A stretch of DNA of 64,000 nt from the IMG/VR virus record IMGVR_UViG_3300025466_000014, one strand, 5' to 3'. Both the position numbers and the translations under genes were made by a program. The notes beneath the pieces were generated by a model. It did no database searches, had not been told where the DNA came from, and saw nothing but the letters and a program-made list of their open reading frames with translations. This stretch comes from a virus. Shown piece by piece: positions 1 to 64,000 of the stretch. Position 1 is the stretch's first letter; every line of letters starts with the position of its first letter.

Positions 1-292
1 GTATTGAGACACTTATCTCTTCTAAATCGTATTCTTCCTGAATCGAAACTTCTAGTTCGTCTTCGCCTTCTGCACTGTCTTTACTAGGACGCTTTAAAAG
101 TAGTGTGCCGTAACCTTCTTCGTCATCAAAGACTTCGTCGAAAGCAGCTTTAATAGCACTACTAAAAAGACTAAAGCCGGTACCGTTGCCCAGCAAAGAG
201 ACTTCCATCTTAGCAGAGAAATCCCACTGCATAAAAACACATTCAAAAGTGTGCCGTGCGTAATACAAATTAGGATCGTAGTTTGTAATCAT
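1..292 (-). CDS. Hypothetical protein, DUF5406-like (partial, runs off left edge)
   Basis: Own translation from ATG at 292: MITNYDPNLYYARHTFECVFMQWDFSAKMEVSLLGNGTG..., open to base 1. NYDPN...HT...QWD...GN resembles DUF5406 (recollection). Confidence 0.5.
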   Translation of the reverse strand, partial: MITNYDPNLYYARHTFECVFMQWDFSAKMEVSLLGNGTGFSLFSSAIKAAFDEVFDDEEGYGTLLLKRPSKDSAEGEDELEVSIQEEYDLEEISVSI

Positions 293-493
293 TTAGGTCT
301 CGCAGGAAGTAGATTTTAAAATGGGAATGAAAAAGGTACAGTCATCTGCTAGTGCAGGTTTTGTGATTACCCACCTACCAAATTTGTCGCTGTCTACAAT
401 CATGGTAGGCTGATACCTTAAGCATTTGCGGCATTTACTTTGTAGCATCATACTGGTCTTTATGCCAGTGCATTGCAGAGTAGATTTAGTCAT
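293..493 (-). CDS. Hypothetical protein (66 aa)
   Basis: ORF tightly packed between neighbours. Confidence 0.5.
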   Translation of the reverse strand: MTKSTLQCTGIKTSMMLQSKCRKCLRYQPTMIVDSDKFGRWVITKPALADDCTFFIPILKSTSCET

Positions 494-1214
494 TGTCTAG
501 TTTGCGAATGGCGTCGGCAAATTCGTGACCTACGGAACACTTATGAGCGCAGTCAAGTTTTTCACATAACGCTGCGCACTCCATAAGAGTATTTTTACGA
601 GTGCTTTTAATCTGTTTGTCGACTATGAAAAGTGCGGAAGGTTTGCGAAAAAGTGGCTCATGCGGAGGCCACTTCTTCTCAATAGCGGCTGCTCTCTCCT
701 GAGCCTCTTTCCATTCCTTAGATTGATAAGAATGTCCTTCTTCTCTAAAAGCCGCAGCTAGGTCAACCTCTACTTTATCGTGAGTGTGTGGAGAGTATTT
801 ACCACAAATAGGACAGGCAAAGGTCCCAACAGCAGGTTCAAACTCTCTAGCCAAGACGTCGTGTGTAACAATAATACCTGCGTGAAGCCCTGTTATGTCT
901 ATTGGGTTAGTCTGTTTAGCAGACATTATCTTCCATTGCTCAACTGCGTCGTTGAAAGTAAAAGTGCCTTGTATAATTTCTCCTTTACTACAAGACGCGT
1001 CTACCAAACCAAACAAGGTTTTTCTAGGCACTTTAAAGACACTATATTGCTCGTCTATCCAGAGTGCAGGCGCTAAAAATTCAGGCTGCTTATCTTGAAG
1101 AGCATTTGCCAGTTGAACCACCGCCTCTTCTAGAGGATTGAGGTCAGAGTGGTCAACTTCTGAAACCCGTCTACGGCACTTTTCAACTAAAAGGGTTAGG
1201 GTTGTTTCGTCCAT
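486..1214 (-). CDS. Hypothetical protein with CPIC...H-x-H motif
   Basis: 242-aa ORF in the minus-strand run. Confidence 0.75.
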   Translation of the reverse strand: MDETTLTLLVEKCRRRVSEVDHSDLNPLEEAVVQLANALQDKQPEFLAPALWIDEQYSVFKVPRKTLFGLVDASCSKGEIIQGTFTFNDAVEQWKIMSAKQTNPIDITGLHAGIIVTHDVLAREFEPAVGTFACPICGKYSPHTHDKVEVDLAAAFREEGHSYQSKEWKEAQERAAAIEKKWPPHEPLFRKPSALFIVDKQIKSTRKNTLMECAALCEKLDCAHKCSVGHEFADAIRKLDND

Positions 1215-1376
1215 TTTATTCCCGATCTTTAATCAAAACAATATTCAATGCGCCAGTAAAGGCGACCGCAAATTTTAAAAAATGCAGTGTCAGTGTAGTC
1301 GTCAAGCCAGAAAGACTCTGCACCGTAAAAGCGATGAGTCTCTTTTAGCCAAGCAAATCTCCAAAATTGAAACATC

Positions 1377-1736
1377 CTAGCCGCCCGAAGAAAAAATAGA
1401 TAGGCCTTCTAAATGGGCTGCCTTAGCTCGTTCTCCGTGCTTAGGACCAAAATGAGCCGGGGCGCAATTCTCGCATAAAACACCTTTGCAGTCCAAACAA
1501 CGATAAGCATCGTGCCAAGGCAGGGTCTTTCTACAACTCCAGCACTTTGTATTTAAAACTTTTTCTCTAGTGTGCTTGTGAACCAAAACAGCTAAATTCC
1601 AGTCAGCATTAGAGATTCCCGACGACTCTTTTTTGCGACCTAGAGTCTTGTATGCCTCTTCAACGGCGTCCCTTACAGGAACCCAGTCGTAAATAACTTG
1701 ACGCGGCTCTTCCTGAGCCGAATTTGAATCATTCAT
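1377..1736 (-). CDS. Cys-rich putative Zn-binding protein (B-box-like)
   Basis: CWSC...H...CLDC...CENCAPAH. Confidence 0.65.
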   Translation of the reverse strand: MNDSNSAQEEPRQVIYDWVPVRDAVEEAYKTLGRKKESSGISNADWNLAVLVHKHTREKVLNTKCWSCRKTLPWHDAYRCLDCKGVLCENCAPAHFGPKHGERAKAAHLEGLSIFSSGG

Positions 1737-2217
1737 CTTTAGCCTCTTCTGTTTTAGAAGTTGAACCTAGGGGGGTAAAAGATATATCTACCCATCTACG
1801 ATCACCAAACTTAGGGAAGTATAGAGTACAAGCTTTGCGGCCATGAGGCTTATCGGTAAAGTCTACTTTAGAGTAAACAGGGTCCTCTTTACCATCCGAA
1901 AAACGTAGGCCGCAACCTTCAGCAATAAGCTTCAATAGCTGTTCTTTGTTATCGCGAGCTTCTTCAGTCCAGGGTACGAGCAGCAGGTCTAAATCGCGTG
2001 TAAAGGAGCCGTGCATGACACAGGCATACCCATACTGCCAAGCGACTACTCGTGCCTGCGTGTAAACACGCGCGTAGTCTGGGTCAACAATTCCGTAAGG
2101 CTGACCCCCAGCAGATGAGGTAGCGTAATGCTTCAGCACCTTTTGCGCGTAAGCATAGATATCTTGATTACTGCTATGCCAAAGAGTTTCAATCTGTGTT
2201 CGCACGTCTTTTTCCAT
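1729..2217 (-). CDS. Conserved phage protein with a minimal nucleotidyltransferase-like motif
   Basis: GYACVMHGSFTRDLDLLLVPW resembles the pol-beta hGS...DhD motif with a short spacer. Confidence 0.55.
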   Translation of the reverse strand: MEKDVRTQIETLWHSSNQDIYAYAQKVLKHYATSSAGGQPYGIVDPDYARVYTQARVVAWQYGYACVMHGSFTRDLDLLLVPWTEEARDNKEQLLKLIAEGCGLRFSDGKEDPVYSKVDFTDKPHGRKACTLYFPKFGDRRWVDISFTPLGSTSKTEEAKDE

Positions 2218-2317
2218 TCATTATTTCCTTATGCTCGCACCAGCGATTATAAATAGCAAAGACAAAAAATCCTAAAACAATTAGGATTGCAAAAACGTAG
2301 CCAAGAATATCATTCAT

Positions 2318-2623
2318 TTACCTGCCCTCAATAACGTGCATTGCAATGGCTTTTTGAGCAGTATCGTAATGCTCAATACTTGAATTGAAGGGTATTCGCC
2401 AAAATGTGCCGTATTTTCTAGGAAAGCAATTATGCTCCTCAGCAATTGGGGCAATGGTAACCCAGTCCATATAATGAAAACGATACCAGCGAGTAAATTC
2501 AACTCCGTTTTTTACGGTTGACCTGTAAACTTGCGCACAGTTACTAGCCAGGTAAGGCCTAACGTTTTCTGGTTTATACCCAATAGATAACGCAAGAGAT
2601 ACGCAGATTTCTGGGTCAGTCAT
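2318..2623 (-). CDS. Hypothetical protein, paralog family A
   Basis: TDPEICVSLALSIGY...YMDW..IAPIA...AQKAIAMHVI, shared with 7071 and 7430. Confidence 0.75.
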   Translation of the reverse strand: MTDPEICVSLALSIGYKPENVRPYLASNCAQVYRSTVKNGVEFTRWYRFHYMDWVTIAPIAEEHNCFPRKYGTFWRIPFNSSIEHYDTAQKAIAMHVIEGR

Positions 2624-2697
2624 TTAAGGAACTCCGTCGCCTAAGAATATTGCCAGTACGGCAAGTATGCCGGCGATAACTATGAAGTCGTGAAGAG

Positions 2698-3114
2698 TCA
2701 TGCTTTTCTCCAAAATTTAAAAAACCGGCTAAGACTCTGACTACTTCTTAAAGAGTCTCGTTCTATGCAGAGACGGCAGATATCTTTTTGACGAACCTCG
2801 CACATCTCTACCCAACCGCCTGGGCCAGAAATTTCCTTGATTAGGTTCTCGTTGGCAGTTATAGTAAAAGCCAGTTCCTTAATAAGGGCGGCATTCTGCT
2901 CTTTAAGGGTATTGAAATCTTCTGTTAGCTCAGCGTTAGCCTTTTTAAGCCTAACTAGCTCTAAGTCTTTAGTTACCATATCTTTAGTGGCTTTATCTTC
3001 AGCGTAAGCCACGCCAGCGTTCCAAGAAGTCCAAGTGCTTATCAAAGCAGTTAACGCATAGGCTTCTTTTGCCCAAGCTACATAAGCTGGCGACATGCGC
3101 GTATCTAAATTCAT
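2698..3114 (-). CDS. Hypothetical coiled-coil protein
   Basis: ORF with heptad-rich centre; start moved to MNLDTR. Confidence 0.65.
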   Translation of the reverse strand: MNLDTRMSPAYVAWAKEAYALTALISTWTSWNAGVAYAEDKATKDMVTKDLELVRLKKANAELTEDFNTLKEQNAALIKELAFTITANENLIKEISGPGGWVEMCEVRQKDICRLCIERDSLRSSQSLSRFFKFWRKA

Positions 3115-3283
3115 TTTAGTGCCCCAGCAATTGCCCAAGACAAAGCCGTGAATATGAGAGCGATAAAGCAGGCAAAAACTCCGTCAAAAACGTTTTTGCG
3201 CGGCCACAAACAGAGTACCAGAGTTACCAAACTTACAAGAGCTGGAACATACCACCACGCCCATTCAAGAGTAATAGTGAATG

Positions 3284-3868
3284 TCATTTGAATCTTCCTT
3301 TCTCTTCATCTATGAATTTACGAATAGAGATTTCCAATTTCTTTGCCTGATGAGAGCCTCCTTTAGCCACAGCTTTTTCCACCAGAATGTCTACCTGATT
3401 TACGACTGACAAAGACTCGGCTGCCGCAATAGCGCAAAGGTTTGCCAATGAGGATAGAGTGTCGAGGTAGTGCTGATGAAGTTGAGCCAAGGTAAATAGC
3501 TGAGTGCAGTATTTGCAGTCTTTACCCACAACGCCAGAATCGGCCACCACGTAAAGTTGATCTTCACCGAAAAAAGCATTAGGGTCAAGATGATAGACGT
3601 AGGTAGGTGTGGGAGGATTAAACGCAACTAGCGGTTTAGAAGTTTTAGGTTCATCTTTCAATGGCGGTGGCGGGATGAAAGTATCTAGTAAAGCGGTTGT
3701 TGGTAAGGCTGCATTAGGAGCAGGATTGACCGAAGAGGTCTTGCGCAGAGAACAACTAGCGCACCAGTGGTTAGGATCATTACCGCAAAGTTTGTTTGTC
3801 TCGACGCATACAAAAGTTAGTTCAATCATCGTTACTCCTGAGCAGCCTAACGTCATAATAATTTTCAC
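3284..3868 (-). CDS. Hypothetical protein
   Basis: 194-aa ORF with Cys pairs and a Pro-rich linker. Confidence 0.65.
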   Translation of the reverse strand: MKIIMTLGCSGVTMIELTFVCVETNKLCGNDPNHWCASCSLRKTSSVNPAPNAALPTTALLDTFIPPPPLKDEPKTSKPLVAFNPPTPTYVYHLDPNAFFGEDQLYVVADSGVVGKDCKYCTQLFTLAQLHQHYLDTLSSLANLCAIAAAESLSVVNQVDILVEKAVAKGGSHQAKKLEISIRKFIDEEKGRFK

Positions 3869-4343
3869 CTAAACCTAATGATCGCAAATCCCAAATACCT
3901 GCGCGTTCTATGGCTTCTAAAACAGGTCGTTGCGGAAGCTGTTTGCGTTTTTTAATACACCAAACGGCAGGGCCCCATTCCTTGTCTTTTTCCCAGTGGT
4001 CATAAAGGTCTTGTAGCTCAGGCAGACTTAGCATCTCTGCGTCTGCGGCGCCCCACACAAAAATATCGTTGCAATTAACGGCAATTGCAAAAGTTTTCTT
4101 AGCCGCGTCGGGCCATTCTCTTTCCCACCAGTTAGTATTTACTATTAAGACATCTCTAAGTAGTAAGACAGCAAGTGCTTTAGTCTCCTCAAACATTCGC
4201 TCCACTGGAGGTTTATCTTCGTATCTTGTACCCCAATGCATATTCCAGTAGACGTCGTCTTCCGATACGACTGCTAAAGGTTTAGGCTCTGGCAGTTTGT
4301 CTTTCTTTAGAAGACGATTAAAGAGTTTTTGAAGTGCAGACAT
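3822..4343 (-). CDS. Conserved phage hypothetical protein
   Basis: VNCNDIFVWGAADAE...WG...W..KR..PQ motif; start moved to MSALQK. Confidence 0.75.
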   Translation of the reverse strand: MSALQKLFNRLLKKDKLPEPKPLAVVSEDDVYWNMHWGTRYEDKPPVERMFEETKALAVLLLRDVLIVNTNWWEREWPDAAKKTFAIAVNCNDIFVWGAADAEMLSLPELQDLYDHWEKDKEWGPAVWCIKKRKQLPQRPVLEAIERAGIWDLRSLGLGENYYDVRLLRSNDD

Positions 4344-4576
4344 TAGGTTTCTTTTTCTAAAGGTATATCGCGCCACTCAAAGTTGTAAAAATTACCTGCA
4401 CTGGAGATTGTATGCGGATAATTTTCTTCCCATCGTTGTTGTAAAACTTTAGTAGTTACTTTAGTAGTTGTAACCAAATTGCCTAGATGGTCAATATGCT
4501 TCTCAAAACCATTATTGTCTAGGGTAACTTCCACAGTGCGTTCGATCCAACGCATACGGTTTGTTGGTCTAAACAT
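4343..4576 (-). CDS. Small protein, paralog family B (LQQ.W...EWRD.P)
   Basis: RWIER...VLQQRW...FEWRDIP. Confidence 0.7.
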   Translation of the reverse strand: MFRPTNRMRWIERTVEVTLDNNGFEKHIDHLGNLVTTTKVTTKVLQQRWEENYPHTISSAGNFYNFEWRDIPLEKET

Positions 4577-4577
4577 T

Positions 4578-4952
4578 TTAGTTCTCCGCAAAATCTACCC
4601 AGATGTGTTCTGTAACTGAGTAAAACACATCGGCATTTGGAGCCGAAACTAAAAGCTTTTCATTAACACGCAGCCAATCTAAAACGGCTTGAGCGTCTTG
4701 TCGTCGACAAAAGCGCACAGCTTTATTAGGATCGGAACTAAATTCGACAGAGTTTGTAGGGCCGCCTACAAACCACTCAGCCCGACCCCTATTGGGGATT
4801 AGATTAAGTTCTATTAGCCATGCAATGGACTGCGGGCTATGTTTAAACTCCCCACCAATGCTAGGGTTAGCACCGCTAATAGGTTTAGTTGGCGTAACGT
4901 TGGTAATTTGAATATTAGGAAACGAGGGGAAGTTTTTGGTTGCATCATTCAT
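4578..4952 (-). CDS. Hypothetical protein
   Basis: Packed ORF. Confidence 0.7.
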   Translation of the reverse strand: MNDATKNFPSFPNIQITNVTPTKPISGANPSIGGEFKHSPQSIAWLIELNLIPNRGRAEWFVGGPTNSVEFSSDPNKAVRFCRRQDAQAVLDWLRVNEKLLVSAPNADVFYSVTEHIWVDFAEN

Positions 4953-5146
4953 TTTGGTAACTCCTTAAGTTGATCACGCCTGCCTTTCCAGAAGCATTTA
5001 AGGCAAGAAGCTTTTGCATTAGCGTCGTGGGTTTTTACAGAATGGCAATAATGCTCACCAGTATTTACCATGAACGCTTGTTCTGCGGTAACAATAATTT
5101 GTTCAGCACTATTGCAGTTAGGGCACATTAACTTTGTTGATTTCAT
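4949..5146 (-). CDS. Small Zn-ribbon protein
   Basis: CPNC...CLKC. Confidence 0.65.
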   Translation of the reverse strand: MKSTKLMCPNCNSAEQIIVTAEQAFMVNTGEHYCHSVKTHDANAKASCLKCFWKGRRDQLKELPK

Positions 5147-5441
5147 TTTTACGCCTTATACGGTCGTCAGTCCATTTGTCTAAAGATTCGTATTCTAGGT
5201 AATCGTAACTGCCTAGAAAAGTGTCGTTATGATAAAGCGGCGTCTTTATAAAGGGGTTGCCTCTTTTGTGAACAGACCATGAGCGCACTTCCTCATAGCG
5301 TTCTGAGTTTTTTGAGACGCGGCGTACCTCCTTGATTAGCTCTAAGTAGGCGAGGTCTGTTTCCGAGTCGTTTGCGGCTGTGCCTTTAGGGCGTATTTTA
5401 TCTGCGTAAGCCTCAATTAAGTCCAGAAGCTGGTTTTTCAT
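5118..5441 (-). CDS. Hypothetical protein
   Basis: Packed ORF. Confidence 0.65.
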   Translation of the reverse strand: MKNQLLDLIEAYADKIRPKGTAANDSETDLAYLELIKEVRRVSKNSERYEEVRSWSVHKRGNPFIKTPLYHNDTFLGSYDYLEYESLDKWTDDRIRRKNEINKVNVP

Positions 5442-6138
5442 TTTTAATGTCCTCTTTGCCTTTATTTACAGCTTGATAATTTTCCCATTTAGCGGCATTA
5501 TTAAGAACTGTCCCTAACTCTTTTACCAAATGAGTTTTAAGCTCTGCCTGTGAAAGGCTGTGGTAATAGGCAGATTCAATACACTGGTCAATTAGGTCCA
5601 AAAGGCGATTACCTTCTCCATCCTCAATTGCAATGAGCTCCAGACGTTCTCTGCAATCTTTAAGAAATCGCATTCTGTCTTTGTTGCCGTTAGAATGTAT
5701 GTTTTCAAATCCAGGACGTTTGCTACAGAGCATTCCGTGCGTGTATCCTAGATTTAGCTGCTCTTCAATCTCAATAAGGGCGGTAGACACATCCTTACTA
5801 AGCTTTTTAAAAGTATGATTGTCACGCATGTACCATATGGCATCAACAGGCGAGTCTTTTGCATTTTTATCGGCGGCCACAAGCTCTTTAACAAAAGCCG
5901 CTTCTGAAAATTCTAGGCACTCGTTAATCTTTGACAAAGCATTACCTGTTAACTTTGCCGACCTAAATATGTCGTGGCCCTTAACACGCCAATTACTTTC
6001 AAACGCATCGCGCGATAGACGTAAAGCTTCTTGCTGCGCACGTAAAACACCTGCAACTTCTTGCGCGATCTTAGCGGATAGGTGACCATGCCTTGAATTT
6101 GCTTCTAGCAAATCGGCTAATTCTAGAGCACGGTTCAT
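5413..6138 (-). CDS. Hypothetical protein
   Basis: Long ORF; start moved to MNRAL, which overlaps the upstream stop. Confidence 0.7.
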   Translation of the reverse strand: MNRALELADLLEANSRHGHLSAKIAQEVAGVLRAQQEALRLSRDAFESNWRVKGHDIFRSAKLTGNALSKINECLEFSEAAFVKELVAADKNAKDSPVDAIWYMRDNHTFKKLSKDVSTALIEIEEQLNLGYTHGMLCSKRPGFENIHSNGNKDRMRFLKDCRERLELIAIEDGEGNRLLDLIDQCIESAYYHSLSQAELKTHLVKELGTVLNNAAKWENYQAVNKGKEDIKNEKPASGLN

Positions 6139-6139
6139 T

Positions 6140-6514
6140 TCATGCCTCAAAAATAAATAGAAGTGCTCCACCAATTAGAGCAATTACAAGCATTGCGATT
6201 ACAGCACCTAAAAGACTAATGAAAGGCTCAAAAATAAATCTATCCTGTTTATTCCAAGTTTTACTAAAGAGCATTGGGTAGATGTAGGCAACAAGCAGAA
6301 TGCAAATTACACACTTCAAGAATATAATAGCATGAGGGTCTGTAGGCATACCATTACCGTATACGTGCTCCACACACGACGCGTAAGCTCTTGCGGCATT
6401 TACGTCGCCTGTATTCTGATAACTTGATAGTATAGACACACAGGCTACATCTTCTGCGTGGTTAGCTGTTGCCATAGCCTGTGCGGCTTGCGTGTTTGCA
6501 AAAAACATATCCAT
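6140..6514 (-). CDS. Putative membrane protein (2 TM)
   Basis: Two hydrophobic C-terminal segments. Confidence 0.7.
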   Translation of the reverse strand: MDMFFANTQAAQAMATANHAEDVACVSILSSYQNTGDVNAARAYASCVEHVYGNGMPTDPHAIIFLKCVICILLVAYIYPMLFSKTWNKQDRFIFEPFISLLGAVIAMLVIALIGGALLFIFEA

Positions 6515-6517
6515 TAT

Positions 6518-6727
6518 TCAATCTCCATTAGGTTTGTTTCTAGCAGCTTCTTTATTTGCAGCATGAACTACCTGAGCTAAAGCCTGCACGTTTTTAGTGT
6601 TAACAAACAATGATAATGTGTTAGGCACTGGTCCCGGCTCAGAACGCCAAACATGACCAGCGGCTGTTAGGTAGCTATCAAAGATCTCACTTTTCCAGCT
6701 ATCAATTACTATTGCGGCGGTTTTCAT
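6518..6727 (-). CDS. Hypothetical protein
   Basis: MKTAAIVIDSWK...; ATG overlaps the upstream TGA. Confidence 0.65.
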   Translation of the reverse strand: MKTAAIVIDSWKSEIFDSYLTAAGHVWRSEPGPVPNTLSLFVNTKNVQALAQVVHAANKEAARNKPNGD

Positions 6728-7074
6728 GGCGTTTCCTTTTGTGCGTCCTTTACGCCAGAAAGCCAGTTTACCAGCCGGTGTAGATGATTGTTTGCCCAAC
6801 GGCGTATCGCGTACTGCCTAACTATAGATATTAAAGTGTAAATCCATCCCATAAACCAGTTATCGGAGAGCGACAGATGCGCACCGGTAACCATAGGAAT
6901 AATAATCAAGTTCATGAAAAAATTTATGCTGACTCCGATTATGATTCCTACCCAAGCCTCGATGATAGAATGTCGGGGCGTTTGACCAGGTGTTGGTTTT
7001 GCATAAAAAGCAGAGTAAGTAAAAACTGCCACAAAAATAAGACTTAAAGTGCCTAAAACTTGTACTAGTGTCAT
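6724..7074 (-). CDS. Conserved phage membrane protein
   Basis: S..EAW....IG...N....P.....S..DN......T.IS..RQY.IRRW, three hydrophobic segments. Confidence 0.7.
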   Translation of the reverse strand: MTLVQVLGTLSLIFVAVFTYSAFYAKPTPGQTPRHSIIEAWVGIIIGVSINFFMNLIIIPMVTGAHLSLSDNWFMGWIYTLISIVRQYAIRRWANNHLHRLVNWLSGVKDAQKETP

Positions 7075-7433
7075 TTTATACCTTTACTTTGAATAACAGA
7101 CATTGCAATTGCTTCTTGGGCGCTATCCCAAAAAATCTGGTTTGGCTGATAAGCCTGACCCCATACATGCTTACGCTCGTACATAAACCTAATAGGAAAT
7201 CTATCAAGCCTTACAGCAATCGGGCTTGCGACGTTCCAGTCCCTGTAATCAAATACAACGCACCAGCCGTTACCGTTTACTTCATCGTAGAAGGTTCTAG
7301 TCTCTCCGCTATCTTGCGCAAGTTGTTCTGGTATGCCAACACAGCGCTCCGTGTGGTGTACACCGAAACCAAGTTGCTTGAACTTCCACCCAATGGCTTT
7401 TGCCAAAGCTGTCGAGATTTCTAAATCAGTCAT
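7071..7433 (-). CDS. Hypothetical protein, paralog family A
   Basis: MTDLEISTALAKAIGW...FDYRDW..ASPIA...AQEAIAMSVI. Confidence 0.75.
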   Translation of the reverse strand: MTDLEISTALAKAIGWKFKQLGFGVHHTERCVGIPEQLAQDSGETRTFYDEVNGNGWCVVFDYRDWNVASPIAVRLDRFPIRFMYERKHVWGQAYQPNQIFWDSAQEAIAMSVIQSKGIK

Positions 7434-7846
7434 TTTAGTAATCCTGCTCTGTGTGCGTGAATAACCGTCATAGCAACGGCGGCCTCTAGGGTATCTTCTT
7501 GTACTAGACTACGATTTAGTCCCGTCTTCTCTGAGTATTGATTAGCTTCCCAAGCAGTAACTTTACCTTGAGAATTTACGTATGGGCTTACACCTACAAA
7601 ATATTTCTTCTGAATAGGGACCAAAAGGTTACAGTCTTTGTAGTCAAAGACTTTCCATTCTTTACGCGAGTCGTTTACTTTAGACACGTTTACGTAGCAC
7701 ACCCCCTTGTGCTCGCTAATTTGTTGTTCTGCCCACCCAATTGCCAACGCAAGAGCTTTAGATATGTCGAGGTCAGTTACGAGATTGGGTTTGCAGACGC
7801 ACTCGTTGTAACGGTGCCCGCACCTTTTACAGCAATAGTGGCTCAT
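7430..7846 (-). CDS. Hypothetical protein, paralog family A, with an N-terminal Cys cluster
   Basis: CCKRCGH..ECVC, then TDLDISKALALAIGW...FDYKD...EAAVAMTVI. Confidence 0.75.
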   Translation of the reverse strand: MSHYCCKRCGHRYNECVCKPNLVTDLDISKALALAIGWAEQQISEHKGVCYVNVSKVNDSRKEWKVFDYKDCNLLVPIQKKYFVGVSPYVNSQGKVTAWEANQYSEKTGLNRSLVQEDTLEAAVAMTVIHAHRAGLLK

Positions 7847-8214
7847 ATGCCCAAATCCGTAGGGTAGAGATTCAATGCCTTGGAAGCTGCTAAGGCAGCG
7901 TTAGATTTGTGCAAAGAATATTCTAATTTTTCAGTTGGTGCTAACCGATTAGTCAGGCAAATTTCTGCGTAGGTTAGGGCGTCAACTAGAAGCAGGGCTG
8001 CGTCTATAAGTTTTAAGGTGTACCCATCTTTGCGTCTAATTATCTCGCGCAGCTCTTCGGCATGTACGGAATTAAAAACATTACGAACACTAAGATTCTG
8101 TGTCGCCTCTTTAACAAACAAAAGCTCTTTTTCAAGTTGCTCTATCTTTTCCGTAAGCTCTTTCTTTGTTAAAGGGCTTTCGGCTTTTTCGATAAGGGGC
8201 AAGTGGAGCACCAA
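7843..8214 (-). CDS. Hypothetical coiled-coil protein
   Basis: Packed ORF. Confidence 0.65.
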   Translation of the reverse strand: MVLHLPLIEKAESPLTKKELTEKIEQLEKELLFVKEATQNLSVRNVFNSVHAEELREIIRRKDGYTLKLIDAALLLVDALTYAEICLTNRLAPTEKLEYSLHKSNAALAASKALNLYPTDLGI

Positions 8215-8269
8215 TCTTTAGGGTTAGTACCACAAGCAATATCTTTTTTAGGACAAACGTACACCATAA

Positions 8270-8662
8270 TTACATCCCTTCGTTGGCCAGTGCTTCAGCC
8301 AAAATTAGTAGGAACAGGGAACGGTGGAGTTCATCGTCGCATTCACCGTTCCCTGCTCCATTCACGTACTTAAACCAATCGCCGTGGAAAAAAACGTAAT
8401 TTAGCAACTTTGAGTCTTGAAAAAACACCGAGTCTGGATTGCTGGTTGGTGGGTCTTCTGCACCCTTGCGCAACGCTGTACTGATTGGCCCGTACTGCAA
8501 GTGCTCGTCGTCGGGGTGGATGCGCCACACATAATCCGAGTCGATCTTTTCATGGTCGCCAAGTTGAACAACTTGCGTGGCTTCCCAATAATTAACGGGG
8601 TTTTTGAAGTGTTGTCGTTGCAACCGCGCACCACGGGCTGCGGCAAATAACAGCCTAGACAT
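8270..8662 (-). CDS. Conserved phage hypothetical protein
   Basis: RIHPDDEHLQYGPISTALR...LFLLILAEAL motif, recalled from Pseudomonas-type phages. Confidence 0.7.
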   Translation of the reverse strand: MSRLLFAAARGARLQRQHFKNPVNYWEATQVVQLGDHEKIDSDYVWRIHPDDEHLQYGPISTALRKGAEDPPTSNPDSVFFQDSKLLNYVFFHGDWFKYVNGAGNGECDDELHRSLFLLILAEALANEGM

Positions 8663-8846
8663 TTCTTATGGCCTCCAGCGCCTCAGGCGTTGCGCTATAG
8701 AAAACGCCATAAACAGTTGGCGCAGAATTAAGAGTATTGATTGAGTTAAAATACTGATGAGCAGTAGTTACAGCGATTGAATCTACCTCTTTAACCTCAC
8801 CTGTATTTAGATTAGTCTGTAGTTGCTTAGAAAATGGATTGAGCAT
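8655..8846 (-). CDS. Hypothetical protein
   Basis: Packed ORF with RBS. Confidence 0.55.
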   Translation of the reverse strand: MLNPFSKQLQTNLNTGEVKEVDSIAVTTAHQYFNSINTLNSAPTVYGVFYSATPEALEAIRNV

Positions 8847-8867
8847 AGGAACCTCTTTGAGTTAAAG

Positions 8868-9464
8868 TTAAGAAAAGTCTACCAGACCTGCAGTTGCGTC
8901 GTAAGGTACTTGATACTTGTTTAGTATCTTGTCCATTGTAAAGATTTGCTTAGGTGTTAACGTTTTACCAGCGCCTAGTTGCGTGCCTATTGAACGCACA
9001 AAATCGGCCTCAAAGGGAGTAAACTTGGTAACATGGTTCCGCCACAAGTACCGAACCCGTTTGTAGTATGGGCTGGTTACTGAGGTGGGAGGTGTTATGT
9101 TCTTGGTACTTGCATTCTTGTATGCAGCAGCAAGCTCTGCGTAGTCCTCAACAGTGAAGTTAATTAGGACTAAATGAAAGCCTAAATTATTTAGGTCTAA
9201 AGTAACGTCAGCTTCTCTTTGTGAGGTCGAAGTGCCGTAAACAGTTACGCCTAACATTTTGCAACTTTGAAGTCTCTCAGGCAGCCAATCCCAACCTATA
9301 ACCTTAACCGCGCGTAAAGCGGATTCAGCCTTTGTATCAAGACAAACCCCTGTGTTGTCCTGATAAGGCACGTAAGTAGCAGTGCCTTTGTTCATGCAAG
9401 CATGATGCAGGGGCATGACAAAGTAATTTATCGTACCGGAGTGTGTAGGGATTATTGTGTTCAT
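8868..9464 (-). CDS. Hypothetical protein
   Basis: 198-aa ORF. Confidence 0.7.
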   Translation of the reverse strand: MNTIIPTHSGTINYFVMPLHHACMNKGTATYVPYQDNTGVCLDTKAESALRAVKVIGWDWLPERLQSCKMLGVTVYGTSTSQREADVTLDLNNLGFHLVLINFTVEDYAELAAAYKNASTKNITPPTSVTSPYYKRVRYLWRNHVTKFTPFEADFVRSIGTQLGAGKTLTPKQIFTMDKILNKYQVPYDATAGLVDFS

Positions 9465-9643
9465 TTCTTAGCCCTACTGTTCTTCATATCCGCGTTATCG
9501 AAAAAATGTACGCATTTACCATCTTGACTAACCGGCGTTTCAACAAAATACGATTGGCGGTCTGGATTAGGTTTAGCAGTAAAGCGATAGCAATTATCTC
9601 GAAGAGGGCAACCTTCTCCCTCGCACATTGTTATGTCGGCCAT
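9461..9643 (-). CDS. Small Cys-rich conserved phage protein
   Basis: MADITMCEGEGCPLRDNCYRFTAKP...QSYF; GGAG RBS. Confidence 0.75.
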   Translation of the reverse strand: MADITMCEGEGCPLRDNCYRFTAKPNPDRQSYFVETPVSQDGKCVHFFDNADMKNSRAKK

Positions 9644-9662
9644 AATTTTCTCCAGATTAAAC

Positions 9663-9691
9663 GTAGGTGGGCGCAAAAGGCGCCCACCTAC
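9663..9691 (-). terminator. Putative intrinsic terminator after the NUDIX gene
   Basis: Perfect 12-bp stem GTAGGTGGGCGC/GCGCCCACCTAC with a 5-nt loop; short U-tract on the minus strand. Confidence 0.55.
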
Positions 9692-9693
9692 TC

Positions 9694-10389
9694 CTACAGC
9701 AGTTGTTCTTCCATCTGATTAGCGAAAGCATAGTCTACAATCAACTTAGACCAATTTTCTAAACGGTCGTAAACTGCCGGTTCTTTTAGCTCTGTCCATG
9801 TAAGCCATTGAGAACCTTCAATTACTCCGACCTCGGCACTACCCAAACGGCTATCATCCGAAATAAGGGCTTTAATGAAAAGCCCTAGGTGTACCTGACC
9901 TACAGGGTTGGTGTCATCGTAAATTACTTCGTTATCCCAAAACATTGGGAGGTAATTGTCGTCACCAGGCAAAGAACCTTTAAGGCCCACTTCTTCCTCT
10001 AGTTCACGCAGAGCATCATTCATGAGATGCTTAAAAAGAATGTCTTGCGGACTAGAATCAATGTCCTCAGGGCCAGCAGATACATCCGTGTCTACGTGAC
10101 CACCTAAACCAATGCTCAGGTTTCCGTGTAGGCGTGCTTCCTCTCCGCCCTTGCCTCGGCAGTAGACAAAAACAGCTTTAGTGTCTTCACGTTGCAAAAC
10201 TACGTAGGGCAGCAACTGCAAAAAGCCTGGGTCAGTTTCGCAGGTAGCGCGGTCCTCCAGGGAGGTTTTTAGTCGCAGAGTTTCTTCTGGGACAGTTGCT
10301 ACCATGCCACCTTGAAGAGGTGGGTATTGGAGAATACGATTCAAGTCCATTAAGTCTTGACGTTTAATACACAATGCAAGTTTAGCCAT
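9694..10389 (-). CDS. NUDIX-family phosphoesterase (COG4112-like)
   Basis: E.DP...QLLPYVV...RLHG.LSIGLGGHVD...ALRELEEEVGL...NPVGQVHLG. Confidence 0.85.
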   Translation of the reverse strand: MAKLALCIKRQDLMDLNRILQYPPLQGGMVATVPEETLRLKTSLEDRATCETDPGFLQLLPYVVLQREDTKAVFVYCRGKGGEEARLHGNLSIGLGGHVDTDVSAGPEDIDSSPQDILFKHLMNDALRELEEEVGLKGSLPGDDNYLPMFWDNEVIYDDTNPVGQVHLGLFIKALISDDSRLGSAEVGVIEGSQWLTWTELKEPAVYDRLENWSKLIVDYAFANQMEEQLL

Positions 10390-10398
10390 TTTATTTCC

Positions 10399-10671
10399 TT
10401 AGTTGGGTTGAGTTGGGTTTTGTGGGTCTATAAGGTCGTCGCTTACGTTGTTATTTACAGATATACCTTTTTTATCTTTATCCAGAAGCCTGTCACGATA
10501 GTGATTGGCCTTGTACTTCCATTGGTCTTTTTGACCCTCAAGTTTGGCAACTTTTCGATTTAGAACATAGATTTCTTTTCTAAGAGGCTCAACTAATTCA
10601 GTAATGACTATCTTAGTAGCCTCCTCTTTAAGCTTCCTACAAAATTCTAACTCTTCTGAAGTAAAAGACAT
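10399..10671 (-). CDS. Hypothetical coiled-coil protein
   Basis: Packed ORF. Confidence 0.65.
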   Translation of the reverse strand: MSFTSEELEFCRKLKEEATKIVITELVEPLRKEIYVLNRKVAKLEGQKDQWKYKANHYRDRLLDKDKKGISVNNNVSDDLIDPQNPTQPN

Positions 10672-10673
10672 AT

Positions 10674-11192
10674 TTAATTACCAGAGATTTGTCCAGTTGC
10701 GTACAAGATGGTATCGTATAAATCAAAATTTAAATCTATTGTAAGTGGCGTTAAGTCTGCTTTTGACCCTGCTGCCAACAGATCTTCATCTTGAGAAATA
10801 CCTGTAAACTTATGCAGGAATATCACTTCGCCCTTACTGTCAAAATAAGATACTTCTATCTCGACAAGTGGCTCTTGAGTGTCGCAAGCTTCCCAGAGAA
10901 AGTTTATCTCCTTAATAACTTCCGCAGACATATTTACGCGCATAAACAAATGACCGGCAAGGCTGTCGTCCTTATGGTCATCGGCGTCTACATGCTCAAA
11001 TACGGGCTCGTCCTCATCTTCGTCATCATCAATCTCTTCAGCGTCTTCCGCCTCTTCATCAGGCATGTCGAAGGAGTATTCAATGACGTTTCTAGATAGA
11101 TGCTCTAACGTCTGGGAAGTAGGCAGTCCTTCTGAGTTTGGGAATACAAGTGAAACCGAGACACAAAAGTTACTAGCAGTCAATATTTCCAT
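10674..11192 (-). CDS. Acidic protein, possibly with a tail-tube (gp19)-like fold
   Basis: EIEVSYFDSKGEVIFLHKFTG...LTIDLNFD resembles tube-protein C-termini; internal D/E run. Fold call is weak. Confidence 0.6.
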   Translation of the reverse strand: MEILTASNFCVSVSLVFPNSEGLPTSQTLEHLSRNVIEYSFDMPDEEAEDAEEIDDDEDEDEPVFEHVDADDHKDDSLAGHLFMRVNMSAEVIKEINFLWEACDTQEPLVEIEVSYFDSKGEVIFLHKFTGISQDEDLLAAGSKADLTPLTIDLNFDLYDTILYATGQISGN

Positions 11193-11219
11193 AAAGTAGC
11201 AATCCTAAGTTAAAAACAT

Positions 11220-11231
11220 AATTTACAGTTT
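11220..11231 (-). promoter_or_regulatory. Phage promoter motif AAACTGTAAAT(T), minus strand
   Basis: 28 nt upstream of the 11192 start; same motif as five plus-strand copies. Confidence 0.6.
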
Positions 11232-11256
11232 TTGCTGTTGGTTCAGACTTTGCAAG

Positions 11257-11546
11257 TGCCTACAAACGTGTAGGCAAAGCATGGACAGTAATAAGCAGTA
11301 ATAAGCAAAAAGCCCGGTAAATGGGTAGAGTGCAAAGACAAGCAAAACTGTAAATATCGCATGTTATCGTTTAATCGTTTAATCGTTTAATCCGCTAAGT
11401 AAGAATATGTAAAGGTTACAAAGTATTGTGCTACTTTGTAACCTCTTTAATAGAAACAGGCAAAAGGCAAGAAAATTTACAAAGTAGTGTAGTAGCACAA
11501 TACTTTGTAAATTTATACCTAAAAACAGGCTAAAGGCAAGGAAATT
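11257..11546. repeat. Palindrome/direct-repeat array at the strand-divergence point (candidate origin or operator)
   Basis: Hairpin TGCCTACA-AACG-TGTAGGCA; 2x CAGTAATAAG; 3x ATCGTTTA; 13-bp IR 11413-11425/11432-11444; 14-bp IR 11473-11486/11501-11514; 2x AAACAGGCWAAAGGCAAGRAAATT at 11454 and 11523. Confidence 0.85.
11345..11356 (+). promoter_or_regulatory. Phage promoter motif AAACTGTAAATA
   Basis: Exact copy, intergenic. Confidence 0.6.
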
Positions 11547-11550
11547 AAAA

Positions 11551-13125
11551 ATGAAGATACAGAACTCCATACCAGATGGTAATAGCTCCACAGGAAACAT
11601 GATAGAAGAGCAGAGCATTACACCCATAAACCTAATGAAACGCGCACAATTAAAGGAATGGGCAATTGGAATGCGGGATACCGCAAAACCTATGCCTGTT
11701 AGGTTAATAAACGGGAATTTGTCTGTAGAAGCCTTTATTTCCTTTAGAGCTGGAACTGAGCAGGATGGGCAGATGATAAATCTGGGTACTATGCGCCTAA
11801 CCGGTATAAACGGGCGGTATGGAAACTGTGTTCTTAAGGTGGGTAACGGGCGTAAAGGCAGCCCACCGTTTCTCTGCATGGATTTTAGCCCCTCGCAATT
11901 TCTTGGGCTGGGTGAGAACTGGAAACAGGCAGAAGTAGAGAAGATTGTGGTAAATGGTCGAGAGTTGGAAATCGACCATACTTTGGCCGGTTACGTTAGG
12001 ATGATGCGGAGGCTGTTTACTGCCTTTTCTGGTATTGACATACCAGAGAATAACTCAATAATAAATAGGTTAAATACCACCTGCTACGTTGAGGCCGGCG
12101 ATGAGGCCTCGGCGGTTAGGATGTTGAATTACTTCCGTGCCGTAGGTGCTTCCTCCCATACTTCAATTGAGGATTCTCGGACAGACTACTTTTTGAAACC
12201 TATGGGCCTGTCTTACTTGCATCCTGAAAACGACAGCATAGAGAATCATGGTGTTAAATTCAAATGCAAGGCCACTATTGGAAAAAACGCAAACATAACT
12301 TATGCTACCGTCGATCTCTACATTAAAGGTTACGAGATGGAGGCTAATGACAAGGGACAACTTTGGATTAGGCGCGAGTTGAAAAAGTGTCTGCGGTTGG
12401 GTGTGGAGGTTTATATGAGGAACGCTATCCTAAATGGCATGTTGACCTTCAACAACGGCAAGGACGTTTCTATTCAAGGTGCTCTAGAGAGTTACCCTGA
12501 AAAATGGGAAACAATTAGGGAACGCTATCTAGGGTTAGCCAAACTAATAAAAGAAGAGGGGCCGCATGAGACGCCTATCCATGACTTGGAAAAAGTTGTT
12601 AACGATCTCTACGGGCCGCACTTCTTTCAAAAATGTATTCGTGAATGGGTACTGACAGTTTCCAATTTCCGAATGCTGTATGGAAATATGTACGTCGATA
12701 TTAGGCCCATCTTAGAGGAGAGAATTCTTGGGGCTTTGAGAGGTGTAAAGCACGAGCTTGCGGAAGAATCGGTCGAGCAGTGGCTAACCGGTTCAGAGAT
12801 TCACATTGAAGGCAATAGAGTTTATCAGGCAGACGTTTACCGACAATGGAGAACTACAATGGGGTTTGACCCCAGAACTTTCTCCTTTGCTTCCTACCGA
12901 AGTCTTTTAAAGGCCCAGAACAAAGCCTGCACGTCACATAAATGGATGGATCGTTTTCTTTTGGGTAGCCTAACTTCTGAGGACATGCAGCAATGTGTTA
13001 ATGAACGTGATACAAGCAAACGTTCTTTAGTGAAAGCAATTAGGACGTCGTTTACGTCCATACCTAACACCTACACGCTCACTTACTCCATGGACTTGGA
13101 TGATCTAGAATTAAATGAGAATTAA
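11551..13125 (+). CDS. Large protein with putative Rep_trans/phage gpII-X-like replication-initiator fold
   Basis: Ordered motifs MDFSPSQFLGLGEN, INRLNTT, LYIKGYEM, LRLGVEV parallel the Rep_trans/gpII motifs (GSPxK..GhN, RxD, YxK..E, RxE). CDS is secure; function is inferred. Confidence 0.5.
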   Translation: MKIQNSIPDGNSSTGNMIEEQSITPINLMKRAQLKEWAIGMRDTAKPMPVRLINGNLSVEAFISFRAGTEQDGQMINLGTMRLTGINGRYGNCVLKVGNGRKGSPPFLCMDFSPSQFLGLGENWKQAEVEKIVVNGRELEIDHTLAGYVRMMRRLFTAFSGIDIPENNSIINRLNTTCYVEAGDEASAVRMLNYFRAVGASSHTSIEDSRTDYFLKPMGLSYLHPENDSIENHGVKFKCKATIGKNANITYATVDLYIKGYEMEANDKGQLWIRRELKKCLRLGVEVYMRNAILNGMLTFNNGKDVSIQGALESYPEKWETIRERYLGLAKLIKEEGPHETPIHDLEKVVNDLYGPHFFQKCIREWVLTVSNFRMLYGNMYVDIRPILEERILGALRGVKHELAEESVEQWLTGSEIHIEGNRVYQADVYRQWRTTMGFDPRTFSFASYRSLLKAQNKACTSHKWMDRFLLGSLTSEDMQQCVNERDTSKRSLVKAIRTSFTSIPNTYTLTYSMDLDDLELNEN

Positions 13126-13133
13126 AAATCAAA

Positions 13134-14630
13134 ATGTTAAACGATATTAAAGTCTTTAGAGCCCTAAAAATTTATCAGGAAATACTGAAAACTTACAACA
13201 ACAGCCAAAACACTTTGGCAGTTATGGACATTGTAGGTAACCAAGCCTACAAAGAAAACATGGATTTTCTTGACGCTGTCCTTGCTGAAGCCAGCTTGCA
13301 GTTTCCGAGCTATGGCTCTTTTATTATGGAACATCTGTACGGTAATTGGGTTTCACCTGTGGAAGTAAAAGAATTAGAAAAAGTAAAGCCGGTAGTTGAG
13401 GAATTAACTACCGACCAAGCCAATGCCTGGGCAAACATTCTGCGGTGGCTGGAAACCAGTCAACCGTTCTTTGTTCTTAAAGGTTTTGCAGGTACAGGTA
13501 AGTCATTTCTAATGAAGAAGCTTACAGGGCTACCGAAAAGAAACTTTTATTTTTCCGCGCCTACTAATAAAGCAACCGCGGTTTTGGCAAAATTTGTTGG
13601 CGAAGACTGCAAAACAACTTATGGGCTTTTAGGTCTACGCATGGAGGCTGAGGACGACAAGCTAGTATTAAAGGTAAAAGACCTGCCTAATAATCTAGGT
13701 AGCAATCCTATACTGGTCATAGACGAAGCAGGCATGATACCCAAGGTACTTGCGGAGCTTATAAAAGACATTTGTTTAAAGAAGGGCTGGCGTGCAATTT
13801 TTGTTGGTGACCCCGCACAGCTAAACCCTGTAGGTGAGGAAAGCTCTATTGTTTGGACGTTTGCGCCTAAGGAATGGCGTTCCTTTCTCAGGGAAGTTAA
13901 ACGTTTCGATAACCAGCTGCTAAAGTTGTCGATAGACATTCGTGAATGCCTAAAAACAAAGAATTACGAATCACCAATCGAAAACAACAATGATGAAAAC
14001 GGAGGTGTATTTGTTTTGGCCTCACGCAAGGAAATGCTCAAACATCTGGCTAAACTGGAACTGGAAGAATGGGGTGACCAGAAGGTTATTTGCTGGCGCA
14101 ACAAGACAGTTGACCTGTATAACGAATACATTAGAAAGAATTTGGGCTTGGAAGGGAAATACGCTGTAGGTGAAAGAGTTCTTCTTGCAAGTCCTTTGGT
14201 AAGCGGGCAGACAATACTGGCCCATACTGACGAAGAGTTTAAAATAGCACACATAGAAGACAGAATCTTTAACTTCCCAGAAGGCTCAATTGAAACCTAC
14301 GCTCTGTCCTTGGTAAATTTTCAACCTCGATTTTACGTTCCTAAAGACGAAGGCCAGTTTAGTAGATTCCTAAACATGCGGGCCTCTGCTGCAAGTAAGG
14401 CGCCTGCTCACCAGCGCCGTAACTTGTGGAAGTCCTTTTGGGAGATTAAAAACACATTTCAGTCTGTCCGCTACTCCTATGCTTTAACGTCGCATCGAAT
14501 TCAGGGCTCAACTGTAAAAAATGTTTATGTTGACCAGGCAGACATACTTGCCAATCGGAACGAAAAGGAAGCCTTCCGTTGCTTGTACGTAGCGGCTACT
14601 CGGCCACAAGTTTCTCTTTTTACTTACTAA
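13134..14630 (+). CDS. dda: Dda/RecD-like SF1B DNA helicase
   Basis: GFAGTGKS, IDEAGM, VGDPAQL, YALTSHRIQGST, YVAATRP. Confidence 0.92.
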   Translation: MLNDIKVFRALKIYQEILKTYNNSQNTLAVMDIVGNQAYKENMDFLDAVLAEASLQFPSYGSFIMEHLYGNWVSPVEVKELEKVKPVVEELTTDQANAWANILRWLETSQPFFVLKGFAGTGKSFLMKKLTGLPKRNFYFSAPTNKATAVLAKFVGEDCKTTYGLLGLRMEAEDDKLVLKVKDLPNNLGSNPILVIDEAGMIPKVLAELIKDICLKKGWRAIFVGDPAQLNPVGEESSIVWTFAPKEWRSFLREVKRFDNQLLKLSIDIRECLKTKNYESPIENNNDENGGVFVLASRKEMLKHLAKLELEEWGDQKVICWRNKTVDLYNEYIRKNLGLEGKYAVGERVLLASPLVSGQTILAHTDEEFKIAHIEDRIFNFPEGSIETYALSLVNFQPRFYVPKDEGQFSRFLNMRASAASKAPAHQRRNLWKSFWEIKNTFQSVRYSYALTSHRIQGSTVKNVYVDQADILANRNEKEAFRCLYVAATRPQVSLFTY

Positions 14631-14649
14631 CTCTGAAAATCAGAAAATA

Positions 14650-15060
14650 ATGAAAAAATTAAATGCACTCCTAAAATCTAAAAATCTAGAGCTTGCCTAC
14701 TACGCACAGTCAAGCCTTAAAACCTTGGTACTGATAGGTGACGGAAACGAGCGCGTTAATATGTCTACTTATCCAATAAAGATAAGACCTGTTTACCCTA
14801 AAGGTGCAAGCCCTTTGCAAAAAGCTAAAGCTCTGTCAGACGCTAAAGACGACATTCGTACAACCTTTGTGGCAAACTACATTGCGACAAATCCAAATTG
14901 TCTGGAATTTCGGTATCTGCACATTATTGAGGAGCCTTGGACTAAAGTACCTCCCGCCCAGATGACGTACGATATAGGATTTAACCTAGATTTAGGCGAG
15001 CGTAAAACAGACTTTGCCTTTGTGTTTTCTAGGCGTCCGCTACGTCCCGAAAAACTGTAA
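14650..15060 (+). CDS. Hypothetical protein
   Basis: 136-aa ORF. Confidence 0.7.
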   Translation: MKKLNALLKSKNLELAYYAQSSLKTLVLIGDGNERVNMSTYPIKIRPVYPKGASPLQKAKALSDAKDDIRTTFVANYIATNPNCLEFRYLHIIEEPWTKVPPAQMTYDIGFNLDLGERKTDFAFVFSRRPLRPEKL

Positions 15061-15063
15061 ATA
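15052..15063 (+). promoter_or_regulatory. Phage promoter motif AAACTGTAAATA
   Basis: Exact copy, 30 nt before ATG 15093. Confidence 0.6.
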
Positions 15064-15092
15064 AAGCGTACAACAATTGAGGTTAACGCAAA

Positions 15093-15284
15093 ATGCAATT
15101 TCGTGATTTACTTAAACCGCATCAATTAGCTGCTCTGGAGGCCCTTACAACAAAAGCATCGACCGTAAAGACTTTATCTGAAGATCCACGGATGACTGCT
15201 CGTCCAGTAAAGACCGGTAAGCCGTTAAAGACGCAAGTGTTTCAACGGAAACATCGAAAAATTGACCCAACTCTGTTGCCCTAA
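15093..15284 (+). CDS. Small basic hypothetical protein
   Basis: Follows the promoter motif. Confidence 0.55.
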   Translation: MQFRDLLKPHQLAALEALTTKASTVKTLSEDPRMTARPVKTGKPLKTQVFQRKHRKIDPTLLP

Positions 15285-15323
15285 TTTAGGGCGTTGACTT
15301 AAAAATTTAAAGGAAGAAAAGAA

Positions 15324-15977
15324 ATGAAAAAATACGTAACTATTGCTGATTTGGAAATGGGTGACGTGCGCGAGCCTATCTGGGCACTAAACACCTCAGC
15401 CGACTCTGAAATTGGACAACCTGGTAACGTACACGTTGGTATTCCAAAAACAAACGGTACTAAAGTAGATGCTCTGTTCTTGCCGCAAACCTGGCTGCCT
15501 CACTGTCTCACTGACCAGGTGCCTCGCTCTCAATTGCTGTTGGCATCTGAATTCCGCAATGCGGTTAACAGCAAGCTGATTACGCTTATCACTCCAGAAC
15601 ACGCCAATCAAGTCCAAAATCAAGATGGTGCAGAAGAGGAGCGAGAGCGCCTGGCTGCGTTTAAACGCCACATCAAAGAATCTACCCAGATGCGCTCCAT
15701 TGCAGATTCTGGCGCCGAAGTTATTTCAACTTCACAGATTGACGAAGGTCGTAATGTTGGGACTGACAAGGCAGAACTTAGCCCGTCATTTGTAATGTTT
15801 GCAAATTCATTGAAAATGAAGTCTGACATTGAGGCATTGAACTTGATTCGTGGTCGTGCCAAATTTAAAGTGTCTGAGATGCGCAATCTTCTCACTGTTT
15901 TAAAAGACAAGACTAAAGTGGTTGCTTTTGTCCGTGAACGGCTTGACGCAGTAAAAGCCAAACGCGCTGACAAATAA
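15324..15977 (+). CDS. Conserved large-phage hypothetical protein
   Basis: LPQTWLP..LTDQVPR.QLL..SEFR.AV...LI motif; AAGGA RBS. Confidence 0.8.
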   Translation: MKKYVTIADLEMGDVREPIWALNTSADSEIGQPGNVHVGIPKTNGTKVDALFLPQTWLPHCLTDQVPRSQLLLASEFRNAVNSKLITLITPEHANQVQNQDGAEEERERLAAFKRHIKESTQMRSIADSGAEVISTSQIDEGRNVGTDKAELSPSFVMFANSLKMKSDIEALNLIRGRAKFKVSEMRNLLTVLKDKTKVVAFVRERLDAVKAKRADK

Positions 15978-16028
15978 ACGGTGTAAATAAAACAGCAAAT
16001 TTGAGCCAGAATTAGCTTAGATTTGCTT

Positions 16029-16168
16029 AAAAACACTGCAAAAACGTGGAAAACCTGCTTGGGCAAGCAAAAAAGGTGCTTGTCTGCCAGGTTTTTCCTG
16101 CTTTTTAGGTAAAAATTTCACTTTTTTGCTGTTTTTAGCTTGAGGTTGACTGTTTTTGGTGTTAAAAT
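16029..16168 (+). promoter_or_regulatory. Sigma70-type promoter (TTGAGG-17-TGnTAAAAT) with upstream phased A/T tracts
   Basis: TTGAGG 16140-16145, TG-T-TAAAAT 16160-16168; A/T runs about every 10 bp upstream. Confidence 0.65.
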
Positions 16169-16238
16169 TAAGTTGTCGAAAGACAGGCGAAACTATCTTT
16201 CGATTTATTTAACTTTCAATTTTTTCAGGAGTTTCAAA

Positions 16239-16496
16239 ATGGCTAAAACAGTTAATACAGTTTCCGGTAACAAAGCAATTAAAGTCCGTGCATTGTTTGA
16301 GAACGGCCCGTTCGTTATCCGCTTCCGCACCACACGCAACGGCTTCTCTGCAACAACCCGCGGTCGTCCTCGTATTCGCATCTGCGAAAACACCGAGGGC
16401 AAGGGCTACAGTGCCTGGATTGGTTCTAAGTGTGTTGAGTCTGCCCGCACACCTGAGCAAGCCTATCGCAAAGTTGTTAAGGCTGCCTGGTTGTAA
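16239..16496 (+). CDS. Small basic hypothetical protein
   Basis: AGGAG RBS, MAKTVNT... Confidence 0.75.
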   Translation: MAKTVNTVSGNKAIKVRALFENGPFVIRFRTTRNGFSATTRGRPRIRICENTEGKGYSAWIGSKCVESARTPEQAYRKVVKAAWL

Positions 16497-16579
16497 GTTT
16501 CTGGTTGGTTAGTTGGTGAGGTGGTTAGTTTTTTATTTGGTTGATTTTTCTTTCTCCTCTTTTTCTTTGGAGTCTTATT

Positions 16580-17053
16580 ATGATCCGTGCTCTCAAGTTT
16601 ACGTCTACTTCAAAAATGTTTTTTGAGGCAGCCTCTAAAGCTTACCGTTATTGGCTGCAAGTCGGGCCTAACGCACGTTGCGTTGTGCAAATACGCGCAA
16701 CCGAACTTGCAAAGTTCCGTTCTTCTGCGGAAGGCTTGCAAGTTGAAAAGTTCGTGGACATCTTGTCCATGGGCGGTGGTTGGTACGAAATCACCGAAAA
16801 GGCATGGGCTAAACCGAAGTTCTGCAATGAGGGCGCGGTTCTCAGCACATTGCCTTCTCGCGGCGTTGCTTTGTGGGTTCGAGCTTTAAATCTCGCCTAC
16901 AACAACCGTGTTAACGCTAACACGTATGGCTATGCCATTAAGGTAGTACCCTTCGGTACTTGCCTGTCGCACAAACAAAATCAAAATCAAAATAAACCTT
17001 TGCCCGCAAGTCCTAGCAAGCTCGCGGCATTGGCTGCAAAATTCTGCGCTTAA
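16580..17053 (+). CDS. Hypothetical protein
   Basis: GGAG RBS, MIRALK... Confidence 0.7.
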   Translation: MIRALKFTSTSKMFFEAASKAYRYWLQVGPNARCVVQIRATELAKFRSSAEGLQVEKFVDILSMGGGWYEITEKAWAKPKFCNEGAVLSTLPSRGVALWVRALNLAYNNRVNANTYGYAIKVVPFGTCLSHKQNQNQNKPLPASPSKLAALAAKFCA

Positions 17054-17080
17054 AGTTTTGTTCTGAGGGAGGTACCTTTT

Positions 17081-17440
17081 ATGAACAGTAACCAGCGCAT
17101 TGTGCGGAAAACTCAAATCCTTCTGGACTTTGCAAAGTTCCGCATTGACCTAAAAACGCTCTCTAAAGAAGAGCAGGTACAGTTGCAAGTAGCCAAGCTT
17201 CCTCTAGAAAGCGAGCCTTGCCGCTACTACCCTAACAAGCCTGTTAAAGGCTCTGCGTTTTCAGCAATCAACGAAAACGCTTTGTGCGGTGGATATTTCC
17301 GCACCGACAAAGGTGAAGTTAAAGTGCTCGTGGTTTTGACAGACAGACCACAGTACCGTGATCAGCATGACTTTGTGACTGCCGATTTGTGCCACGTTAA
17401 ACTGCCTGCCGTTAAAAAACCTAAGGTTGCCGCATGTTAG
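17081..17440 (+). CDS. Hypothetical protein
   Basis: GGAGG RBS. Confidence 0.7.
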   Translation: MNSNQRIVRKTQILLDFAKFRIDLKTLSKEEQVQLQVAKLPLESEPCRYYPNKPVKGSAFSAINENALCGGYFRTDKGEVKVLVVLTDRPQYRDQHDFVTADLCHVKLPAVKKPKVAAC

Positions 17441-17709
17441 AACTTTTAATTAAAAATTTGAAGGAACTTGAGGAAAGCGACGTAGAGTACAAAGTTTATC
17501 TGACGGACGCAGATCCGCAGATTCCTCTAGTTGCAAAAATTGTTGAACTGGCTGAAAGTGAACTAATCACTGTAGGCGGCAGCCCTAAATTCTTTGCGCA
17601 TTTTGCCTTAGAAAACGCAGGTTTTCGAGTTACCGCTGGCGAAAAAGATTCTTTTGGCTGGCTAACTGGTGTTATTCACACTAACAAAGGAATGATAGTT
17701 TATGGCTAG
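17434..17709 (+). CDS. Conserved phage hypothetical protein
   Basis: GEKDSFGWLTGVI.T.KG.IVYG motif. Confidence 0.75.
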   Translation: MLELLIKNLKELEESDVEYKVYLTDADPQIPLVAKIVELAESELITVGGSPKFFAHFALENAGFRVTAGEKDSFGWLTGVIHTNKGMIVYG

Positions 17710-18037
17710 TTTGCTTGAGCGTATCGAAACGCACGTAAAAAATCATACCACGGCCGGTTACCAGTGGCCCGACAACGCAAAGTACGCGGTACACTACAAC
17801 ACTTCCACCTGGCCTGTGGGCTGGGATAAAGAGTCAACCGTAAAGTTTTTTACAAGTCGTGAAGAGCTTGACGGTTGGTTTGCGGAAATGCAAAAATGGG
17901 CAGAGCTGGAAGACAACTATTTTTGTGCTCGGGCTTATGTTTGGGATTTGGGTCCCAACCGAATGCAAGAGTTTAGTTCTTGGGAATTCCCTAATGAATT
18001 TCCGAGGACTCACAAAGAAAAACTTAATGGACTTTAA
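17702..18037 (+). CDS. Hypothetical protein
   Basis: Packed ORF. Confidence 0.7.
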   Translation: MASLLERIETHVKNHTTAGYQWPDNAKYAVHYNTSTWPVGWDKESTVKFFTSREELDGWFAEMQKWAELEDNYFCARAYVWDLGPNRMQEFSSWEFPNEFPRTHKEKLNGL

Positions 18038-18038
18038 A

Positions 18039-18203
18039 ATGAAAAATTTTGATTTGTACGTTGTCGCTCTTATATTCCTAGCCTTCGGGTTTGCGGCTGG
18101 CGGCTTAGCCGTAGACAGTAACTGGCGCAATGATTGCGACAAAATAAAAGCTCACCTAAGCGGTCAGCTTGTTTACAAATGTGAAGTTAAACAAGGAGAT
18201 TAA
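18039..18203 (+). CDS. Small membrane-anchored protein
   Basis: N-terminal TM segment and a Cys pair. Confidence 0.6.
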   Translation: MKNFDLYVVALIFLAFGFAAGGLAVDSNWRNDCDKIKAHLSGQLVYKCEVKQGD

Positions 18204-18204
18204 G

Positions 18205-18435
18205 ATGTTTAATTCTTTTAAAAATAGTTTGACACCAAACAACAAAAAACAATTTGGCATTCTGTTTCGCATTTTGCCTTTGGCTGTTATTGTGGCCGCG
18301 CTAAACGTTGCGATAACTTTTATGTTTTTTAAAATAGGGTTTTCGCCTCTGCTAACAAGTTTTATTCTTACCGTTTTGGACTTGGCAGCGGCTAGGGCAA
18401 TCACAAAGTTTTTAGCTACGTACATTGGAGGTTAA
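18205..18435 (+). CDS. Small membrane protein (2 TM)
   Basis: AGGAG RBS; hydrophobic. Confidence 0.7.
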   Translation: MFNSFKNSLTPNNKKQFGILFRILPLAVIVAALNVAITFMFFKIGFSPLLTSFILTVLDLAAARAITKFLATYIGG

Positions 18436-18437
18436 TT

Positions 18438-18767
18438 ATGGGCGCACGTATTTCAATTGACCTTCAAGGTCTTTTAAATCACCCCTCAGTTTCCGTGGAG
18501 TTGTTTACCGAAAAAGAAATCCTTGTTACTTCCAACATAGACGAAGTTACGGGTCTTTCTGTAGACGAAGAGACAATTGAGTTTGAACATCGTGCTAAGG
18601 TTAACTTTAAAGATGCGGAGTTGTTGTACTATTTTTCTTATAGTGCATACGCCAACAACGTTATTCTTGAAGGCGACTTTAACTTCTTTCGTAATGAAGA
18701 AGGCCACAAAAGGCTCATGCGAGCACTGTTTGAGTGCAGCGTACCATTCACTGTTATACCGGGATAA
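18438..18767 (+). CDS. Hypothetical protein
   Basis: GGAGG RBS. Confidence 0.75.
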   Translation: MGARISIDLQGLLNHPSVSVELFTEKEILVTSNIDEVTGLSVDEETIEFEHRAKVNFKDAELLYYFSYSAYANNVILEGDFNFFRNEEGHKRLMRALFECSVPFTVIPG

Positions 18768-18772
18768 ACTAA

Positions 18773-19204
18773 ATGAAATTTTTAATTCCTAAAACTGGCG
18801 TTCGACAATTTAGCAGCGTGGCTATTCACGTAAGCGACAAAGTTATGTCAGAGCTCTTGTCTCTGGATGACGACAGCAAAAGGCCAGCCAGCTACTTTCT
18901 GTCTGAAATAAATGCTGCTCGCTCTGAATACGACTATAGTCGTGCCTGCATTAAGATGTTTAAATCCGGTTCTAAATTGAACGTAACCCTGGGTGCTGCT
19001 AACCGCTTTACCATCTACGGTTACCACTACAACGGTGACGACATTAGGGCCGGCATGGAGCACCTGAAGATGCTCTACGCAATGCGGAGCGCCCAGGCGC
19101 ATTGCAAAAAATTCCAAGTCCTTACTCAAACATTTTTGATGGTTGAGGGCGGTGCTCAGTATCCTGAATTGAGCTTTTCAATTGGCTACAAAAACAATCT
19201 TTAG
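18773..19204 (+). CDS. Hypothetical protein
   Basis: 143-aa ORF. Confidence 0.7.
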   Translation: MKFLIPKTGVRQFSSVAIHVSDKVMSELLSLDDDSKRPASYFLSEINAARSEYDYSRACIKMFKSGSKLNVTLGAANRFTIYGYHYNGDDIRAGMEHLKMLYAMRSAQAHCKKFQVLTQTFLMVEGGAQYPELSFSIGYKNNL

Positions 19205-19217
19205 GAGACAAAGTGAA

Positions 19218-19444
19218 ATGTTAATTACTCGTAAAAGTCCCATCAGCGGCAAAATTTCGTCTAGAGTGTTGCACGTTACGCCGGAACAAATGGCGGCGTA
19301 CGAAAAAAGTGGCGCTTTAATTCAAAACGTGTTTCCAACTTAACCGCTGACGAACGCGAATTCATAAAAACCGGAATCACTGCCGAAGAGTGGACACATC
19401 TTATGTCTGGTATGGATGAAGACGAAGAATCTAACAATGAGTGA
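19218..19444 (+). pseudogene. Frameshifted conserved small phage gene (MLITRKS...FP/NLTADEREFIKTGIT.EEW)
   Basis: Frame stops at TAA 19341-19343; a -1 shift at TTT CCA ACT restores FPNLTADEREFIKTGITAEEW to TGA 19444. AGGAG RBS is intact. Confidence 0.7.
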
Positions 19445-19793
19445 ACCTAAAAAGCCGCGTAAACGCAAATCAAATCTTTCTTTTGAGAAAATTGAAGGCT
19501 TAGCAGAGCAAGCCAAAGTATCAAGTAAAGAAACTTGCCTGGGCGACGGTAGCCACACCATTATGCGTGTTTACTGGAAAGGTCGCCCATTCCTAATAGT
19601 TACGGAGCGCGGTGATAGTCCTTACGAAAGCCACTTGCCTAAGTACGTCATACAAAGTAGTCCTCAAAACTTCTTGAAGGTTCTCTGGGGAGAAGTACAT
19701 TACGTACAGGAAGTTAAGGCTGTTTGCGAGGCGGCTGCTCTTGAATTTGAAAAGTATTTAACGGAGTGGCATAACCTGCCAAAAACCAAATGA
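19437..19793 (+). CDS. Hypothetical protein
   Basis: MSEPKK... Confidence 0.7.
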   Translation: MSEPKKPRKRKSNLSFEKIEGLAEQAKVSSKETCLGDGSHTIMRVYWKGRPFLIVTERGDSPYESHLPKYVIQSSPQNFLKVLWGEVHYVQEVKAVCEAAALEFEKYLTEWHNLPKTK

Positions 19794-20227
19794 CAAAGTC
19801 AACTGTAGACCTAATGCGCCAGTGTTGCGATAAAGACAAAATTGACTCGTTTTCAAACGGCTTTTGGACAATCACCACACAAGAGCTTGAACGCTTCCGG
19901 GCCTCTATTGTCGAAGACCTGGCAGGCGCAGAAATGCCCGAGCCTGCGGCACAAGTTTTTGGCTACGCTGAGGGTCAGTACGAAGGTTGGCGCGTTCCTA
20001 AGCTTTCGTTCAGTGCAAAAAGTCTAAAAGAGATACCAAAAATTGGCACCGAATTTTACACGCGCGACCAGTACCGAACTGGCGTTGCAAGCGTTGCTGC
20101 GCGGACAACAAAAACAGTTTCTAGTGCGTATACGGATGAGATTAAAAGTTTAGAAGCCGAGATAGAAAGGCTGCGCGCCGTGGCCCAACTCAAACAAGTC
20201 GTAACCAACTTTGGAAAAATCAAATGA
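19790..20227 (+). CDS. Modular hypothetical protein (LAG.EMPEP family)
   Basis: Shares MTKS..D and LAG.EMPEP with 25486. Confidence 0.7.
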   Translation: MTKSTVDLMRQCCDKDKIDSFSNGFWTITTQELERFRASIVEDLAGAEMPEPAAQVFGYAEGQYEGWRVPKLSFSAKSLKEIPKIGTEFYTRDQYRTGVASVAARTTKTVSSAYTDEIKSLEAEIERLRAVAQLKQVVTNFGKIK

Positions 20228-20442
20228 TAAATAAAAAAGTAGCGTCGGTATTTACTTTGCGAGAAGTTTGTAAATGGTCTGCTGATATGGAAACTGAATT
20301 TCGATACGTTGACGTGGAAACCGTCTACGTTTCCTACAACGGTTCCACAAAAACTCTCAATCAAACTTTGGAGCTACCTACTCAGGTAGCCAAAGACTTA
20401 GTTGCAAAAATGGAAGGAAAGAAAAATGTTAATCTCTCTTAA
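20224..20442 (+). CDS. Hypothetical protein
   Basis: ATGA overlap. Confidence 0.65.
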   Translation: MINKKVASVFTLREVCKWSADMETEFRYVDVETVYVSYNGSTKTLNQTLELPTQVAKDLVAKMEGKKNVNLS

Positions 20443-20908
20443 AGCTGAACCTGTTTACGACGCAGCCCTTTTGCTGATTACTGCTCTGCTTAACGAGGCT
20501 GAACCTACTACTGTACCTTTAGCCCAGCCCGGTTTTTATGAAATAAATCATTTTGGAAATTCCGCTTGGCCTGGCCCTAGCACTGAATGGGACAGGTATC
20601 CAGATTTTCCCGAAGTGGAAGATAAAGACGGCAATCCTGTATACAGAGGTTCATACGGTGTATGTGACAACCCAGAACAAATTCTTGAGTTTTACCCCGA
20701 ATTAAAAGACGACCCTGAGAGAAAATTTGTTGTTTCTTTTAAAGAAGTTACCAAGGCTTCCCAGCCAGCAGAGGGCGGCTGGCGGTGGCATAAATGGGGC
20801 GAATACATTGGTAAGCACCATATTCAATACGAGTACCTTTACGACGAGAAAGATATTGAATCTGTGCTGTGCTACCACATATACGAATACAAGGACAAAC
20901 AACAATGA
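20426..20908 (+). CDS. Conserved phage hypothetical protein
   Basis: YGVCDN.EQ...FVV...QPAEGGWRWHKWGEYIG...YLYDE motif. Confidence 0.8.
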   Translation: MLISLKAEPVYDAALLLITALLNEAEPTTVPLAQPGFYEINHFGNSAWPGPSTEWDRYPDFPEVEDKDGNPVYRGSYGVCDNPEQILEFYPELKDDPERKFVVSFKEVTKASQPAEGGWRWHKWGEYIGKHHIQYEYLYDEKDIESVLCYHIYEYKDKQQ

Positions 20909-21110
20909 AAATGCAATGGTACTTAACAGGCGAAAAATATCCTAAGATTATTATCCGCTGGGTCAAATTTTGAAATGCTTATCCACTTCATAAAACCTAT
21001 AGACTATCATTATTTAGAAGAAAAGTTTAGTGTTTTAACTCCGGAAGGATGGCTAACCCCTGAATGGGTTAAAAGCCTTAATCCTTATTTTCAACCTTTT
21101 AGGAAACACC

Positions 21111-21497
21111 ATGAGAATGAAATCGGAAATCAAGACATTGTGGGTGGAAGCGCTACGTAGCGGTCTCTACAAACAAGGTTACAGTCGGCTAATAACAGCC
21201 GACCCTTCTGGTCGTGAGGCTTCTCGTTTTTGTTGTTTGGGTGTTCTCTGCAATCTCCACGCAAAAGCCAATCCTAGAATTGAGTCCAATTCTTTGGATC
21301 CTCACTCCTATTTAGGCTCAGTAGCTACACTTCCTTGGGAAGTTTACGTATGGTCAGGTTTGGATTCAAACAATCCGATTGTTAAGGCCCCTCCTGAGGA
21401 TAAAGACAGCGGGTGCTTAAAAACTCTTGCAGAAATTAACGACTCTGGCAAGTTTGATTTTATCAAGATAGCCTCTATTATCGAAGAGCAACTTTAA
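21111..21497 (+). CDS. Conserved phage hypothetical protein
   Basis: WVEALRSG.YKQG..RL...FCCLGVLC...ND...F..IA..IE motif. Confidence 0.8.
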   Translation: MRMKSEIKTLWVEALRSGLYKQGYSRLITADPSGREASRFCCLGVLCNLHAKANPRIESNSLDPHSYLGSVATLPWEVYVWSGLDSNNPIVKAPPEDKDSGCLKTLAEINDSGKFDFIKIASIIEEQL

Positions 21498-21503
21498 GGG
21501 AAT

Positions 21504-21761
21504 ATGCAAATGGCAACCAAATCAGAATGGCGACACAAAGAAATCAGCTCAGTAGCTGTAGGCGACAAGACTATTATTTGGAAGACACAAAAGTCTATAG
21601 CACCTGACGGTAAAAAGTTTTTAGGTTTGCGCAAGTTTTTTACTAAAAAAGACGGCAGTGAGCAGGTTACAAACGCCGGACTGTCTCTGCAGGTTACGGC
21701 CGACGACGCACACAAAGAAGAATTAAAGGCCATTATTAAACTTTTGCAAGGGTTACTATGA
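21504..21761 (+). CDS. PC4/YdbC-like ssDNA-binding protein
   Basis: FLGLRKFFTKKDGSEQVTNAGLSL matches the PC4 pattern RkfY.dkdGe..PtkkGisL. Confidence 0.65.
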   Translation: MQMATKSEWRHKEISSVAVGDKTIIWKTQKSIAPDGKKFLGLRKFFTKKDGSEQVTNAGLSLQVTADDAHKEELKAIIKLLQGLL

Positions 21762-21852
21762 ACATACAAGATATCTTAAATCACCCAGTGGTAACCTACA
21801 TACTAGGTTATCTAACAGCCTTAATTATTTTTTATCAATCAGGATGTGGTGT

Positions 21853-22488
21853 ATGAAAAAGCTTTTTACTCTAATGCTTATTTCTTTGTCGACTACCGTT
21901 TTTGCTGCTGAGCCTCTTGTTGAAGCCTACAAGGCTCTCTACAAAGAAGCCCCAGAACTAAAATCTATAAAAGAAACTGAACTGGCCTTTAAACCTTTAG
22001 TAAACATTGAAGGCAAGACAAAAGACAGTATCGCAAACAACATAGACTGTAACCTAGGCATAAAGGCTTATGAAGGTGACCCTTTGCAGCCTTACATTAT
22101 TTGTAATTTTGCAAAACCACTTTTCATAGAAGACAAAACGGCGCAAGTTTACGTTTACGTTATTCCTGCTGACCCAAATCTTTTGACGTTAAAAAATCTG
22201 CCTAAGGCGGAGGGCGCGTTTCAAAAACGTCTCGGTAAAGTACGTATCGTAGGTGCAAATTTTCTCTTTGGCCCATTAGGCTTAAATGAGGCTACTGCTC
22301 TAAAATCGCAATTTGCAGACGTATTTAAGACAAAATGCAAAACCTGTTTTAAGATTTTCTCAGAAAAACGCGGTGATAACTACTATGTAACGTACAGTAA
22401 ATTCCCCTTCCCTACGCCTCTTTTAGATCGTGGCGTAAAAGCCTACAAAAAGGCTTTCTATAAATATGCGGAAGTCGACTACGACTAG
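21853..22488 (+). CDS. Putative exported protein
   Basis: Signal peptide MKKLFTLMLISLSTTVFA|AEP. Confidence 0.7.
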   Translation: MKKLFTLMLISLSTTVFAAEPLVEAYKALYKEAPELKSIKETELAFKPLVNIEGKTKDSIANNIDCNLGIKAYEGDPLQPYIICNFAKPLFIEDKTAQVYVYVIPADPNLLTLKNLPKAEGAFQKRLGKVRIVGANFLFGPLGLNEATALKSQFADVFKTKCKTCFKIFSEKRGDNYYVTYSKFPFPTPLLDRGVKAYKKAFYKYAEVDYD

Positions 22489-22491
22489 TTA

Positions 22492-22866
22492 ATGACAAGG
22501 ATAAATCTTGTTCCTGTAAAAACGCTACACAGCAAACACTTGCTTGCGGAATACCGAGAACTACCGCGTGTATTTGGTCTTGTTGAGGCTGCGCAAAAAC
22601 GTGGTTTATGTCCGGCTACTGCCAACATACCTCCGCGTTACGTACTTGGGTCAGGGCATGTAACGTTTTTCTATGACAAACTAACCTGGCTCCAATTTAG
22701 GTTTATGCGGCTTGTTGACGAATGTCAAAATAGACAGTTTAGAATTCAACACCTCAGTCCACCTAATCCTCCATTAGCAGAACATTGGTACAACGACTGG
22801 TCTCCTTGTCTAGAAGACATAGTTTTAAATGCCAAGCGCATAAGAGAAAGAATGCCTAAATCATGA
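22492..22866 (+). CDS. denV: Pyrimidine-dimer DNA glycosylase / endonuclease V
   Basis: MTRINLV...L..KHLLAEYRELPRVF...Y.LG.GHV.FFYDKL. Confidence 0.95.
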   Translation: MTRINLVPVKTLHSKHLLAEYRELPRVFGLVEAAQKRGLCPATANIPPRYVLGSGHVTFFYDKLTWLQFRFMRLVDECQNRQFRIQHLSPPNPPLAEHWYNDWSPCLEDIVLNAKRIRERMPKS

Positions 22867-23105
22867 GCCTAACTTGTACCTTTGAAGAGTTTAAACGTAT
22901 GGCTAAAGAGTTTAGGGAGGCTGCACCTACCTTAAATTTTGAGGAACTCCAAAACGCATTTATGTGTCTGGGTTTAGGTTATCTCAATATAAGCGAGCCT
23001 ATTTGGCAACACTCCGCAGCCATTGTTCTAAAAATGGAAACACAAACTTTTTTGCGACGTGAATTTGAATTGAAGCAAATGTATGACGCATATACTAGTA
23101 CCTAG
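22863..23105 (+). CDS. Hypothetical protein
   Basis: Overlap-coupled ORF. Confidence 0.6.
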   Translation: MSLTCTFEEFKRMAKEFREAAPTLNFEELQNAFMCLGLGYLNISEPIWQHSAAIVLKMETQTFLRREFELKQMYDAYTST

Positions 23106-23289
23106 AAAAGTCCTGCAGGATGCGGTTGCTGCCTTAAAATGGAATAGTAGCCATGAAGTTAGTTTGCTTGGTCAGCTACAGGCTTTGTTGAACGCGCCTA
23201 TTGAGCCTTTAATGGAAGTAACAGCAAAAAAAGCATTTGCTGGCGAAATAGCAATAGAGATAAATTCTCATGTTAAGGATTCAAAATGA
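23083..23289 (+). CDS. Hypothetical protein
   Basis: Overlap-coupled ORF. Confidence 0.6.
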   Translation: MTHILVPRKVLQDAVAALKWNSSHEVSLLGQLQALLNAPIEPLMEVTAKKAFAGEIAIEINSHVKDSK

Positions 23290-23474
23290 AAATTATCAAA
23301 GAAGGAAAACGTCCAGAAGAAATAGTTTATCGGGCAACCTGTGGGCATTGCAAGACGGTGTTTGAATTTGAAGCAAAAGAAGCAAGGTATATAAATGACC
23401 AGCGCGATGGCAATCTTTTAAAGATTAGTTGCCCGCTTTGTCGGCATGATGTTTACAGCAATGTAAAGGTTTAA
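23286..23474 (+). CDS. Small Zn-ribbon protein
   Basis: MKIIKEG...CGHC...CPLC. Confidence 0.75.
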   Translation: MKIIKEGKRPEEIVYRATCGHCKTVFEFEAKEARYINDQRDGNLLKISCPLCRHDVYSNVKV

Positions 23475-23477
23475 ATT

Positions 23478-23681
23478 ATGTCTATAACTAAAGATAAAAT
23501 GAAATGGCAACCACCTGAGCCATTGATTACGACAGCAGGAATGCGGTTTTACGCCCATCACCAGCTACTCGCAGTACGCCGTGAGGCTATTGAGGAGTGC
23601 CTAGATATTGTTTTTGAAAAGAGGGATAGTCACTATGACGTTGCACTACGTGCTATCTGCAAATTATTGGAGACAGCATGA
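23478..23681 (+). CDS. Hypothetical protein
   Basis: Packed ORF. Confidence 0.6.
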   Translation: MSITKDKMKWQPPEPLITTAGMRFYAHHQLLAVRREAIEECLDIVFEKRDSHYDVALRAICKLLETA

Positions 23682-23851
23682 CATCTACAAACGAATTGCG
23701 CTTTGTTGAGCGTAAAAAACCCGAAGCAAAAGGGGTGTACCGAACTATTCACGTTTTACAGCAGAAATGGGAGCCACTCAGAAAAGACTATTCCGATTGG
23801 GAACTTGATTGCGAATGGCGAGATGTGCCAATAGTAAAGGAAACGGCATGA
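23678..23851 (+). CDS. Small protein, paralog family B (not in the ORF track)
   Basis: Own translation MTSTNELRFVER...VLQQKW...EWRDVPIVKETA*; GGAG RBS; ATGA overlaps at both ends. Confidence 0.75.
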   Translation: MTSTNELRFVERKKPEAKGVYRTIHVLQQKWEPLRKDYSDWELDCEWRDVPIVKETA

Positions 23852-24609
23852 CTATCACTAAAGAGCAACTAACCGAGTGGTACCACACCGCTAACAAAAT
23901 CCCACAAGGCAAAGCACCTCCAATTACTACAGAAAAGATTTTTGCTGCGATGCTATACGCCTACAAAGCTGGCAAGAGCGCAGTGAGTGAGCCACCAATA
24001 AAGTTTAAGCACGGTTGTAAGTGGTGTGGGCAGTTGAGCGGTTGCGAACACGTAAAGCCCACCCCCGCAGCGAGTGTGCCTGCAAAAAAGATGGTGACGC
24101 CTTACATAACGCAAGAACACTTTGACCGTGCGTTTCCAGTGAGTGAGCCTGTGGCGTGGATGAGTAAGACGGGACATGGGGTTTATTTCCGAGAATCCAT
24201 CACACCGGAATTGGCAGCACTGGAGCATGGCGGCAACAAGATGTGGACGCCTCTTTACACCACCCCACCCGCAGAAGCAAAGGCGCTGAGTAACGAAGAA
24301 GAGCGCAAGGAATTTGAACTTTGGATAGAAGAACGAACAAAGATTCCAGAGATTCTTGAGCGAGTTTTGTTAAAAGATAACGGCAACCCAAAGATGTACA
24401 TCCTTCAGACTACGTACGCTGCATTTGAAGCATGGAAAGGTCGGGCAAAACGCACCCCACCCGCAGAAGCAAAGCGGGAGCCGCTGACTGATGAACAGAT
24501 ATTTGACGCATTAAAGCGCGTTGACCACGTAACACAGCGGTTGCCAATCGGACTTAAGCTGTTTGCCCGAGCCATTGAAGCCGCCCACAACATAGGAGCG
24601 AAAGAATGA
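23848..24609 (+). CDS. Modular hypothetical protein (EPVAW...PLYT.PP; ends ARAIEAAHNIGAKE)
   Basis: Typical proteobacterial-phage modular ORF; internal 22-bp direct repeat. Confidence 0.75.
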   Translation: MTITKEQLTEWYHTANKIPQGKAPPITTEKIFAAMLYAYKAGKSAVSEPPIKFKHGCKWCGQLSGCEHVKPTPAASVPAKKMVTPYITQEHFDRAFPVSEPVAWMSKTGHGVYFRESITPELAALEHGGNKMWTPLYTTPPAEAKALSNEEERKEFELWIEERTKIPEILERVLLKDNGNPKMYILQTTYAAFEAWKGRAKRTPPAEAKREPLTDEQIFDALKRVDHVTQRLPIGLKLFARAIEAAHNIGAKE

Positions 24610-25051
24610 CTTACACGATTGAACAAATACTTGTGGAAGCACTTGCCAACTCTCGCTGGGGCTATCTTTTCATAGGTGCGAAAGAACAATGACCAAGATA
24701 CTTATTTCCCCGGGATATGGAGCAGGTTGGTCAACATGGGCAAGCAATGAATTTAAAGAATTCATGCTTAAAGACCCAACACTTATTGCAATGGCAGAGC
24801 GTAAAGCGTCAGAGCAAGAAGTAAAAGACTACATTGATAAAACACACCCAGACGCTTACGTTTACACCGGAGGCTGGCGTGACATTGAAGTGGTAGAACT
24901 TGCCGATGGAACTCTGTTTAGAGTGCGGGAATACGTCGGGTACGAGTCTATCGAAACAAAAGAAGATACTGTATGGAGTGTGGCATGACCAAATCAATCA
25001 CAGACATTGCAAGTGAATGCGGCATCAACATAGGAGCGAAAGAACAATGAC
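24591..25051 (+). repeat. Three copies of the gene-junction sequence CATAGGWGCGAAAGAA(CA)ATGAC
   Basis: At 24591, 24671 and 25029; each contains a stop, an RBS and the next ATG. Confidence 0.85.
24689..24988 (+). CDS. Conserved phage hypothetical protein
   Basis: ISPGYGAGWSTW...FRVREY.G.ESI motif. Confidence 0.8.
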   Translation: MTKILISPGYGAGWSTWASNEFKEFMLKDPTLIAMAERKASEQEVKDYIDKTHPDAYVYTGGWRDIEVVELADGTLFRVREYVGYESIETKEDTVWSVA

Positions 25052-25220
25052 ATTCACATTGACTTACGCATGGTGGTGGGTTCCAACTGCCCTCACATTG
25101 CTTTTATTGGTTTGGGCACTTATACCAACTGACCGCGACCCAATTCGCTGCCTTGGAGAAATGATTGTTGCACTTGCCACTTGTTTAGTATCTTGGATTA
25201 TTGCGGGGTTTATGAAATGA
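25047..25220 (+). CDS. Small membrane protein
   Basis: WW.PT..T...two hydrophobic segments. Confidence 0.65.
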   Translation: MTFTLTYAWWWVPTALTLLLLVWALIPTDRDPIRCLGEMIVALATCLVSWIIAGFMK

Positions 25221-25489
25221 ACATCACAGACATTGACCTCGGTGAAGGCCACAGCTACGAACCAACGGAATACAAAGGTGAATTCTGTGGAATTCTTTGG
25301 AAACATCCAGCGTGTCCTGACTATGAACACATTCCGTTTACAGGAGGGGCGTGGGCAAATGAATTTAAGAACGGCATTACTACATGGGAGTGCGAAAGCA
25401 AAAACCCATTGACACTATCGCCTAGCTTGTTGTGCCGTGCCTGCAATACGCATGGATTTATTCGCAATGGAAAGTGGGTACAAGCATGA
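25217..25489 (+). CDS. DUF6527-like metal-binding protein
   Basis: W.....PLTLSPSLLC..C..HGFIRNGKW. Confidence 0.65.
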   Translation: MNITDIDLGEGHSYEPTEYKGEFCGILWKHPACPDYEHIPFTGGAWANEFKNGITTWECESKNPLTLSPSLLCRACNTHGFIRNGKWVQA

Positions 25490-26226
25490 CCAAATCAATT
25501 ATTGATATTGCGCGTGAAATCGTGCAAATCGCTCATGGATGGAACTCTGCCACTTTTGGCTGGCAAGATGGCCCACTGGATGATGGCCAAGCTAATTATG
25601 AAAAAGCCAAGGCTGCGCATGATGCGGAATTTGAACGCCGCATTGTTGTTGTGCTTGAACGTCTCAAAGCCGCGCACCTTGAAGAACTTGCGGGTGTGGA
25701 GATGCCAGAGCCAGTATTGTGGCAAGTCAGATTTTTTGAGTCTCACCCAAACACCGTCAACTTTGGAACTTGGTCTGAATGGGAATTGATTACCCCAAGA
25801 AACATTCACACCGACACAGTGGCAGACAGGATACGTAAGATTCAATCCTACATTGAGCAGGGTTACAAATATGAATTGCGCTCACTCATCATTCTCGACC
25901 AATGCAAGCAAGCAATAGCAAGTGCAGTTGCGCAGAAACAATCAGAGTATGACGATTACGAAAATCTGGCGCTTGGGCTTACTGCTAATCTTCAAAGGCA
26001 AATAGACGCACTCACAGCAGACCTTGAAAAGGTACGTTTGGGCTGGGAGCAAGAACGCAACGTTTCGGACGCACTCACAGCCGAGCGCAATGCGTTGCAG
26101 AAGAAGGTGGAAATGCTGAGAGAGGCATTGCTAACCTGCCATTGTGATGATAACGCAGTTGATGCTGATGGAGGGCAATCGTTTGATGAGGATGTGGTGA
26201 CATTGGCACTGGAGGCAACAAAATGA
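25486..26226 (+). CDS. Modular hypothetical protein (LAG.EMPEP family) with coiled coil
   Basis: MTKSIIDIA...EELAGVEMPEP. Confidence 0.75.
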   Translation: MTKSIIDIAREIVQIAHGWNSATFGWQDGPLDDGQANYEKAKAAHDAEFERRIVVVLERLKAAHLEELAGVEMPEPVLWQVRFFESHPNTVNFGTWSEWELITPRNIHTDTVADRIRKIQSYIEQGYKYELRSLIILDQCKQAIASAVAQKQSEYDDYENLALGLTANLQRQIDALTADLEKVRLGWEQERNVSDALTAERNALQKKVEMLREALLTCHCDDNAVDADGGQSFDEDVVTLALEATK

Positions 26227-26645
26227 GTATCCCTATCCCTGAAGAGCAGGTAGAGCATTGGAAAAAAGAGGCTCAGCAAAAGGCAGAAGTTTATTGTGCG
26301 ACGGTTGGTGACCTTGGTATGAACCCACCTAACTTTTACAAGGAGTACGGCAAAAATCTCGCTATCATAGCTTACACGGCTGGATTAAACCCAGAATACA
26401 TATGGATGCCAATCGATACTGCACCAAAAGATAACAAGCTTCCTTTGATAATTGCACATTTCAATCACAAAGGTGAGATGACCTCTATGGATTGGAATGC
26501 TTCTTATGAGCAAGAACAGGAAAGTTGGGAAGTGCCACAGCTTTATTGGACTTGGTGTTCTGCAAACGGTAGTGTAGACGAGCCAACACACTGGATGTAC
26601 CAACCCGATTGGTTTGCCAAAATATCCGTCCCTAAAAAGAAATAG
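26223..26645 (+). CDS. DUF551-like protein
   Basis: WMPIDTAPKD...PTHWM. Confidence 0.7.
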   Translation: MSIPIPEEQVEHWKKEAQQKAEVYCATVGDLGMNPPNFYKEYGKNLAIIAYTAGLNPEYIWMPIDTAPKDNKLPLIIAHFNHKGEMTSMDWNASYEQEQESWEVPQLYWTWCSANGSVDEPTHWMYQPDWFAKISVPKKK

Positions 26646-26647
26646 CA

Positions 26648-26938
26648 ATGATAAATAATGAATTGCTAGAATCTTTAAAAGACTTATATCCTTTGGTTCA
26701 GGTCACGCCCTCCGTATTGCCGCAACTTCAAAAAGCCGAAGCCAGCATCTTCAGAGCAGAGGTTGCATTAAATAAAAGTTCTATAGAACGTGCAGCCGCG
26801 CGTATAAGGTTATATCAGGAAAAAATTGACATGCTAGACGCCAAAGTTGCAAGGCTGCAAACGGCTTTAACAGACGTACGTGACCGTGCTGTATTGGACA
26901 GCGTGATGTTAAAAGTAATTAACGAGGCATTAAAATGA
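26648..26938 (+). CDS. Hypothetical coiled-coil protein
   Basis: Packed ORF. Confidence 0.65.
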   Translation: MINNELLESLKDLYPLVQVTPSVLPQLQKAEASIFRAEVALNKSSIERAAARIRLYQEKIDMLDAKVARLQTALTDVRDRAVLDSVMLKVINEALK

Positions 26939-27954
26939 CTAACGACCAAATTGACGACATTATATACAAGGTATGTCAACCGCAACATAAAATGACAAGC
27001 GACTGGCTTGCGTCTCATCGAGAATTTGCTAGAGCGATTATTGCTGAGCACGTTACCGAACTAACGCAAAATGCAGATATGCCTACGCCGGTAGAGCCAA
27101 AGGCCGACAATGATTCAGCTTACGCCTATGCTGACGGTTTTAATAAGTGCCTATCTCAATGTAACCGGGCAATGGCCGCAAAGAATGCGGAATTAGTAAA
27201 AAACAACACACGATTAACAATATTTGCGCCAAACGGCGACAAGATAGTTTGTTACGGTACTGAGATCGACATGGCGACGCTGGATGTCGTGATTAAAAAG
27301 GGCGCACTCAAGTTTAAAGAGCTAGAGGCCTTAGAACCAGTGGCAAAGGTTATAGAATACGGTGCAACGGTGCAACTTGCCTGGGATAGTGTTATCGCTG
27401 CCCATAAGGCAAAAGTTGGCACTCTTGTAAGTTTAGAGCAATGCCACCAATTGTTTGCGCAGAAGGATGCTAAGATAGAACGTTCTAGTGTGCAAATGCG
27501 CGTGTATCAGGAAAACATTGAAGCACTTAACGCTGAGATTAAGAAATTAAAGGAAAATTCAAATTTCGACCACTCAGAGTACAAACGTCTCCGGGATAAA
27601 CTAAAAGCCGAGCGCGACGTAATTATTGGGGCAAATAAATCAGTGCTAAAGCAACTTGCGCAAATTACGGCGGATAGAGACGACCTTCAACGAAAATTAT
27701 ATCGTGCGACTAACCCACCGTTTGAGGGTAAGGTAGATACCTGGCAGGCGGCGTGTGGTATTGCTAGACGTGAATACGAGGAGCTAAAGCTAGAAAACGA
27801 GGCTAACAAAGGACTACTAATCCATCTAACTCTAGAACGCGATGAAATCGCAGCGGAGCGTGATCGTCTTAAGATTAAGATAGACTCGATACAATCCGAG
27901 ATTGCGTCGCTTAGAGTTATAATCTTAAGATTAGATAGTCAGAGTGAAGATTAA
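26935..27954 (+). CDS. Modular coiled-coil protein
   Basis: 339 aa; repeated M/EP.PV...QC....A.K.A modules. Confidence 0.75.
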   Translation: MTNDQIDDIIYKVCQPQHKMTSDWLASHREFARAIIAEHVTELTQNADMPTPVEPKADNDSAYAYADGFNKCLSQCNRAMAAKNAELVKNNTRLTIFAPNGDKIVCYGTEIDMATLDVVIKKGALKFKELEALEPVAKVIEYGATVQLAWDSVIAAHKAKVGTLVSLEQCHQLFAQKDAKIERSSVQMRVYQENIEALNAEIKKLKENSNFDHSEYKRLRDKLKAERDVIIGANKSVLKQLAQITADRDDLQRKLYRATNPPFEGKVDTWQAACGIARREYEELKLENEANKGLLIHLTLERDEIAAERDRLKIKIDSIQSEIASLRVIILRLDSQSED

Positions 27955-29872
27955 AGCCTTTACAGTAAATAAGGCTAGTAACCAAGGACTGCAATTGACT
28001 TCTACTAAATCTCAAAAAGAAAAATTGTTAGGGTACAGGGTGCTTTACAAGAAAGCAAAAATAGCCTATTACGAGAAAAACCCAATTATGTCGGATGCAC
28101 AATTCGACAAACTGGAGCTCTTAATTGCTAAGGCTGACCCAGATTGGGCAGAACTTAAAAAGACAGGCGTTTCGGTGCAGAAAAAGACTAAAGTAGCCTT
28201 GTCGCACTTCATGCCTTCTCTAAATAAGTTCTACCCACAGGACTTGCGCAAAAAGCTACTTAACGTGCCGTACGTTGTAATGTCTAAGCTGGATGGTTCC
28301 GCTCTTCAACTCACTGTGGTAAACGGTAAACCAACAAAATTGGTAACGCGCGGCACAGGCGTTGTGGGCGGAGACATTAGCTTTCACATTAAAAATCTTA
28401 ATCTTAAACTGCGTGGCACAGACAGCGGTGTGTTTCGTTGCGAAGCCGTTATGAACGAGAAGGTCTTTCTCAAAAAATGGTACGGTAAAGGCGAAGACGA
28501 ATTCGATAATTCTCGCAACATGGTTAACGGACTGCTAAATCGAAAGCAGCCGCATGAAGCCTTCAAAGACATAGACATTGTAGTTTTAGGCAGATACGGT
28601 CACTCCATTGAATGGGGGCTAAAATCTGCCATCGCAATGGGCTTACACACGGTAGACTGCAAGGTGCTTTCGCCCTCAGAAAAAGACCTTCCAGTATTGC
28701 TTGAAGACTTTAGAGCCAAATCCAAATACAATATGGACGGATTGGTCTTAGCCCCTAGCAACTGGACAATGCAGTATCTGTCTCAAGACAAGCCTAAGGA
28801 TATCTGGGCATTCAAACTAAACGACGAGGTTAACGCCCAGGTTGTTGAAGTCAAGCGTATTATTTGGCAATTGTCTAGTCGAGGCCGATTGATTCCAAAA
28901 ATTGAGATTAAACCCACGCAGATGGATGGGGTTACGGTTACTTTCTGCACAGCCCACAATGCTAAAAGAATGAAAGACCATAAAATCGGTCCTGGTGCAA
29001 AGGTAAAGGTTTTACGGTCAGGTGGCGTTATACCCAAAATCGTGGGCGTTGTAAAGCCTGGTAAATTTCAGGGGCCGGAGCAGGATTACAAAATTGACGG
29101 TGTACATTTTGTAGTTAACGGTACCAGTCTTTCTGACGAGAGTAAATTTACTATAGCTACAAAACGGATACTAAAATTTCTTGTTACTATGGGCGTAGAG
29201 CAGATAGCGTCCAAGACAATTGAGAAGCTTATAAGCTCTTACGGCCCGGCTAATTCACACATAGTAAAAATTCTGCTTTTGTGGCGCAAGAAAGAGTTAG
29301 GTAAGGCGTTAGTAGCCGCAGGTATGGGCGCAAATCAATCTGCCAAGATTGTAAAAGAGTTTGACAAGGTCTTCGGTGGCACTATTTCAATGAAAAAACT
29401 TATGGTGGCATCGCAGATATTTGGTGTGGGCATAGGTGAGCGCAAACTTGAAATGCTGGAAAAGGCATGCATTAGCATGGCTGCATTCTCTAACTACAAA
29501 GTGTCTTACGACAAAATAGCCCGGGTACACGGCTTTGCAGAGAAGAGCGCAGACCTATTATTTGCAGGCCACAAGAAATGGTGTTTATTCTTAAACACCT
29601 TAACAGCCGCTCCGTATAATCTGGTAATTGACGGTTCTTTGCCTCAAAGAAAGGCTTTAGTTGGTCCCCTTTCTGGTAAAAAGGTATCCTTCACAGGCTA
29701 CCGAGATAAAGAGCAAGAGCAGCGGATTGCAGCGGCTGGCGGTGAGGTAATAAATTTTGGCGCATCCACAAACATTCTTCTTTATAAAGAAGGAGGCAAA
29801 GAATCTAGCAAGGTTGCTACGGCACAATCCAAAGGCATTCAGGTATCTACGTTTGCTAAACTTAAGATCTAA
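27944..29872 (+). CDS. ligA: NAD+-dependent DNA ligase
   Basis: Domain Ia YY...P.MSDAQFD, motif I KLDG, TRG.G..G.DI, DGLV, AFK, motif VI RSGGVIP, HhH, C-terminal BRCT. Confidence 0.93.
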   Translation: MKIKAFTVNKASNQGLQLTSTKSQKEKLLGYRVLYKKAKIAYYEKNPIMSDAQFDKLELLIAKADPDWAELKKTGVSVQKKTKVALSHFMPSLNKFYPQDLRKKLLNVPYVVMSKLDGSALQLTVVNGKPTKLVTRGTGVVGGDISFHIKNLNLKLRGTDSGVFRCEAVMNEKVFLKKWYGKGEDEFDNSRNMVNGLLNRKQPHEAFKDIDIVVLGRYGHSIEWGLKSAIAMGLHTVDCKVLSPSEKDLPVLLEDFRAKSKYNMDGLVLAPSNWTMQYLSQDKPKDIWAFKLNDEVNAQVVEVKRIIWQLSSRGRLIPKIEIKPTQMDGVTVTFCTAHNAKRMKDHKIGPGAKVKVLRSGGVIPKIVGVVKPGKFQGPEQDYKIDGVHFVVNGTSLSDESKFTIATKRILKFLVTMGVEQIASKTIEKLISSYGPANSHIVKILLLWRKKELGKALVAAGMGANQSAKIVKEFDKVFGGTISMKKLMVASQIFGVGIGERKLEMLEKACISMAAFSNYKVSYDKIARVHGFAEKSADLLFAGHKKWCLFLNTLTAAPYNLVIDGSLPQRKALVGPLSGKKVSFTGYRDKEQEQRIAAAGGEVINFGASTNILLYKEGGKESSKVATAQSKGIQVSTFAKLKI

Positions 29873-29874
29873 CC

Positions 29875-30030
29875 ATGAAAACACTTTTAAAATGGGTCTA
29901 CTGGGCCCGAGTCTACCTTGCGATTGTCGTCATCCTAGCCTTCACAGAAATCTTTCCTGAGATTAGTCTGTTTGAATGCGCATTTTGGTCGGTAATTTTT
30001 GTTTGGGCTGTTAGGAGCATACGTGAGTAA
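29875..30030 (+). CDS. Small membrane protein (not in the track)
   Basis: Own translation MKTLLKWVYWARVYLAIVVILAFTEIFPEISLFECAFWSVIFVWAVRSIRE*. Confidence 0.5.
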   Translation: MKTLLKWVYWARVYLAIVVILAFTEIFPEISLFECAFWSVIFVWAVRSIRE

Positions 30031-30198
30031 CGCAGATAACCCTTGGGTAAACGGCAAGCTAAGGGAAGCCTTTTTGGGATTAAAACCTAATCACAAAATT
30101 GTCTTTCGCAAAGACGCTAGAATCTACAAACGGCTCGGTATTGTGTGGCAAATCTTCGATGGGCAGCGTCTTTTAGCGGTAACTGAGGAATATGCAGG

Positions 30199-30344
30199 AA
30201 AAAGCGCAAAAACGCTGATTTCTGCTGGAAAAGTGCATTCTCAGCAAAAAGGCATTGAAAAAGCCGTGAAAAAGTGCCAAAAACACCTAAAAATTGAAGT
30301 TTCTCCGCTTTAAGTGCTAAAAACGCAGTTTTTCATGCTACAAT
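30199..30344 (+). promoter_or_regulatory. Extended -10 promoter TGCTACAAT with strongly phased upstream A-tracts
   Basis: A5 runs start at 30246, 30258, 30269, 30279, 30289 and 30319; TG-C-TACAAT 30336-30344. Confidence 0.65.
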
Positions 30345-30403
30345 AAAGTGCGGCTACGTAGGGACTAGGCTGCATAACTGTTTATACTATTTTGGAGTGT
30401 TTT

Positions 30404-30694
30404 ATGACTGAAAAAGTTTTCTCCTTTGCAATTGGCGATGTTGTTAAGCTTAAAGACAACGTTCCCGAAGCCAGCTTTGCCTTTCGGCATCTGAAAGACC
30501 AAAAAGAGCGCCTGGTTGTCACCGACGTAATAAATGACCCGGAGATGCACGAGTACGGCATTAACGGTTCGGCTTGGCACAAATTTGAATATTTTGAACT
30601 GGTGCACCGCGCTACCCACGAGTCGCTTGCCGAAGCTTTCACGCACAATGGTGACGAGGAAGAAGACATCGAAGACGAAGACGGCGACGATTAA
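30404..30694 (+). CDS. Hypothetical protein with acidic tail
   Basis: GGAG RBS. Confidence 0.75.
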   Translation: MTEKVFSFAIGDVVKLKDNVPEASFAFRHLKDQKERLVVTDVINDPEMHEYGINGSAWHKFEYFELVHRATHESLAEAFTHNGDEEEDIEDEDGDD

Positions 30695-30991
30695 ATGGAG
30701 CACAAAGCCTTTGTAGCTGCACTAGGCTTTTCTGGCCTTTCAGAAAAGCACATAAAAGGTAAAAAGGCTGCACGGGTTAGAGCATTTGTTTACAAAACTG
30801 TAAACAATGCGTCTGTAAAGGCTATCCTGGGCAAGCCTACCGCCGTTAACTCTATTAACGGTCAGCTAGTTTACGTGGTTGCAAAAGACAAGGTAATCCG
30901 CGTAGACACCCTAAAAAAGGTAGTCCTGTTAGGAAACGGGGCAGACACAGTAAAACGCGTCTTAAACACAGTGACCTGGACACTTAATTAG
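30695..30991 (+). CDS. Basic hypothetical protein
   Basis: Packed ORF. Confidence 0.7.
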   Translation: MEHKAFVAALGFSGLSEKHIKGKKAARVRAFVYKTVNNASVKAILGKPTAVNSINGQLVYVVAKDKVIRVDTLKKVVLLGNGADTVKRVLNTVTWTLN

Positions 30992-31327
30992 ATGGCTAAA
31001 CGCAAAAAACTTAATAAGGCGGCTGCTCGTGCAAAAAGCGAGTACGCTGCCTTTGTTATTTCTCTTGAAAATAAGTACCCTGCTTTTGCTAGAGAAAAGC
31101 ATAAGCCGGCCCCGGATACGTTGGTGCTTCATTTAGGCGCACCTCCAGGTAGGGAAACTAAACGTTATCCAAGTAAGGTAACTCCTGGTGCAGTGACTAA
31201 TGTTTCGGCAAAACAGCAGTACACAGGCACAAAGGTTTTAGGCATTTCTACAATGCACAAATCTAACATGGTGCCTGTGTTTTCTTCTGAGGAAGCGCAA
31301 GACATCAGTAAAATGCGACGTAACTAA
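30992..31327 (+). CDS. Conserved myophage basic protein
   Basis: GISTMHKSNMVPVF...A.DIS.MRR motif known from T4-like phages. Confidence 0.75.
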   Translation: MAKRKKLNKAAARAKSEYAAFVISLENKYPAFAREKHKPAPDTLVLHLGAPPGRETKRYPSKVTPGAVTNVSAKQQYTGTKVLGISTMHKSNMVPVFSSEEAQDISKMRRN

Positions 31328-31338
31328 AAGAGTGCAGA

Positions 31339-31968
31339 ATGAGAACAGACCTGGTTGTTTACACGGCAGAGAATTGCCTAATTAAGGAATTTGCTAGGAG
31401 CTTGAAAGCTAAGGTGCTTGTAGAGCGTAAAAGAGTAAAGGCGTGGGTAGACGATGTAAACACAACCTTTACATTTATGTGCGACGCATACCCAGAGCTT
31501 TTAGAGCAAATCTCTGCGCAGAGAGCCTTAATTAGGCTACGCACAAAAGGTACGCCTGCAACCGAGGACTTACCTAGCGTTAATTCTGTAAATAGCCAGA
31601 GTGCGCTTGAGGCAGCAAACTTTTTCCTGCTTAAAAAGGCATATAGGCAGGCAGCAAATTTATCCCATCCAGACAAAGGAGGTTCCGATGAAGACTTTCA
31701 AAACGTAAAAGCGGCTTATAAAGCCGGCGACTTAGGCTCCCTAAACGAATACGTGATAGCACGTAATCACAATTTAATCGCGCAGACAAAACACTGGCAA
31801 ATCGAACTTGAAAAACCCAACGCACAATGGCAAAAGATTGTCAGTGAGGAGCCTTATAGAGCAGTTGCTTTGTTTAAGGCCGGCAATAAAAAAGCCGCTA
31901 TGGTTCTAACTAAGAAAATTTTGGAACTAACTTTAGTGTCTCTCATAAAAGAGAACTCAGCCCTGTAA
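31339..31968 (+). CDS. J-domain (DnaJ-like) protein
   Basis: LKKAYRQAANLSHPDKGGS.EDF..VK.AY, with the HPD motif. Confidence 0.85.
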   Translation: MRTDLVVYTAENCLIKEFARSLKAKVLVERKRVKAWVDDVNTTFTFMCDAYPELLEQISAQRALIRLRTKGTPATEDLPSVNSVNSQSALEAANFFLLKKAYRQAANLSHPDKGGSDEDFQNVKAAYKAGDLGSLNEYVIARNHNLIAQTKHWQIELEKPNAQWQKIVSEEPYRAVALFKAGNKKAAMVLTKKILELTLVSLIKENSAL

Positions 31969-31987
31969 GTTTTAACGAAAGAAGTAA

Positions 31988-32722
31988 ATGGCAACTAAAC
32001 CGATGAAATCGAAAACCGTGGTAACTAAATCCAAGAAAGCAGCACCTGCTCCTGGTCGGCTTATTAAGCCGCTAACAAAAGCAGCGCCTGAGGCTACTGT
32101 GAAAAAAGGCTTTCCTGCTAAGAAGGGTTTTCCTGCACGTAAAGCAGGGACCCCTGCTAAGAAGAGTGCTCGCAAGCCGTTGCCTACCTACAAGGCACCT
32201 GCAGATTTCAAACCCCACTTTTTGCTGGTTCAATTCAATACGGAAAAAGACGCCCTTATTGGAAGCCAGGTAAGCGCGGTTCGCTACACAGGTCGCTTTG
32301 ACCGCGAAGCTGACGAAAAGAAGAAGTTTGTTATGAGCGCCTACGACCCGGCTACGGTTATGGGCATTGCGGCGCGCCTAGCGTCTGTAACGTACAAAAC
32401 CAACGCCGAAAAGAAGATGCCCGTCTCTATTAAAGAGAGAGCAACTATGAAGGGCGCAATGCGTTTGCCTGCAAACACAACTTTTCAAGTGCTTCTGCGC
32501 GTAGGTAAAAAATCAGCAGACCAATCTCTAACAGCTCGCGTAGTTTCAGTTTTTCAAGCAGTTGAGAACCCGACTACCGGCCGTAAAGGTTTGAAGGAAC
32601 TGCTAAAGACAGATATGGCTTATCGTGCCTTGCGAAAGGCAAGCCGCATTCTGCCAGCAGCATTCAAAAATGTTCTAATGCCACCGAAACGCACTCGTGC
32701 GTCTAAAGTGGAAGCAGAATAA
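31988..32722 (+). CDS. Basic protein with an H1-like K/A/P N-terminus and a globular domain
   Basis: KKAAPAPG...KKGFPAKKGFPARKAGTPAKK. Confidence 0.8.
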   Translation: MATKPMKSKTVVTKSKKAAPAPGRLIKPLTKAAPEATVKKGFPAKKGFPARKAGTPAKKSARKPLPTYKAPADFKPHFLLVQFNTEKDALIGSQVSAVRYTGRFDREADEKKKFVMSAYDPATVMGIAARLASVTYKTNAEKKMPVSIKERATMKGAMRLPANTTFQVLLRVGKKSADQSLTARVVSVFQAVENPTTGRKGLKELLKTDMAYRALRKASRILPAAFKNVLMPPKRTRASKVEAE

Positions 32723-32736
32723 AACCCAATTTTGCA

Positions 32737-32748
32737 AAACTGTAAATA
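32737..32748 (+). promoter_or_regulatory. Phage promoter motif AAACTGTAAATA
   Basis: Exact copy, intergenic, upstream of the H1-like gene at 32833. Confidence 0.6.
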
Positions 32749-32832
32749 GGTTTTGCTAGATCAAGATCGCGGCATCTTGTAAAAATGCTGTAAACAAACG
32801 TTTGTTTTTCAATTCAGTTCTTAAGGAAGAAA

Positions 32833-33648
32833 ATGGCAACTCGTACCGCAACCCGTACCGCGAAAACTACTCGCACTCCTCGTGCTGCAAAAGCAGCCGC
32901 AAAACCTGCTCGCATGACTCGTGAAGAAAAAGCCGCAGCCGCAGCTAAAGCAGAACGCATTGCTGCTCGCAAGGCACGTAAGTTGGCCGCCGAAAAGAAG
33001 GCAGCACGTCCTACAAAAGCAGCCGCAAAACCTGCTCGTCCTGCTGCAAAGAAAGTAGCCGCAAAAACAGCTAAACCTGCTGCAAAGGCTCCCCGCAAAA
33101 CTAAGGCAGTTGCCGCAGCAAGTACTACTTTGTGCCTGTCTATGATTGTACCTGTGCACGGCAAGGACATTAAAGTTCATGCAGCACACTATGAAGTCGA
33201 CGGCGTTGTTATTCCGCGCACACTGGTGGCCGCAATCGTAGGTTCTACCTTCTATGTTCGCAAGAGCGTACAAGTAGGCTCTCTGGCTTCTGTTAAGGAA
33301 GTTAAAGGCCAGGTAGTTTACGAAACTGAAACCGGTGACAAGGTCGTTGTGTTCGACACAAACTTGTTGACGCTGAGCGAAGGCGGTATCGTTTCATCCG
33401 CGGCATCTGAAGAAGACGAAGAAGCCGAGGAAGGTGATGACGAATCCGAGGACGAATTCGGTGAAGACGAAGATGACGAAGAAGGCGATGACGAGTCTGA
33501 AGACGAAGACGAAGAGTCGGATGAAGAAGAATCAGACGACGAAGACGAAGAAGATGACGAGTCTGAAGACGAAGACGAAGACGATGAAGAAGATGACGAA
33601 GAGTCCGATGACGAAGACGAGGATGATGACGAATTCTCTGAATTCTAA
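32833..33648 (+). CDS. Histone-H1-like protein: K/A/R N-terminus, beta-rich core, poly-D/E C-terminus
   Basis: AAKPARPAAKKVAAKTAKPAAK; about 79-aa D/E tail ending EFSEF. Confidence 0.85.
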   Translation: MATRTATRTAKTTRTPRAAKAAAKPARMTREEKAAAAAKAERIAARKARKLAAEKKAARPTKAAAKPARPAAKKVAAKTAKPAAKAPRKTKAVAAASTTLCLSMIVPVHGKDIKVHAAHYEVDGVVIPRTLVAAIVGSTFYVRKSVQVGSLASVKEVKGQVVYETETGDKVVVFDTNLLTLSEGGIVSSAASEEDEEAEEGDDESEDEFGEDEDDEEGDDESEDEDEESDEEESDDEDEEDDESEDEDEDDEEDDEESDDEDEDDDEFSEF

Positions 33649-33677
33649 ATCCAAGTTAGAGTAATTATTAAGTAAAT

Positions 33678-33712
33678 AAGGTGTAAGCAGCAAAAGTTGC
33701 TTACACCTTTTT
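33678..33712 (+). terminator. Rho-independent terminator
   Basis: AAGGTGTAAGCAGC-AAAA-GTTGCTTACACCTT followed by a T-run. Confidence 0.85.
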
Positions 33713-33734
33713 CATTTACCTACAGGATTTTTCT

Positions 33735-34019
33735 ATGGCAGATCATCTAGCTTTGTATAGTAGGAACTGCAAGTTTTGCAAGTCCCTAGACCCAGACGAA
33801 AAAAAGTATTTTCCTAAATGCCATTTTGAAAAGGGCAATAAAGACTGCCCGGCTAGTGAAATCCAGATTGCCGTTGTAGGTCAGGCGCAACGTGCGGCTA
33901 AAGCAGTGCTTAAGGCACGAGCGGCTAACAACATAGACCAGGAAATTCAAATCTTGTCTTTTGTTGCAAAAAAGAGCAAACCCTTTCAGCAAAAATTTAG
34001 GGAATGGTTGTTAAAATGA
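33735..34019 (+). CDS. Hypothetical protein with Cys cluster
   Basis: CKFC...C......CP. Confidence 0.75.
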   Translation: MADHLALYSRNCKFCKSLDPDEKKYFPKCHFEKGNKDCPASEIQIAVVGQAQRAAKAVLKARAANNIDQEIQILSFVAKKSKPFQQKFREWLLK

Positions 34020-34729
34020 CCGAGCATACCCAGGACGCCAATGTCCTCAATTTTGTTAGAATAAAATCTTGGTACATACCTAGCGACGCGCTATGCTACG
34101 CAATGCTGAAAAAGCTAGGTGTGCCTATGTTGAAGATTCATGCAGATTTCATCCCAACTCTGGGCCTTCTTCTTAAGCCTAAGGGCTTTAGGGCAAAATC
34201 AAAAAACTTTAACGAAATTCGAGATACCTTTTTAGACAAGTTGGGTACGCAGTGGAAATCTAAAGATGATCGCTCCTGCAAACTAGATGACAATACGTTA
34301 GTTTTTACAGCGGTTGCCTCTAAAGCAAACAAGAAGTCTATTGCAAAGGTTGAGACGCTAATTCATGCGTTCTGCTCTCGGTGGGGCTTTAGCTGCAATT
34401 CTCAATTTTCAGAGTTGCCTAAAAAGCTCAAGCTTTCTGTTAAGTACAAGTTTAGTTCTGAGGCTGAACCAGTAATACCAAACGTGGACTTGCCCAAACA
34501 AGTATCTCACGAGATGATTCTAGGCTTCAACAAGATTCGTATTTCAGTTCTGCCAGCTACTGAAAAAACAAAGGTGCAGCGTTCCTCACTTGAGGTATTT
34601 GTTAAGGCTGGAACCGAATGGGTAGCCGTACACACCAGTACGTTTACGGATTACGAAATTGGTGACGTTACAGATTTTGCGGCGGCTGTAGGAACTTTGT
34701 TTACCCGACGCAAGATTAGAGAGGGCTAA
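34016..34729 (+). CDS. Hypothetical protein
   Basis: ORF directly before topoisomerase B. Confidence 0.75.
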   Translation: MTEHTQDANVLNFVRIKSWYIPSDALCYAMLKKLGVPMLKIHADFIPTLGLLLKPKGFRAKSKNFNEIRDTFLDKLGTQWKSKDDRSCKLDDNTLVFTAVASKANKKSIAKVETLIHAFCSRWGFSCNSQFSELPKKLKLSVKYKFSSEAEPVIPNVDLPKQVSHEMILGFNKIRISVLPATEKTKVQRSSLEVFVKAGTEWVAVHTSTFTDYEIGDVTDFAAAVGTLFTRRKIREG

Positions 34730-34734
34730 TTAAA

Positions 34735-36648
34735 ATGGCAACTAAGAAGGTAGTTACGGTACTTAAGAAAGTAGGCTCAAATTATTCATCCGACGATGTA
34801 CAGACGCTCCGTTTTCCCGAAATGGTGCGCCAGAACGCGTCTATGTATATTGGTGGAACTGACGCGCATGGCTTGTTTGTTATTCTACGCGAGTTGCTGG
34901 ACAACGCCGTAGACGAATACTTGGCTAACCGCAATACTTTTGTTGCGGCAAAGATTGATAGCGACGGTTCCTATTGGGTTCAAGACGGAGGCGCAGGCAT
35001 ACCGCAGGGTATTAAAAAGGTTGTAGTGCAAGTTAACGGCAAAAGTGTTGATAGCTCTATGCCTACTATGCAAGCAATCTTTGGTGAACTTCATACCTCA
35101 GGCAAGTTTAAGTCTGACGCCTATAAAGTTTCGATTGGCTCACACGGTGTAGGTGTCAAAGGTACTAATGCAACCTCTGAATACTTTGAAGTTAAGTCGT
35201 GCTTTAAGGGCAAATGGTACTCCATATCTTTTGCTCGGGGTGTACTAAAGGCCGGAGTTGCTGAATGCAAAGCTCCTAAAAGCCCCTTTAGCGGCAAGGT
35301 TCTTACTAAAGGTACTTTGGTACACTATAAACCAGACGCAACGATTTTTACCGTTAAGTCCTTTCCGCTTTCAATGCTGCAAGAGTGGTCGCAGTTGCAG
35401 GCGTATTTGAATCCGGGTTTCAGGATTATCTTGGATGTAAAAGGCAAGCAGAAGCAATTCATTAAGACAGGCGGTCCTAAGGATTACTTAAAGGACAAGT
35501 TGGAGGAACTTAAAGCTGATTCAGAGCCCGATACATTCTGGTTTAAGAATGAGTTGGCGACTGTTGCAGTTGCGTTTTCCAACGTGGACGGCTTTATGGT
35601 TCGAGGCTTTACTAATGGCTTGTCGAACTCGCAGGGAGGTACTCATGTTGAGGCAGTTGCTTCTGCCCTGTACCGTGCGGTGTCGGCGCACAAGGGAACC
35701 AAGCAGGTTTTCAAGGCAGCGGACTTTAAAGACGGTCTTTTGGGTATTGTAAATGCTAATTTGCACAAAGCGGAGTTCTCGTCTCAGGACAAGGCGAAGC
35801 TAACTGACACACGCACTGGAAAAGCTTTTGAAGATCTCTTATTTGAGGAGGCTAAGGCGTTCTTTTCAAAGAACAAAGCACTTGCTAAAAGGCTGTGCGA
35901 CAGGGCCGCCAAAGTTTCAGAACTTAAGAACAAATTTAAGGCTTCCAAAGCAGTTGCAACGGCTTTGGGTAAAGCCAAGAAGCAAGGTCTGCCTCCTAAC
36001 TACGCGCCTGCGCATCGTTCGGTACCTGTAAAAGATCGCATTTTGATGATTGTCGAGGGCGATTCGGCGGCTGGTGGTTTGCGACAAGTTAGGGAAAAGC
36101 ATCATGCTCTGCTTCCGCTGACCGGAAAAATTATGAACTGCGCAAAAGCTAAGGGAGACAAAGCATTGCTGTCAAAAGCAATCCTGAATATCTTGGCTGC
36201 TATCGGCTACGACCCTAAGCAAGAAGACCCGATGAGGAAGTTACAGGTCGGCAAGGTGCTATTCTTGGCTGACCCAGACCCTGATGGATGCCACATTAAC
36301 TGTCTGCTTGCAACGCTCTTTAAGAAGTATCTTCCAGACATGTTTGACCAAGGTATGGTGTACGTTGCTGACATGCCGGAGTTCTACGCAATATCTAAAG
36401 ACCAGCTCTTTGTTGGCCCAACGCTTTCTTCAGTACAGCGTAAATTAGAGAAAGCAAAGGTTAAATGCGATGTGCATCACGCAAAAGGCTGGGGCGAGAT
36501 TGACCATCAGATTTTAAAGATACTGGCAGTGGATGAAGCTACGTCCAAGCGTATAAGGCTAAAGGCGTTAGACGATAACGATGACGCTGTGTTTGATAAA
36601 CTTATGGGTAGCGTAGGCGAAGACCCGGCAGACGCAAAAGCCGCTTAA
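34735..36648 (+). CDS. gyrB: Type IIA DNA topoisomerase subunit B (GyrB/ParE-like)
   Basis: ELLDNAVDE, LHTSGKF, GSHGVG, TOPRIM EGDSA, PL.GKIMN, D.D.DG.HI. Confidence 0.95.
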   Translation: MATKKVVTVLKKVGSNYSSDDVQTLRFPEMVRQNASMYIGGTDAHGLFVILRELLDNAVDEYLANRNTFVAAKIDSDGSYWVQDGGAGIPQGIKKVVVQVNGKSVDSSMPTMQAIFGELHTSGKFKSDAYKVSIGSHGVGVKGTNATSEYFEVKSCFKGKWYSISFARGVLKAGVAECKAPKSPFSGKVLTKGTLVHYKPDATIFTVKSFPLSMLQEWSQLQAYLNPGFRIILDVKGKQKQFIKTGGPKDYLKDKLEELKADSEPDTFWFKNELATVAVAFSNVDGFMVRGFTNGLSNSQGGTHVEAVASALYRAVSAHKGTKQVFKAADFKDGLLGIVNANLHKAEFSSQDKAKLTDTRTGKAFEDLLFEEAKAFFSKNKALAKRLCDRAAKVSELKNKFKASKAVATALGKAKKQGLPPNYAPAHRSVPVKDRILMIVEGDSAAGGLRQVREKHHALLPLTGKIMNCAKAKGDKALLSKAILNILAAIGYDPKQEDPMRKLQVGKVLFLADPDPDGCHINCLLATLFKKYLPDMFDQGMVYVADMPEFYAISKDQLFVGPTLSSVQRKLEKAKVKCDVHHAKGWGEIDHQILKILAVDEATSKRIRLKALDDNDDAVFDKLMGSVGEDPADAKAA

Positions 36649-36659
36649 AAAAGGATTTT

Positions 36660-38111
36660 ATGACGCAGACTAACGAGCAAAGTTTAGCAGACTTTGGCAC
36701 AAAAAATATGGGCATATACGCCGAGGAGGTTAACCTCGGTCGTGCGGTTCCTGATTTGATTGATGGACTAAAACCTGTGCAGCGACGCATTATGTGGGCT
36801 GCGGCAAACTTGGGTAAGGATTTCGTAAAAACTGCTCGCGTTGTAGGTGATTGCATTGGTCGATACCATCCACATGGAGACGCTTCGGTTTCCGGTGCAA
36901 TTACTACCATAGTGCAATCTAACGTGCCCACTATTAACGGCAAAGGCAACTGGGGGTCTTTAATAGACCCAGCGGCTGCGATGCGGTACACTAACTTGTG
37001 TCTTTCGGACTACGGTTGGGAATTTTTTAAGCCAGACTACATTGCTAAAGCAGTAACTTCTTTTGTACCCAATTACGACGACACGACAGTAGAGCCGGTT
37101 TCTTTGCCAGCACTGCTGCCCAACGTTTTGATAAATGGCGGCGAAGGCATTGGTGTGGGTACAACCACAATGCTTCCCACGTTTACGCCTGAATCTATTA
37201 TCGGCGTACTTGAACGACTACTTAAGGGCGAAAAGCTTAAACCAATCGACTACGCAAAGGCGCTAAAGTACAACAACCGGTACGGAGGACACCTTGTTAA
37301 GTCTAAGGAGAATTCGGCAGCGTGGTTGCAAATGTTTACGTCACCAAGAACCTCGGTTCAGTTTGAGGCCCAGCTAGAAATAGATAGAGACCACAAAGCA
37401 ATTGAGATTTCAGATTGGCCTGAGGGTTTGAACCCGCTAAAGTTTATTGAGAAAGTTCGAGGCTTTCCTGAATGCGACCAAGCCTTTAACCACAAGGGAG
37501 CAGTTGGTTTTAGAATTGAAATGCGCAAAGACCACAACTTTGAGCAGTTTGACAAGTTTGTAGAGAAGGTTCAAAAGGCTACGCAGGTTAGGCGCCCGTT
37601 TAAAATAAACGTTACGCACCGCACGTCGCAGGTTAACGACGGGGTTGTTACGTTTGACACCAAGTACCTAAGCCTGTCTGTGCCTCAGTTAATAAACAAG
37701 TGGCTTACGGAGCGCCTGCAATTAGAGAAGCGTTCGCTAGAATATCGAATTGGAAAACAGGAAGCGGCAATTGCCTATTCAAAGCTTTTGATCTTTGCAG
37801 CAAGTAGCCTGGATATAATCTTTAAAGCTCTGCGTGTTGACGACAGCCAGGGCTACCTAGTAAAGTACATGAAGATTTCTCCGGAGCAGGCGACACAGAT
37901 TCTAGAGTTGAGAGTTCGGCAACTGTCCAAACTGGATACAAACGCGCTAAAGAACAAGTTAGCAGAGCAAGTCAAGGAATTGAACGTGCTTCAGGGCTAC
38001 TTTAAGAAGCCGAGACCAAAGATAATTGCCGATTGTGCAAACATATTGGCAGCCATCGAGCGAGATAGGAAGTTTGAGGCTTCCAAAGACCGCAAGATGT
38101 CCGTTAAGTAG
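36660..38111 (+). CDS. gyrA: Type IIA DNA topoisomerase subunit A (GyrA/ParC-like, no CTD pinwheel)
   Basis: DGLKPVQRRI, YHPHGD, AAAMRYT with the catalytic Tyr; 483 aa. Confidence 0.95.
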   Translation: MTQTNEQSLADFGTKNMGIYAEEVNLGRAVPDLIDGLKPVQRRIMWAAANLGKDFVKTARVVGDCIGRYHPHGDASVSGAITTIVQSNVPTINGKGNWGSLIDPAAAMRYTNLCLSDYGWEFFKPDYIAKAVTSFVPNYDDTTVEPVSLPALLPNVLINGGEGIGVGTTTMLPTFTPESIIGVLERLLKGEKLKPIDYAKALKYNNRYGGHLVKSKENSAAWLQMFTSPRTSVQFEAQLEIDRDHKAIEISDWPEGLNPLKFIEKVRGFPECDQAFNHKGAVGFRIEMRKDHNFEQFDKFVEKVQKATQVRRPFKINVTHRTSQVNDGVVTFDTKYLSLSVPQLINKWLTERLQLEKRSLEYRIGKQEAAIAYSKLLIFAASSLDIIFKALRVDDSQGYLVKYMKISPEQATQILELRVRQLSKLDTNALKNKLAEQVKELNVLQGYFKKPRPKIIADCANILAAIERDRKFEASKDRKMSVK

Positions 38112-38123
38112 AAACTGTAAATA
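38112..38123 (+). promoter_or_regulatory. Phage promoter motif AAACTGTAAATA
   Basis: Exact copy just after the topo A stop, upstream of the H1-like gene at 38232. Confidence 0.6.
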
Positions 38124-38231
38124 CAGACTACAAACCAAATTTGGGCTTTAATTTTAAAGTCCAAATGTGTGTTGCTCTTTTGGTAATTCAAGAAAGCAAC
38201 TTTTTTTAAACTTTAACCTTTTAGGTAAAAA

Positions 38232-38618
38232 ATGGCAACTAATAACATCCCACTTACTAAACAAGTAGCAAACATCGTGAAAGAAAAAACTCGATTGGAA
38301 AAGCTGGTTGCTCGTCTTGAGAGCCAGGTAGAAAAATTGCAAATCAAGGTTGCTGGCGGTAAAGCAGTTAAAGCCCCTAAGGCTACAAAAGCAGCAAAAG
38401 CTGGCAAGACTCCCCGTGCAGCAAAAGCAGTTGAAGCTGACGAACCCGTAGCAAAGACTCCTCGCGCTAAGAAGGCTTTGGCTGAAAAGCGTCCGGCTAA
38501 AGCCGAAAAGGTTGCCAAAGGTTCCGCTAAGAAAGTAAAGGCTGCTAAGACACCAGCTAAAGCTGAAAAAGTTCCTGCAAAAAAATCGCGTAAGAACTCA
38601 GAAGATTTTCTGCTGTAA
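38232..38618 (+). CDS. H1-like protein: N-terminal coiled coil plus K/A/P-rich tail
   Basis: EKTRLEKLVARLESQVEKLQ, then KAVKAPKATKAAKAGKTPRAAK... Confidence 0.85.
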   Translation: MATNNIPLTKQVANIVKEKTRLEKLVARLESQVEKLQIKVAGGKAVKAPKATKAAKAGKTPRAAKAVEADEPVAKTPRAKKALAEKRPAKAEKVAKGSAKKVKAAKTPAKAEKVPAKKSRKNSEDFLL

Positions 38619-38635
38619 AACAAAAAGTAGTGTTT

Positions 38636-38670
38636 GGTTGGGAACGGTTATTTATTTAGCCGTTCCCACC
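38636..38670 (+). terminator. Putative terminator hairpin
   Basis: GGTTGGGAACGGTTA...TAGCCGTTCCCACC; weak U-tract. Confidence 0.55.
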
Positions 38671-38680
38671 TTGCGTTTAT

Positions 38681-39736
38681 ATGGAGCAAATTATGCAAGA
38701 TAGTCAAGAAACTCCGGATTTCGTTAACGAAGATGACAATAGACTCGCCGCAATGAAGTCTCGTCTGGCTAACTTGAATTCGGTTAAGATGAGTGTTGCG
38801 AAGCTTAACACCGTGCTGGGAAACCTAGCGGTAGCAAACAAGAACAAGCAATTGTCGCTCTTGCGCCAAGCCCGTGTGTATCTGGATAAAGTACAGACAA
38901 CTAAAGGTCAACGCCTCAAGGCTAACCTAACAATTATCGCTAACGAGCTCTACTCTCTGCAAGAGGGGCTCTTGGCAGGTTCAGTAAAACCAAAAGACTT
39001 GGTACTAATTAGTAGCGTTCGCGTTCTAAAGGAAATGAACGAAACCACAAAGTCCTTGGCTGCGGCAATTGCACGTAGTGAGGCACGTTTAGGTATAAGC
39101 GCAGAAGTTCTCGACCCCTCAACCGTGTTGCTGAAAAATAATAAAGAACTTTCCGGCAATATTCCAGATTTGAACGGCAAGGACTTTGCGATTATTCGAG
39201 CCCCTGTTGCTTTTACCTTTAACAAGAAGAAACACTCTTCTGTAGGCTACGTTGATACAGATCGTCTACGCCGTCAAGGATTCAAAGTTGACAACTTGGA
39301 CGGATACACTATCTTGCATAAGCAGATGCTTATTGGGGTAAATAGTGAGGCTCGTTTTGAGTTGGATGACAAGGGCGAAAAGCAAGTTCAAAAGGTGACT
39401 GACCGTGTTACCAAGTTTAAGGGCGGCCGACCCGTGCAGGTTAATGTTAAGCGTGAAAAGACAATTACAGATTTGGCTAGAGAAATCCTAGATGATCTCG
39501 AAGTTAAAACTAAGACTGCCTACTCATTAGTTAGTACCGTTCCTGCGCGACATGGTAATGCACTGTGGTTCTGGGCTGCTGCGGCTATGGACATTAAGCG
39601 GCTTAGCCTCGCCTTTCCAGGTAATCACATGAACGTTAATACCTGGGGCCCTGCTTTCCCTGTAGAGGAGAAAGCCAAACGTGAGGTTCCTCTGGATGAA
39701 AAAGGCAAACCTATCATAAAGAAGGAAGCCCGATGA
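38681..39736 (+). CDS. Hypothetical protein (351 aa)
   Basis: Long ORF, helical N-terminal half. Confidence 0.8.
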   Translation: MEQIMQDSQETPDFVNEDDNRLAAMKSRLANLNSVKMSVAKLNTVLGNLAVANKNKQLSLLRQARVYLDKVQTTKGQRLKANLTIIANELYSLQEGLLAGSVKPKDLVLISSVRVLKEMNETTKSLAAAIARSEARLGISAEVLDPSTVLLKNNKELSGNIPDLNGKDFAIIRAPVAFTFNKKKHSSVGYVDTDRLRRQGFKVDNLDGYTILHKQMLIGVNSEARFELDDKGEKQVQKVTDRVTKFKGGRPVQVNVKREKTITDLAREILDDLEVKTKTAYSLVSTVPARHGNALWFWAAAAMDIKRLSLAFPGNHMNVNTWGPAFPVEEKAKREVPLDEKGKPIIKKEAR

Positions 39737-40257
39737 AAATACTTGCAATTATTCCTACAGACGCTACGTTGGACTATTTGAAAGATTGCTTTCAGGCCAC
39801 TAACGTAGAAATAGATTGGGATAACGTTTACGTAGAAATCTGCTCTACCGACAAACAGATTGAACTGCGACCCAATAAAGTCTACCAGTTCAACGCTGGT
39901 TCAATGGGTTACTGGTATGATGACGACGCAGGTCATTCCAATATCATATTACCGTTGATACCCGGTGACGATGCAATAAGCAGGTTTAAAGAAGTCGGCG
40001 ACATTTGGAAAAGACATTTTGTACCGCACATGGTGCTTACAGACAAGTTTAACAATAAACGCCGAACTAAGGCTAGGATAAACTCCATAGCTACAGGCTT
40101 AATTGAAGTCCAACCTATTCTAGAGTTTTATTCTGAGATGTGGATTGAATTAAGCGAGCCGCAAAGGCAACGACCGCGCCAGCACGCCTTCTACCAAGAC
40201 TATTTGGCAAGAGGGCAAGTAACAAATGTTGTCTACATAGACGAAGAAAGAAACTAA
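39733..40257 (+). CDS. Divergent 2H-phosphoesterase-fold protein (T4 57B/Acb1-like)
   Basis: TLDYL...VYVEICST...YW...IILPL...FVPHMVL aligns by eye to Acb1 TLDAL...IHSTICYS...VW...LVLVL...YTPHITL. Confidence 0.5.
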   Translation: MKILAIIPTDATLDYLKDCFQATNVEIDWDNVYVEICSTDKQIELRPNKVYQFNAGSMGYWYDDDAGHSNIILPLIPGDDAISRFKEVGDIWKRHFVPHMVLTDKFNNKRRTKARINSIATGLIEVQPILEFYSEMWIELSEPQRQRPRQHAFYQDYLARGQVTNVVYIDEERN

Positions 40258-40315
40258 AATAAGAATCCGCTTTATCGTAACTGGTACTGCGGATTTTTTA
40301 TTGCTCTTTACTTTT

Positions 40316-40768
40316 ATGAAAAACAAAATCATAAACGAAGATCATTCTTGCTGCTGGGTTTGCAATACTAGGTTTACTGTTTCCAATCCTCCTGGTTCTG
40401 CCAACTTAGAGGAGCATCATGTTTTCCCGCAAAACGCTGGTGGTACAGACGGTCCCTTAGTTAGGCTTTGTGATACGGATCATACCAGAGCGCATAAGCT
40501 TGCTAATGCTCTGCATAAAAACCGAATTGCGACCGAGCTAATTGCCTCCTTACCGCAGGTAAGTCAAAAGAAGCTTTTATGGTTGGCTTCTCAGATAGTG
40601 AAAGCGGAAAAGGCTACGGTTAATGACCCTAACAAGGTATGGAAAAATCCAGTTAACTTAGAAGGTCAGGCGCCGGCAGTTTTAAAGGTACTTCAAAATG
40701 TTTACCCTGGCCTAAGTAGGCCACGAATTGTTGAACTTGCTCTTATAAATCTTTTGAAAAGGAAATGA
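40316..40768 (+). CDS. HNH endonuclease-family protein
   Basis: CWVC...EEHHVFPQ..GG.D..LV.LC...H...H. Confidence 0.8.
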   Translation: MKNKIINEDHSCCWVCNTRFTVSNPPGSANLEEHHVFPQNAGGTDGPLVRLCDTDHTRAHKLANALHKNRIATELIASLPQVSQKKLLWLASQIVKAEKATVNDPNKVWKNPVNLEGQAPAVLKVLQNVYPGLSRPRIVELALINLLKRK

Positions 40769-41091
40769 AAATGGAACTACTCTTGTTACACCTTGTAGGC
40801 GGTCAGGAAATTATGGGCACAGTGGAACACGTCGGCTCTTTGGTCGAGGTTCACAAACCCTATGAAGTCCTTATATCTCCTCTTCAAAATCCAACAGAAG
40901 AAGAAGTTGCTTCTCGCAAGGTTCAAATTTCCCTTTCCCCCTTCGGTAGTTTCTACGGACTTCAGGAGGGTGAAGAAGTTTTGCAGTTAAACCCGATGCT
41001 TATTCTTGCCCGACGACAGCCTAATTCAAATTTAATCAACCACTACACAGACATAACATGCGATACAGCCTCTACGCAAAAGTCGGACTAA
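40765..41091 (+). CDS. Sm-like domain protein (T4-like phage family)
   Basis: LL.LVGGQEIMG.V....V.V.KP...LSPF...IL....P...L...Y. Confidence 0.6.
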   Translation: MKMELLLLHLVGGQEIMGTVEHVGSLVEVHKPYEVLISPLQNPTEEEVASRKVQISLSPFGSFYGLQEGEEVLQLNPMLILARRQPNSNLINHYTDITCDTASTQKSD

Positions 41092-41309
41092 AGACTACTT
41101 TCTTGCAGACGTCTCACTCCTTGGATAGTCTTAAGACCGCAAAAAATACGTACACTCGATGGATGAACGAGATGGGATTCGATTTGCAGAGAAATCCAGC
41201 CCCTAATTTAGTAATCTACGAAGACGGTGTTCCAATCCTAGAAGCTCCCTACAATCAATCCAGGCGTAAATGGGAAAATTTAGTTCCTGAAACTGAAAAA
41301 ACAGTATAA
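41058..41309 (+). CDS. Hypothetical protein
   Basis: Packed ORF. Confidence 0.65.
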   Translation: MRYSLYAKVGLKTTFLQTSHSLDSLKTAKNTYTRWMNEMGFDLQRNPAPNLVIYEDGVPILEAPYNQSRRKWENLVPETEKTV

Positions 41310-41365
41310 ACCTTTTTATTTTTACTTTAAAACGTACCAAAAATTAAATTTCTTGTTATTTTCTG

Positions 41366-41374
41366 TGCTATAAT
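41366..41374 (+). promoter_or_regulatory. Extended -10 promoter TGCTATAAT
   Basis: Consensus TGnTATAAT followed by AAATTGTCG. Confidence 0.75.
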
Positions 41375-41380
41375 AAATTG

Positions 41381-41492
41381 TCGATGATAGGCAGGCATCG
41401 GCTGTTTTTAACACTTTGGGAGAAAACAAAGTCTTAGAGGTAAGACTAGTTTACGAGAAGACAAGGGGAAGCGAAAAAGCTTCCCCTTTATT
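41381..41492 (+). ncRNA. Candidate small RNA or attenuated leader
   Basis: Promoter at 41366; hairpin AAGGGGAAGC-GAAAAA-GCTTCCCCTT-TATT at 41463-41492; no ORF called in between. Confidence 0.35.
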
Positions 41493-41550
41493 GGTGATGA
41501 AGGAATACTCCAAATAATGGATAGCCTTCAGTTTTGTTTTAGAGGTTTTA

Positions 41551-42231
41551 ATGATTAAAAAAGATGGTATAAAAGAAGGCACAAAGGCTAATCTACAAGA
41601 AGCTTTCAAGTGTCAAGAGTGTTTGCATTACAAACAAACACCACATCGCACTAATAAGAAACCATGTGCGGAGGAGGGCGTTCGATCTTTTGCTCTGGCG
41701 CCCAAATGTTTTACACCTGATTACACAAAGGTAATAAGTAACGCAGACGAGTTTGTTGCAATCTCTACGTTTTTTCATTCGCGTACACCGCAACAGAAAA
41801 AGATACTCCTTGGTATGCTGAGGCAGCAACCTAAAGGACGCAAACTAAAGATGGGTACCCGTCTTTATCTCAACGTCGGCAATCGCGACTACATATCGAA
41901 TTACCTGTGCGGCTACGTTGTTGGTTACACCTCAGGTAACGAGATTGTTCTTGCAGGCTCGGCGACAAACAAGGCCAGTGGGCGTGTATTCTTTGCTTAT
42001 TTGAAAGATGACTCTTCTCTGCTAACACACGCAGAATGGAAACCGAAAATGCAGGCTCTTTTGCTCAAAGGTCGAATACAAGACCCGAAAGCCGTAGTTA
42101 AACGCGACATCACCGCCGAGGTGAAGGAGAATAACTACGAAGTGCCGACAATAGATAGTGCCCCCAAAGGTACGCTGTCTAAAAAATCAGCAGTCGTTAG
42201 AAAAGATTTGGTACAAATTCTCTCTTTCTAG
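41551..42231 (+). CDS. Conserved large-phage hypothetical protein with N-terminal Cys motif
   Basis: CQECLHY...C...P.CF.P. Confidence 0.8.
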   Translation: MIKKDGIKEGTKANLQEAFKCQECLHYKQTPHRTNKKPCAEEGVRSFALAPKCFTPDYTKVISNADEFVAISTFFHSRTPQQKKILLGMLRQQPKGRKLKMGTRLYLNVGNRDYISNYLCGYVVGYTSGNEIVLAGSATNKASGRVFFAYLKDDSSLLTHAEWKPKMQALLLKGRIQDPKAVVKRDITAEVKENNYEVPTIDSAPKGTLSKKSAVVRKDLVQILSF

Positions 42232-42240
42232 TCCAAGTCC

Positions 42241-43182
42241 ATGCTTACCGAAATCTTTGGTCTGGGAGACGAACACACTGCTACTATGGGCATCTTGTTC
42301 GGCTATCTTTTCGGTCGTATTGGAAAATACGAGTTTAGGTCTCTTATTGGAGACAAAGCTATTGCGAAAGCAGTTTGGTCTAAGGCAGAGAGTTCTGGTT
42401 ACGTTCTAAAAAATTGCAAGCTTTTTGTTTACGCATACCATTACAACAAGAGTAAGGGTATGCCGACTTCACCTGCTAAATTTGGAATACATCAATCTGA
42501 CGTAGCTTTGCTAAAGAAGATAAATCTCAATCACATAAATTTAAAGAAGTTTAAACCTTATTCATTGTTTGATTTCAACAACCTTGAAGGTGCTTTGCTG
42601 ACGTCTCCAGAAATGGATACGCACATTGGAAAATTTATTAGCCGAAAACTTATCTTTTTGACTCGAAGTTACGGCGTTAGTAGAGAAGAACTGGAATCGC
42701 AATTGCAGCAAAGAGCACTTTATGCTTTGCGAAAACAGTTTCCTTGTTATGACTCTGACTTACATGCTCTGAACATTTGTAAGACGGCTATTCATAATGA
42801 GGGTATGGGCATCATTGAATACTGGACGCGTGAGAAGCGCAATGCTCTGACAAAAGAGAACGGGGTTTTTCAGGCAGTTAACGTGCCGTACACCTCACTT
42901 ACCAAAGTAGGTGTACGCCCGCAGCATGAAGACGAATTGAGGATAAACCTGAAATGCTTGGTAGCAATCGCTCCTAAACTTAGCCCGAAAGCGCGAAAGT
43001 TTTTGGAAGCGGCCGCAGGTTTGCATGACCCCGGTTTTTCTTTGTTTTTAGGCATTGACAATGACGACGCGGCTCAATCTTGGTCTTGGGATAGGTACAT
43101 GCGCAATCTGCAAACGTATTTTTCTGTTACCCAACAGCAAACTACAAAACTTTTGATTAATCTGCGAAAGGCTATGCAATGA
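42241..43182 (+). CDS. Divergent sigma-factor-like protein
   Basis: GVSREELESQL...ALYALRKQFP.YD......CKTAIHN..MGII.YW.R.KR resembles sigma70 region 2. Confidence 0.5.
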   Translation: MLTEIFGLGDEHTATMGILFGYLFGRIGKYEFRSLIGDKAIAKAVWSKAESSGYVLKNCKLFVYAYHYNKSKGMPTSPAKFGIHQSDVALLKKINLNHINLKKFKPYSLFDFNNLEGALLTSPEMDTHIGKFISRKLIFLTRSYGVSREELESQLQQRALYALRKQFPCYDSDLHALNICKTAIHNEGMGIIEYWTREKRNALTKENGVFQAVNVPYTSLTKVGVRPQHEDELRINLKCLVAIAPKLSPKARKFLEAAAGLHDPGFSLFLGIDNDDAAQSWSWDRYMRNLQTYFSVTQQQTTKLLINLRKAMQ

Positions 43183-43769
43183 ATGAATACAGAAACATGG
43201 CAAAATATCGAATAGCGGCCTCATCTCTAGAGCACGTTGCTTTAGTACCTGAGGTGCAGCACGCCTTAGAGGCATGGGTTACCGCCAATAAGGAGCTTTC
43301 ACGCGGTGTCTTGATAGGGGGTTTGGCTATGAGCTTTTATACCAAACCTCGCTATACAGAAGATGTTGACATACTCTTCTTGAGCGTTAAGGACATACCT
43401 GAAACAGTTGCTGGGTTTAAACGTTACCGACCCGGTGCCTTTGAAGAGAACAAGACGCAAGTTTCAATTGAGGTAGTCACGCCAGCGTCTTTTACTTTAA
43501 TGCCCGATGCAGTTGCCGACAAAGTTTTCAGGTCGGCTGTAGCCTTTGGCAACTTAAAAGTTGCGTCTAGGGAAGGCATGATAGCCTTGAAGCTCTGTAG
43601 TGCGCAAGATAAGAGGCGCAAGCTTAAAGACTTAGCGGACGTTGTGGAGCTACTTGACGTAGACTTGTCTTTAGTAGAGGCCCTATATCGGTCTTTAAGG
43701 GCCTGGCCGATAAACGATGCAGCAAAGCTTCTTTTGGATGAAGCCTTCAAGACAGTTTTTTTCTTCTGA
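43179..43769 (+). CDS. Nucleotidyltransferase, AbiEii/DUF6036-like
   Basis: LIGGLAM..Y..PRYTEDVDIL...ALKL......R..KDLADV..LL. Confidence 0.8.
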   Translation: MNEYRNMAKYRIAASSLEHVALVPEVQHALEAWVTANKELSRGVLIGGLAMSFYTKPRYTEDVDILFLSVKDIPETVAGFKRYRPGAFEENKTQVSIEVVTPASFTLMPDAVADKVFRSAVAFGNLKVASREGMIALKLCSAQDKRRKLKDLADVVELLDVDLSLVEALYRSLRAWPINDAAKLLLDEAFKTVFFF

Positions 43770-43779
43770 GGGGATTTAA

Positions 43780-44070
43780 ATGCAAATAAACTTTTTGTTT
43801 AAAAAACCGGAACCGCCCAAAACCAAAGTACACGTCCTAAAATCGTGGCCGCAGTTTATGGACTCCTTTGAAGATGGCTCTTTGACCTTTGACATTCGTA
43901 TTAACGACCGTTCTTTTCAAAGAGGCGACTTCCTGGTACTGCGCGAGTTTGACCAGCATAAAAAAGAGTACGTCCCTCATGGGCGCACATTTAAATTCAC
44001 AATTACCTACGTCCTTTCAGGTTGGGGCGTTGCTCCCGGGCACGTAGGGCTTGCTTTGCAGCGGCATTAA
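43780..44070 (+). CDS. DUF3850 / ASCH (PUA-like) domain protein
   Basis: H.LKSWP.F.......TF.IR.NDR.FQ.GD.LVLREF...ITYV. Confidence 0.85.
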   Translation: MQINFLFKKPEPPKTKVHVLKSWPQFMDSFEDGSLTFDIRINDRSFQRGDFLVLREFDQHKKEYVPHGRTFKFTITYVLSGWGVAPGHVGLALQRH

Positions 44071-44090
44071 AATTGAAACTGTTTAGCACG

Positions 44091-44200
44091 TTTTTTCACC
44101 TAAAAACGTGCTAAATCTGCATAAAAATGCTGTTTTTTTGCTGTAAAAGCACAGTAGACCACCTGTTTTTACCAAAATTACCACCTTTTTGTGTTAAAAT
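44091..44200 (+). promoter_or_regulatory. Extended -10 promoter TGTTAAAAT with phased A/T tracts
   Basis: TG-T-TAAAAT 44192-44200 followed by AAATTGCGG; A/T runs about every 10 bp upstream. Confidence 0.65.
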
Positions 44201-44271
44201 AAATTGCGGGCAGCGCAGACCGACAACCTGCGTAATTTTGTAAACTGTTTATTTAATTTAGGAGTGTTTCA

Positions 44272-44535
44272 ATGAAAAAAGCTCTGTTCACCAAAAAAGA
44301 AATCCTGGCCCTTAAACCCGGCACATGGATTTTTGTTAAATGGAACGACAGCGAGCCAACCAGCGCCTTGCTGGTTTTTAAACCAGAAAACGAACCTGGT
44401 GAAATACCTCTGACCTGCTTTCACCCTAAGCTGGGTCACGTAAACAGTTGGGTCGTACACACCCAAGTTATTGGCATCGGTGAAACAATCTTAGTTCCCG
44501 AGCCTGTTGCCCAAGTTGCAAGCATTGGAGCATAA
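44272..44535 (+). CDS. Hypothetical protein
   Basis: AGGAG RBS. Confidence 0.75.
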   Translation: MKKALFTKKEILALKPGTWIFVKWNDSEPTSALLVFKPENEPGEIPLTCFHPKLGHVNSWVVHTQVIGIGETILVPEPVAQVASIGA

Positions 44536-44872
44536 AATGCTTATTGCAAAAACAGGCACCCTCAAATACCGTTTCTTTATGTTATTTCCTGCCTTTACCG
44601 GCGTTCACATTGAGTCGGCTCGCGTAGGCAACGATTGCGCTACCTACGTTAGCATTTCTTGGCAGCCTAAAATTTACCTACGTTCATTATTTAGGAATTA
44701 AGATGGTTGTAGTAGGAAGTAAAGCTTGGTGCGAATCCTGTGCCGCTTTGTATCTAAAACTTGCCGAAAAGAGGTTTAGCAAGGCGGTTGTAAGTGATTT
44801 CGATGTGCATATTGCACACCATTACCTGTTTGAATCTTTTATTTGGTCTACCACTAAACCTTGGAGTACTTG

Positions 44873-45130
44873 ATGACACAAGATCAACTTGACGCTGTAA
44901 ACAAAGAAGCTACAGACTGCATGGAGCAATTTCTCAATGGACTAATCACCATAGTAGAGTTTGCAAAGTTCATGTCTGTGTTGGACAGAAAATTTACCGC
45001 AGACCCAGACCTTTACGGGTTGCTTGACCCCAATACCGGACTGCGTTTCCCCACAAAAGAGGAAACCGACGCTTTCATGGCAAGTGTGGACTTGCGGATG
45101 GAGGAACAAAAACTCCCAGTTGTAGGTTAA
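44873..45130 (+). CDS. Hypothetical protein
   Basis: GGAG RBS, MTQDQL... Confidence 0.65.
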   Translation: MTQDQLDAVNKEATDCMEQFLNGLITIVEFAKFMSVLDRKFTADPDLYGLLDPNTGLRFPTKEETDAFMASVDLRMEEQKLPVVG

Positions 45131-45193
45131 CTTAAAATTTTACAGGTGGCTTAAAAACCCACCTATCCTTGATTAACTATCGAAAGGCTAAAA

Positions 45194-46162
45194 ATGAAAA
45201 ATGCGGTTGAACTTTCTGAAAAAATCAACAATTGGATACACGTTGCTCTTAGGGACTTTAAAGGCAACGGCATAAACTTGGCAACAGCAGTGGCTACTTT
45301 AGCTTATAAAGAAGCAGCCTCCGACACTTTGGAGTCGCTTTTGAGTTCTAAGATCGCTCTTAAGGAAGGCTTGCGTGAGCTTTTCATAAAAGAATACGTA
45401 GAAAGTGACGAGGTTAAGGGCTGGCGTAAACGCCAGCATATCCTGCTGGATTGTTTAGAGGACATTATGCACTCTACCGATGACAACGCTACAGCAGCAA
45501 AAGCCAAATATGCTATATGGGAAGTTGGTGGTATTTACGTAGGTAAGAATCTGAATCCAGACAAATCGGTAGATTCTGATGAGACTGACAAGTCTGACAA
45601 GTCTAATAAACCTACCAAATCGGTTTCAGACGAAGGTGAAAACACAAATGTAGAAATAGGTGCAATAAAACCCTACTGGTCGTCTGAGATTATACTTCCC
45701 TATAATGTAAAGTTTTTGCGTACAACGGTTCACAACCGCACAATCTACGACTGGTATCTGTCTGATGATGCATACGTGTCTAATGAACTTATTGCTAAAT
45801 ACGGTGACGGCCCTAGCTTGCATACTTTCTTCTACGTTGATTCAGAGCCTACCTCTTCTCTAGCCCAAGAAGCCCGAGACGTTTTTAACCTGTATAAGCA
45901 GGAAGAGGCGTTCTTAATTAAAGATGTGCCTGCCGTTAACGAGGCACGCCGAGAAGTGGTAGGCGACTACATAAAAAAGCTTTCAAGTTTGCCCAGAGAC
46001 AAAAACTTGTCTTCTGACCAAGTTCGAGAATTACGCGCAACTCTTTTACAGTCCTTGACAGAGTACTTGCTAGAGTTGGAGCACACTGAAGGCGTTTTAA
46101 AAGGCCTCTTGGCACGTCATCGGTTGGTAGCAAATTTTGTTGTCCGTTCCTTGGAGATTTAA
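45194..46162 (+). CDS. Hypothetical protein (322 aa)
   Basis: Long ORF. Confidence 0.75.
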   Translation: MKNAVELSEKINNWIHVALRDFKGNGINLATAVATLAYKEAASDTLESLLSSKIALKEGLRELFIKEYVESDEVKGWRKRQHILLDCLEDIMHSTDDNATAAKAKYAIWEVGGIYVGKNLNPDKSVDSDETDKSDKSNKPTKSVSDEGENTNVEIGAIKPYWSSEIILPYNVKFLRTTVHNRTIYDWYLSDDAYVSNELIAKYGDGPSLHTFFYVDSEPTSSLAQEARDVFNLYKQEEAFLIKDVPAVNEARREVVGDYIKKLSSLPRDKNLSSDQVRELRATLLQSLTEYLLELEHTEGVLKGLLARHRLVANFVVRSLEI

Positions 46163-46390
46163 GTGTTAAAAAATTTAGAGCAGATCGGAAAAATAAACGA
46201 TTTTAGAATCGTTGTTAGTGAAGATAACAACATTACTATTATTGTAAGCAAACAACCGTTCTACGTAACTACCAAAGACACGGGAGAGTGGTCTATGGTT
46301 AAAAAGATGGATGCAGAGTACATCTTCATTTTGAAAGGCATGTTTTCTCCAACCGAAGAGCTTCCCTTCTTTTTTGTGCGCAACTTTTAA
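46163..46390 (+). CDS. Hypothetical protein
   Basis: Packed ORF. Confidence 0.55.
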   Translation: MLKNLEQIGKINDFRIVVSEDNNITIIVSKQPFYVTTKDTGEWSMVKKMDAEYIFILKGMFSPTEELPFFFVRNF

Positions 46391-46403
46391 TTTAGGATTT
46401 AAA

Positions 46404-47399
46404 ATGGCTACTAAGAAATATGAATTTGTTGAAGGTGACATTCGTCTTTACTCCAACCGTGTCTTGAAACGGATTAGGCTTCTAAAAGATATTTCCCTAG
46501 AAAATGATCAGCTGCTGCGCAAAGGCACACTAGGTGGTTATATCGAGACTGAGAATAACCTCTCACAACAGAGCACCTGCTGGGTTCACGCAGAAGCTCT
46601 GGTATTTCATAATGCCAGAGTTTCGGACGAGGCGCAGATTAAAGAGCAGGCTCGGGTTTATGGGGCAGCCTACGTAAATGAAAAAGCAGTCATTTCCGGA
46701 GCGGCTCACATTTACGGCAATGCTCACGTCTTTGATAGAGCCCTTGCTGAAGGTAAGTGTTTCATTTATGGATGCGCTAAAATTTCCGGCGGAGCAACTG
46801 TTACTGACAAGTGTAAAGTCTACGGTAATGCAAAAGTTTATGGCGACGCGCAAATTTGTCAGTCGGCAAAAGTTTATGGCGACGCCCTTGTTTGTGGTTA
46901 TGCAAAAGTTTATGGCAGTTCTGTAATTTACGACGATGTTTTTATTATGGGCAATGCAACAATAGACGGGAATTCCCAAATCTACGGAAGGGCAAATATT
47001 TCGGATAGTGCTCGCATTCTTAATGCGCGTGTATTTGGGTGCTCACGTATTAGGGGCGAGGCATTTGTGGGAAAAGATGCAGTTGTTTCAAACGCGGAAT
47101 TATCAGGCGGCTGCAAACTCCTGCATGATGCGCTTGTTTCAGAGGACGGAATGGTGTTCTACGCGCAAAATGTCGGTTCTGAGAATGGTACCTTGACGAT
47201 GTACAATACCAAAGACGGAACACTCAGAGTAACTCGTGGTTGTTTTGTGGGTACAGTAGACGAATTTCTCGAAGTTTCGGAAAAATGTCATGATACTCAG
47301 ACTCATATTGAATACCGAATGCTTATTGAGGTTGGGCATTCTCGTATCAGTCGTTGCCTGGCAAAACAATATAGTACGCACAGCGAGGAAGAGCTGTAA
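46404..47399 (+). CDS. Left-handed beta-helix (hexapeptide-repeat) phage protein
   Basis: KRIR.L.D...G.LGGYIE.E.NLSQ...CWV, then (V/I)YG(N/D)A repeats, C-terminal V.RGCF.GT.DEF. Confidence 0.9.
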   Translation: MATKKYEFVEGDIRLYSNRVLKRIRLLKDISLENDQLLRKGTLGGYIETENNLSQQSTCWVHAEALVFHNARVSDEAQIKEQARVYGAAYVNEKAVISGAAHIYGNAHVFDRALAEGKCFIYGCAKISGGATVTDKCKVYGNAKVYGDAQICQSAKVYGDALVCGYAKVYGSSVIYDDVFIMGNATIDGNSQIYGRANISDSARILNARVFGCSRIRGEAFVGKDAVVSNAELSGGCKLLHDALVSEDGMVFYAQNVGSENGTLTMYNTKDGTLRVTRGCFVGTVDEFLEVSEKCHDTQTHIEYRMLIEVGHSRISRCLAKQYSTHSEEEL

Positions 47400-47461
47400 A
47401 CACAAGTAGTCAGTTTTAGCTTTTCCTTTCCTTTCTCCCCTCTCTTATTTTAGGATTCTAA

Positions 47462-48016
47462 ATGTCATCAGCCTCTACACCTACACCAGTCTCAATCCCA
47501 AGGGCAATCTTCTTGGACATTGAGGGTGTTGTAGTTACTCACCGCTCTATTTTGTACGCACACACTCCCGCTTTTCATTACCGCGGTGCTCGGGTTCCAG
47601 GTTGGGAAATTTTTATAGACTTTTCAGCTATGGCTCTTGTTTATCAGCTGGCTAAAGATTACAATTGCCTAATTGTTGTGATTTCAACTTTGCGCCGAGA
47701 CCCATATCTGCGTGAGGGGCTTTTGCTGGCTGCTCCTCTGTGGGCAAAAGAAGAAAATGGCGAAGGTTCTATCGCCTTCAACCTGCTCTCTCCGTTTATA
47801 ACTGGCAACAACAATACACGCGAAGAAGAGATTCTCACATTTGTGGCTAAACATAATGTTGAGAAATACGTGGTCATTGACGACCGGAAACTTGACACAG
47901 AGTTTCTAGTTCACGTTTCACCTGGTGACGGCTTTACTTTAGACGCCTTTTACAAGGCAGGCGATATGCTTGCTGATGAAAATCACCCAGTTGTTAACCA
48001 CGCTATCTTTCTTTGA
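47462..48016 (+). CDS. HAD-superfamily protein (Swiss-army-knife RNA-repair-like HAD)
   Basis: IFLDIEGV, VVISTLR, EI...YVVIDD. Confidence 0.75.
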   Translation: MSSASTPTPVSIPRAIFLDIEGVVVTHRSILYAHTPAFHYRGARVPGWEIFIDFSAMALVYQLAKDYNCLIVVISTLRRDPYLREGLLLAAPLWAKEENGEGSIAFNLLSPFITGNNNTREEEILTFVAKHNVEKYVVIDDRKLDTEFLVHVSPGDGFTLDAFYKAGDMLADENHPVVNHAIFL

Positions 48017-48017
48017 T

Positions 48018-48314
48018 ATGAAAAAAGTTAAACTAAACGTAAAAGACATGTTTTTGGAAAATCCCAAGGCTGCACGTAAGGCAGTTAGGCAGGCTTTAAA
48101 GCAAGAACTTTGTCGAGTTCGTTTTCTAAAGCTTGACGGTACAATGCGTGTAATGTGGTGCTCGCAGCATCCAACATTTATGCCCCCACCTCAACCGAAA
48201 AAAGAAGACGCTTCTCGTGAAAAAGATAAAGAGCATTTTGCAGTTTGGGATATTGAGGCTGAAGGTTTTAGGAGCTTTAAACTTGAGACAGTTAAGACAC
48301 TTTCATATACCTAG
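48018..48314 (+). CDS. WYL_2/SH3-like beta-barrel protein
   Basis: V.F.K.DGT.R.M......P...VWD.E..GFRSFK. Confidence 0.8.
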   Translation: MKKVKLNVKDMFLENPKAARKAVRQALKQELCRVRFLKLDGTMRVMWCSQHPTFMPPPQPKKEDASREKDKEHFAVWDIEAEGFRSFKLETVKTLSYT

Positions 48315-48395
48315 CTTTCTGCTTTTCTTTGTCTTGTTCTTGTTAATCTTTTTGTCGCCGCTTATTTCATTTTTACTTTTTCGTTAGGAAATCAA

Positions 48396-49064
48396 ATGAT
48401 TGATACTCTACCATTTAAACGCCTGCTGCATAATGTAGCGGTAATTGACCTAGAGACATTTTCTCTAGAAACAAATGCCGTTGTTTACGAATTTGGTCTT
48501 ATAATTACTAACGTAGTTCCAGTCACAAGACCAGACCACCCAAACTGGCAGTCGTTTGGAGTTACTAAACTTGAGAGCTTAATTCAAGATAAGCAGGAAG
48601 ATTATGCACTGCCCTTAATCTTTCAAACCTACCAATGGTTTCCTCACATAGGTGAGCAGTGTGTATTGGGTTTATCTCTAGACAAAGAAACTGTTGATTT
48701 TCATAAAAAATTAGATGCAAACTTTATAGAAACCTACACCGAAAGACAAAAAGTTTCTATCTCTGTTAAAGAACTGCATAGCAAACTGAAGGCAGCATTA
48801 GAACAATTTTCCGTAAAAGAGATCTACGCCAATCACCCACAATTCGACTTGATAATTACGCGCAATCTATTCAAGACTGTAGGATTAAATAATCCTTGGA
48901 AGTACAACGAGGAATTCGACATTGCAACGGTACGTAAAGTTTACCAAAACTCCTTAGGTAAAGGCATGGCAGATTTTTCAAAATTGGAAAAATTGCCCAA
49001 CGTAATTCACACAGCCTTAGGCGATTGCCTTTGGAACCTTCACATTTTAGGATTGGGGATTTAA
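48396..49064 (+). CDS. 3'-5' exonuclease (DEDDh; ExoVIII/Rv2179c-like)
   Basis: IDLET, N.P.FDL, PW.Y...D..T, HTALGDC. Confidence 0.85.
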   Translation: MIDTLPFKRLLHNVAVIDLETFSLETNAVVYEFGLIITNVVPVTRPDHPNWQSFGVTKLESLIQDKQEDYALPLIFQTYQWFPHIGEQCVLGLSLDKETVDFHKKLDANFIETYTERQKVSISVKELHSKLKAALEQFSVKEIYANHPQFDLIITRNLFKTVGLNNPWKYNEEFDIATVRKVYQNSLGKGMADFSKLEKLPNVIHTALGDCLWNLHILGLGI

Positions 49065-49298
49065 ATGTTAGACCCTAACGCTGAGAAAATTGAGTTCGAT
49101 ATACCTCCTGAGCTTGGCTGTACTGAACTGACAATTTGTTCTCTTGAAGAGCAAATTCGTTCTCTTTTAAAACAAATGGAATACTACGGTTTAATTCTTA
49201 CCGTCGAGCAAGTTCCAAACAAGCCCCTTGCTATGGGCAACAGTCACTATCGCGTTGGTTTGCGGGGCGACAAACAATCTTATCGTAAGCCTGCTTAA
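49065..49298 (+). CDS. Hypothetical protein
   Basis: LTVEQVP..PLAMG motif. Confidence 0.65.
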   Translation: MLDPNAEKIEFDIPPELGCTELTICSLEEQIRSLLKQMEYYGLILTVEQVPNKPLAMGNSHYRVGLRGDKQSYRKPA

Positions 49299-49336
49299 AT
49301 ACATCTTTAATCTTCTAATTTTTAATTTGCAAATTT

Positions 49337-49768
49337 ATGGATACTCCTGACCCTGTACTCGAACAAGCAATTCAACTTCTTATGTCTGCGGCTAGCTCCG
49401 GTATACGCCCATACGTAGATGGCCTGCCAACGCCTAACCGAAATTTGTGCATAGAGGTTGCAAAAAAACTTTATGACTCAAACAAGGATTTTAAAGTTCC
49501 GTTTAACATGCGCTTTTCTAGAGAGCTATCCCCGGTAAGTGGGGCAGCAGAAAAGACGCAGACAACAATTTATGAGAGCTGCATTTATCGAACTATGGCT
49601 TTTCGTTGGACGCAGTACGCAACTAACGGCGGAAGCTCTAACAAGTCCATACTTGAGCAGGCTTGGGTAACCTCCCTTGCGGACGTAGAAAAGGTAAATC
49701 AGTTTCCAGATAGTCCCTGGACATTTCCATTTGCCTGGAAACAGGTACAGCGAGTACTGATTAGCTAG
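49337..49768 (+). CDS. Hypothetical protein with a family B-like C-terminus
   Basis: FRW...ILEQAW...W..V. Confidence 0.65.
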   Translation: MDTPDPVLEQAIQLLMSAASSGIRPYVDGLPTPNRNLCIEVAKKLYDSNKDFKVPFNMRFSRELSPVSGAAEKTQTTIYESCIYRTMAFRWTQYATNGGSSNKSILEQAWVTSLADVEKVNQFPDSPWTFPFAWKQVQRVLIS

Positions 49769-49771
49769 ACA

Positions 49772-50215
49772 ATGTCTGCAAATAAAAAGCCTAAAAAGAG
49801 CTACCGCCCTAGATACGTCTGCCCAAATCCTTTGGCAGGTCTCTTGGGTGGTTTGTCTCAAATTAGTAAGGCCGCAAAAATCCGAATAGCAATAATAAAC
49901 CATAGCGCAGTTTACGCCTTTGCTAGGGGTAAAGCCACACGTAGCGACTGGGATCATATTTGTGCTCTTATAGGCTTCATAGAAATAATGCTAGGTCTTT
50001 ATTTTACGGAGCAGCATCAGGAAATAATTGAGGAGGCCCAAATAGCGCATGCAGATGCTGGTAAGAGGTTTTTAGAGACAGACGTGTTTAGTTATACCGA
50101 GAACGAACTCTCAGTGATTAACCAAATAATTGATTTTAACGATCAAATAATGGAACAGTCTCTGATTGTTGAAGTCGAAAACGCAAACAAGATACTAAAC
50201 GCAAGCTTTGACTGA
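49772..50215 (+). CDS. Conserved phage hypothetical protein
   Basis: KK.YRPR...H.A..AF.RG.AT..DWD. Confidence 0.75.
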   Translation: MSANKKPKKSYRPRYVCPNPLAGLLGGLSQISKAAKIRIAIINHSAVYAFARGKATRSDWDHICALIGFIEIMLGLYFTEQHQEIIEEAQIAHADAGKRFLETDVFSYTENELSVINQIIDFNDQIMEQSLIVEVENANKILNASFD

Positions 50216-50229
50216 ATTAGATTGATACG

Positions 50230-50664
50230 ATGAATAAACTTTTATTTTGTAGCTCTTGCCAAGAAAATCGTGTGCCTGAGGGCGGAGTTAGTCTAAACTC
50301 TACTCGATGGGTATGCGCCAAATGTTGGACAAACAAGAGCAAGCGTTTAATGGGCGGCCCTGTTAAGAAGAAAGTTTTAATGTTGGTTAAACCTGTAGAG
50401 GGAGGAAATACCGAATTGCCGTTGGCAAAAAGAGTTTCTAGCAAAACAGTACCTAACGAAAAAACAGCGCAGGCTTTAGTATCATGGCAACCCGGACACG
50501 CCTTCATAGCACCTAATGGTCCTGTGGTTGCCATAGAGGATTTAGAAAAATTCTTTTTAGAAAGTACAGTTTACTCTTTAACTGAGAGAGAATTCATGAC
50601 TAACGCCTATACCGAGGCGGCAAAATTGACGCATCTTGTTTTGATTAGAATGACTCGTATTTAA
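50230..50664 (+). CDS. Hypothetical protein with N-terminal Zn finger
   Basis: CSSC...W.CAKC. Confidence 0.65.
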   Translation: MNKLLFCSSCQENRVPEGGVSLNSTRWVCAKCWTNKSKRLMGGPVKKKVLMLVKPVEGGNTELPLAKRVSSKTVPNEKTAQALVSWQPGHAFIAPNGPVVAIEDLEKFFLESTVYSLTEREFMTNAYTEAAKLTHLVLIRMTRI

Positions 50665-50679
50665 CTTTTGGAGATTCTT

Positions 50680-51255
50680 ATGGAAATTAAACTTAACATT
50701 GACCAAGCAAATTTTGGTGCAACTATTGAAGACGTGTTTAAGACGCTGTCTTACGAAGACAAAAAGAGTTTAGCCTCGCAGTGTATGCTTGAGGTGTTGC
50801 AAACTCCTACTAGCTTTGAGCGCGAGATGTACGCTAAAAAATGCGTTGAACGTATTATTGCTAGTCACAGTAACCGCAATTACGATAAATTGGACACAGA
50901 CGCTAAAGCTCGTGCATCCTACGAGTTTCGTGAAATGATGAGCAAGTACGAAAGCTCTTCTGAGAAGATGGTAAAAGAAATTGTTACCACTGCCATTTTG
51001 CATTACAAAGAATTGGTAGTTAAGTTGGTTACCGAGGACGAGCAGCTAAATAAACTCTATGAAGACGTAAAAGCTACAATTGTGGAAAACTTCCCCGCAA
51101 TGGTACAGGCTGCGGTGATTGCGCATTTTGCAAAAGACATGGGCAGCATTGGAGCTGCAATAACAAACGTGCAAGGTGTAGCTGAGTCCGCCAATCGAGG
51201 ACTGCAAAATCTAACCTCTAGTCTGCGTAGTCAGGGCCTAACCATCAATGTCTAA
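50680..51255 (+). CDS. Hypothetical helical protein
   Basis: GGAG RBS. Confidence 0.75.
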   Translation: MEIKLNIDQANFGATIEDVFKTLSYEDKKSLASQCMLEVLQTPTSFEREMYAKKCVERIIASHSNRNYDKLDTDAKARASYEFREMMSKYESSSEKMVKEIVTTAILHYKELVVKLVTEDEQLNKLYEDVKATIVENFPAMVQAAVIAHFAKDMGSIGAAITNVQGVAESANRGLQNLTSSLRSQGLTINV

Positions 51256-51868
51256 AATGAAAAACTTTGACAAAATCTACAGTAAGCTGGTTACCAAGCT
51301 TAACAAAAAACTGGGTGTACAGGAAGTGCCTTACAACGGCCCTGCGGCATTTACTCTAGCGCATATTGCTTACCGCGCAGGGATAAAATCCCTAGATGTA
51401 AAGCTAAATAAGAACAAGATTAAGATTGGCCAGCTTGAGGCTAAAAACTTAGAGCTCGAAAAGCTTTGCGACGCAACCTACGTTGCGCAAGGCGCAGACG
51501 CCTATAACCACGCCTGTTCCGAGATGGAAGATTTTCAAAATAAAAGAGCTCGTGCAGGCAAAGAAGTAGGCACTACTGGAAGTCTTGTTGACGGCATGGC
51601 ATGGCTTTACGAACGTCTCGACGAGCTAGAAGCTTTGCAGACAGGAAGCGCAAAGAAGTTAAGCAAAAACATGACGGCGTCAGGTACCAAACTGTATGAG
51701 TACACGTTTACTCAAGAAATCACTGAGAGTAAATCAGAGATATGCCTTAAATTTTTTGCAAAAACAGACTTGGAAGCCTTTCAGGCTTGGTGCTTAGTAC
51801 CTTTGGTTCAGGAGCTTTCACCGAATTCTGGTAAGCTTACAATTGAAACGCGACCAGTAAACGCCTAG
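51248..51868 (+). CDS. Hypothetical protein
   Basis: 206-aa ORF. Confidence 0.7.
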   Translation: MSKMKNFDKIYSKLVTKLNKKLGVQEVPYNGPAAFTLAHIAYRAGIKSLDVKLNKNKIKIGQLEAKNLELEKLCDATYVAQGADAYNHACSEMEDFQNKRARAGKEVGTTGSLVDGMAWLYERLDELEALQTGSAKKLSKNMTASGTKLYEYTFTQEITESKSEICLKFFAKTDLEAFQAWCLVPLVQELSPNSGKLTIETRPVNA

Positions 51869-51941
51869 GTAGCAAAACAATTTAAGCGGTGCTTGGCTAC
51901 TTTTAGTCAAGCACCTATTCTTTAAACGAGGAAATAAAAAC

Positions 51942-52232
51942 ATGAATTCAAAAATCAAATTTGCCATTACACCTGAAGACGGCGAGCGTCTTGCAGAGCT
52001 GTATGCTAATTTGGCTACACCACCTTTGCTTTTTATCAAAGGTGCACCGTTAGATGAAAAATTCTTCTACAAGGACGATCAAAAAAGCTTTACTGCATTT
52101 TTGTTGGGTGTAACCTTTTCTGCTTCTAGGATTAAAGAGTTTGTGGATTCCAAATTTACTAAACCAGCTTTAAGCCCTTTGTGGTTGTTGGATGCGTTGT
52201 TAGCAGAACAGGCTGAAGTTAAAAAACTGTAA
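51942..52232 (+). CDS. Hypothetical protein
   Basis: GAGG RBS. Confidence 0.7.
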   Translation: MNSKIKFAITPEDGERLAELYANLATPPLLFIKGAPLDEKFFYKDDQKSFTAFLLGVTFSASRIKEFVDSKFTKPALSPLWLLDALLAEQAEVKKL

Positions 52233-52235
52233 ATA
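52224..52235 (+). promoter_or_regulatory. Phage promoter motif AAACTGTAAATA
   Basis: Exact copy, 49 nt before ATG 52284. Confidence 0.6.
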
Positions 52236-52283
52236 CGAATTGGTTTTGCAGCAACACACCCACACCTTTAAAGGATTTTTTTC

Positions 52284-53231
52284 ATGGCGCCATCTAATGT
52301 AAACGTACTTTCTGCTCTTATACCCGGCTCAGTTTGGGCGCGACAAACAAAAAAGGGGACTACCCAATCCCGCGTTATTGCCGTTTCTAACGCAGGTTTG
52401 TCGGCTGAGGTTTTGGAGCAGTTTCCGCAACAGGTTGTCTTTGTTACGGAAAAACAAAAAATTCTAACACAAGACATTGAAACGTTCCTTGCTAACCGTT
52501 CTTTTGTTGGGTCTGACGACCAACTGGAGACTTTGGTAGCCGCTATTCTTAATCCTTCTATTCTTGACCAAGAACCAGAAGATGAAAACGGTGAAGAGAA
52601 AATTGATTTCGATAGCGTAACGATTTCCTCTAGCCTTAACGACTTGCTTAAGACAGAAGAAGCTATTACTGCTAAAAAGCCGCTACAGGTGGCGGATTTG
52701 ATTGAGGCTCAGGCGCGTGAAAGCGACGGTTCTTTTGATGAACAAGGCTCTTTTGAAGACTCTCTGCAATCTCCGGAATTGGAAATCGCAGGCGACAACA
52801 TTATGAAGCCTGAACTTGAGGAAGCATTTGTTGCTTACACAGAATCACCGTTCCACACTGGCGACACACTGCACACACTGCGCTTTGTTTTGAGTGATCA
52901 GCTCTCCCTTACCGAAGTTGCTAATGCTTTTGACATTAGCCGTGAAGATTCGATTACGTCGTTTATCGTTAACAACGGATACGAAATTTCCACTGCTGTA
53001 GAAATTGACGGCTTTGCTGGCGCTTTCCTGGAACTGAATCTTGGACAACCTGCTTTCGCAGTTCTTTACGTTACGTCTGCCGGTCACTTCCGTGCCGTCA
53101 ACTACGAAAACAACTTGCCCGAAAAAGAAGATTCAGTTGAAGACGTCGAGGTAAAGGAAACAAACCCTGAACCTGCTTTGACGGTAATTGAACAAATTAG
53201 CTCTCCTGCTAATCTAAATGTTATTGCCTAA
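52284..53231 (+). CDS. Highly acidic hypothetical protein
   Basis: D/E-rich, 315 aa; has its own promoter motif and terminator. Confidence 0.8.
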   Translation: MAPSNVNVLSALIPGSVWARQTKKGTTQSRVIAVSNAGLSAEVLEQFPQQVVFVTEKQKILTQDIETFLANRSFVGSDDQLETLVAAILNPSILDQEPEDENGEEKIDFDSVTISSSLNDLLKTEEAITAKKPLQVADLIEAQARESDGSFDEQGSFEDSLQSPELEIAGDNIMKPELEEAFVAYTESPFHTGDTLHTLRFVLSDQLSLTEVANAFDISREDSITSFIVNNGYEISTAVEIDGFAGAFLELNLGQPAFAVLYVTSAGHFRAVNYENNLPEKEDSVEDVEVKETNPEPALTVIEQISSPANLNVIA

Positions 53232-53246
53232 TTAAAGTCTTCAAAC

Positions 53247-53281
53247 GCCCCCTTGGATACAGTATCCAAGGGGGCTTTTTT
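53247..53281 (+). terminator. Rho-independent terminator
   Basis: GCCCCCTTGGATAC-A-GTATCCAAGGGGGC-TTTTTT. Confidence 0.9.
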
Positions 53282-53299
53282 GTTTATAGAAAAAATCAA

Positions 53300-54304
53300 A
53301 TGCTAAATCAATACGTGGTAGCCCGAGTTAGGACTAAAGAAGGTAGCAAGCTTGTTTTTGGTAAGGTTCACGAGTTAGCAAAGGGAATTGCTTACTTGAC
53401 TGGGGCTAAAGATGCTCATATACCTCATCTTAAGACTTCCTACGAAGTTCCGGTAAAGGAAGTTGTTGCAGTATTAAACGACAACGTTCCATCGGGAAAG
53501 ATATGGGGCTTCGACGTAGACAGTTGCCTTAAAGGGAAAGTACCTCATGACTTTTTTGGTGACATTGCTTTTTTCTATAAACCAACTAAAGAGGTTAAAG
53601 CTAAACTAATTACGGCTTTTGACGACGCAGCAAAAGTATTTACTAAAGCAGGTTTTAGTTTTCCCGACGAATGCGTATGGGAAATTTACTCACCTGAGAC
53701 TTCTGGTAAGTGGGCTGGTCGCTATAAGCATTCTAAGCACCCGGATAAGAATCCGCACCGCCTGCAGATTGCTCCTGAGAAACATAACGATAACCTTTAT
53801 GTTATTCTTCACGAGCTTGCGCATCACGTAGATTTCTCTTTCCTGCAAAAAGCACCTAAACTACAGGCCGCTTGGATTAGACTCTACAATACCTCCATTA
53901 AACCCCAGACAATTCGCAAAGATGTATCTCAAAGTCTTTTAGACCTTCTAATTGACGGCGAAGATCGCCCATCTGATTTTAAAGGTCAGCTTGAGGAAGA
54001 ACAGCGTAACGCCTTTAACTGGATTATTCGCCAAATAAAGGCAGACCACTCTGTGGGCATTTTTGAATTAGACACGCTGTTTGAGGCTCAATGCAAAGAT
54101 GAGATAAAAACTCTCTGGCCCCTGCGCACACTTGCTAAAAAAGAATTAGCGCCTATTGTTAGTGAGTACGCAACTACTAACGTAAAGGAACTAATCGCAG
54201 AGTCTTTCTCCTTTTATTGGACAAAGAAGAAACTGCCCAGTAAAGTTCATGACTTGGTAGAAAAGACTCTTAGTTACGCAAAAACCCAGGTAGAAAAATC
54301 CTGA
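53300..54304 (+). CDS. Zincin-like metallopeptidase
   Basis: ILHELAHH..F (HExxH) and YA..N..ELIAESF. Confidence 0.75.
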   Translation: MLNQYVVARVRTKEGSKLVFGKVHELAKGIAYLTGAKDAHIPHLKTSYEVPVKEVVAVLNDNVPSGKIWGFDVDSCLKGKVPHDFFGDIAFFYKPTKEVKAKLITAFDDAAKVFTKAGFSFPDECVWEIYSPETSGKWAGRYKHSKHPDKNPHRLQIAPEKHNDNLYVILHELAHHVDFSFLQKAPKLQAAWIRLYNTSIKPQTIRKDVSQSLLDLLIDGEDRPSDFKGQLEEEQRNAFNWIIRQIKADHSVGIFELDTLFEAQCKDEIKTLWPLRTLAKKELAPIVSEYATTNVKELIAESFSFYWTKKKLPSKVHDLVEKTLSYAKTQVEKS

Positions 54305-54316
54305 TTGGAGAACTAA

Positions 54317-54730
54317 ATGAAGTTAGCTAAGTTGATGAATTCCAGCGAAAAAATGCGCAAGATGAATGCGCGTTTCGTCAAAGTCGTGGCCTTCAAGAAG
54401 GGATACAATAGGCTAGGTCAGGCAACTGCTATCGCCAAAACCTATACCCCATTAGAATTTAATTCTGCTAAGACTGTAGTTCGCTCCCGAGATTTAAACC
54501 GCTACGTTTCTTCTATTGTCTTTCTTGACAAGAAACTGAACGTTAAGGTATCCTGCTCCTGCCCTGACTTTTTATTCCGATGGGAGTATCCTCTCTACGC
54601 AAACGGAGCAGCTGACATTGTTTACGGCAACGGTGATCCTGCTAACACAACCAACCCAGGTAACGTCCCTGGAATGTGCAAGCACCTAATCGCTTTGCGT
54701 GTTCTTATTAAGAATTCTGAGAATGTCTAA
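54317..54730 (+). CDS. SWIM Zn-finger protein
   Basis: VSCSCPDF...CKHLIAL. Confidence 0.8.
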   Translation: MKLAKLMNSSEKMRKMNARFVKVVAFKKGYNRLGQATAIAKTYTPLEFNSAKTVVRSRDLNRYVSSIVFLDKKLNVKVSCSCPDFLFRWEYPLYANGAADIVYGNGDPANTTNPGNVPGMCKHLIALRVLIKNSENV

Positions 54731-54732
54731 AG

Positions 54733-55674
54733 ATGTCTTATCAGCATTCGGAATCTTTTGCTAAACTTAAATCCATTAAAGAGGGTATTGATAGTTCCCT
54801 AACAAGCTATCAATGGCTTGCAACTCTTGATTATTTTATTGAATCCGCAATTGACCCTATGGTTACCTCTTTACCACTGCTAGTAAACAACTACTACGCT
54901 AAGGTAATTGCTTGGCAATCACATAAGCCTTCAATAAAGTTTTCAAGAATAAACAAACATGATTTGCCCACTCTGCTTTTTAACTCTATTACTACCGAAG
55001 GTGCGGTGAGCAGAAGCTTTCAAAAAGAGATGCTACTTAACCGAGGCCTCCTGTTTGGGCTAATTAACATCTTTCAGCATACTGTAAATGGATATATGCA
55101 AGTGCATAATCCGGCTACTAGGATAACCAACAATGACCGAATGTTAAAACTGGCTATTGCTGAAAAGAATTTTGATACTACCTACTTGTATGCTTCGGCT
55201 AGAGAATCTCAATTCTGGGCTAACAAGGCTTACTCGTTCAAAAAGCTTATAGTTCAAAAGTACACTAGGCTGGCGCTAATGAACGCGAAGGGCGTTTACA
55301 CGCAGGTTCATACGTATCTTAAACTAGACGATATCGTGCAAACGTATCTAATGTTTTTATCTAAGGCCATTGACCGGTGTGACTCTAGGCAAGGTGTGCT
55401 TACTACGTTTATACAAACTTGGTTTCACTCTGCTAAGGCGCATACTATGAAAGAAGCCCAAGATAAACATCAGCAATCATCTTTTGATGAACAGCATGAA
55501 ACAACAGATTTGTCGGTAGGTCCTGATACCTCTTACGAGAATATTCAGCACATAGCCAGCACTGCTAAAAGAGTTGACCCATCAGGAATTTTGCGCGTGT
55601 CTCTTGGCATACCAGAATTTTTGAGTAGCAACCAGTTAAGTATCTTAGCCCACCACTGTAAAAAGGAAATTTAA
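54733..55674 (+). CDS. Sigma70-family (region 2) transcription factor
   Basis: IVQKYTRLAL..AK.......LDDIVQ.Y...L.KAIDR.D.RQG.LTTFI..W. Confidence 0.7.
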   Translation: MSYQHSESFAKLKSIKEGIDSSLTSYQWLATLDYFIESAIDPMVTSLPLLVNNYYAKVIAWQSHKPSIKFSRINKHDLPTLLFNSITTEGAVSRSFQKEMLLNRGLLFGLINIFQHTVNGYMQVHNPATRITNNDRMLKLAIAEKNFDTTYLYASARESQFWANKAYSFKKLIVQKYTRLALMNAKGVYTQVHTYLKLDDIVQTYLMFLSKAIDRCDSRQGVLTTFIQTWFHSAKAHTMKEAQDKHQQSSFDEQHETTDLSVGPDTSYENIQHIASTAKRVDPSGILRVSLGIPEFLSSNQLSILAHHCKKEI

Positions 55675-55675
55675 A

Positions 55676-57160
55676 ATGGATTTAGATGACGCAAAAAGTA
55701 ATTCACGGGAAAATCAACCGCGTGAATCGGACCTTGTAAACATTTACAAATTCCCAGAGAAAAAATGGGTAACAATTCGTCTAACACCTGGCTTGCAAGT
55801 TAAGGCAAATTATTGGGTTAAGGTTACTACCAAGAGTGGTAAGAAGACAAAGTTCCCAACTAGCGTACCATCTTTTGATACAGCCTCACAAGAGCGGGAT
55901 AGCACAAAATACGATCCATGGCGTGACCTGCAGGCTTACGAGGCAAAGCTGGTTGCCGATGGTAAGATGACTAAGGAAGAACAGAATATTCAGTATAGCC
56001 CTGCGTACTTTATGCAGGCTATTATTCGTTCCGAGCAAAAGAAAGCACCTGCTCGGCTCCCTAAGCCTACGGCAGACGAGCGCAAGACCGGTTTCAAAGA
56101 AAAAGATTCGGATTCATGGACACCCAAGATGGTTGTTTCTTTGGGTCGTGCTTTCATTGGTAAGGTCAAGGACTTGAAGGGGCTTAACACAGTAGAGTCG
56201 CCTAAAACAGGCGCAGTTAAGGCGTTCGCAGTTAACGACGTTAAATTTGGACGTGACTTGCGCGTCTACTTTGACCCTGACAAAGCCCCTGCTGAGCAAT
56301 ATCAAGTACAAATGGGCGATAAGCGTACTCCTCTCACAGAAGAAGAGCTGGCCTATCTGTCTTGGGATTTGTCTTTGCTGGAAGCTCCTACGGTTGAGGA
56401 CTCAGAGATTAAACGTGATTTTGAAAGCTGGGCAACACGTAATAAGATTAAACTTCCTAAGAGCATTAAGGCTTCTAAGAGCCACGATGAAGAGGATGAA
56501 GAAGATGAAGAAGATGAAGAAGACGAGGACGATAAGCCTTCTAAGAAATCCTCTAAGGCTTCGACTAAATCTAAGTCTAAGGCGTCTAAGCACGTTGAGG
56601 ATGACGAAGACGAAGACGAAGAAGATGCTGATGAGGATTTTGACGACGAAGAGGACGAGGACGAGAAGTCTTCTAAGTCAAGCAAGTCCGGTAAATCGGC
56701 TAAGAAGCCCGCAGCTAAGAAGTCATCTAAATTCAAAGTAGATGAGGACGAGGATGAAGATGATTTTGACGACGAAGATGAGGATGAAGATGAGGATGAA
56801 GATGAGGAGGACGAAAAGCCTTCTAAGTCTAAGAAACCCGCTGCGAAAAAGTCTTCCAAGAAAAAAGTAGATGAAGACGAAGACGATTTTGACGACGAGG
56901 AAGACGATGACGAATCTGATGATGAAGACGAAGATTCGGATGACGAGGATGAAGACGAAGAGGATGTAAAGCCTTCTAAGTCTAAGAAACCTGCAGCCAA
57001 GTCTACAAAATCTAAAAAGAAAGTAGACGAGGATGATTTTGACGACGAAGACGAGGACGAAGAAGCTGAACCTCCTAAGTCCAAAAAGCCAGCTGCTAAG
57101 AAGACTTCCTCTAAGTCTAAGAAAAAAGTAGATGATGAAGACGAAGACGACGATTTCTAA
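55676..57160 (+). CDS. ssb: gp32-like ssDNA-binding protein with a long alternating acidic/basic tail
   Basis: F..KW.TIRL.P...Y...AI.R...D.K.GRDL.V.......Y.V.....TPLTEEE; acidic C-terminus ending in F; lies upstream of recA. Confidence 0.65.
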   Translation: MDLDDAKSNSRENQPRESDLVNIYKFPEKKWVTIRLTPGLQVKANYWVKVTTKSGKKTKFPTSVPSFDTASQERDSTKYDPWRDLQAYEAKLVADGKMTKEEQNIQYSPAYFMQAIIRSEQKKAPARLPKPTADERKTGFKEKDSDSWTPKMVVSLGRAFIGKVKDLKGLNTVESPKTGAVKAFAVNDVKFGRDLRVYFDPDKAPAEQYQVQMGDKRTPLTEEELAYLSWDLSLLEAPTVEDSEIKRDFESWATRNKIKLPKSIKASKSHDEEDEEDEEDEEDEDDKPSKKSSKASTKSKSKASKHVEDDEDEDEEDADEDFDDEEDEDEKSSKSSKSGKSAKKPAAKKSSKFKVDEDEDEDDFDDEDEDEDEDEDEEDEKPSKSKKPAAKKSSKKKVDEDEDDFDDEEDDDESDDEDEDSDDEDEDEEDVKPSKSKKPAAKSTKSKKKVDEDDFDDEDEDEEAEPPKSKKPAAKKTSSKSKKKVDDEDEDDDF

Positions 57161-57188
57161 AATATGTTAGGTGGTGGTGTGAGGCTAA

Positions 57189-57227
57189 TGGGGCTAGCAG
57201 GGGTTCGCCTCTCCTAGCCCCATTTTT
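57189..57227 (+). terminator. Rho-independent terminator
   Basis: TGGGGCTAG...TTCG...CTAGCCCCA-TTTTT. Confidence 0.85.
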
Positions 57228-57248
57228 ATTTCTTTGTTAGGAAATTAC

Positions 57249-58736
57249 ATGGTTACAAGAAAATCTAAAGTTGCGGTAGAAAAAACTCCACGTGCTAAGA
57301 AGGTGCGTGAGCCTGCTGTAAAAGAAAAAGACACGCGCCCTAAGATTGACGTTTATTCTCTGTATTCAGACTCTCTAGACGTAATTGCTAAACGTCAGGG
57401 TTTTGAGTCGTCTGGCCTGGACGTTGCGCCACCTATGTCTACAGGTATGCTAGAAGTAGACATGGTTATGGGCGGCGGTATTCGCGCCTGTATGTTAACT
57501 GGCGCTGGCAACGAGCAATGTGCAAAAACTACTCTAGCTTTAACTGCTATGGGTGCGGCTATTAAAGCCAACATTCCCATTATCGGATTTATGGACTTCG
57601 AAGGCTCTACGAAGAATTCTAAGCCCTATGTTCACTCTATTCTCAAGGGCATGGGCATTAAGCTTTCTATGGACGAAGTCTTTGGTAAGGTCAACAAGGA
57701 CGGGACTGTTACTCCGGGACGTGTACGTTATAGGGCTGAGACTATCCTAGAGCGTTTCTACGATTGGCTCTCTGAGATTCTGCGCGAATTGCCGGATAAG
57801 CGATACGTTGAGGGAAAATGGTGGCTAGTATTCGATGAGAAGAATAAAAGGCACAAGGCTAAAGTCAGCGAGTTTCTAGACGAACGCATGACCAAGAAGT
57901 ACGGCAATGGCCTTTGGGTTGAAGCTCCTGACGATAAGATTCAGGGCATTATCTTTGTTGACTCTTATACTGCCATGCAGCCTGAGGCTAAAGACGAGGA
58001 AGAAATCAGCAATCAGCTTTCAGTTAAGGCTTCTGCTTTCTCTAAACAACTAGAGCGTGTTAAGGGCCGTATGGGTCAAAAGATGGTAACCGTTTACGGT
58101 TTAAACCATCTGCGAGCTAATCCTATGGCAATGTTTGGGCCTAAAGAGTCTGAAAAGGGCGGCAACGCGTTGCAACAATTTTCCGATGTGCGTTTACGTC
58201 AGACTAGCCGTTCTCTGTCTGCTGCGCCGTTTTCGCCTAAACCAGACAAGAAGCTTGGCTACGATGAGTCAGAACCTTCAACAGAATTTGAAGGCGGCAA
58301 AGACCGTTATCGGTACGTTCACGTTAAGGCCATTAAGAACAAACTGTGGACCCCTCAACGCGAATGCTTTATTCGTATTTGGGTAGAAGACGGTTCAGGT
58401 ACAGCGCGTGGTCTTGACCCTGTGTTTGATACTATCTGCTTTTTAAAAGACACAGGGCAACTCTCCGGCACACGCAAAAACTTTAAGCTTAATCTGGCTG
58501 GTTTAGGCGCATCTAAAGCCCCTGTGTCTTGGCAGCAACTTAAGCGGTGGATTTTAGGCAACAGAGAGATTATGGTTAAGGCTTCTACACATTGCGGTTA
58601 CAAACCAATGGACCTTCGTGCATTTTGTTTTAAGCAAGTTCAGAGCGGCGTTGCAGAAGATTTGTATGTAAAAGTCCTGTCTGCCAAGTCTGCTGACAAG
58701 AGCGGGAGTGACGAAGATGACAACGGTGACGACTGA
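57249..58736 (+). CDS. recA: RecA/UvsX-like recombinase
   Basis: STG...D...GGG, GNEQCAKTT, D.EG, IFVDS..AM, NHLR, GGNAL..FSDVRL, KNK. Confidence 0.88.
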   Translation: MVTRKSKVAVEKTPRAKKVREPAVKEKDTRPKIDVYSLYSDSLDVIAKRQGFESSGLDVAPPMSTGMLEVDMVMGGGIRACMLTGAGNEQCAKTTLALTAMGAAIKANIPIIGFMDFEGSTKNSKPYVHSILKGMGIKLSMDEVFGKVNKDGTVTPGRVRYRAETILERFYDWLSEILRELPDKRYVEGKWWLVFDEKNKRHKAKVSEFLDERMTKKYGNGLWVEAPDDKIQGIIFVDSYTAMQPEAKDEEEISNQLSVKASAFSKQLERVKGRMGQKMVTVYGLNHLRANPMAMFGPKESEKGGNALQQFSDVRLRQTSRSLSAAPFSPKPDKKLGYDESEPSTEFEGGKDRYRYVHVKAIKNKLWTPQRECFIRIWVEDGSGTARGLDPVFDTICFLKDTGQLSGTRKNFKLNLAGLGASKAPVSWQQLKRWILGNREIMVKASTHCGYKPMDLRAFCFKQVQSGVAEDLYVKVLSAKSADKSGSDEDDNGDD

Positions 58737-59418
58737 AAGGCCCGAAGGTCTACCTCTAGTAGAACTAGATAAAGAAGACGCTCTTATGGCGGCTTTAACT
58801 AACTTGGCATATTCCTCAAAAGAGGATTTAGCTAAGAAAGTTAAGCCGCCTAAGATTAAGAAGCCCAAAGGTTCTAGGTCTTCTAAATTTTGGTTTACTA
58901 TGTCAACTGTGGAAATTGAGGTTGAGGAGCAAAAACAAAAGATGCTTCCTCAAGCCTTGGAACACATAGACGCTAACGTAGCTGCTAGGCTTAAAAAGTA
59001 TAAGACGGAACTAAGCCCCGAGTTAAAGAGTAACATTGAAACCGTTAGGGAATTTTTCCTAACGGAGTTAGCACCTTTAACTATTGCTACTAACGGCGGA
59101 GTGACACAGGCAAAAGAGGTTGTGCAGCGACTCCTAGACACTGAAGTTGACCCTAGTCTCTTAGACAAGTTTAATAACATGGCAAATAGAGCAGCCGTAA
59201 TGCGGTTAGCTCTTTTTGTTGTTGAGTATTTCAAACTTCCTAAAGAGCATTTGTCTTATATGTTTCCTACTCCAACAGGTCAAGACCCTGACTTAAAACA
59301 GATACTTGCTTTGCTGAAGAATCTTCCTAAAGAATCTAATAAAGACTCCTTGAAAAATTCTAGCAGGCTTATTGAAAAAACTGTGGAGAATGTAATTGAA
59401 AAATTTGGCGCAAGATAG
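58708..59418 (+). CDS. Hypothetical protein (candidate terminase small subunit by position)
   Basis: Helical ORF overlapping the TerL start; function is positional inference only. Confidence 0.6.
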   Translation: MTKMTTVTTERPEGLPLVELDKEDALMAALTNLAYSSKEDLAKKVKPPKIKKPKGSRSSKFWFTMSTVEIEVEEQKQKMLPQALEHIDANVAARLKKYKTELSPELKSNIETVREFFLTELAPLTIATNGGVTQAKEVVQRLLDTEVDPSLLDKFNNMANRAAVMRLALFVVEYFKLPKEHLSYMFPTPTGQDPDLKQILALLKNLPKESNKDSLKNSSRLIEKTVENVIEKFGAR

Positions 59419-61486
59419 AGAACTAAAACAGCTACAAGCTTTGTTTGGCAACTTAATGAAGGGTCCTAGTACAAATGACTCTTCTGTTATTGTGCCTACC
59501 CAACCTACCTTGGAGATTGACGACGACAACTTTGACATTGTTAAAATCATGTCTGAGTCTACCGACCCAGATACTGGGCTGATGCGCGACTTGAAGATTG
59601 ACGACAGAGACCTTGAGCAGGCCTCCTCATATTACGATTATAGTCTACGTTTAATTATTAACGAGAATAAGCCGCCGTGGATGATTCAAATGTGGACCGG
59701 GCTAATGCTCTTTGGCGAGGTATGTCCTGTATGCTCGGACAAACGCTGGCTTAATCTGGACTGGGTAATTGAAAACGTAGACAAGTCTATGCCCTCTAAA
59801 GAGATTAAGCAAGGCCTAAAGATTTTACGACACGGTGTATGTCCCAAATGCAAGCGTACCAAAGGTGAGCTAATAAAAAACCACGGTCTAAACAACTATG
59901 TTGAGCTTGTAAATGTTCTAGGCCAGCGCTCTGGTAAATCATCTTCGGCTGCTGGCGGCTACGCTACTTATTCTTTGCATAGGTGGCTAAAGTTTCCACG
60001 GCTTGCTGACATGACAAATTCAATGCAGGCTTCAACAGAGTTGACTGGTACCTTTGTTGCACTGACCGCAAGTCGTGCAACAACTCTGTGGACGCCTTTT
60101 ATGAACGTTATTTCAGATTCAGAATGGTTTAAACAGTACGACGCAATGCTTGCACACTATGAGAAAAAATATGGTGTAGAGCTTGTTCGCAAGCGTAGTG
60201 AGTATTTTAAATACTTCCACAAGGGACTGAAATTTTACTTCTCAGGGCCCCGAGGTGAAACACTCCGTGGTGATACTCGTGTTCTAGCTCTAATTGACGA
60301 ATTAGGTTTGTTTCCTCTTCCAGACCCAGAAGCAGAAGAAGCCACAGATAAACGTGCTAACGCAGACGAAGCCCACAAGTCTCTAGTCTCCAGTTTAACT
60401 ACTGCGCAAGCCGCGCAGTCTGTTCTTTTACAGCAGGGCGTTAACTGTCCGTCAGCACTTTTTATGGGTGTGTCTTCTCCAATGTCTGTTCGAGACAAGG
60501 TTATGCGTCGCTTGGCAGACTCACGAACAGAAGAAGGAAAGAAGTATATTTTAGGCGTAAACCTTCCTACCTGGAAAGTGAACCCTTCTCTAGAAAGAAC
60601 CTCTCCCATTATTGCTCTAGCCTATGCAACTAACTGGGAAAAAGCAGAGCGTGACTTTGGTGCTAATCCTCCAATCATTCATAATACGTTCCTGAAGCAT
60701 ACGCAAGTTACTCCGGATTTGTTCACACAGAAAAATACGCACGAGCTTACCTATCATTACGACCAGCCAGGTTATTTATACGGGAAACTAACCCAAAGCT
60801 ATCGCCCTAAGTACCCTTCTATAGTTTGTCTTGATGCAGGTTCAACAAACAATTCCTTTACTTTAGTTGGTGCACACTTTGACTTCGATAAGCAAAAGAC
60901 GGTTGTTACTACCGTCATTGAGATAATGACGCATGACGGACGTCGAATAGATTTTAACCTAGTCTACCTGAATATAATCTTGCCTGTGCTAAAACAGATT
61001 AACGGCGTTGCATTGTTTGCAGACCAGTGGCAGTCTTTGGACATTTTGTCTAGAGCCAAGGAGGATATGGGACTTGCACCTCGACAAAGTAAACCTAGGT
61101 GTATGACGGCACAGTATTCGCCTAAGCGTAGGGACTTCGATTCTCTTGTAGCTGCTTTTGAGAATAAATCAATAGTGCTGCCATTTTTAGCGCAAGTAGA
61201 TTACGACGACGTTGTTACAAATCAGATTTCCTACAAGACGCTAAATAACAAACCTGTTAAACATCTGCTTTTGCAAATGCTAACTGTCACAGACGGTGGT
61301 GTGGGCAAATGTCCAACTAAGGGCGATGGTTACACAGACGACATATTTAGAGCCCTAGTCTTGACAACTCTAATTCATAAAGAGAAGGTTATGGCTCGTC
61401 TTAAGGAAGCTCGCGCGTGGATAGACGCTGACTCAGGTACAGGTTCATCTATGCCTATGCCTGTATTTATACCTAGAAGTTGGTAG
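59396..61486 (+). CDS. terL: Terminase large subunit
   Basis: GQRSGKS (Walker A), LIDE (Walker B), SSP (motif C), nuclease CLDAG, DQWQS, DD..RAL. Confidence 0.9.
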   Translation: MKNLAQDRELKQLQALFGNLMKGPSTNDSSVIVPTQPTLEIDDDNFDIVKIMSESTDPDTGLMRDLKIDDRDLEQASSYYDYSLRLIINENKPPWMIQMWTGLMLFGEVCPVCSDKRWLNLDWVIENVDKSMPSKEIKQGLKILRHGVCPKCKRTKGELIKNHGLNNYVELVNVLGQRSGKSSSAAGGYATYSLHRWLKFPRLADMTNSMQASTELTGTFVALTASRATTLWTPFMNVISDSEWFKQYDAMLAHYEKKYGVELVRKRSEYFKYFHKGLKFYFSGPRGETLRGDTRVLALIDELGLFPLPDPEAEEATDKRANADEAHKSLVSSLTTAQAAQSVLLQQGVNCPSALFMGVSSPMSVRDKVMRRLADSRTEEGKKYILGVNLPTWKVNPSLERTSPIIALAYATNWEKAERDFGANPPIIHNTFLKHTQVTPDLFTQKNTHELTYHYDQPGYLYGKLTQSYRPKYPSIVCLDAGSTNNSFTLVGAHFDFDKQKTVVTTVIEIMTHDGRRIDFNLVYLNIILPVLKQINGVALFADQWQSLDILSRAKEDMGLAPRQSKPRCMTAQYSPKRRDFDSLVAAFENKSIVLPFLAQVDYDDVVTNQISYKTLNNKPVKHLLLQMLTVTDGGVGKCPTKGDGYTDDIFRALVLTTLIHKEKVMARLKEARAWIDADSGTGSSMPMPVFIPRSW

Positions 61487-61527
61487 ATCGGTATGACAAT
61501 TGGGCACTCAAAGTTCAATTTTATTAC

Positions 61528-62139
61528 ATGCGCAAAACTAAAAAACCACCAAAGCCCAATGAAGTTTACGAGCTTCCTACTAAGATAGTCGTCAGAGATC
61601 AGGTAGTAATTCTAGGCATGGACCCTGGCTCTAGGAATTTTGGTATTGCTCTTGTAGGCACCAGTAACGGTAAAATTAAAGTCTATGCCAATGCTGTTTT
61701 AATGCGGCCAGTTAATGACTTGGTATCCTTTGGGATGTCCTCAGATGCTTTCATGAAAGAGATTAAAGCTTGGATAGACTTGGGCAACCCCAAGGGCGTT
61801 GTAGCAGAAAGATTTCAAACGCGAGGTAATGGTGGCCCGCTTATTGAACAAGTTTCTGCAATGCTTGGTCTTATTAGAGGTCGTTATCCGAAATTGCCCA
61901 TGAAGTTGACCATTGCCTCTGCTTGGAAAAATAAATTTAACCGTAGGTTCAATATGGACCTTAAAGAAATTTATCCTACTACAAGAGTTCAACCTCACCA
62001 ACTAGACGCCACACTAATTGGCATTTTTGGTTTAGAGGCTGGTCTAGGCAAAGAGTTGTCGTTTACGATTGAGGACGTTATTAAACAATGCGAAGCAACG
62101 TCTTTAGTTAAACTTAAAAATTTAAAAATTCAGAAATAA
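61528..62139 (+). CDS. ruvC: RuvC-like Holliday junction resolvase
   Basis: ILGMDPGSRNFG, VAERF, WK, H..DA. Confidence 0.85.
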   Translation: MRKTKKPPKPNEVYELPTKIVVRDQVVILGMDPGSRNFGIALVGTSNGKIKVYANAVLMRPVNDLVSFGMSSDAFMKEIKAWIDLGNPKGVVAERFQTRGNGGPLIEQVSAMLGLIRGRYPKLPMKLTIASAWKNKFNRRFNMDLKEIYPTTRVQPHQLDATLIGIFGLEAGLGKELSFTIEDVIKQCEATSLVKLKNLKIQK

Positions 62140-62149
62140 GGAACCTGTT

Positions 62150-63124
62150 ATGTCTAAAATACCTGCAGCCTGGCTTGAAGCTAAAGTTTCTTTTGGTGAC
62201 CAAAAAGAAGATACAACAACCTTGACAGCCAATTGGTGGGACGAATTGTCTGATACGTCTAAAGAAGAGTACGTTCAAGAACATCCAAATTCTAAATATG
62301 CTGAGATGCATAAAAAAGCCAAAGAAGGCAAAGAGTCTACGCCTGTAGAGCACAAAGAAAACAAAGAGCAGAAGCCTGCTCAGACAGAAGAGCATAGCAA
62401 TGGCCCTGTCGCTGTTTTGCCTCACCCAGGTCATGAAGCAGTTGCGGTTATGCACAAGGCAGCCGCGTCACCTGAAATGAAACCTAACTCTCCGCTGCGT
62501 AAAAAGATTGGCGGATTCTTGGTTACTAAAGCCAAAAATGTTGTCAGTCATCTTAAGCATGAAGGTAAAGAATTCAAAGTTGCGGGCAGTGCCTGCATTA
62601 AACTAGCTAAACGTAAACCTTTAGATGAGCATGATAAACATGCCTTAGCCGCAGTAGCCGCTGACTTAGCTGCGGTTGCGATTGCAATCGCAACCGGTGG
62701 ACATTTGGCACACCTGTTGGAAGAGGGTGCAGCTATTCTAATGGGTCATGCGGTGCAACACTTAGCTCTTGAATCAATAACCAAGGCAGCAGTTAAAGGT
62801 GCAATTCATCACGCAACGGTTTTATCTTCGGAAAGCGTAATTGCCGTTGACATGAATTTTGATGCTACCCTGGAGGAGGCTGTAAAGATTCTTGCGCAGC
62901 AACTTGAGACAGCGGACCTTAGTAGTCTAATTCCTGAAAATGAGGATGATAAGACTAGTGAGAATAAAGTTACTGCTCGGGTTAACATGAGCGCAGAGGT
63001 TGCAGGCGCAGGACTTTGCCCTGAGTGTCGCACACCAATGAAAGTTACAAGCACTGCATCGGGAAAGATGTGGACTTGCGCTACCGATCGTATTGCTATC
63101 CCAATGCCAAATGGCCACAACTAA
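62150..63124 (+). CDS. Hypothetical protein (possible virion protein), His/Ala-rich with C-terminal Zn ribbon
   Basis: WWDEL....EEY..EHPNSKY; CPEC...C. Confidence 0.75.
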   Translation: MSKIPAAWLEAKVSFGDQKEDTTTLTANWWDELSDTSKEEYVQEHPNSKYAEMHKKAKEGKESTPVEHKENKEQKPAQTEEHSNGPVAVLPHPGHEAVAVMHKAAASPEMKPNSPLRKKIGGFLVTKAKNVVSHLKHEGKEFKVAGSACIKLAKRKPLDEHDKHALAAVAADLAAVAIAIATGGHLAHLLEEGAAILMGHAVQHLALESITKAAVKGAIHHATVLSSESVIAVDMNFDATLEEAVKILAQQLETADLSSLIPENEDDKTSENKVTARVNMSAEVAGAGLCPECRTPMKVTSTASGKMWTCATDRIAIPMPNGHN

Positions 63125-63848
63125 AAAACAAAATCCACTTCCAACTAAAAAGCCAAAGCCTAAGCAGACTCTAACAAAGCGAGCAACGCCAAAGGTTAAG
63201 ACTTTAGACGTATCTGGAACAGACAAAACAGCCAAATTAGCCAAAGCAGTTAAAACTCCTAAGGTACCTAAACCTAAAAGAGGAAGAAACGAAGTTGCTG
63301 TACTGAAAAATAAAGTAGCAACTTCGATAGCTCAGGGTAAAAAGGCGCGCATATCAAAGTTAAACACAAAGGGAATGGTTTCTATTCTGGGCGATTCCTC
63401 AGAAGAAATCATGCAGCTTTTAGAGGTTAACAAGAACGAATCTGCAACTTCGCTAATTCAAAAACGTCTACTACAGTCGCTGGTAGACGTTTTGCCATAT
63501 GCAGAGCACAATGTTCGAGAGTCTAAAGGTCAAAGGTCTGTCTATCAATTAAACTCGCTAATCACTTCTCTACGCGAAGTTTTAATCGATATTCAATCTA
63601 CGCGAGACAAAGGCGCTCTTGGTGAGGCACTAGTTGAAAAGATTATCCGCCCTATGTTCCTGGATTTAGGCATGTTGCTTATTCAAGAAAACGCCAAGAC
63701 GGATAACATTCTTAAAGACTTAATGACACCGGAAAATTATAGAGAAGCAAAGAAAACAAAAGCCGAAAGCCTTGAGAGAATTGCTACGGCAATTCAACTG
63801 GCCTACACTGAGGCTAAAGCACAGGTAATCGCATTTATATCTACATGA
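63111..63848 (+). CDS. Hypothetical protein with K/P-rich basic N-terminus
   Basis: MATTKK...KPKPK..., helical C-terminus. Confidence 0.75.
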   Translation: MATTKKQNPLPTKKPKPKQTLTKRATPKVKTLDVSGTDKTAKLAKAVKTPKVPKPKRGRNEVAVLKNKVATSIAQGKKARISKLNTKGMVSILGDSSEEIMQLLEVNKNESATSLIQKRLLQSLVDVLPYAEHNVRESKGQRSVYQLNSLITSLREVLIDIQSTRDKGALGEALVEKIIRPMFLDLGMLLIQENAKTDNILKDLMTPENYREAKKTKAESLERIATAIQLAYTEAKAQVIAFIST

Positions 63849-64000
63849 TAGCTGATAACATAAAAACTCGCATAGCTCAGTATTACAAAAAGAAAAAGCG
63901 CGTAATTTTTCCTGAATTAGGACTTTTGCGCAGAGGCCGTTTACGAGCCGATCTTCTTGTTCTAGCTATGACAGGGCACATTGTTATCGTGGAAGTAAAA
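63845..64000 (+). CDS. PD-(D/E)XK nuclease, MmcB-like (partial)
   Basis: Own translation MIADNIK...FPELGL...RLRADLLVL...GHIVIVEVK. Confidence 0.7.
   Translation, partial: MIADNIKTRIAQYYKKKKRVIFPELGLLRRGRLRADLLVLAMTGHIVIVEVK

Follow-up and report, generated by a model that had tools for sequence, protein, structure and literature searches.

A conserved gene block with charged, putatively DNA-organising proteins beside topoisomerase II in phiRSL1-like jumbo phages

How jumbo phages without a protein nucleus organise and untangle genomes of 200–260 kb in the cell is the question raised by the locus considered here. The window, a stretch of 64,000 nucleotides (IMG/VR record IMGVR_UViG_3300025466_000014), belongs to a relative, from a freshwater metagenome, of Ralstonia phage phiRSL1, Burkholderia phages BcepSaruman, BcepSauron and BCSR5, and Achromobacter phage Motura; a preprint (bioRxiv 10.64898/2026.10.21.760668) describes these relatives as distant from phages that form a nucleus. 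A preliminary description proposed that three H1-like proteins and a J-domain chaperone bracket the topoisomerase II genes and compact phage DNA. Its observation holds; its interpretation is partly supported. The reading preferred here, to which we give a joint probability of about 0.45 for the explanation as a whole, is that the block belongs, as a conserved segment, to the replication module of phiRSL1-like (presumably non-chimallin) jumbo myophages, and that it encodes, beside a T4-type topoisomerase II, several charged and largely disordered proteins associated with nucleic acid. Judged by their sequences, the charged proteins are probably uncharacterised DNA-organising proteins. A review of the biology of jumbo phages from June 2026 does not use the word ‘histone’.

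The block runs on the plus strand in the order J209 (J-domain protein), KA244, KA271 (a tripartite protein), o94, o241, topoB and topoA. The preliminary description had suggested checking synteny across related jumbo phages, and the outcome is positive: the order is kept in phiRSL1, BcepSaruman, BCSR5 and Motura, and is found again in 15–16 of 16 IMG/VR loci; gene-order conservation spans five cultured phages and 16 IMG/VR loci. A J209 homologue lies directly upstream of the KA244 homologue in 15/16 IMG/VR loci, a tripartite KA271-type gene sits between KA244 and o94 in all 15 of 15, and a KA128-like gene often follows 3′ of topoA. Orthologues of the charged proteins are ORF326, ORF328/329 and ORF342 in phiRSL1, gp175, gp174 and gp167 in BcepSauron, and gp337, gp335 and gp329 in Motura; in their charged segments, charge is kept and sequence is not. 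The neighbours are replication and recombination genes, encoding an NAD ligase, a Dda-like helicase, a RecA-like protein and a phage sigma-like factor that is 42% identical to phiRSL1 ORF224. Next to the RecA-like gene, a 494-residue protein displays alternating acidic and basic blocks and ends in DDDF.

The topoisomerase genes are solidly assigned by Pfam and PHROG. The large, GyrB-like subunit topoB (34735..36648, +) matches PF00204, PF01751 (Toprim), PF02518 (HATPase_c) and PHROG 543 (E 9e-128), and the GyrA/ParC-like cleavage–religation subunit topoA (36660..38111, +) matches PF00521 (E 1.3e-73) and PHROG 551 (E 7e-85) and is 54–57% identical to its counterparts in phiRSL1, Saruman and BCSR5. 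All parts of a T4-type enzyme are thus present: GHKL ATPase, GyrB transducer and Toprim domains, and a GyrA/ParC-type cleavage subunit. Directly upstream of topoB lies the conserved o241 (34004..34729, +), and always just 5′ of o241 the small Cys-rich protein o94 (33735..34019, +; CxxC...C.H....C), which is 30–54% identical in nearly all relatives. Downstream, o351 and o174 (38681..40257, +) have homologues 3′ of topoA or of the KA128-like gene in Saruman, BCSR5, Motura and several IMG/VR loci. Pfam, PHROG and NCBIfam searches gave no family for o94, o241, o351 or o174. The claim that the K/A/P-rich genes flank the topoisomerase genes and adjoin a J-domain gene is right in that J209 adjoins KA244, but KA271 is separated from topoB by the conserved o94 and o241. 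Adjacency to topoisomerase II is in itself no evidence of cooperation with it.

All open reading frames of the preliminary description are present where it placed them. When the 235 window ORFs of at least 60 residues were scanned for K+A+P content in a 40-residue window, KA244, KA271 and KA128 (starting at 31988, 32833 and 38232) took ranks 1–3, with top fractions of 0.80, 0.72 and 0.62; the next ORF reaches 0.53. None of the three has a Pfam match at E ≤0.1 or resembles a known capsid or tail protein.

KA244 (31988..32722, +) has a variable, basic K/A/P arm (residues ~1–65), followed by a conserved basic globular domain (~66–240) with a net charge of about +17 to +20. The arm carries +16 over residues 1–59 and +19 over residues 1–69. 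At the C-terminus, a conserved LPAAFKNV..PPKRTRG motif precedes an acidic tip. More than 150 metagenomic homologues share 42–75% identity; the family alignment has 24 invariant columns, many of them R or K, and 24/24 members have a globular part with a net charge of +13 to +24. The AlphaFold2 (AF2) core is predicted with pLDDT >90 and a (beta-beta-beta-alpha)x2 layout, for which no solved fold was matched (Foldseek E >1e-3; best VIA Z 5.6). Orthologues occur in BcepSauron, phiRSL1, BCSR5 and Motura. Conservation across the clade is 36–57%, against 48–66% for the topoisomerase subunits; being about as conserved as these, KA244 would seem to have a constrained core function. The arm is basic wherever present, and its absence from a few homologues of KA244 and a few of KA271 indicates that it is dispensable in some lineages. 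KA244 is thus a highly conserved basic globular protein with what the model predicts to be a novel alpha/beta domain.

The layout of KA271 (32833..33648, +) is unusual: a basic K/A/P/R arm (residues 1–97, +26), an all-beta core of ~85 residues (98–184, −1) and a giant polyacidic tail (185–271, −65) that ends in ..DDDEFSEF, with Phe as the last residue. A 36-nt tandem repeat underlies the arm, and the tail contains imperfect repeats. In the AF2 model the core reaches pLDDT >90, and a helix in the arm spans residues 30–57; no fold match was found, with the core searched only within the full-length model and the helix filling the result list. With the core as query, phmmer found 19 matches among 1.8 billion representatives, and core plus following acidic region is seen in 17/17 of those retrieved (two look truncated). 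The family is net acidic throughout, with a mean arm charge of +15.5 and a mean tail charge of −61, and in essentially all of its 31 members the final ~12 residues include one that is aromatic or hydrophobic. The acidic, disordered C-terminus with an aromatic or hydrophobic end is a feature that KA271 shares with SSB-type tails. With a net charge of −40 and a pI of 4.3 for the whole protein, only the first ~97 residues are H1-like, and KA271 cannot condense DNA by itself. Of the ‘three H1-like proteins’ proposed, KA244 and KA128 are indeed strongly basic, but KA271 is net acidic, and its polyacidic tail is universal in the family.

KA128 (38232..38618, +) begins with a coiled coil of ~35 residues, continues with a K/A/P tail of ~85 residues (residues 43–128, net +19) and closes with a hydrophobic EDFLL tip. 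Coiled coil and [DE]-x-[FY]-x-[LI] tip are present in every member of a ten-member alignment, and 10/10 are net +19 to +34 (pI 10.0–11.2). HMMER gave no homologues past its bias filters, and Pfam and NCBIfam gave no family.

Known families of basic DNA-condensing proteins were compared with all three. The K/A/P-rich, disordered basic tail of linker histones is present in KA128 and in the arms of KA244 and KA271. The linker histone H1 globular domain (PF00538) has no Pfam match here, and the AF2 models show an alpha/beta domain (KA244) and a beta core (KA271), not a winged helix. Neither chlamydial Hc1 nor Hc2 (PF07432, PF07382) is matched by the window proteins; HC2 is touched by only 2/18 KA271-family members (E 0.0016), a compositional match. 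No known family fits KA244, KA271 or KA128, and they define three uncharacterised families.

If the preferred reading is correct, KA244 would bind nucleic acid via its conserved globular domain, with the variable arm assisting. KA128 would pair through its coiled coil, and its H1-tail-like segment would bind DNA non-specifically, neutralising or bridging it; for the K/A proteins, binding and compaction are suggested by composition. KA271, whose polyacidic tail is far larger than the small basic arm and the beta core joined to it, would be a modulator rather than a condenser; the tail may shield basic surfaces or compete with DNA for them, as the tails of phi29 p6, HMGB1, SSB and gp32 do. The Phe/Leu tips of KA271 and KA128 might dock onto a partner.

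The same tips allow a different emphasis, namely that KA271 and KA128 are parts of a replisome or transcription scaffold, docked onto a hub such as a beta-clamp-like protein, SSB or topoisomerase II, with the disordered segments of opposite charge serving as tethers or driving a condensate-like replication factory and compaction not being their purpose. No linear feature of either family is better conserved than its tips (..EFSEF, ..DFEF and ..EELF in KA271; ..DFLL, ..GFLI and ..EFAI in KA128), which resemble those of SSB and T7 gp2.5 as well as clamp-binding peptides. phiRSL1 encodes both a beta-clamp-like protein and a clamp loader, and the DDDF-ending neighbour of the RecA-like gene, with its charge blocks, would also suit a scaffold. 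The tip consensus is loose, however, and the scaffold overlaps the preferred reading rather than excluding it; as a separate explanation we regard it as unlikely, if the best placed of the rivals.

The transcription signals bear on when such proteins would be made. The promoter-like motif AAACTGTAAATA, apparently a phage-specific single element, has eight sites within one mismatch in the window (five exact on the plus strand, three with one mismatch) against 0.82 expected, and none of 100 shuffles reaches eight. One copy (32737..32748, +) lies 96 nt upstream of KA271; another (38112..38123, +) follows directly after the topoA stop codon, 120 nt upstream of KA128. The core G-TAAATA recurs upstream of KA271 orthologues in Saruman, BCSR5, Motura, phiRSL1 and L004, and before KA128-like genes in BCSR5, Motura and phiRSL1, with a variant in Saruman. 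An intrinsic-terminator-like hairpin follows KA271 (33678..33709, +; 14-bp stem and T-run; z −6.2; MFE −24.4 versus −8.5 for shuffles), and a 12-bp stem with a weak T-tail follows KA128 (38639..38668, +; z −4.8). The proposal that each of these two genes has its own motif and terminator hairpin is therefore upheld, as the motif recurs above expectation and the hairpins fold far better than shuffles; each gene would thus lie between a phage-specific G-TAAATA promoter-like motif and a terminator. A further hairpin with U7 within the KA128 leader (38171..38207, +; leader fold z −3.85), between motif and start codon, could be a terminator of the topoA operon or an attenuator; it is not conserved in the relatives.

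This motif class enters into the argument on whether the proteins are packaged instead, the basic ones neutralising DNA in a very large capsid and being ejected with it, as with adenovirus protein VII or T4 internal proteins, and KA271 acting as an acidic assembly partner. Strongly basic composition would suit this role, as would phiRSL1 ORF137, which adjoins the major head gene and also has a K/A/P-rich C-terminal tail. In BcepSaruman the motif also heads operons that possibly read on into portal and protease genes, which counts for packaging and makes any assignment of expression timing tentative. In phiRSL1, however, the genes that follow the motif include those for SSB and primase and both K/A genes, and no copy lies directly before capsid, sheath or tube genes. 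Moreover, the genes lie within the replication module, not among structural genes, and Pfam and PHROG searches found no similarity to any structural family. Packaging is therefore somewhat less probable still than a scaffold.

The preferred reading, charge-based handling of DNA, also includes J209 (31339..31968, +), a J-domain-like co-chaperone with helix II, HPD and helix III at residues ~95–130 and a helical C-terminal part. The J-domain assignment is supported in that the HPD (H110, P111, D112) and its flanks are invariant in 11 homologues, five homologues carry PF00226, and the family profile matches J domains of known structure from Sis1, DNAJA1 and T antigen (E 6e-6); but the protein's own score against Pfam DnaJ (PF00226; E 3.4e-5, 24.3 bits) is below the gathering cut-off of 27.8. 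KA244 would be co-transcribed with this protein, which would recruit host DnaK; the suggested tie to the charged proteins comes from adjacency to KA244 only.

Host takeover or counter-defence would give J209 another role, hijacking DnaK, with the KA271 tail mimicking DNA to sequester host DNA-binding proteins and the basic proteins coating or disrupting the host nucleoid. A tail with a charge of about −65 over ~87 residues speaks for mimicry, and a J-domain protein of a phage can act on host regulation, as in the case of RB43 Rki. That jumbo phages vary in the fate of the host chromosome (PMC13282480) also counts in its favour. Strict conservation beside core replication genes across a deep clade is, however, unusual for counter-defence genes, which are usually variable; PADLOC gave no matches, a weak point since its library holds host defence rather than phage counter-defence proteins. 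The DNA mimics known to us are folded, not disordered, and takeover is accordingly improbable. K/A-rich tails can bind RNA, and polycationic disordered tails are generic polyanion binders. Binding to RNA, ribosomes or polyphosphate instead of DNA, as by mRNA chaperones or by the H1-like, K/A-tailed AlgP, which is reported to bind polyphosphate and to act on polyphosphate granules (PMC9239181), is equally improbable, as the replication-gene context and topoisomerase synteny fit DNA better and no RNA-binding domain was found in Pfam or NCBIfam searches.

The preferred reading of DNA-organising proteins has a bolder extension, which we regard as a long shot. In jumbo phages of the phiRSL1 type, which presumably have no chimallin shell, KA128 and KA244 as polycations and KA271 as polyanion might assemble on phage DNA into a tunable replication compartment resembling a coacervate; conserved C-terminal tips would anchor it to the replisome or topoisomerase II, and J209 with host DnaK would remodel it. 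If true, this would be a protein–DNA condensate alternative to the phage nucleus. More generally, three uncharacterised families are syntenic with topoisomerase II across the clade, and their architectures point to charge-based DNA handling. Cultured members (phiRSL1, BcepSauron/Saruman, Motura) make the idea directly testable. If it is right, a phage-encoded chromatin-like layer is added; if wrong, these are still core clade genes needing a function.

Several known systems offer parallels. J209 shares the helix II–HPD–helix III signature with bacterial DnaJ and with J-domain proteins of viruses and phages (polyomavirus T antigens, RB43 Rki). It differs in that its J domain lies mid-protein within 209 residues and that the Gly/Phe region, the zinc-finger region and the C-terminal client domains of DnaJ are all absent. 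Like T4 late promoters (TATAAATA), the motif consists of one short A/T-rich −10-like element, lacks a conserved −35 and often overlaps the end of the preceding gene; the phage also encodes its own sigma-like factor. The motif differs in its G-TAAATA core with clade-specific 5′ extensions (AAACTG.., CAGCAG.., GTAG.., AATCG..), and in that the phiRSL1 genes behind it are those for SSB and primase, not those for capsid or sheath.

HMGB1, SSB, T4 gp32 and T7 gp2.5 likewise combine a DNA-binding part, putative in KA271, with a regulating polyacidic tail; SSB and gp2.5 tails end in an aromatic residue used for partner docking. KA271 differs from these in that no HMG box or OB fold was detected, and its tail is far longer than any of theirs. 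The nearest functional analogy for KA271 would be phi29 p6, a small phage protein that organises the genome. Its core is rich in beta structure, and its C-terminal tail, acidic and disordered, acts as an electrostatic shield that reduces affinity for DNA (PMC10899789). That tail comprises ~24 residues, 10 of them acidic, whereas the tail of KA271 has ~87, a net charge of −65 and an aromatic tip. KA271 also has the extra basic arm; PHROG and PDB searches gave no sequence match to p6, and p6 is not among the fold matches of the full-length model.

The KA128 tail and the KA244 and KA271 arms have the same K/A/P composition as the H1 C-terminal domain, Chlamydia Hc1/Hc2, Pseudomonas AlgP, Streptomyces DdbA and the mycobacterial Ku PAKKA tail. 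In DdbA, Hc2 and mycobacterial Ku, such repeat tails are already established as modules that bind DNA. In H1 and its bacterial counterparts the segments are K/A/P-rich, repeat-derived, disordered and polycationic, as is the KA271 arm with its 36-nt tandem repeat. The window proteins differ from them in having no winged helix and no match to Hc1/Hc2 or another family. Here, instead, the segments are joined to new modules (a coiled coil and tip, an alpha/beta domain, a beta core and acidic tail), and the genes are phage-encoded, beside topoisomerase II.

The co-oriented gene run at 31339-40257, on the + strand throughout, opens with the J-domain-like co-chaperone J209 (31339-31968) and two of three K/A/P-rich charged proteins named by length, KA244 (31988-32722) and KA271 (32833-33648). 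These are followed by the conserved neighbours o94 and o241 (33735-34729) and by the type II topoisomerase genes, topoB for the large, GyrB-like subunit (34735-36648) and topoA for the GyrA-like subunit (36660-38111); both topoisomerase assignments are unambiguous. The third charged protein, KA128 (38232-38618), precedes two further conserved neighbours, o351 and o174 (38681-40257). Among all 235 window ORFs of at least 60 aa, the charged proteins take ranks 1-3 by K+A+P share in a 40-residue window (KA271 0.80, KA128 0.72, KA244 0.62; next ORF 0.53). These ranks, together with the motif statistics and hairpin z-scores below, confirm the observation made in the preliminary description: the three K/A/P-rich proteins, the repeated motif and the strong hairpins are real. 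None of the three matches Pfam (run on all family members), NCBIfam, PADLOC or function-annotated PHROG entries, and family-profile sequence searches of the PDB return only low-complexity noise, the J domain excepted. KA244, KA271 and KA128 represent three distinct conserved families. Their orthologs, in cultured phages phiRSL1 ORF326, ORF328/329 and ORF342, BcepSaruman gp175, gp174 and gp167, and Motura gp337, gp335 and gp329, are all annotated as hypothetical. No description of them was found in the jumbo-phage literature consulted, which included a 2021 comparative genomics paper and a 2026 review. Four overlapping ORFs, at 32814-33170 (-), 32821-33273 (-), 33434-33664 (+) and 38213-38623 (-), were treated as off-frame readings and not as genes; long ORFs overlapping charged segments most probably arise from repetitive GCN/AAR and GAN codon runs. 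Comparable K/T-rich off-frame ORFs lie over acidic tails in relatives.

The window DNA is present in 2017 freshwater metagenomes, and the phage collection contains no DNA near-identical to it. By protein similarity, the nearest cultured relatives are Ralstonia phage phiRSL1 and Burkholderia phages BcepSaruman/Sauron and BCSR5 (topoA 54-57% identical), with Achromobacter phage Motura more distant. A recent preprint (bioRxiv 10.64898/2026.10.21.760668) sets the group well apart from phiKZ-like phages, which form a nucleus. The order o94, o241, topoB, topoA is common to phiRSL1, BcepSaruman, BCSR5 and Motura, in each case with a KA271-like gene upstream and a KA128-like gene downstream; o94 and o241 lie directly 5' of topoB throughout the clade. 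Scanning IMG/VR with the KA244 alignment yielded 16 loci, on contigs 56-263 kb long. In 15 of these, a J209 homolog lies directly 5' of the KA244 homolog; topoB follows the latter within a few kb in all 16, and topoA does so in 15. All 15 distinct loci encode, between KA244 and o94, a three-part protein built of basic arm, core and acidic tail, one of them without the basic arm, and in five of the IMG/VR loci a KA128-like gene is immediately 3' of topoA. Synteny across related jumbo phages, the check proposed in the preliminary description, thus holds, in cultured relatives as well as in the 16 IMG/VR loci, and from this shared order the block is ancestral to the clade. In Motura, the J-domain gene is split from the rest of the block by a 5-kb island of tRNA and metabolic genes.

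Several features of the block vary or stand apart. The small, Cys-rich o94 carries a zinc-ribbon-like pattern (CxxC...C.H....C); neither it nor o241 matched any family, and both are candidate topoisomerase accessory proteins. TopoB contains an intein (Intein_splicing and PT-HINT matches) in several relatives, for example at L004:14215-17238, with lengths of ~860-1007 aa; the window topoB is intein-free at 637 aa. In some relatives, topoA and the KA128-like gene are separated by a member of a further family with a K/A-rich N-terminus (355-467 aa), namely phiRSL1 ORF341 (L001:11250-12317), which has its own CAGCAGTAAATA motif, L002:8559-9962 and L011:16117-17397. No counterpart of this family was seen in the window.

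KA271 consists of a basic arm (residues 1-97, net +26, predicted helix 30-57), a core that is all-beta in the predicted model (residues 98-184, net -1, pLDDT >90) and a polyacidic tail (residues 185-271, net -65) ending in EFSEF. Only 19 proteins came up when 1.8 billion representatives were scanned in full with the core (HMMER). In each of the 17 matches retrieved, an acidic region follows the core; two seem truncated. Across the family (n = 31), the acidic tail is universal (mean -61) and every member is net acidic. The basic arm is smaller (mean +15.5) and absent in three members. Arm and tail charges do not co-vary (r = 0.10, n = 31), and simple intramolecular self-neutralisation is therefore not adopted for KA271. 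Nearly all tails end in aromatic or hydrophobic residues, e.g. ..DFEF, ..EELF or ..DFDL. Searches with the full-length model give no fold match for the core: Foldseek finds nothing, and VIA reaches Z <=3.2, with small barrels of Tudor, chromo and L19-like type. In phiRSL1, the annotation divides the ortholog between two ORFs in separate frames (L001:1350-2205): ORF328 covers the basic arm plus the core's first strand, and ORF329 begins mid-core (VIPR..) and holds the acidic tail. A frameshift, a sequencing error or a true split could account for this division in a conserved core.

KA244 has >150 metagenomic homologs at 42-75% identity and conservation across the clade similar to that of the topoisomerase subunits. 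Its N-terminal basic arm is variable (0 to ~77 residues, net 0 to +22); the conserved domain of ~175 residues is basic in 24 of 24 members (net +13 to +24), with many invariant Arg/Lys and a conserved C-terminal motif, LPAAFKNV..PPKRTRG. AlphaFold predicts this domain with pLDDT >90 as a repeated beta-beta-beta-alpha layout. Foldseek against the PDB finds MHC-like platforms only (E >1e-3) and no convincing solved structure; the best VIA-wide hits (cowpox OMCP, ligase adenylation subdomains) reach Z 5.6, below the tool's stated noise level, with an rmsd of 4.6 A over 117 residues for the best alignment. In BFVD, only uncharacterised orthologs appear (BcepSauron, phiRSL1, BCSR5, Motura). An Atlas feature search gave a weak Whirly lead (12% of one cluster, score 0.83), which was dropped because no other search confirmed it.

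By adjacency, the conserved partner of KA244 is J209. Its Pfam J-domain score falls slightly short of the cut-off (24.3 versus 27.8 bits); PF00226 is found in several homologs, HPD and its flanks are invariant across 11 of them, the family profile matches solved J domains (E 6e-6), and the Motura ortholog is annotated as DnaJ-like. J-domain co-chaperones are known in this jumbo-phage group from a comparative study (PMC7824862). The sequence evidence supports J209 as a probable J-domain protein.

KA128 found no homolog past HMMER's filters among 5.8 billion proteins, and its family of ten members is defined by position and architecture instead of sequence search. Each member has a ~35-residue N-terminal coiled-coil segment (..L.RENxxLTRxxAKLEAxVEKL..), a K/A(/P/E) tail and a C-terminal [DE]-x-[FY]-x-[LI] tip, seen as EDFLL, GFLI, EFLL, EFAI or DDFLI. 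All ten are strongly basic (net +19 to +34, pI 10.0-11.2). Composition ranges from Ala-rich (BcepSaruman) to Lys/Glu-rich (BCSR5); the family keeps charge, not sequence.

Both KA271 and KA128 are preceded by a repeated motif. In the window, AAACTGTAAATA occurs in five exact copies on the + strand and three one-mismatch copies, against 0.82 expected, and eight copies were reached in 0 of 100 shuffles. One copy (+) lies 96 nt 5' of KA271, and another (+) right after the topoA stop codon, 120 nt 5' of KA128. Hairpins follow both genes, at 33678-33709 (z -6.2) and 38639-38668 (z -4.8), respectively. In relatives, a G-TAAATA core with clade-specific 5' extensions is found 5' of the KA271 ortholog (BcepSaruman, BCSR5, Motura, phiRSL1 and locus L004) and of the KA128-like gene (BCSR5, Motura and phiRSL1; a variant in BcepSaruman). 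It is missing upstream of KA244 and J209, both apparently operon-internal. The element, which lacks a conserved -35 region and frequently overlaps the 3' end of the preceding gene, is similar to TATAAATA of T4 late promoters. The phiRSL1 genome has 12 copies of CAGCAGTAAATA within one mismatch (reversed control, 0), 5' of SSB, primase, a sugar/sulfate operon, small ORFs, ORF341 and both K/A genes. None lies directly upstream of the major head, sheath or tube genes, and a strict late (structural) promoter is rejected for this phage. The opposite assignment, strictly non-late, is not upheld in BcepSaruman, where GTAGTAAATA (8 sites versus 0) also precedes the large helicase and dCMP deaminase genes, whose operons could run on into protease and portal genes. 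G-TAAATA is a plausible candidate promoter element, phage-specific and common to the charged-protein genes and replication genes.

Between the motif and the start codon of KA128 lies a stable hairpin with a trailing U7 (38171-38207), which complicates a simple independent-promoter reading. This hairpin may terminate the topoisomerase operon or act as a leader attenuator of KA128, and is not conserved in relatives. Elsewhere, the divergent intergenic region at 11220-11356 contains two motif copies facing each other, AAACTGTAAATT (-) and AAACTGTAAATA (+), with three tandem TCGTTTAA units after the latter; it is likely a bidirectional control region.

The preliminary description had read these genes as a candidate phage chromatin module, with three H1-like condensers and a J-domain chaperone around topoisomerase II. 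Synteny and conservation lend this partial support, but KA271 does not fit: being tripartite, with an overall pI of 4.3, it is H1-like over only a third of its length. The best-supported reading, at a probability of about 0.45, is that the charged proteins form a nucleic-acid-associated architectural set acting on intracellular phage DNA beside topoisomerase II.

The block is surrounded by a replication/recombination module with an NAD-dependent ligase, a Dda-like helicase, a RecA-like protein and a sigma-like factor. The last (54733-55674, 313 aa, no Pfam match) shares 42% identity with phiRSL1 ORF224, whose annotation is RNA polymerase sigma factor, and this resemblance suggests that the phage may recognise promoters of its own class. 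The position of SSB in phiRSL1, between the sigma-like and RecA-like genes, is taken in the window by a 494-aa protein (55676-57160) that alternates K/S/A blocks with D/E blocks and ends in DDDF; this putative SSB gives no BLASTP alignment with phiRSL1 ORF222 and no Pfam match.

A replisome scaffold or condensate is an unlikely alternative, and that the charged proteins are packaged as internal proteins is more doubtful still. In phiRSL1, ORF137 (L009:21559-22047), just 3' of the major head gene, has a K/A/P-rich C-terminal tail (..KKPVAAAKRAAK); basic tails therefore occur in the clade's structural module too. A preprint on phiMatilda provides transcriptomes and proteomes for a relative. Binding of RNA or polyphosphate is improbable, although in AlgP the same K/A/P chemistry is able to target polyphosphate. 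Host takeover or DNA mimicry has an equally slim chance. DNA organisation as an alternative to the chimallin shell is speculation with little likelihood.

If the charged proteins do organise phage DNA beside topoisomerase II, KA128 would bind DNA non-specifically as a dimer, in the manner of an H1 tail; KA244 would be a basic globular binder of DNA or RNA with an auxiliary arm, and KA271, by analogy, an acid-tailed modulator. The C-terminal tips of KA271 and KA128 may suggest partner docking. Of documented proteins, phi29 p6 offers the nearest analogy for KA271: its acidic tail reduces DNA affinity by electrostatic shielding (PMC10899789). Among bacterial H1-like proteins, K/A/P repeat tails count as accepted modules for DNA binding. 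The chemistry is of a known kind, that of H1-like tails and acid-tailed DNA organisers; what is new is the architectures, their combination, and their fixed site beside topoisomerase II in a jumbo-phage clade.
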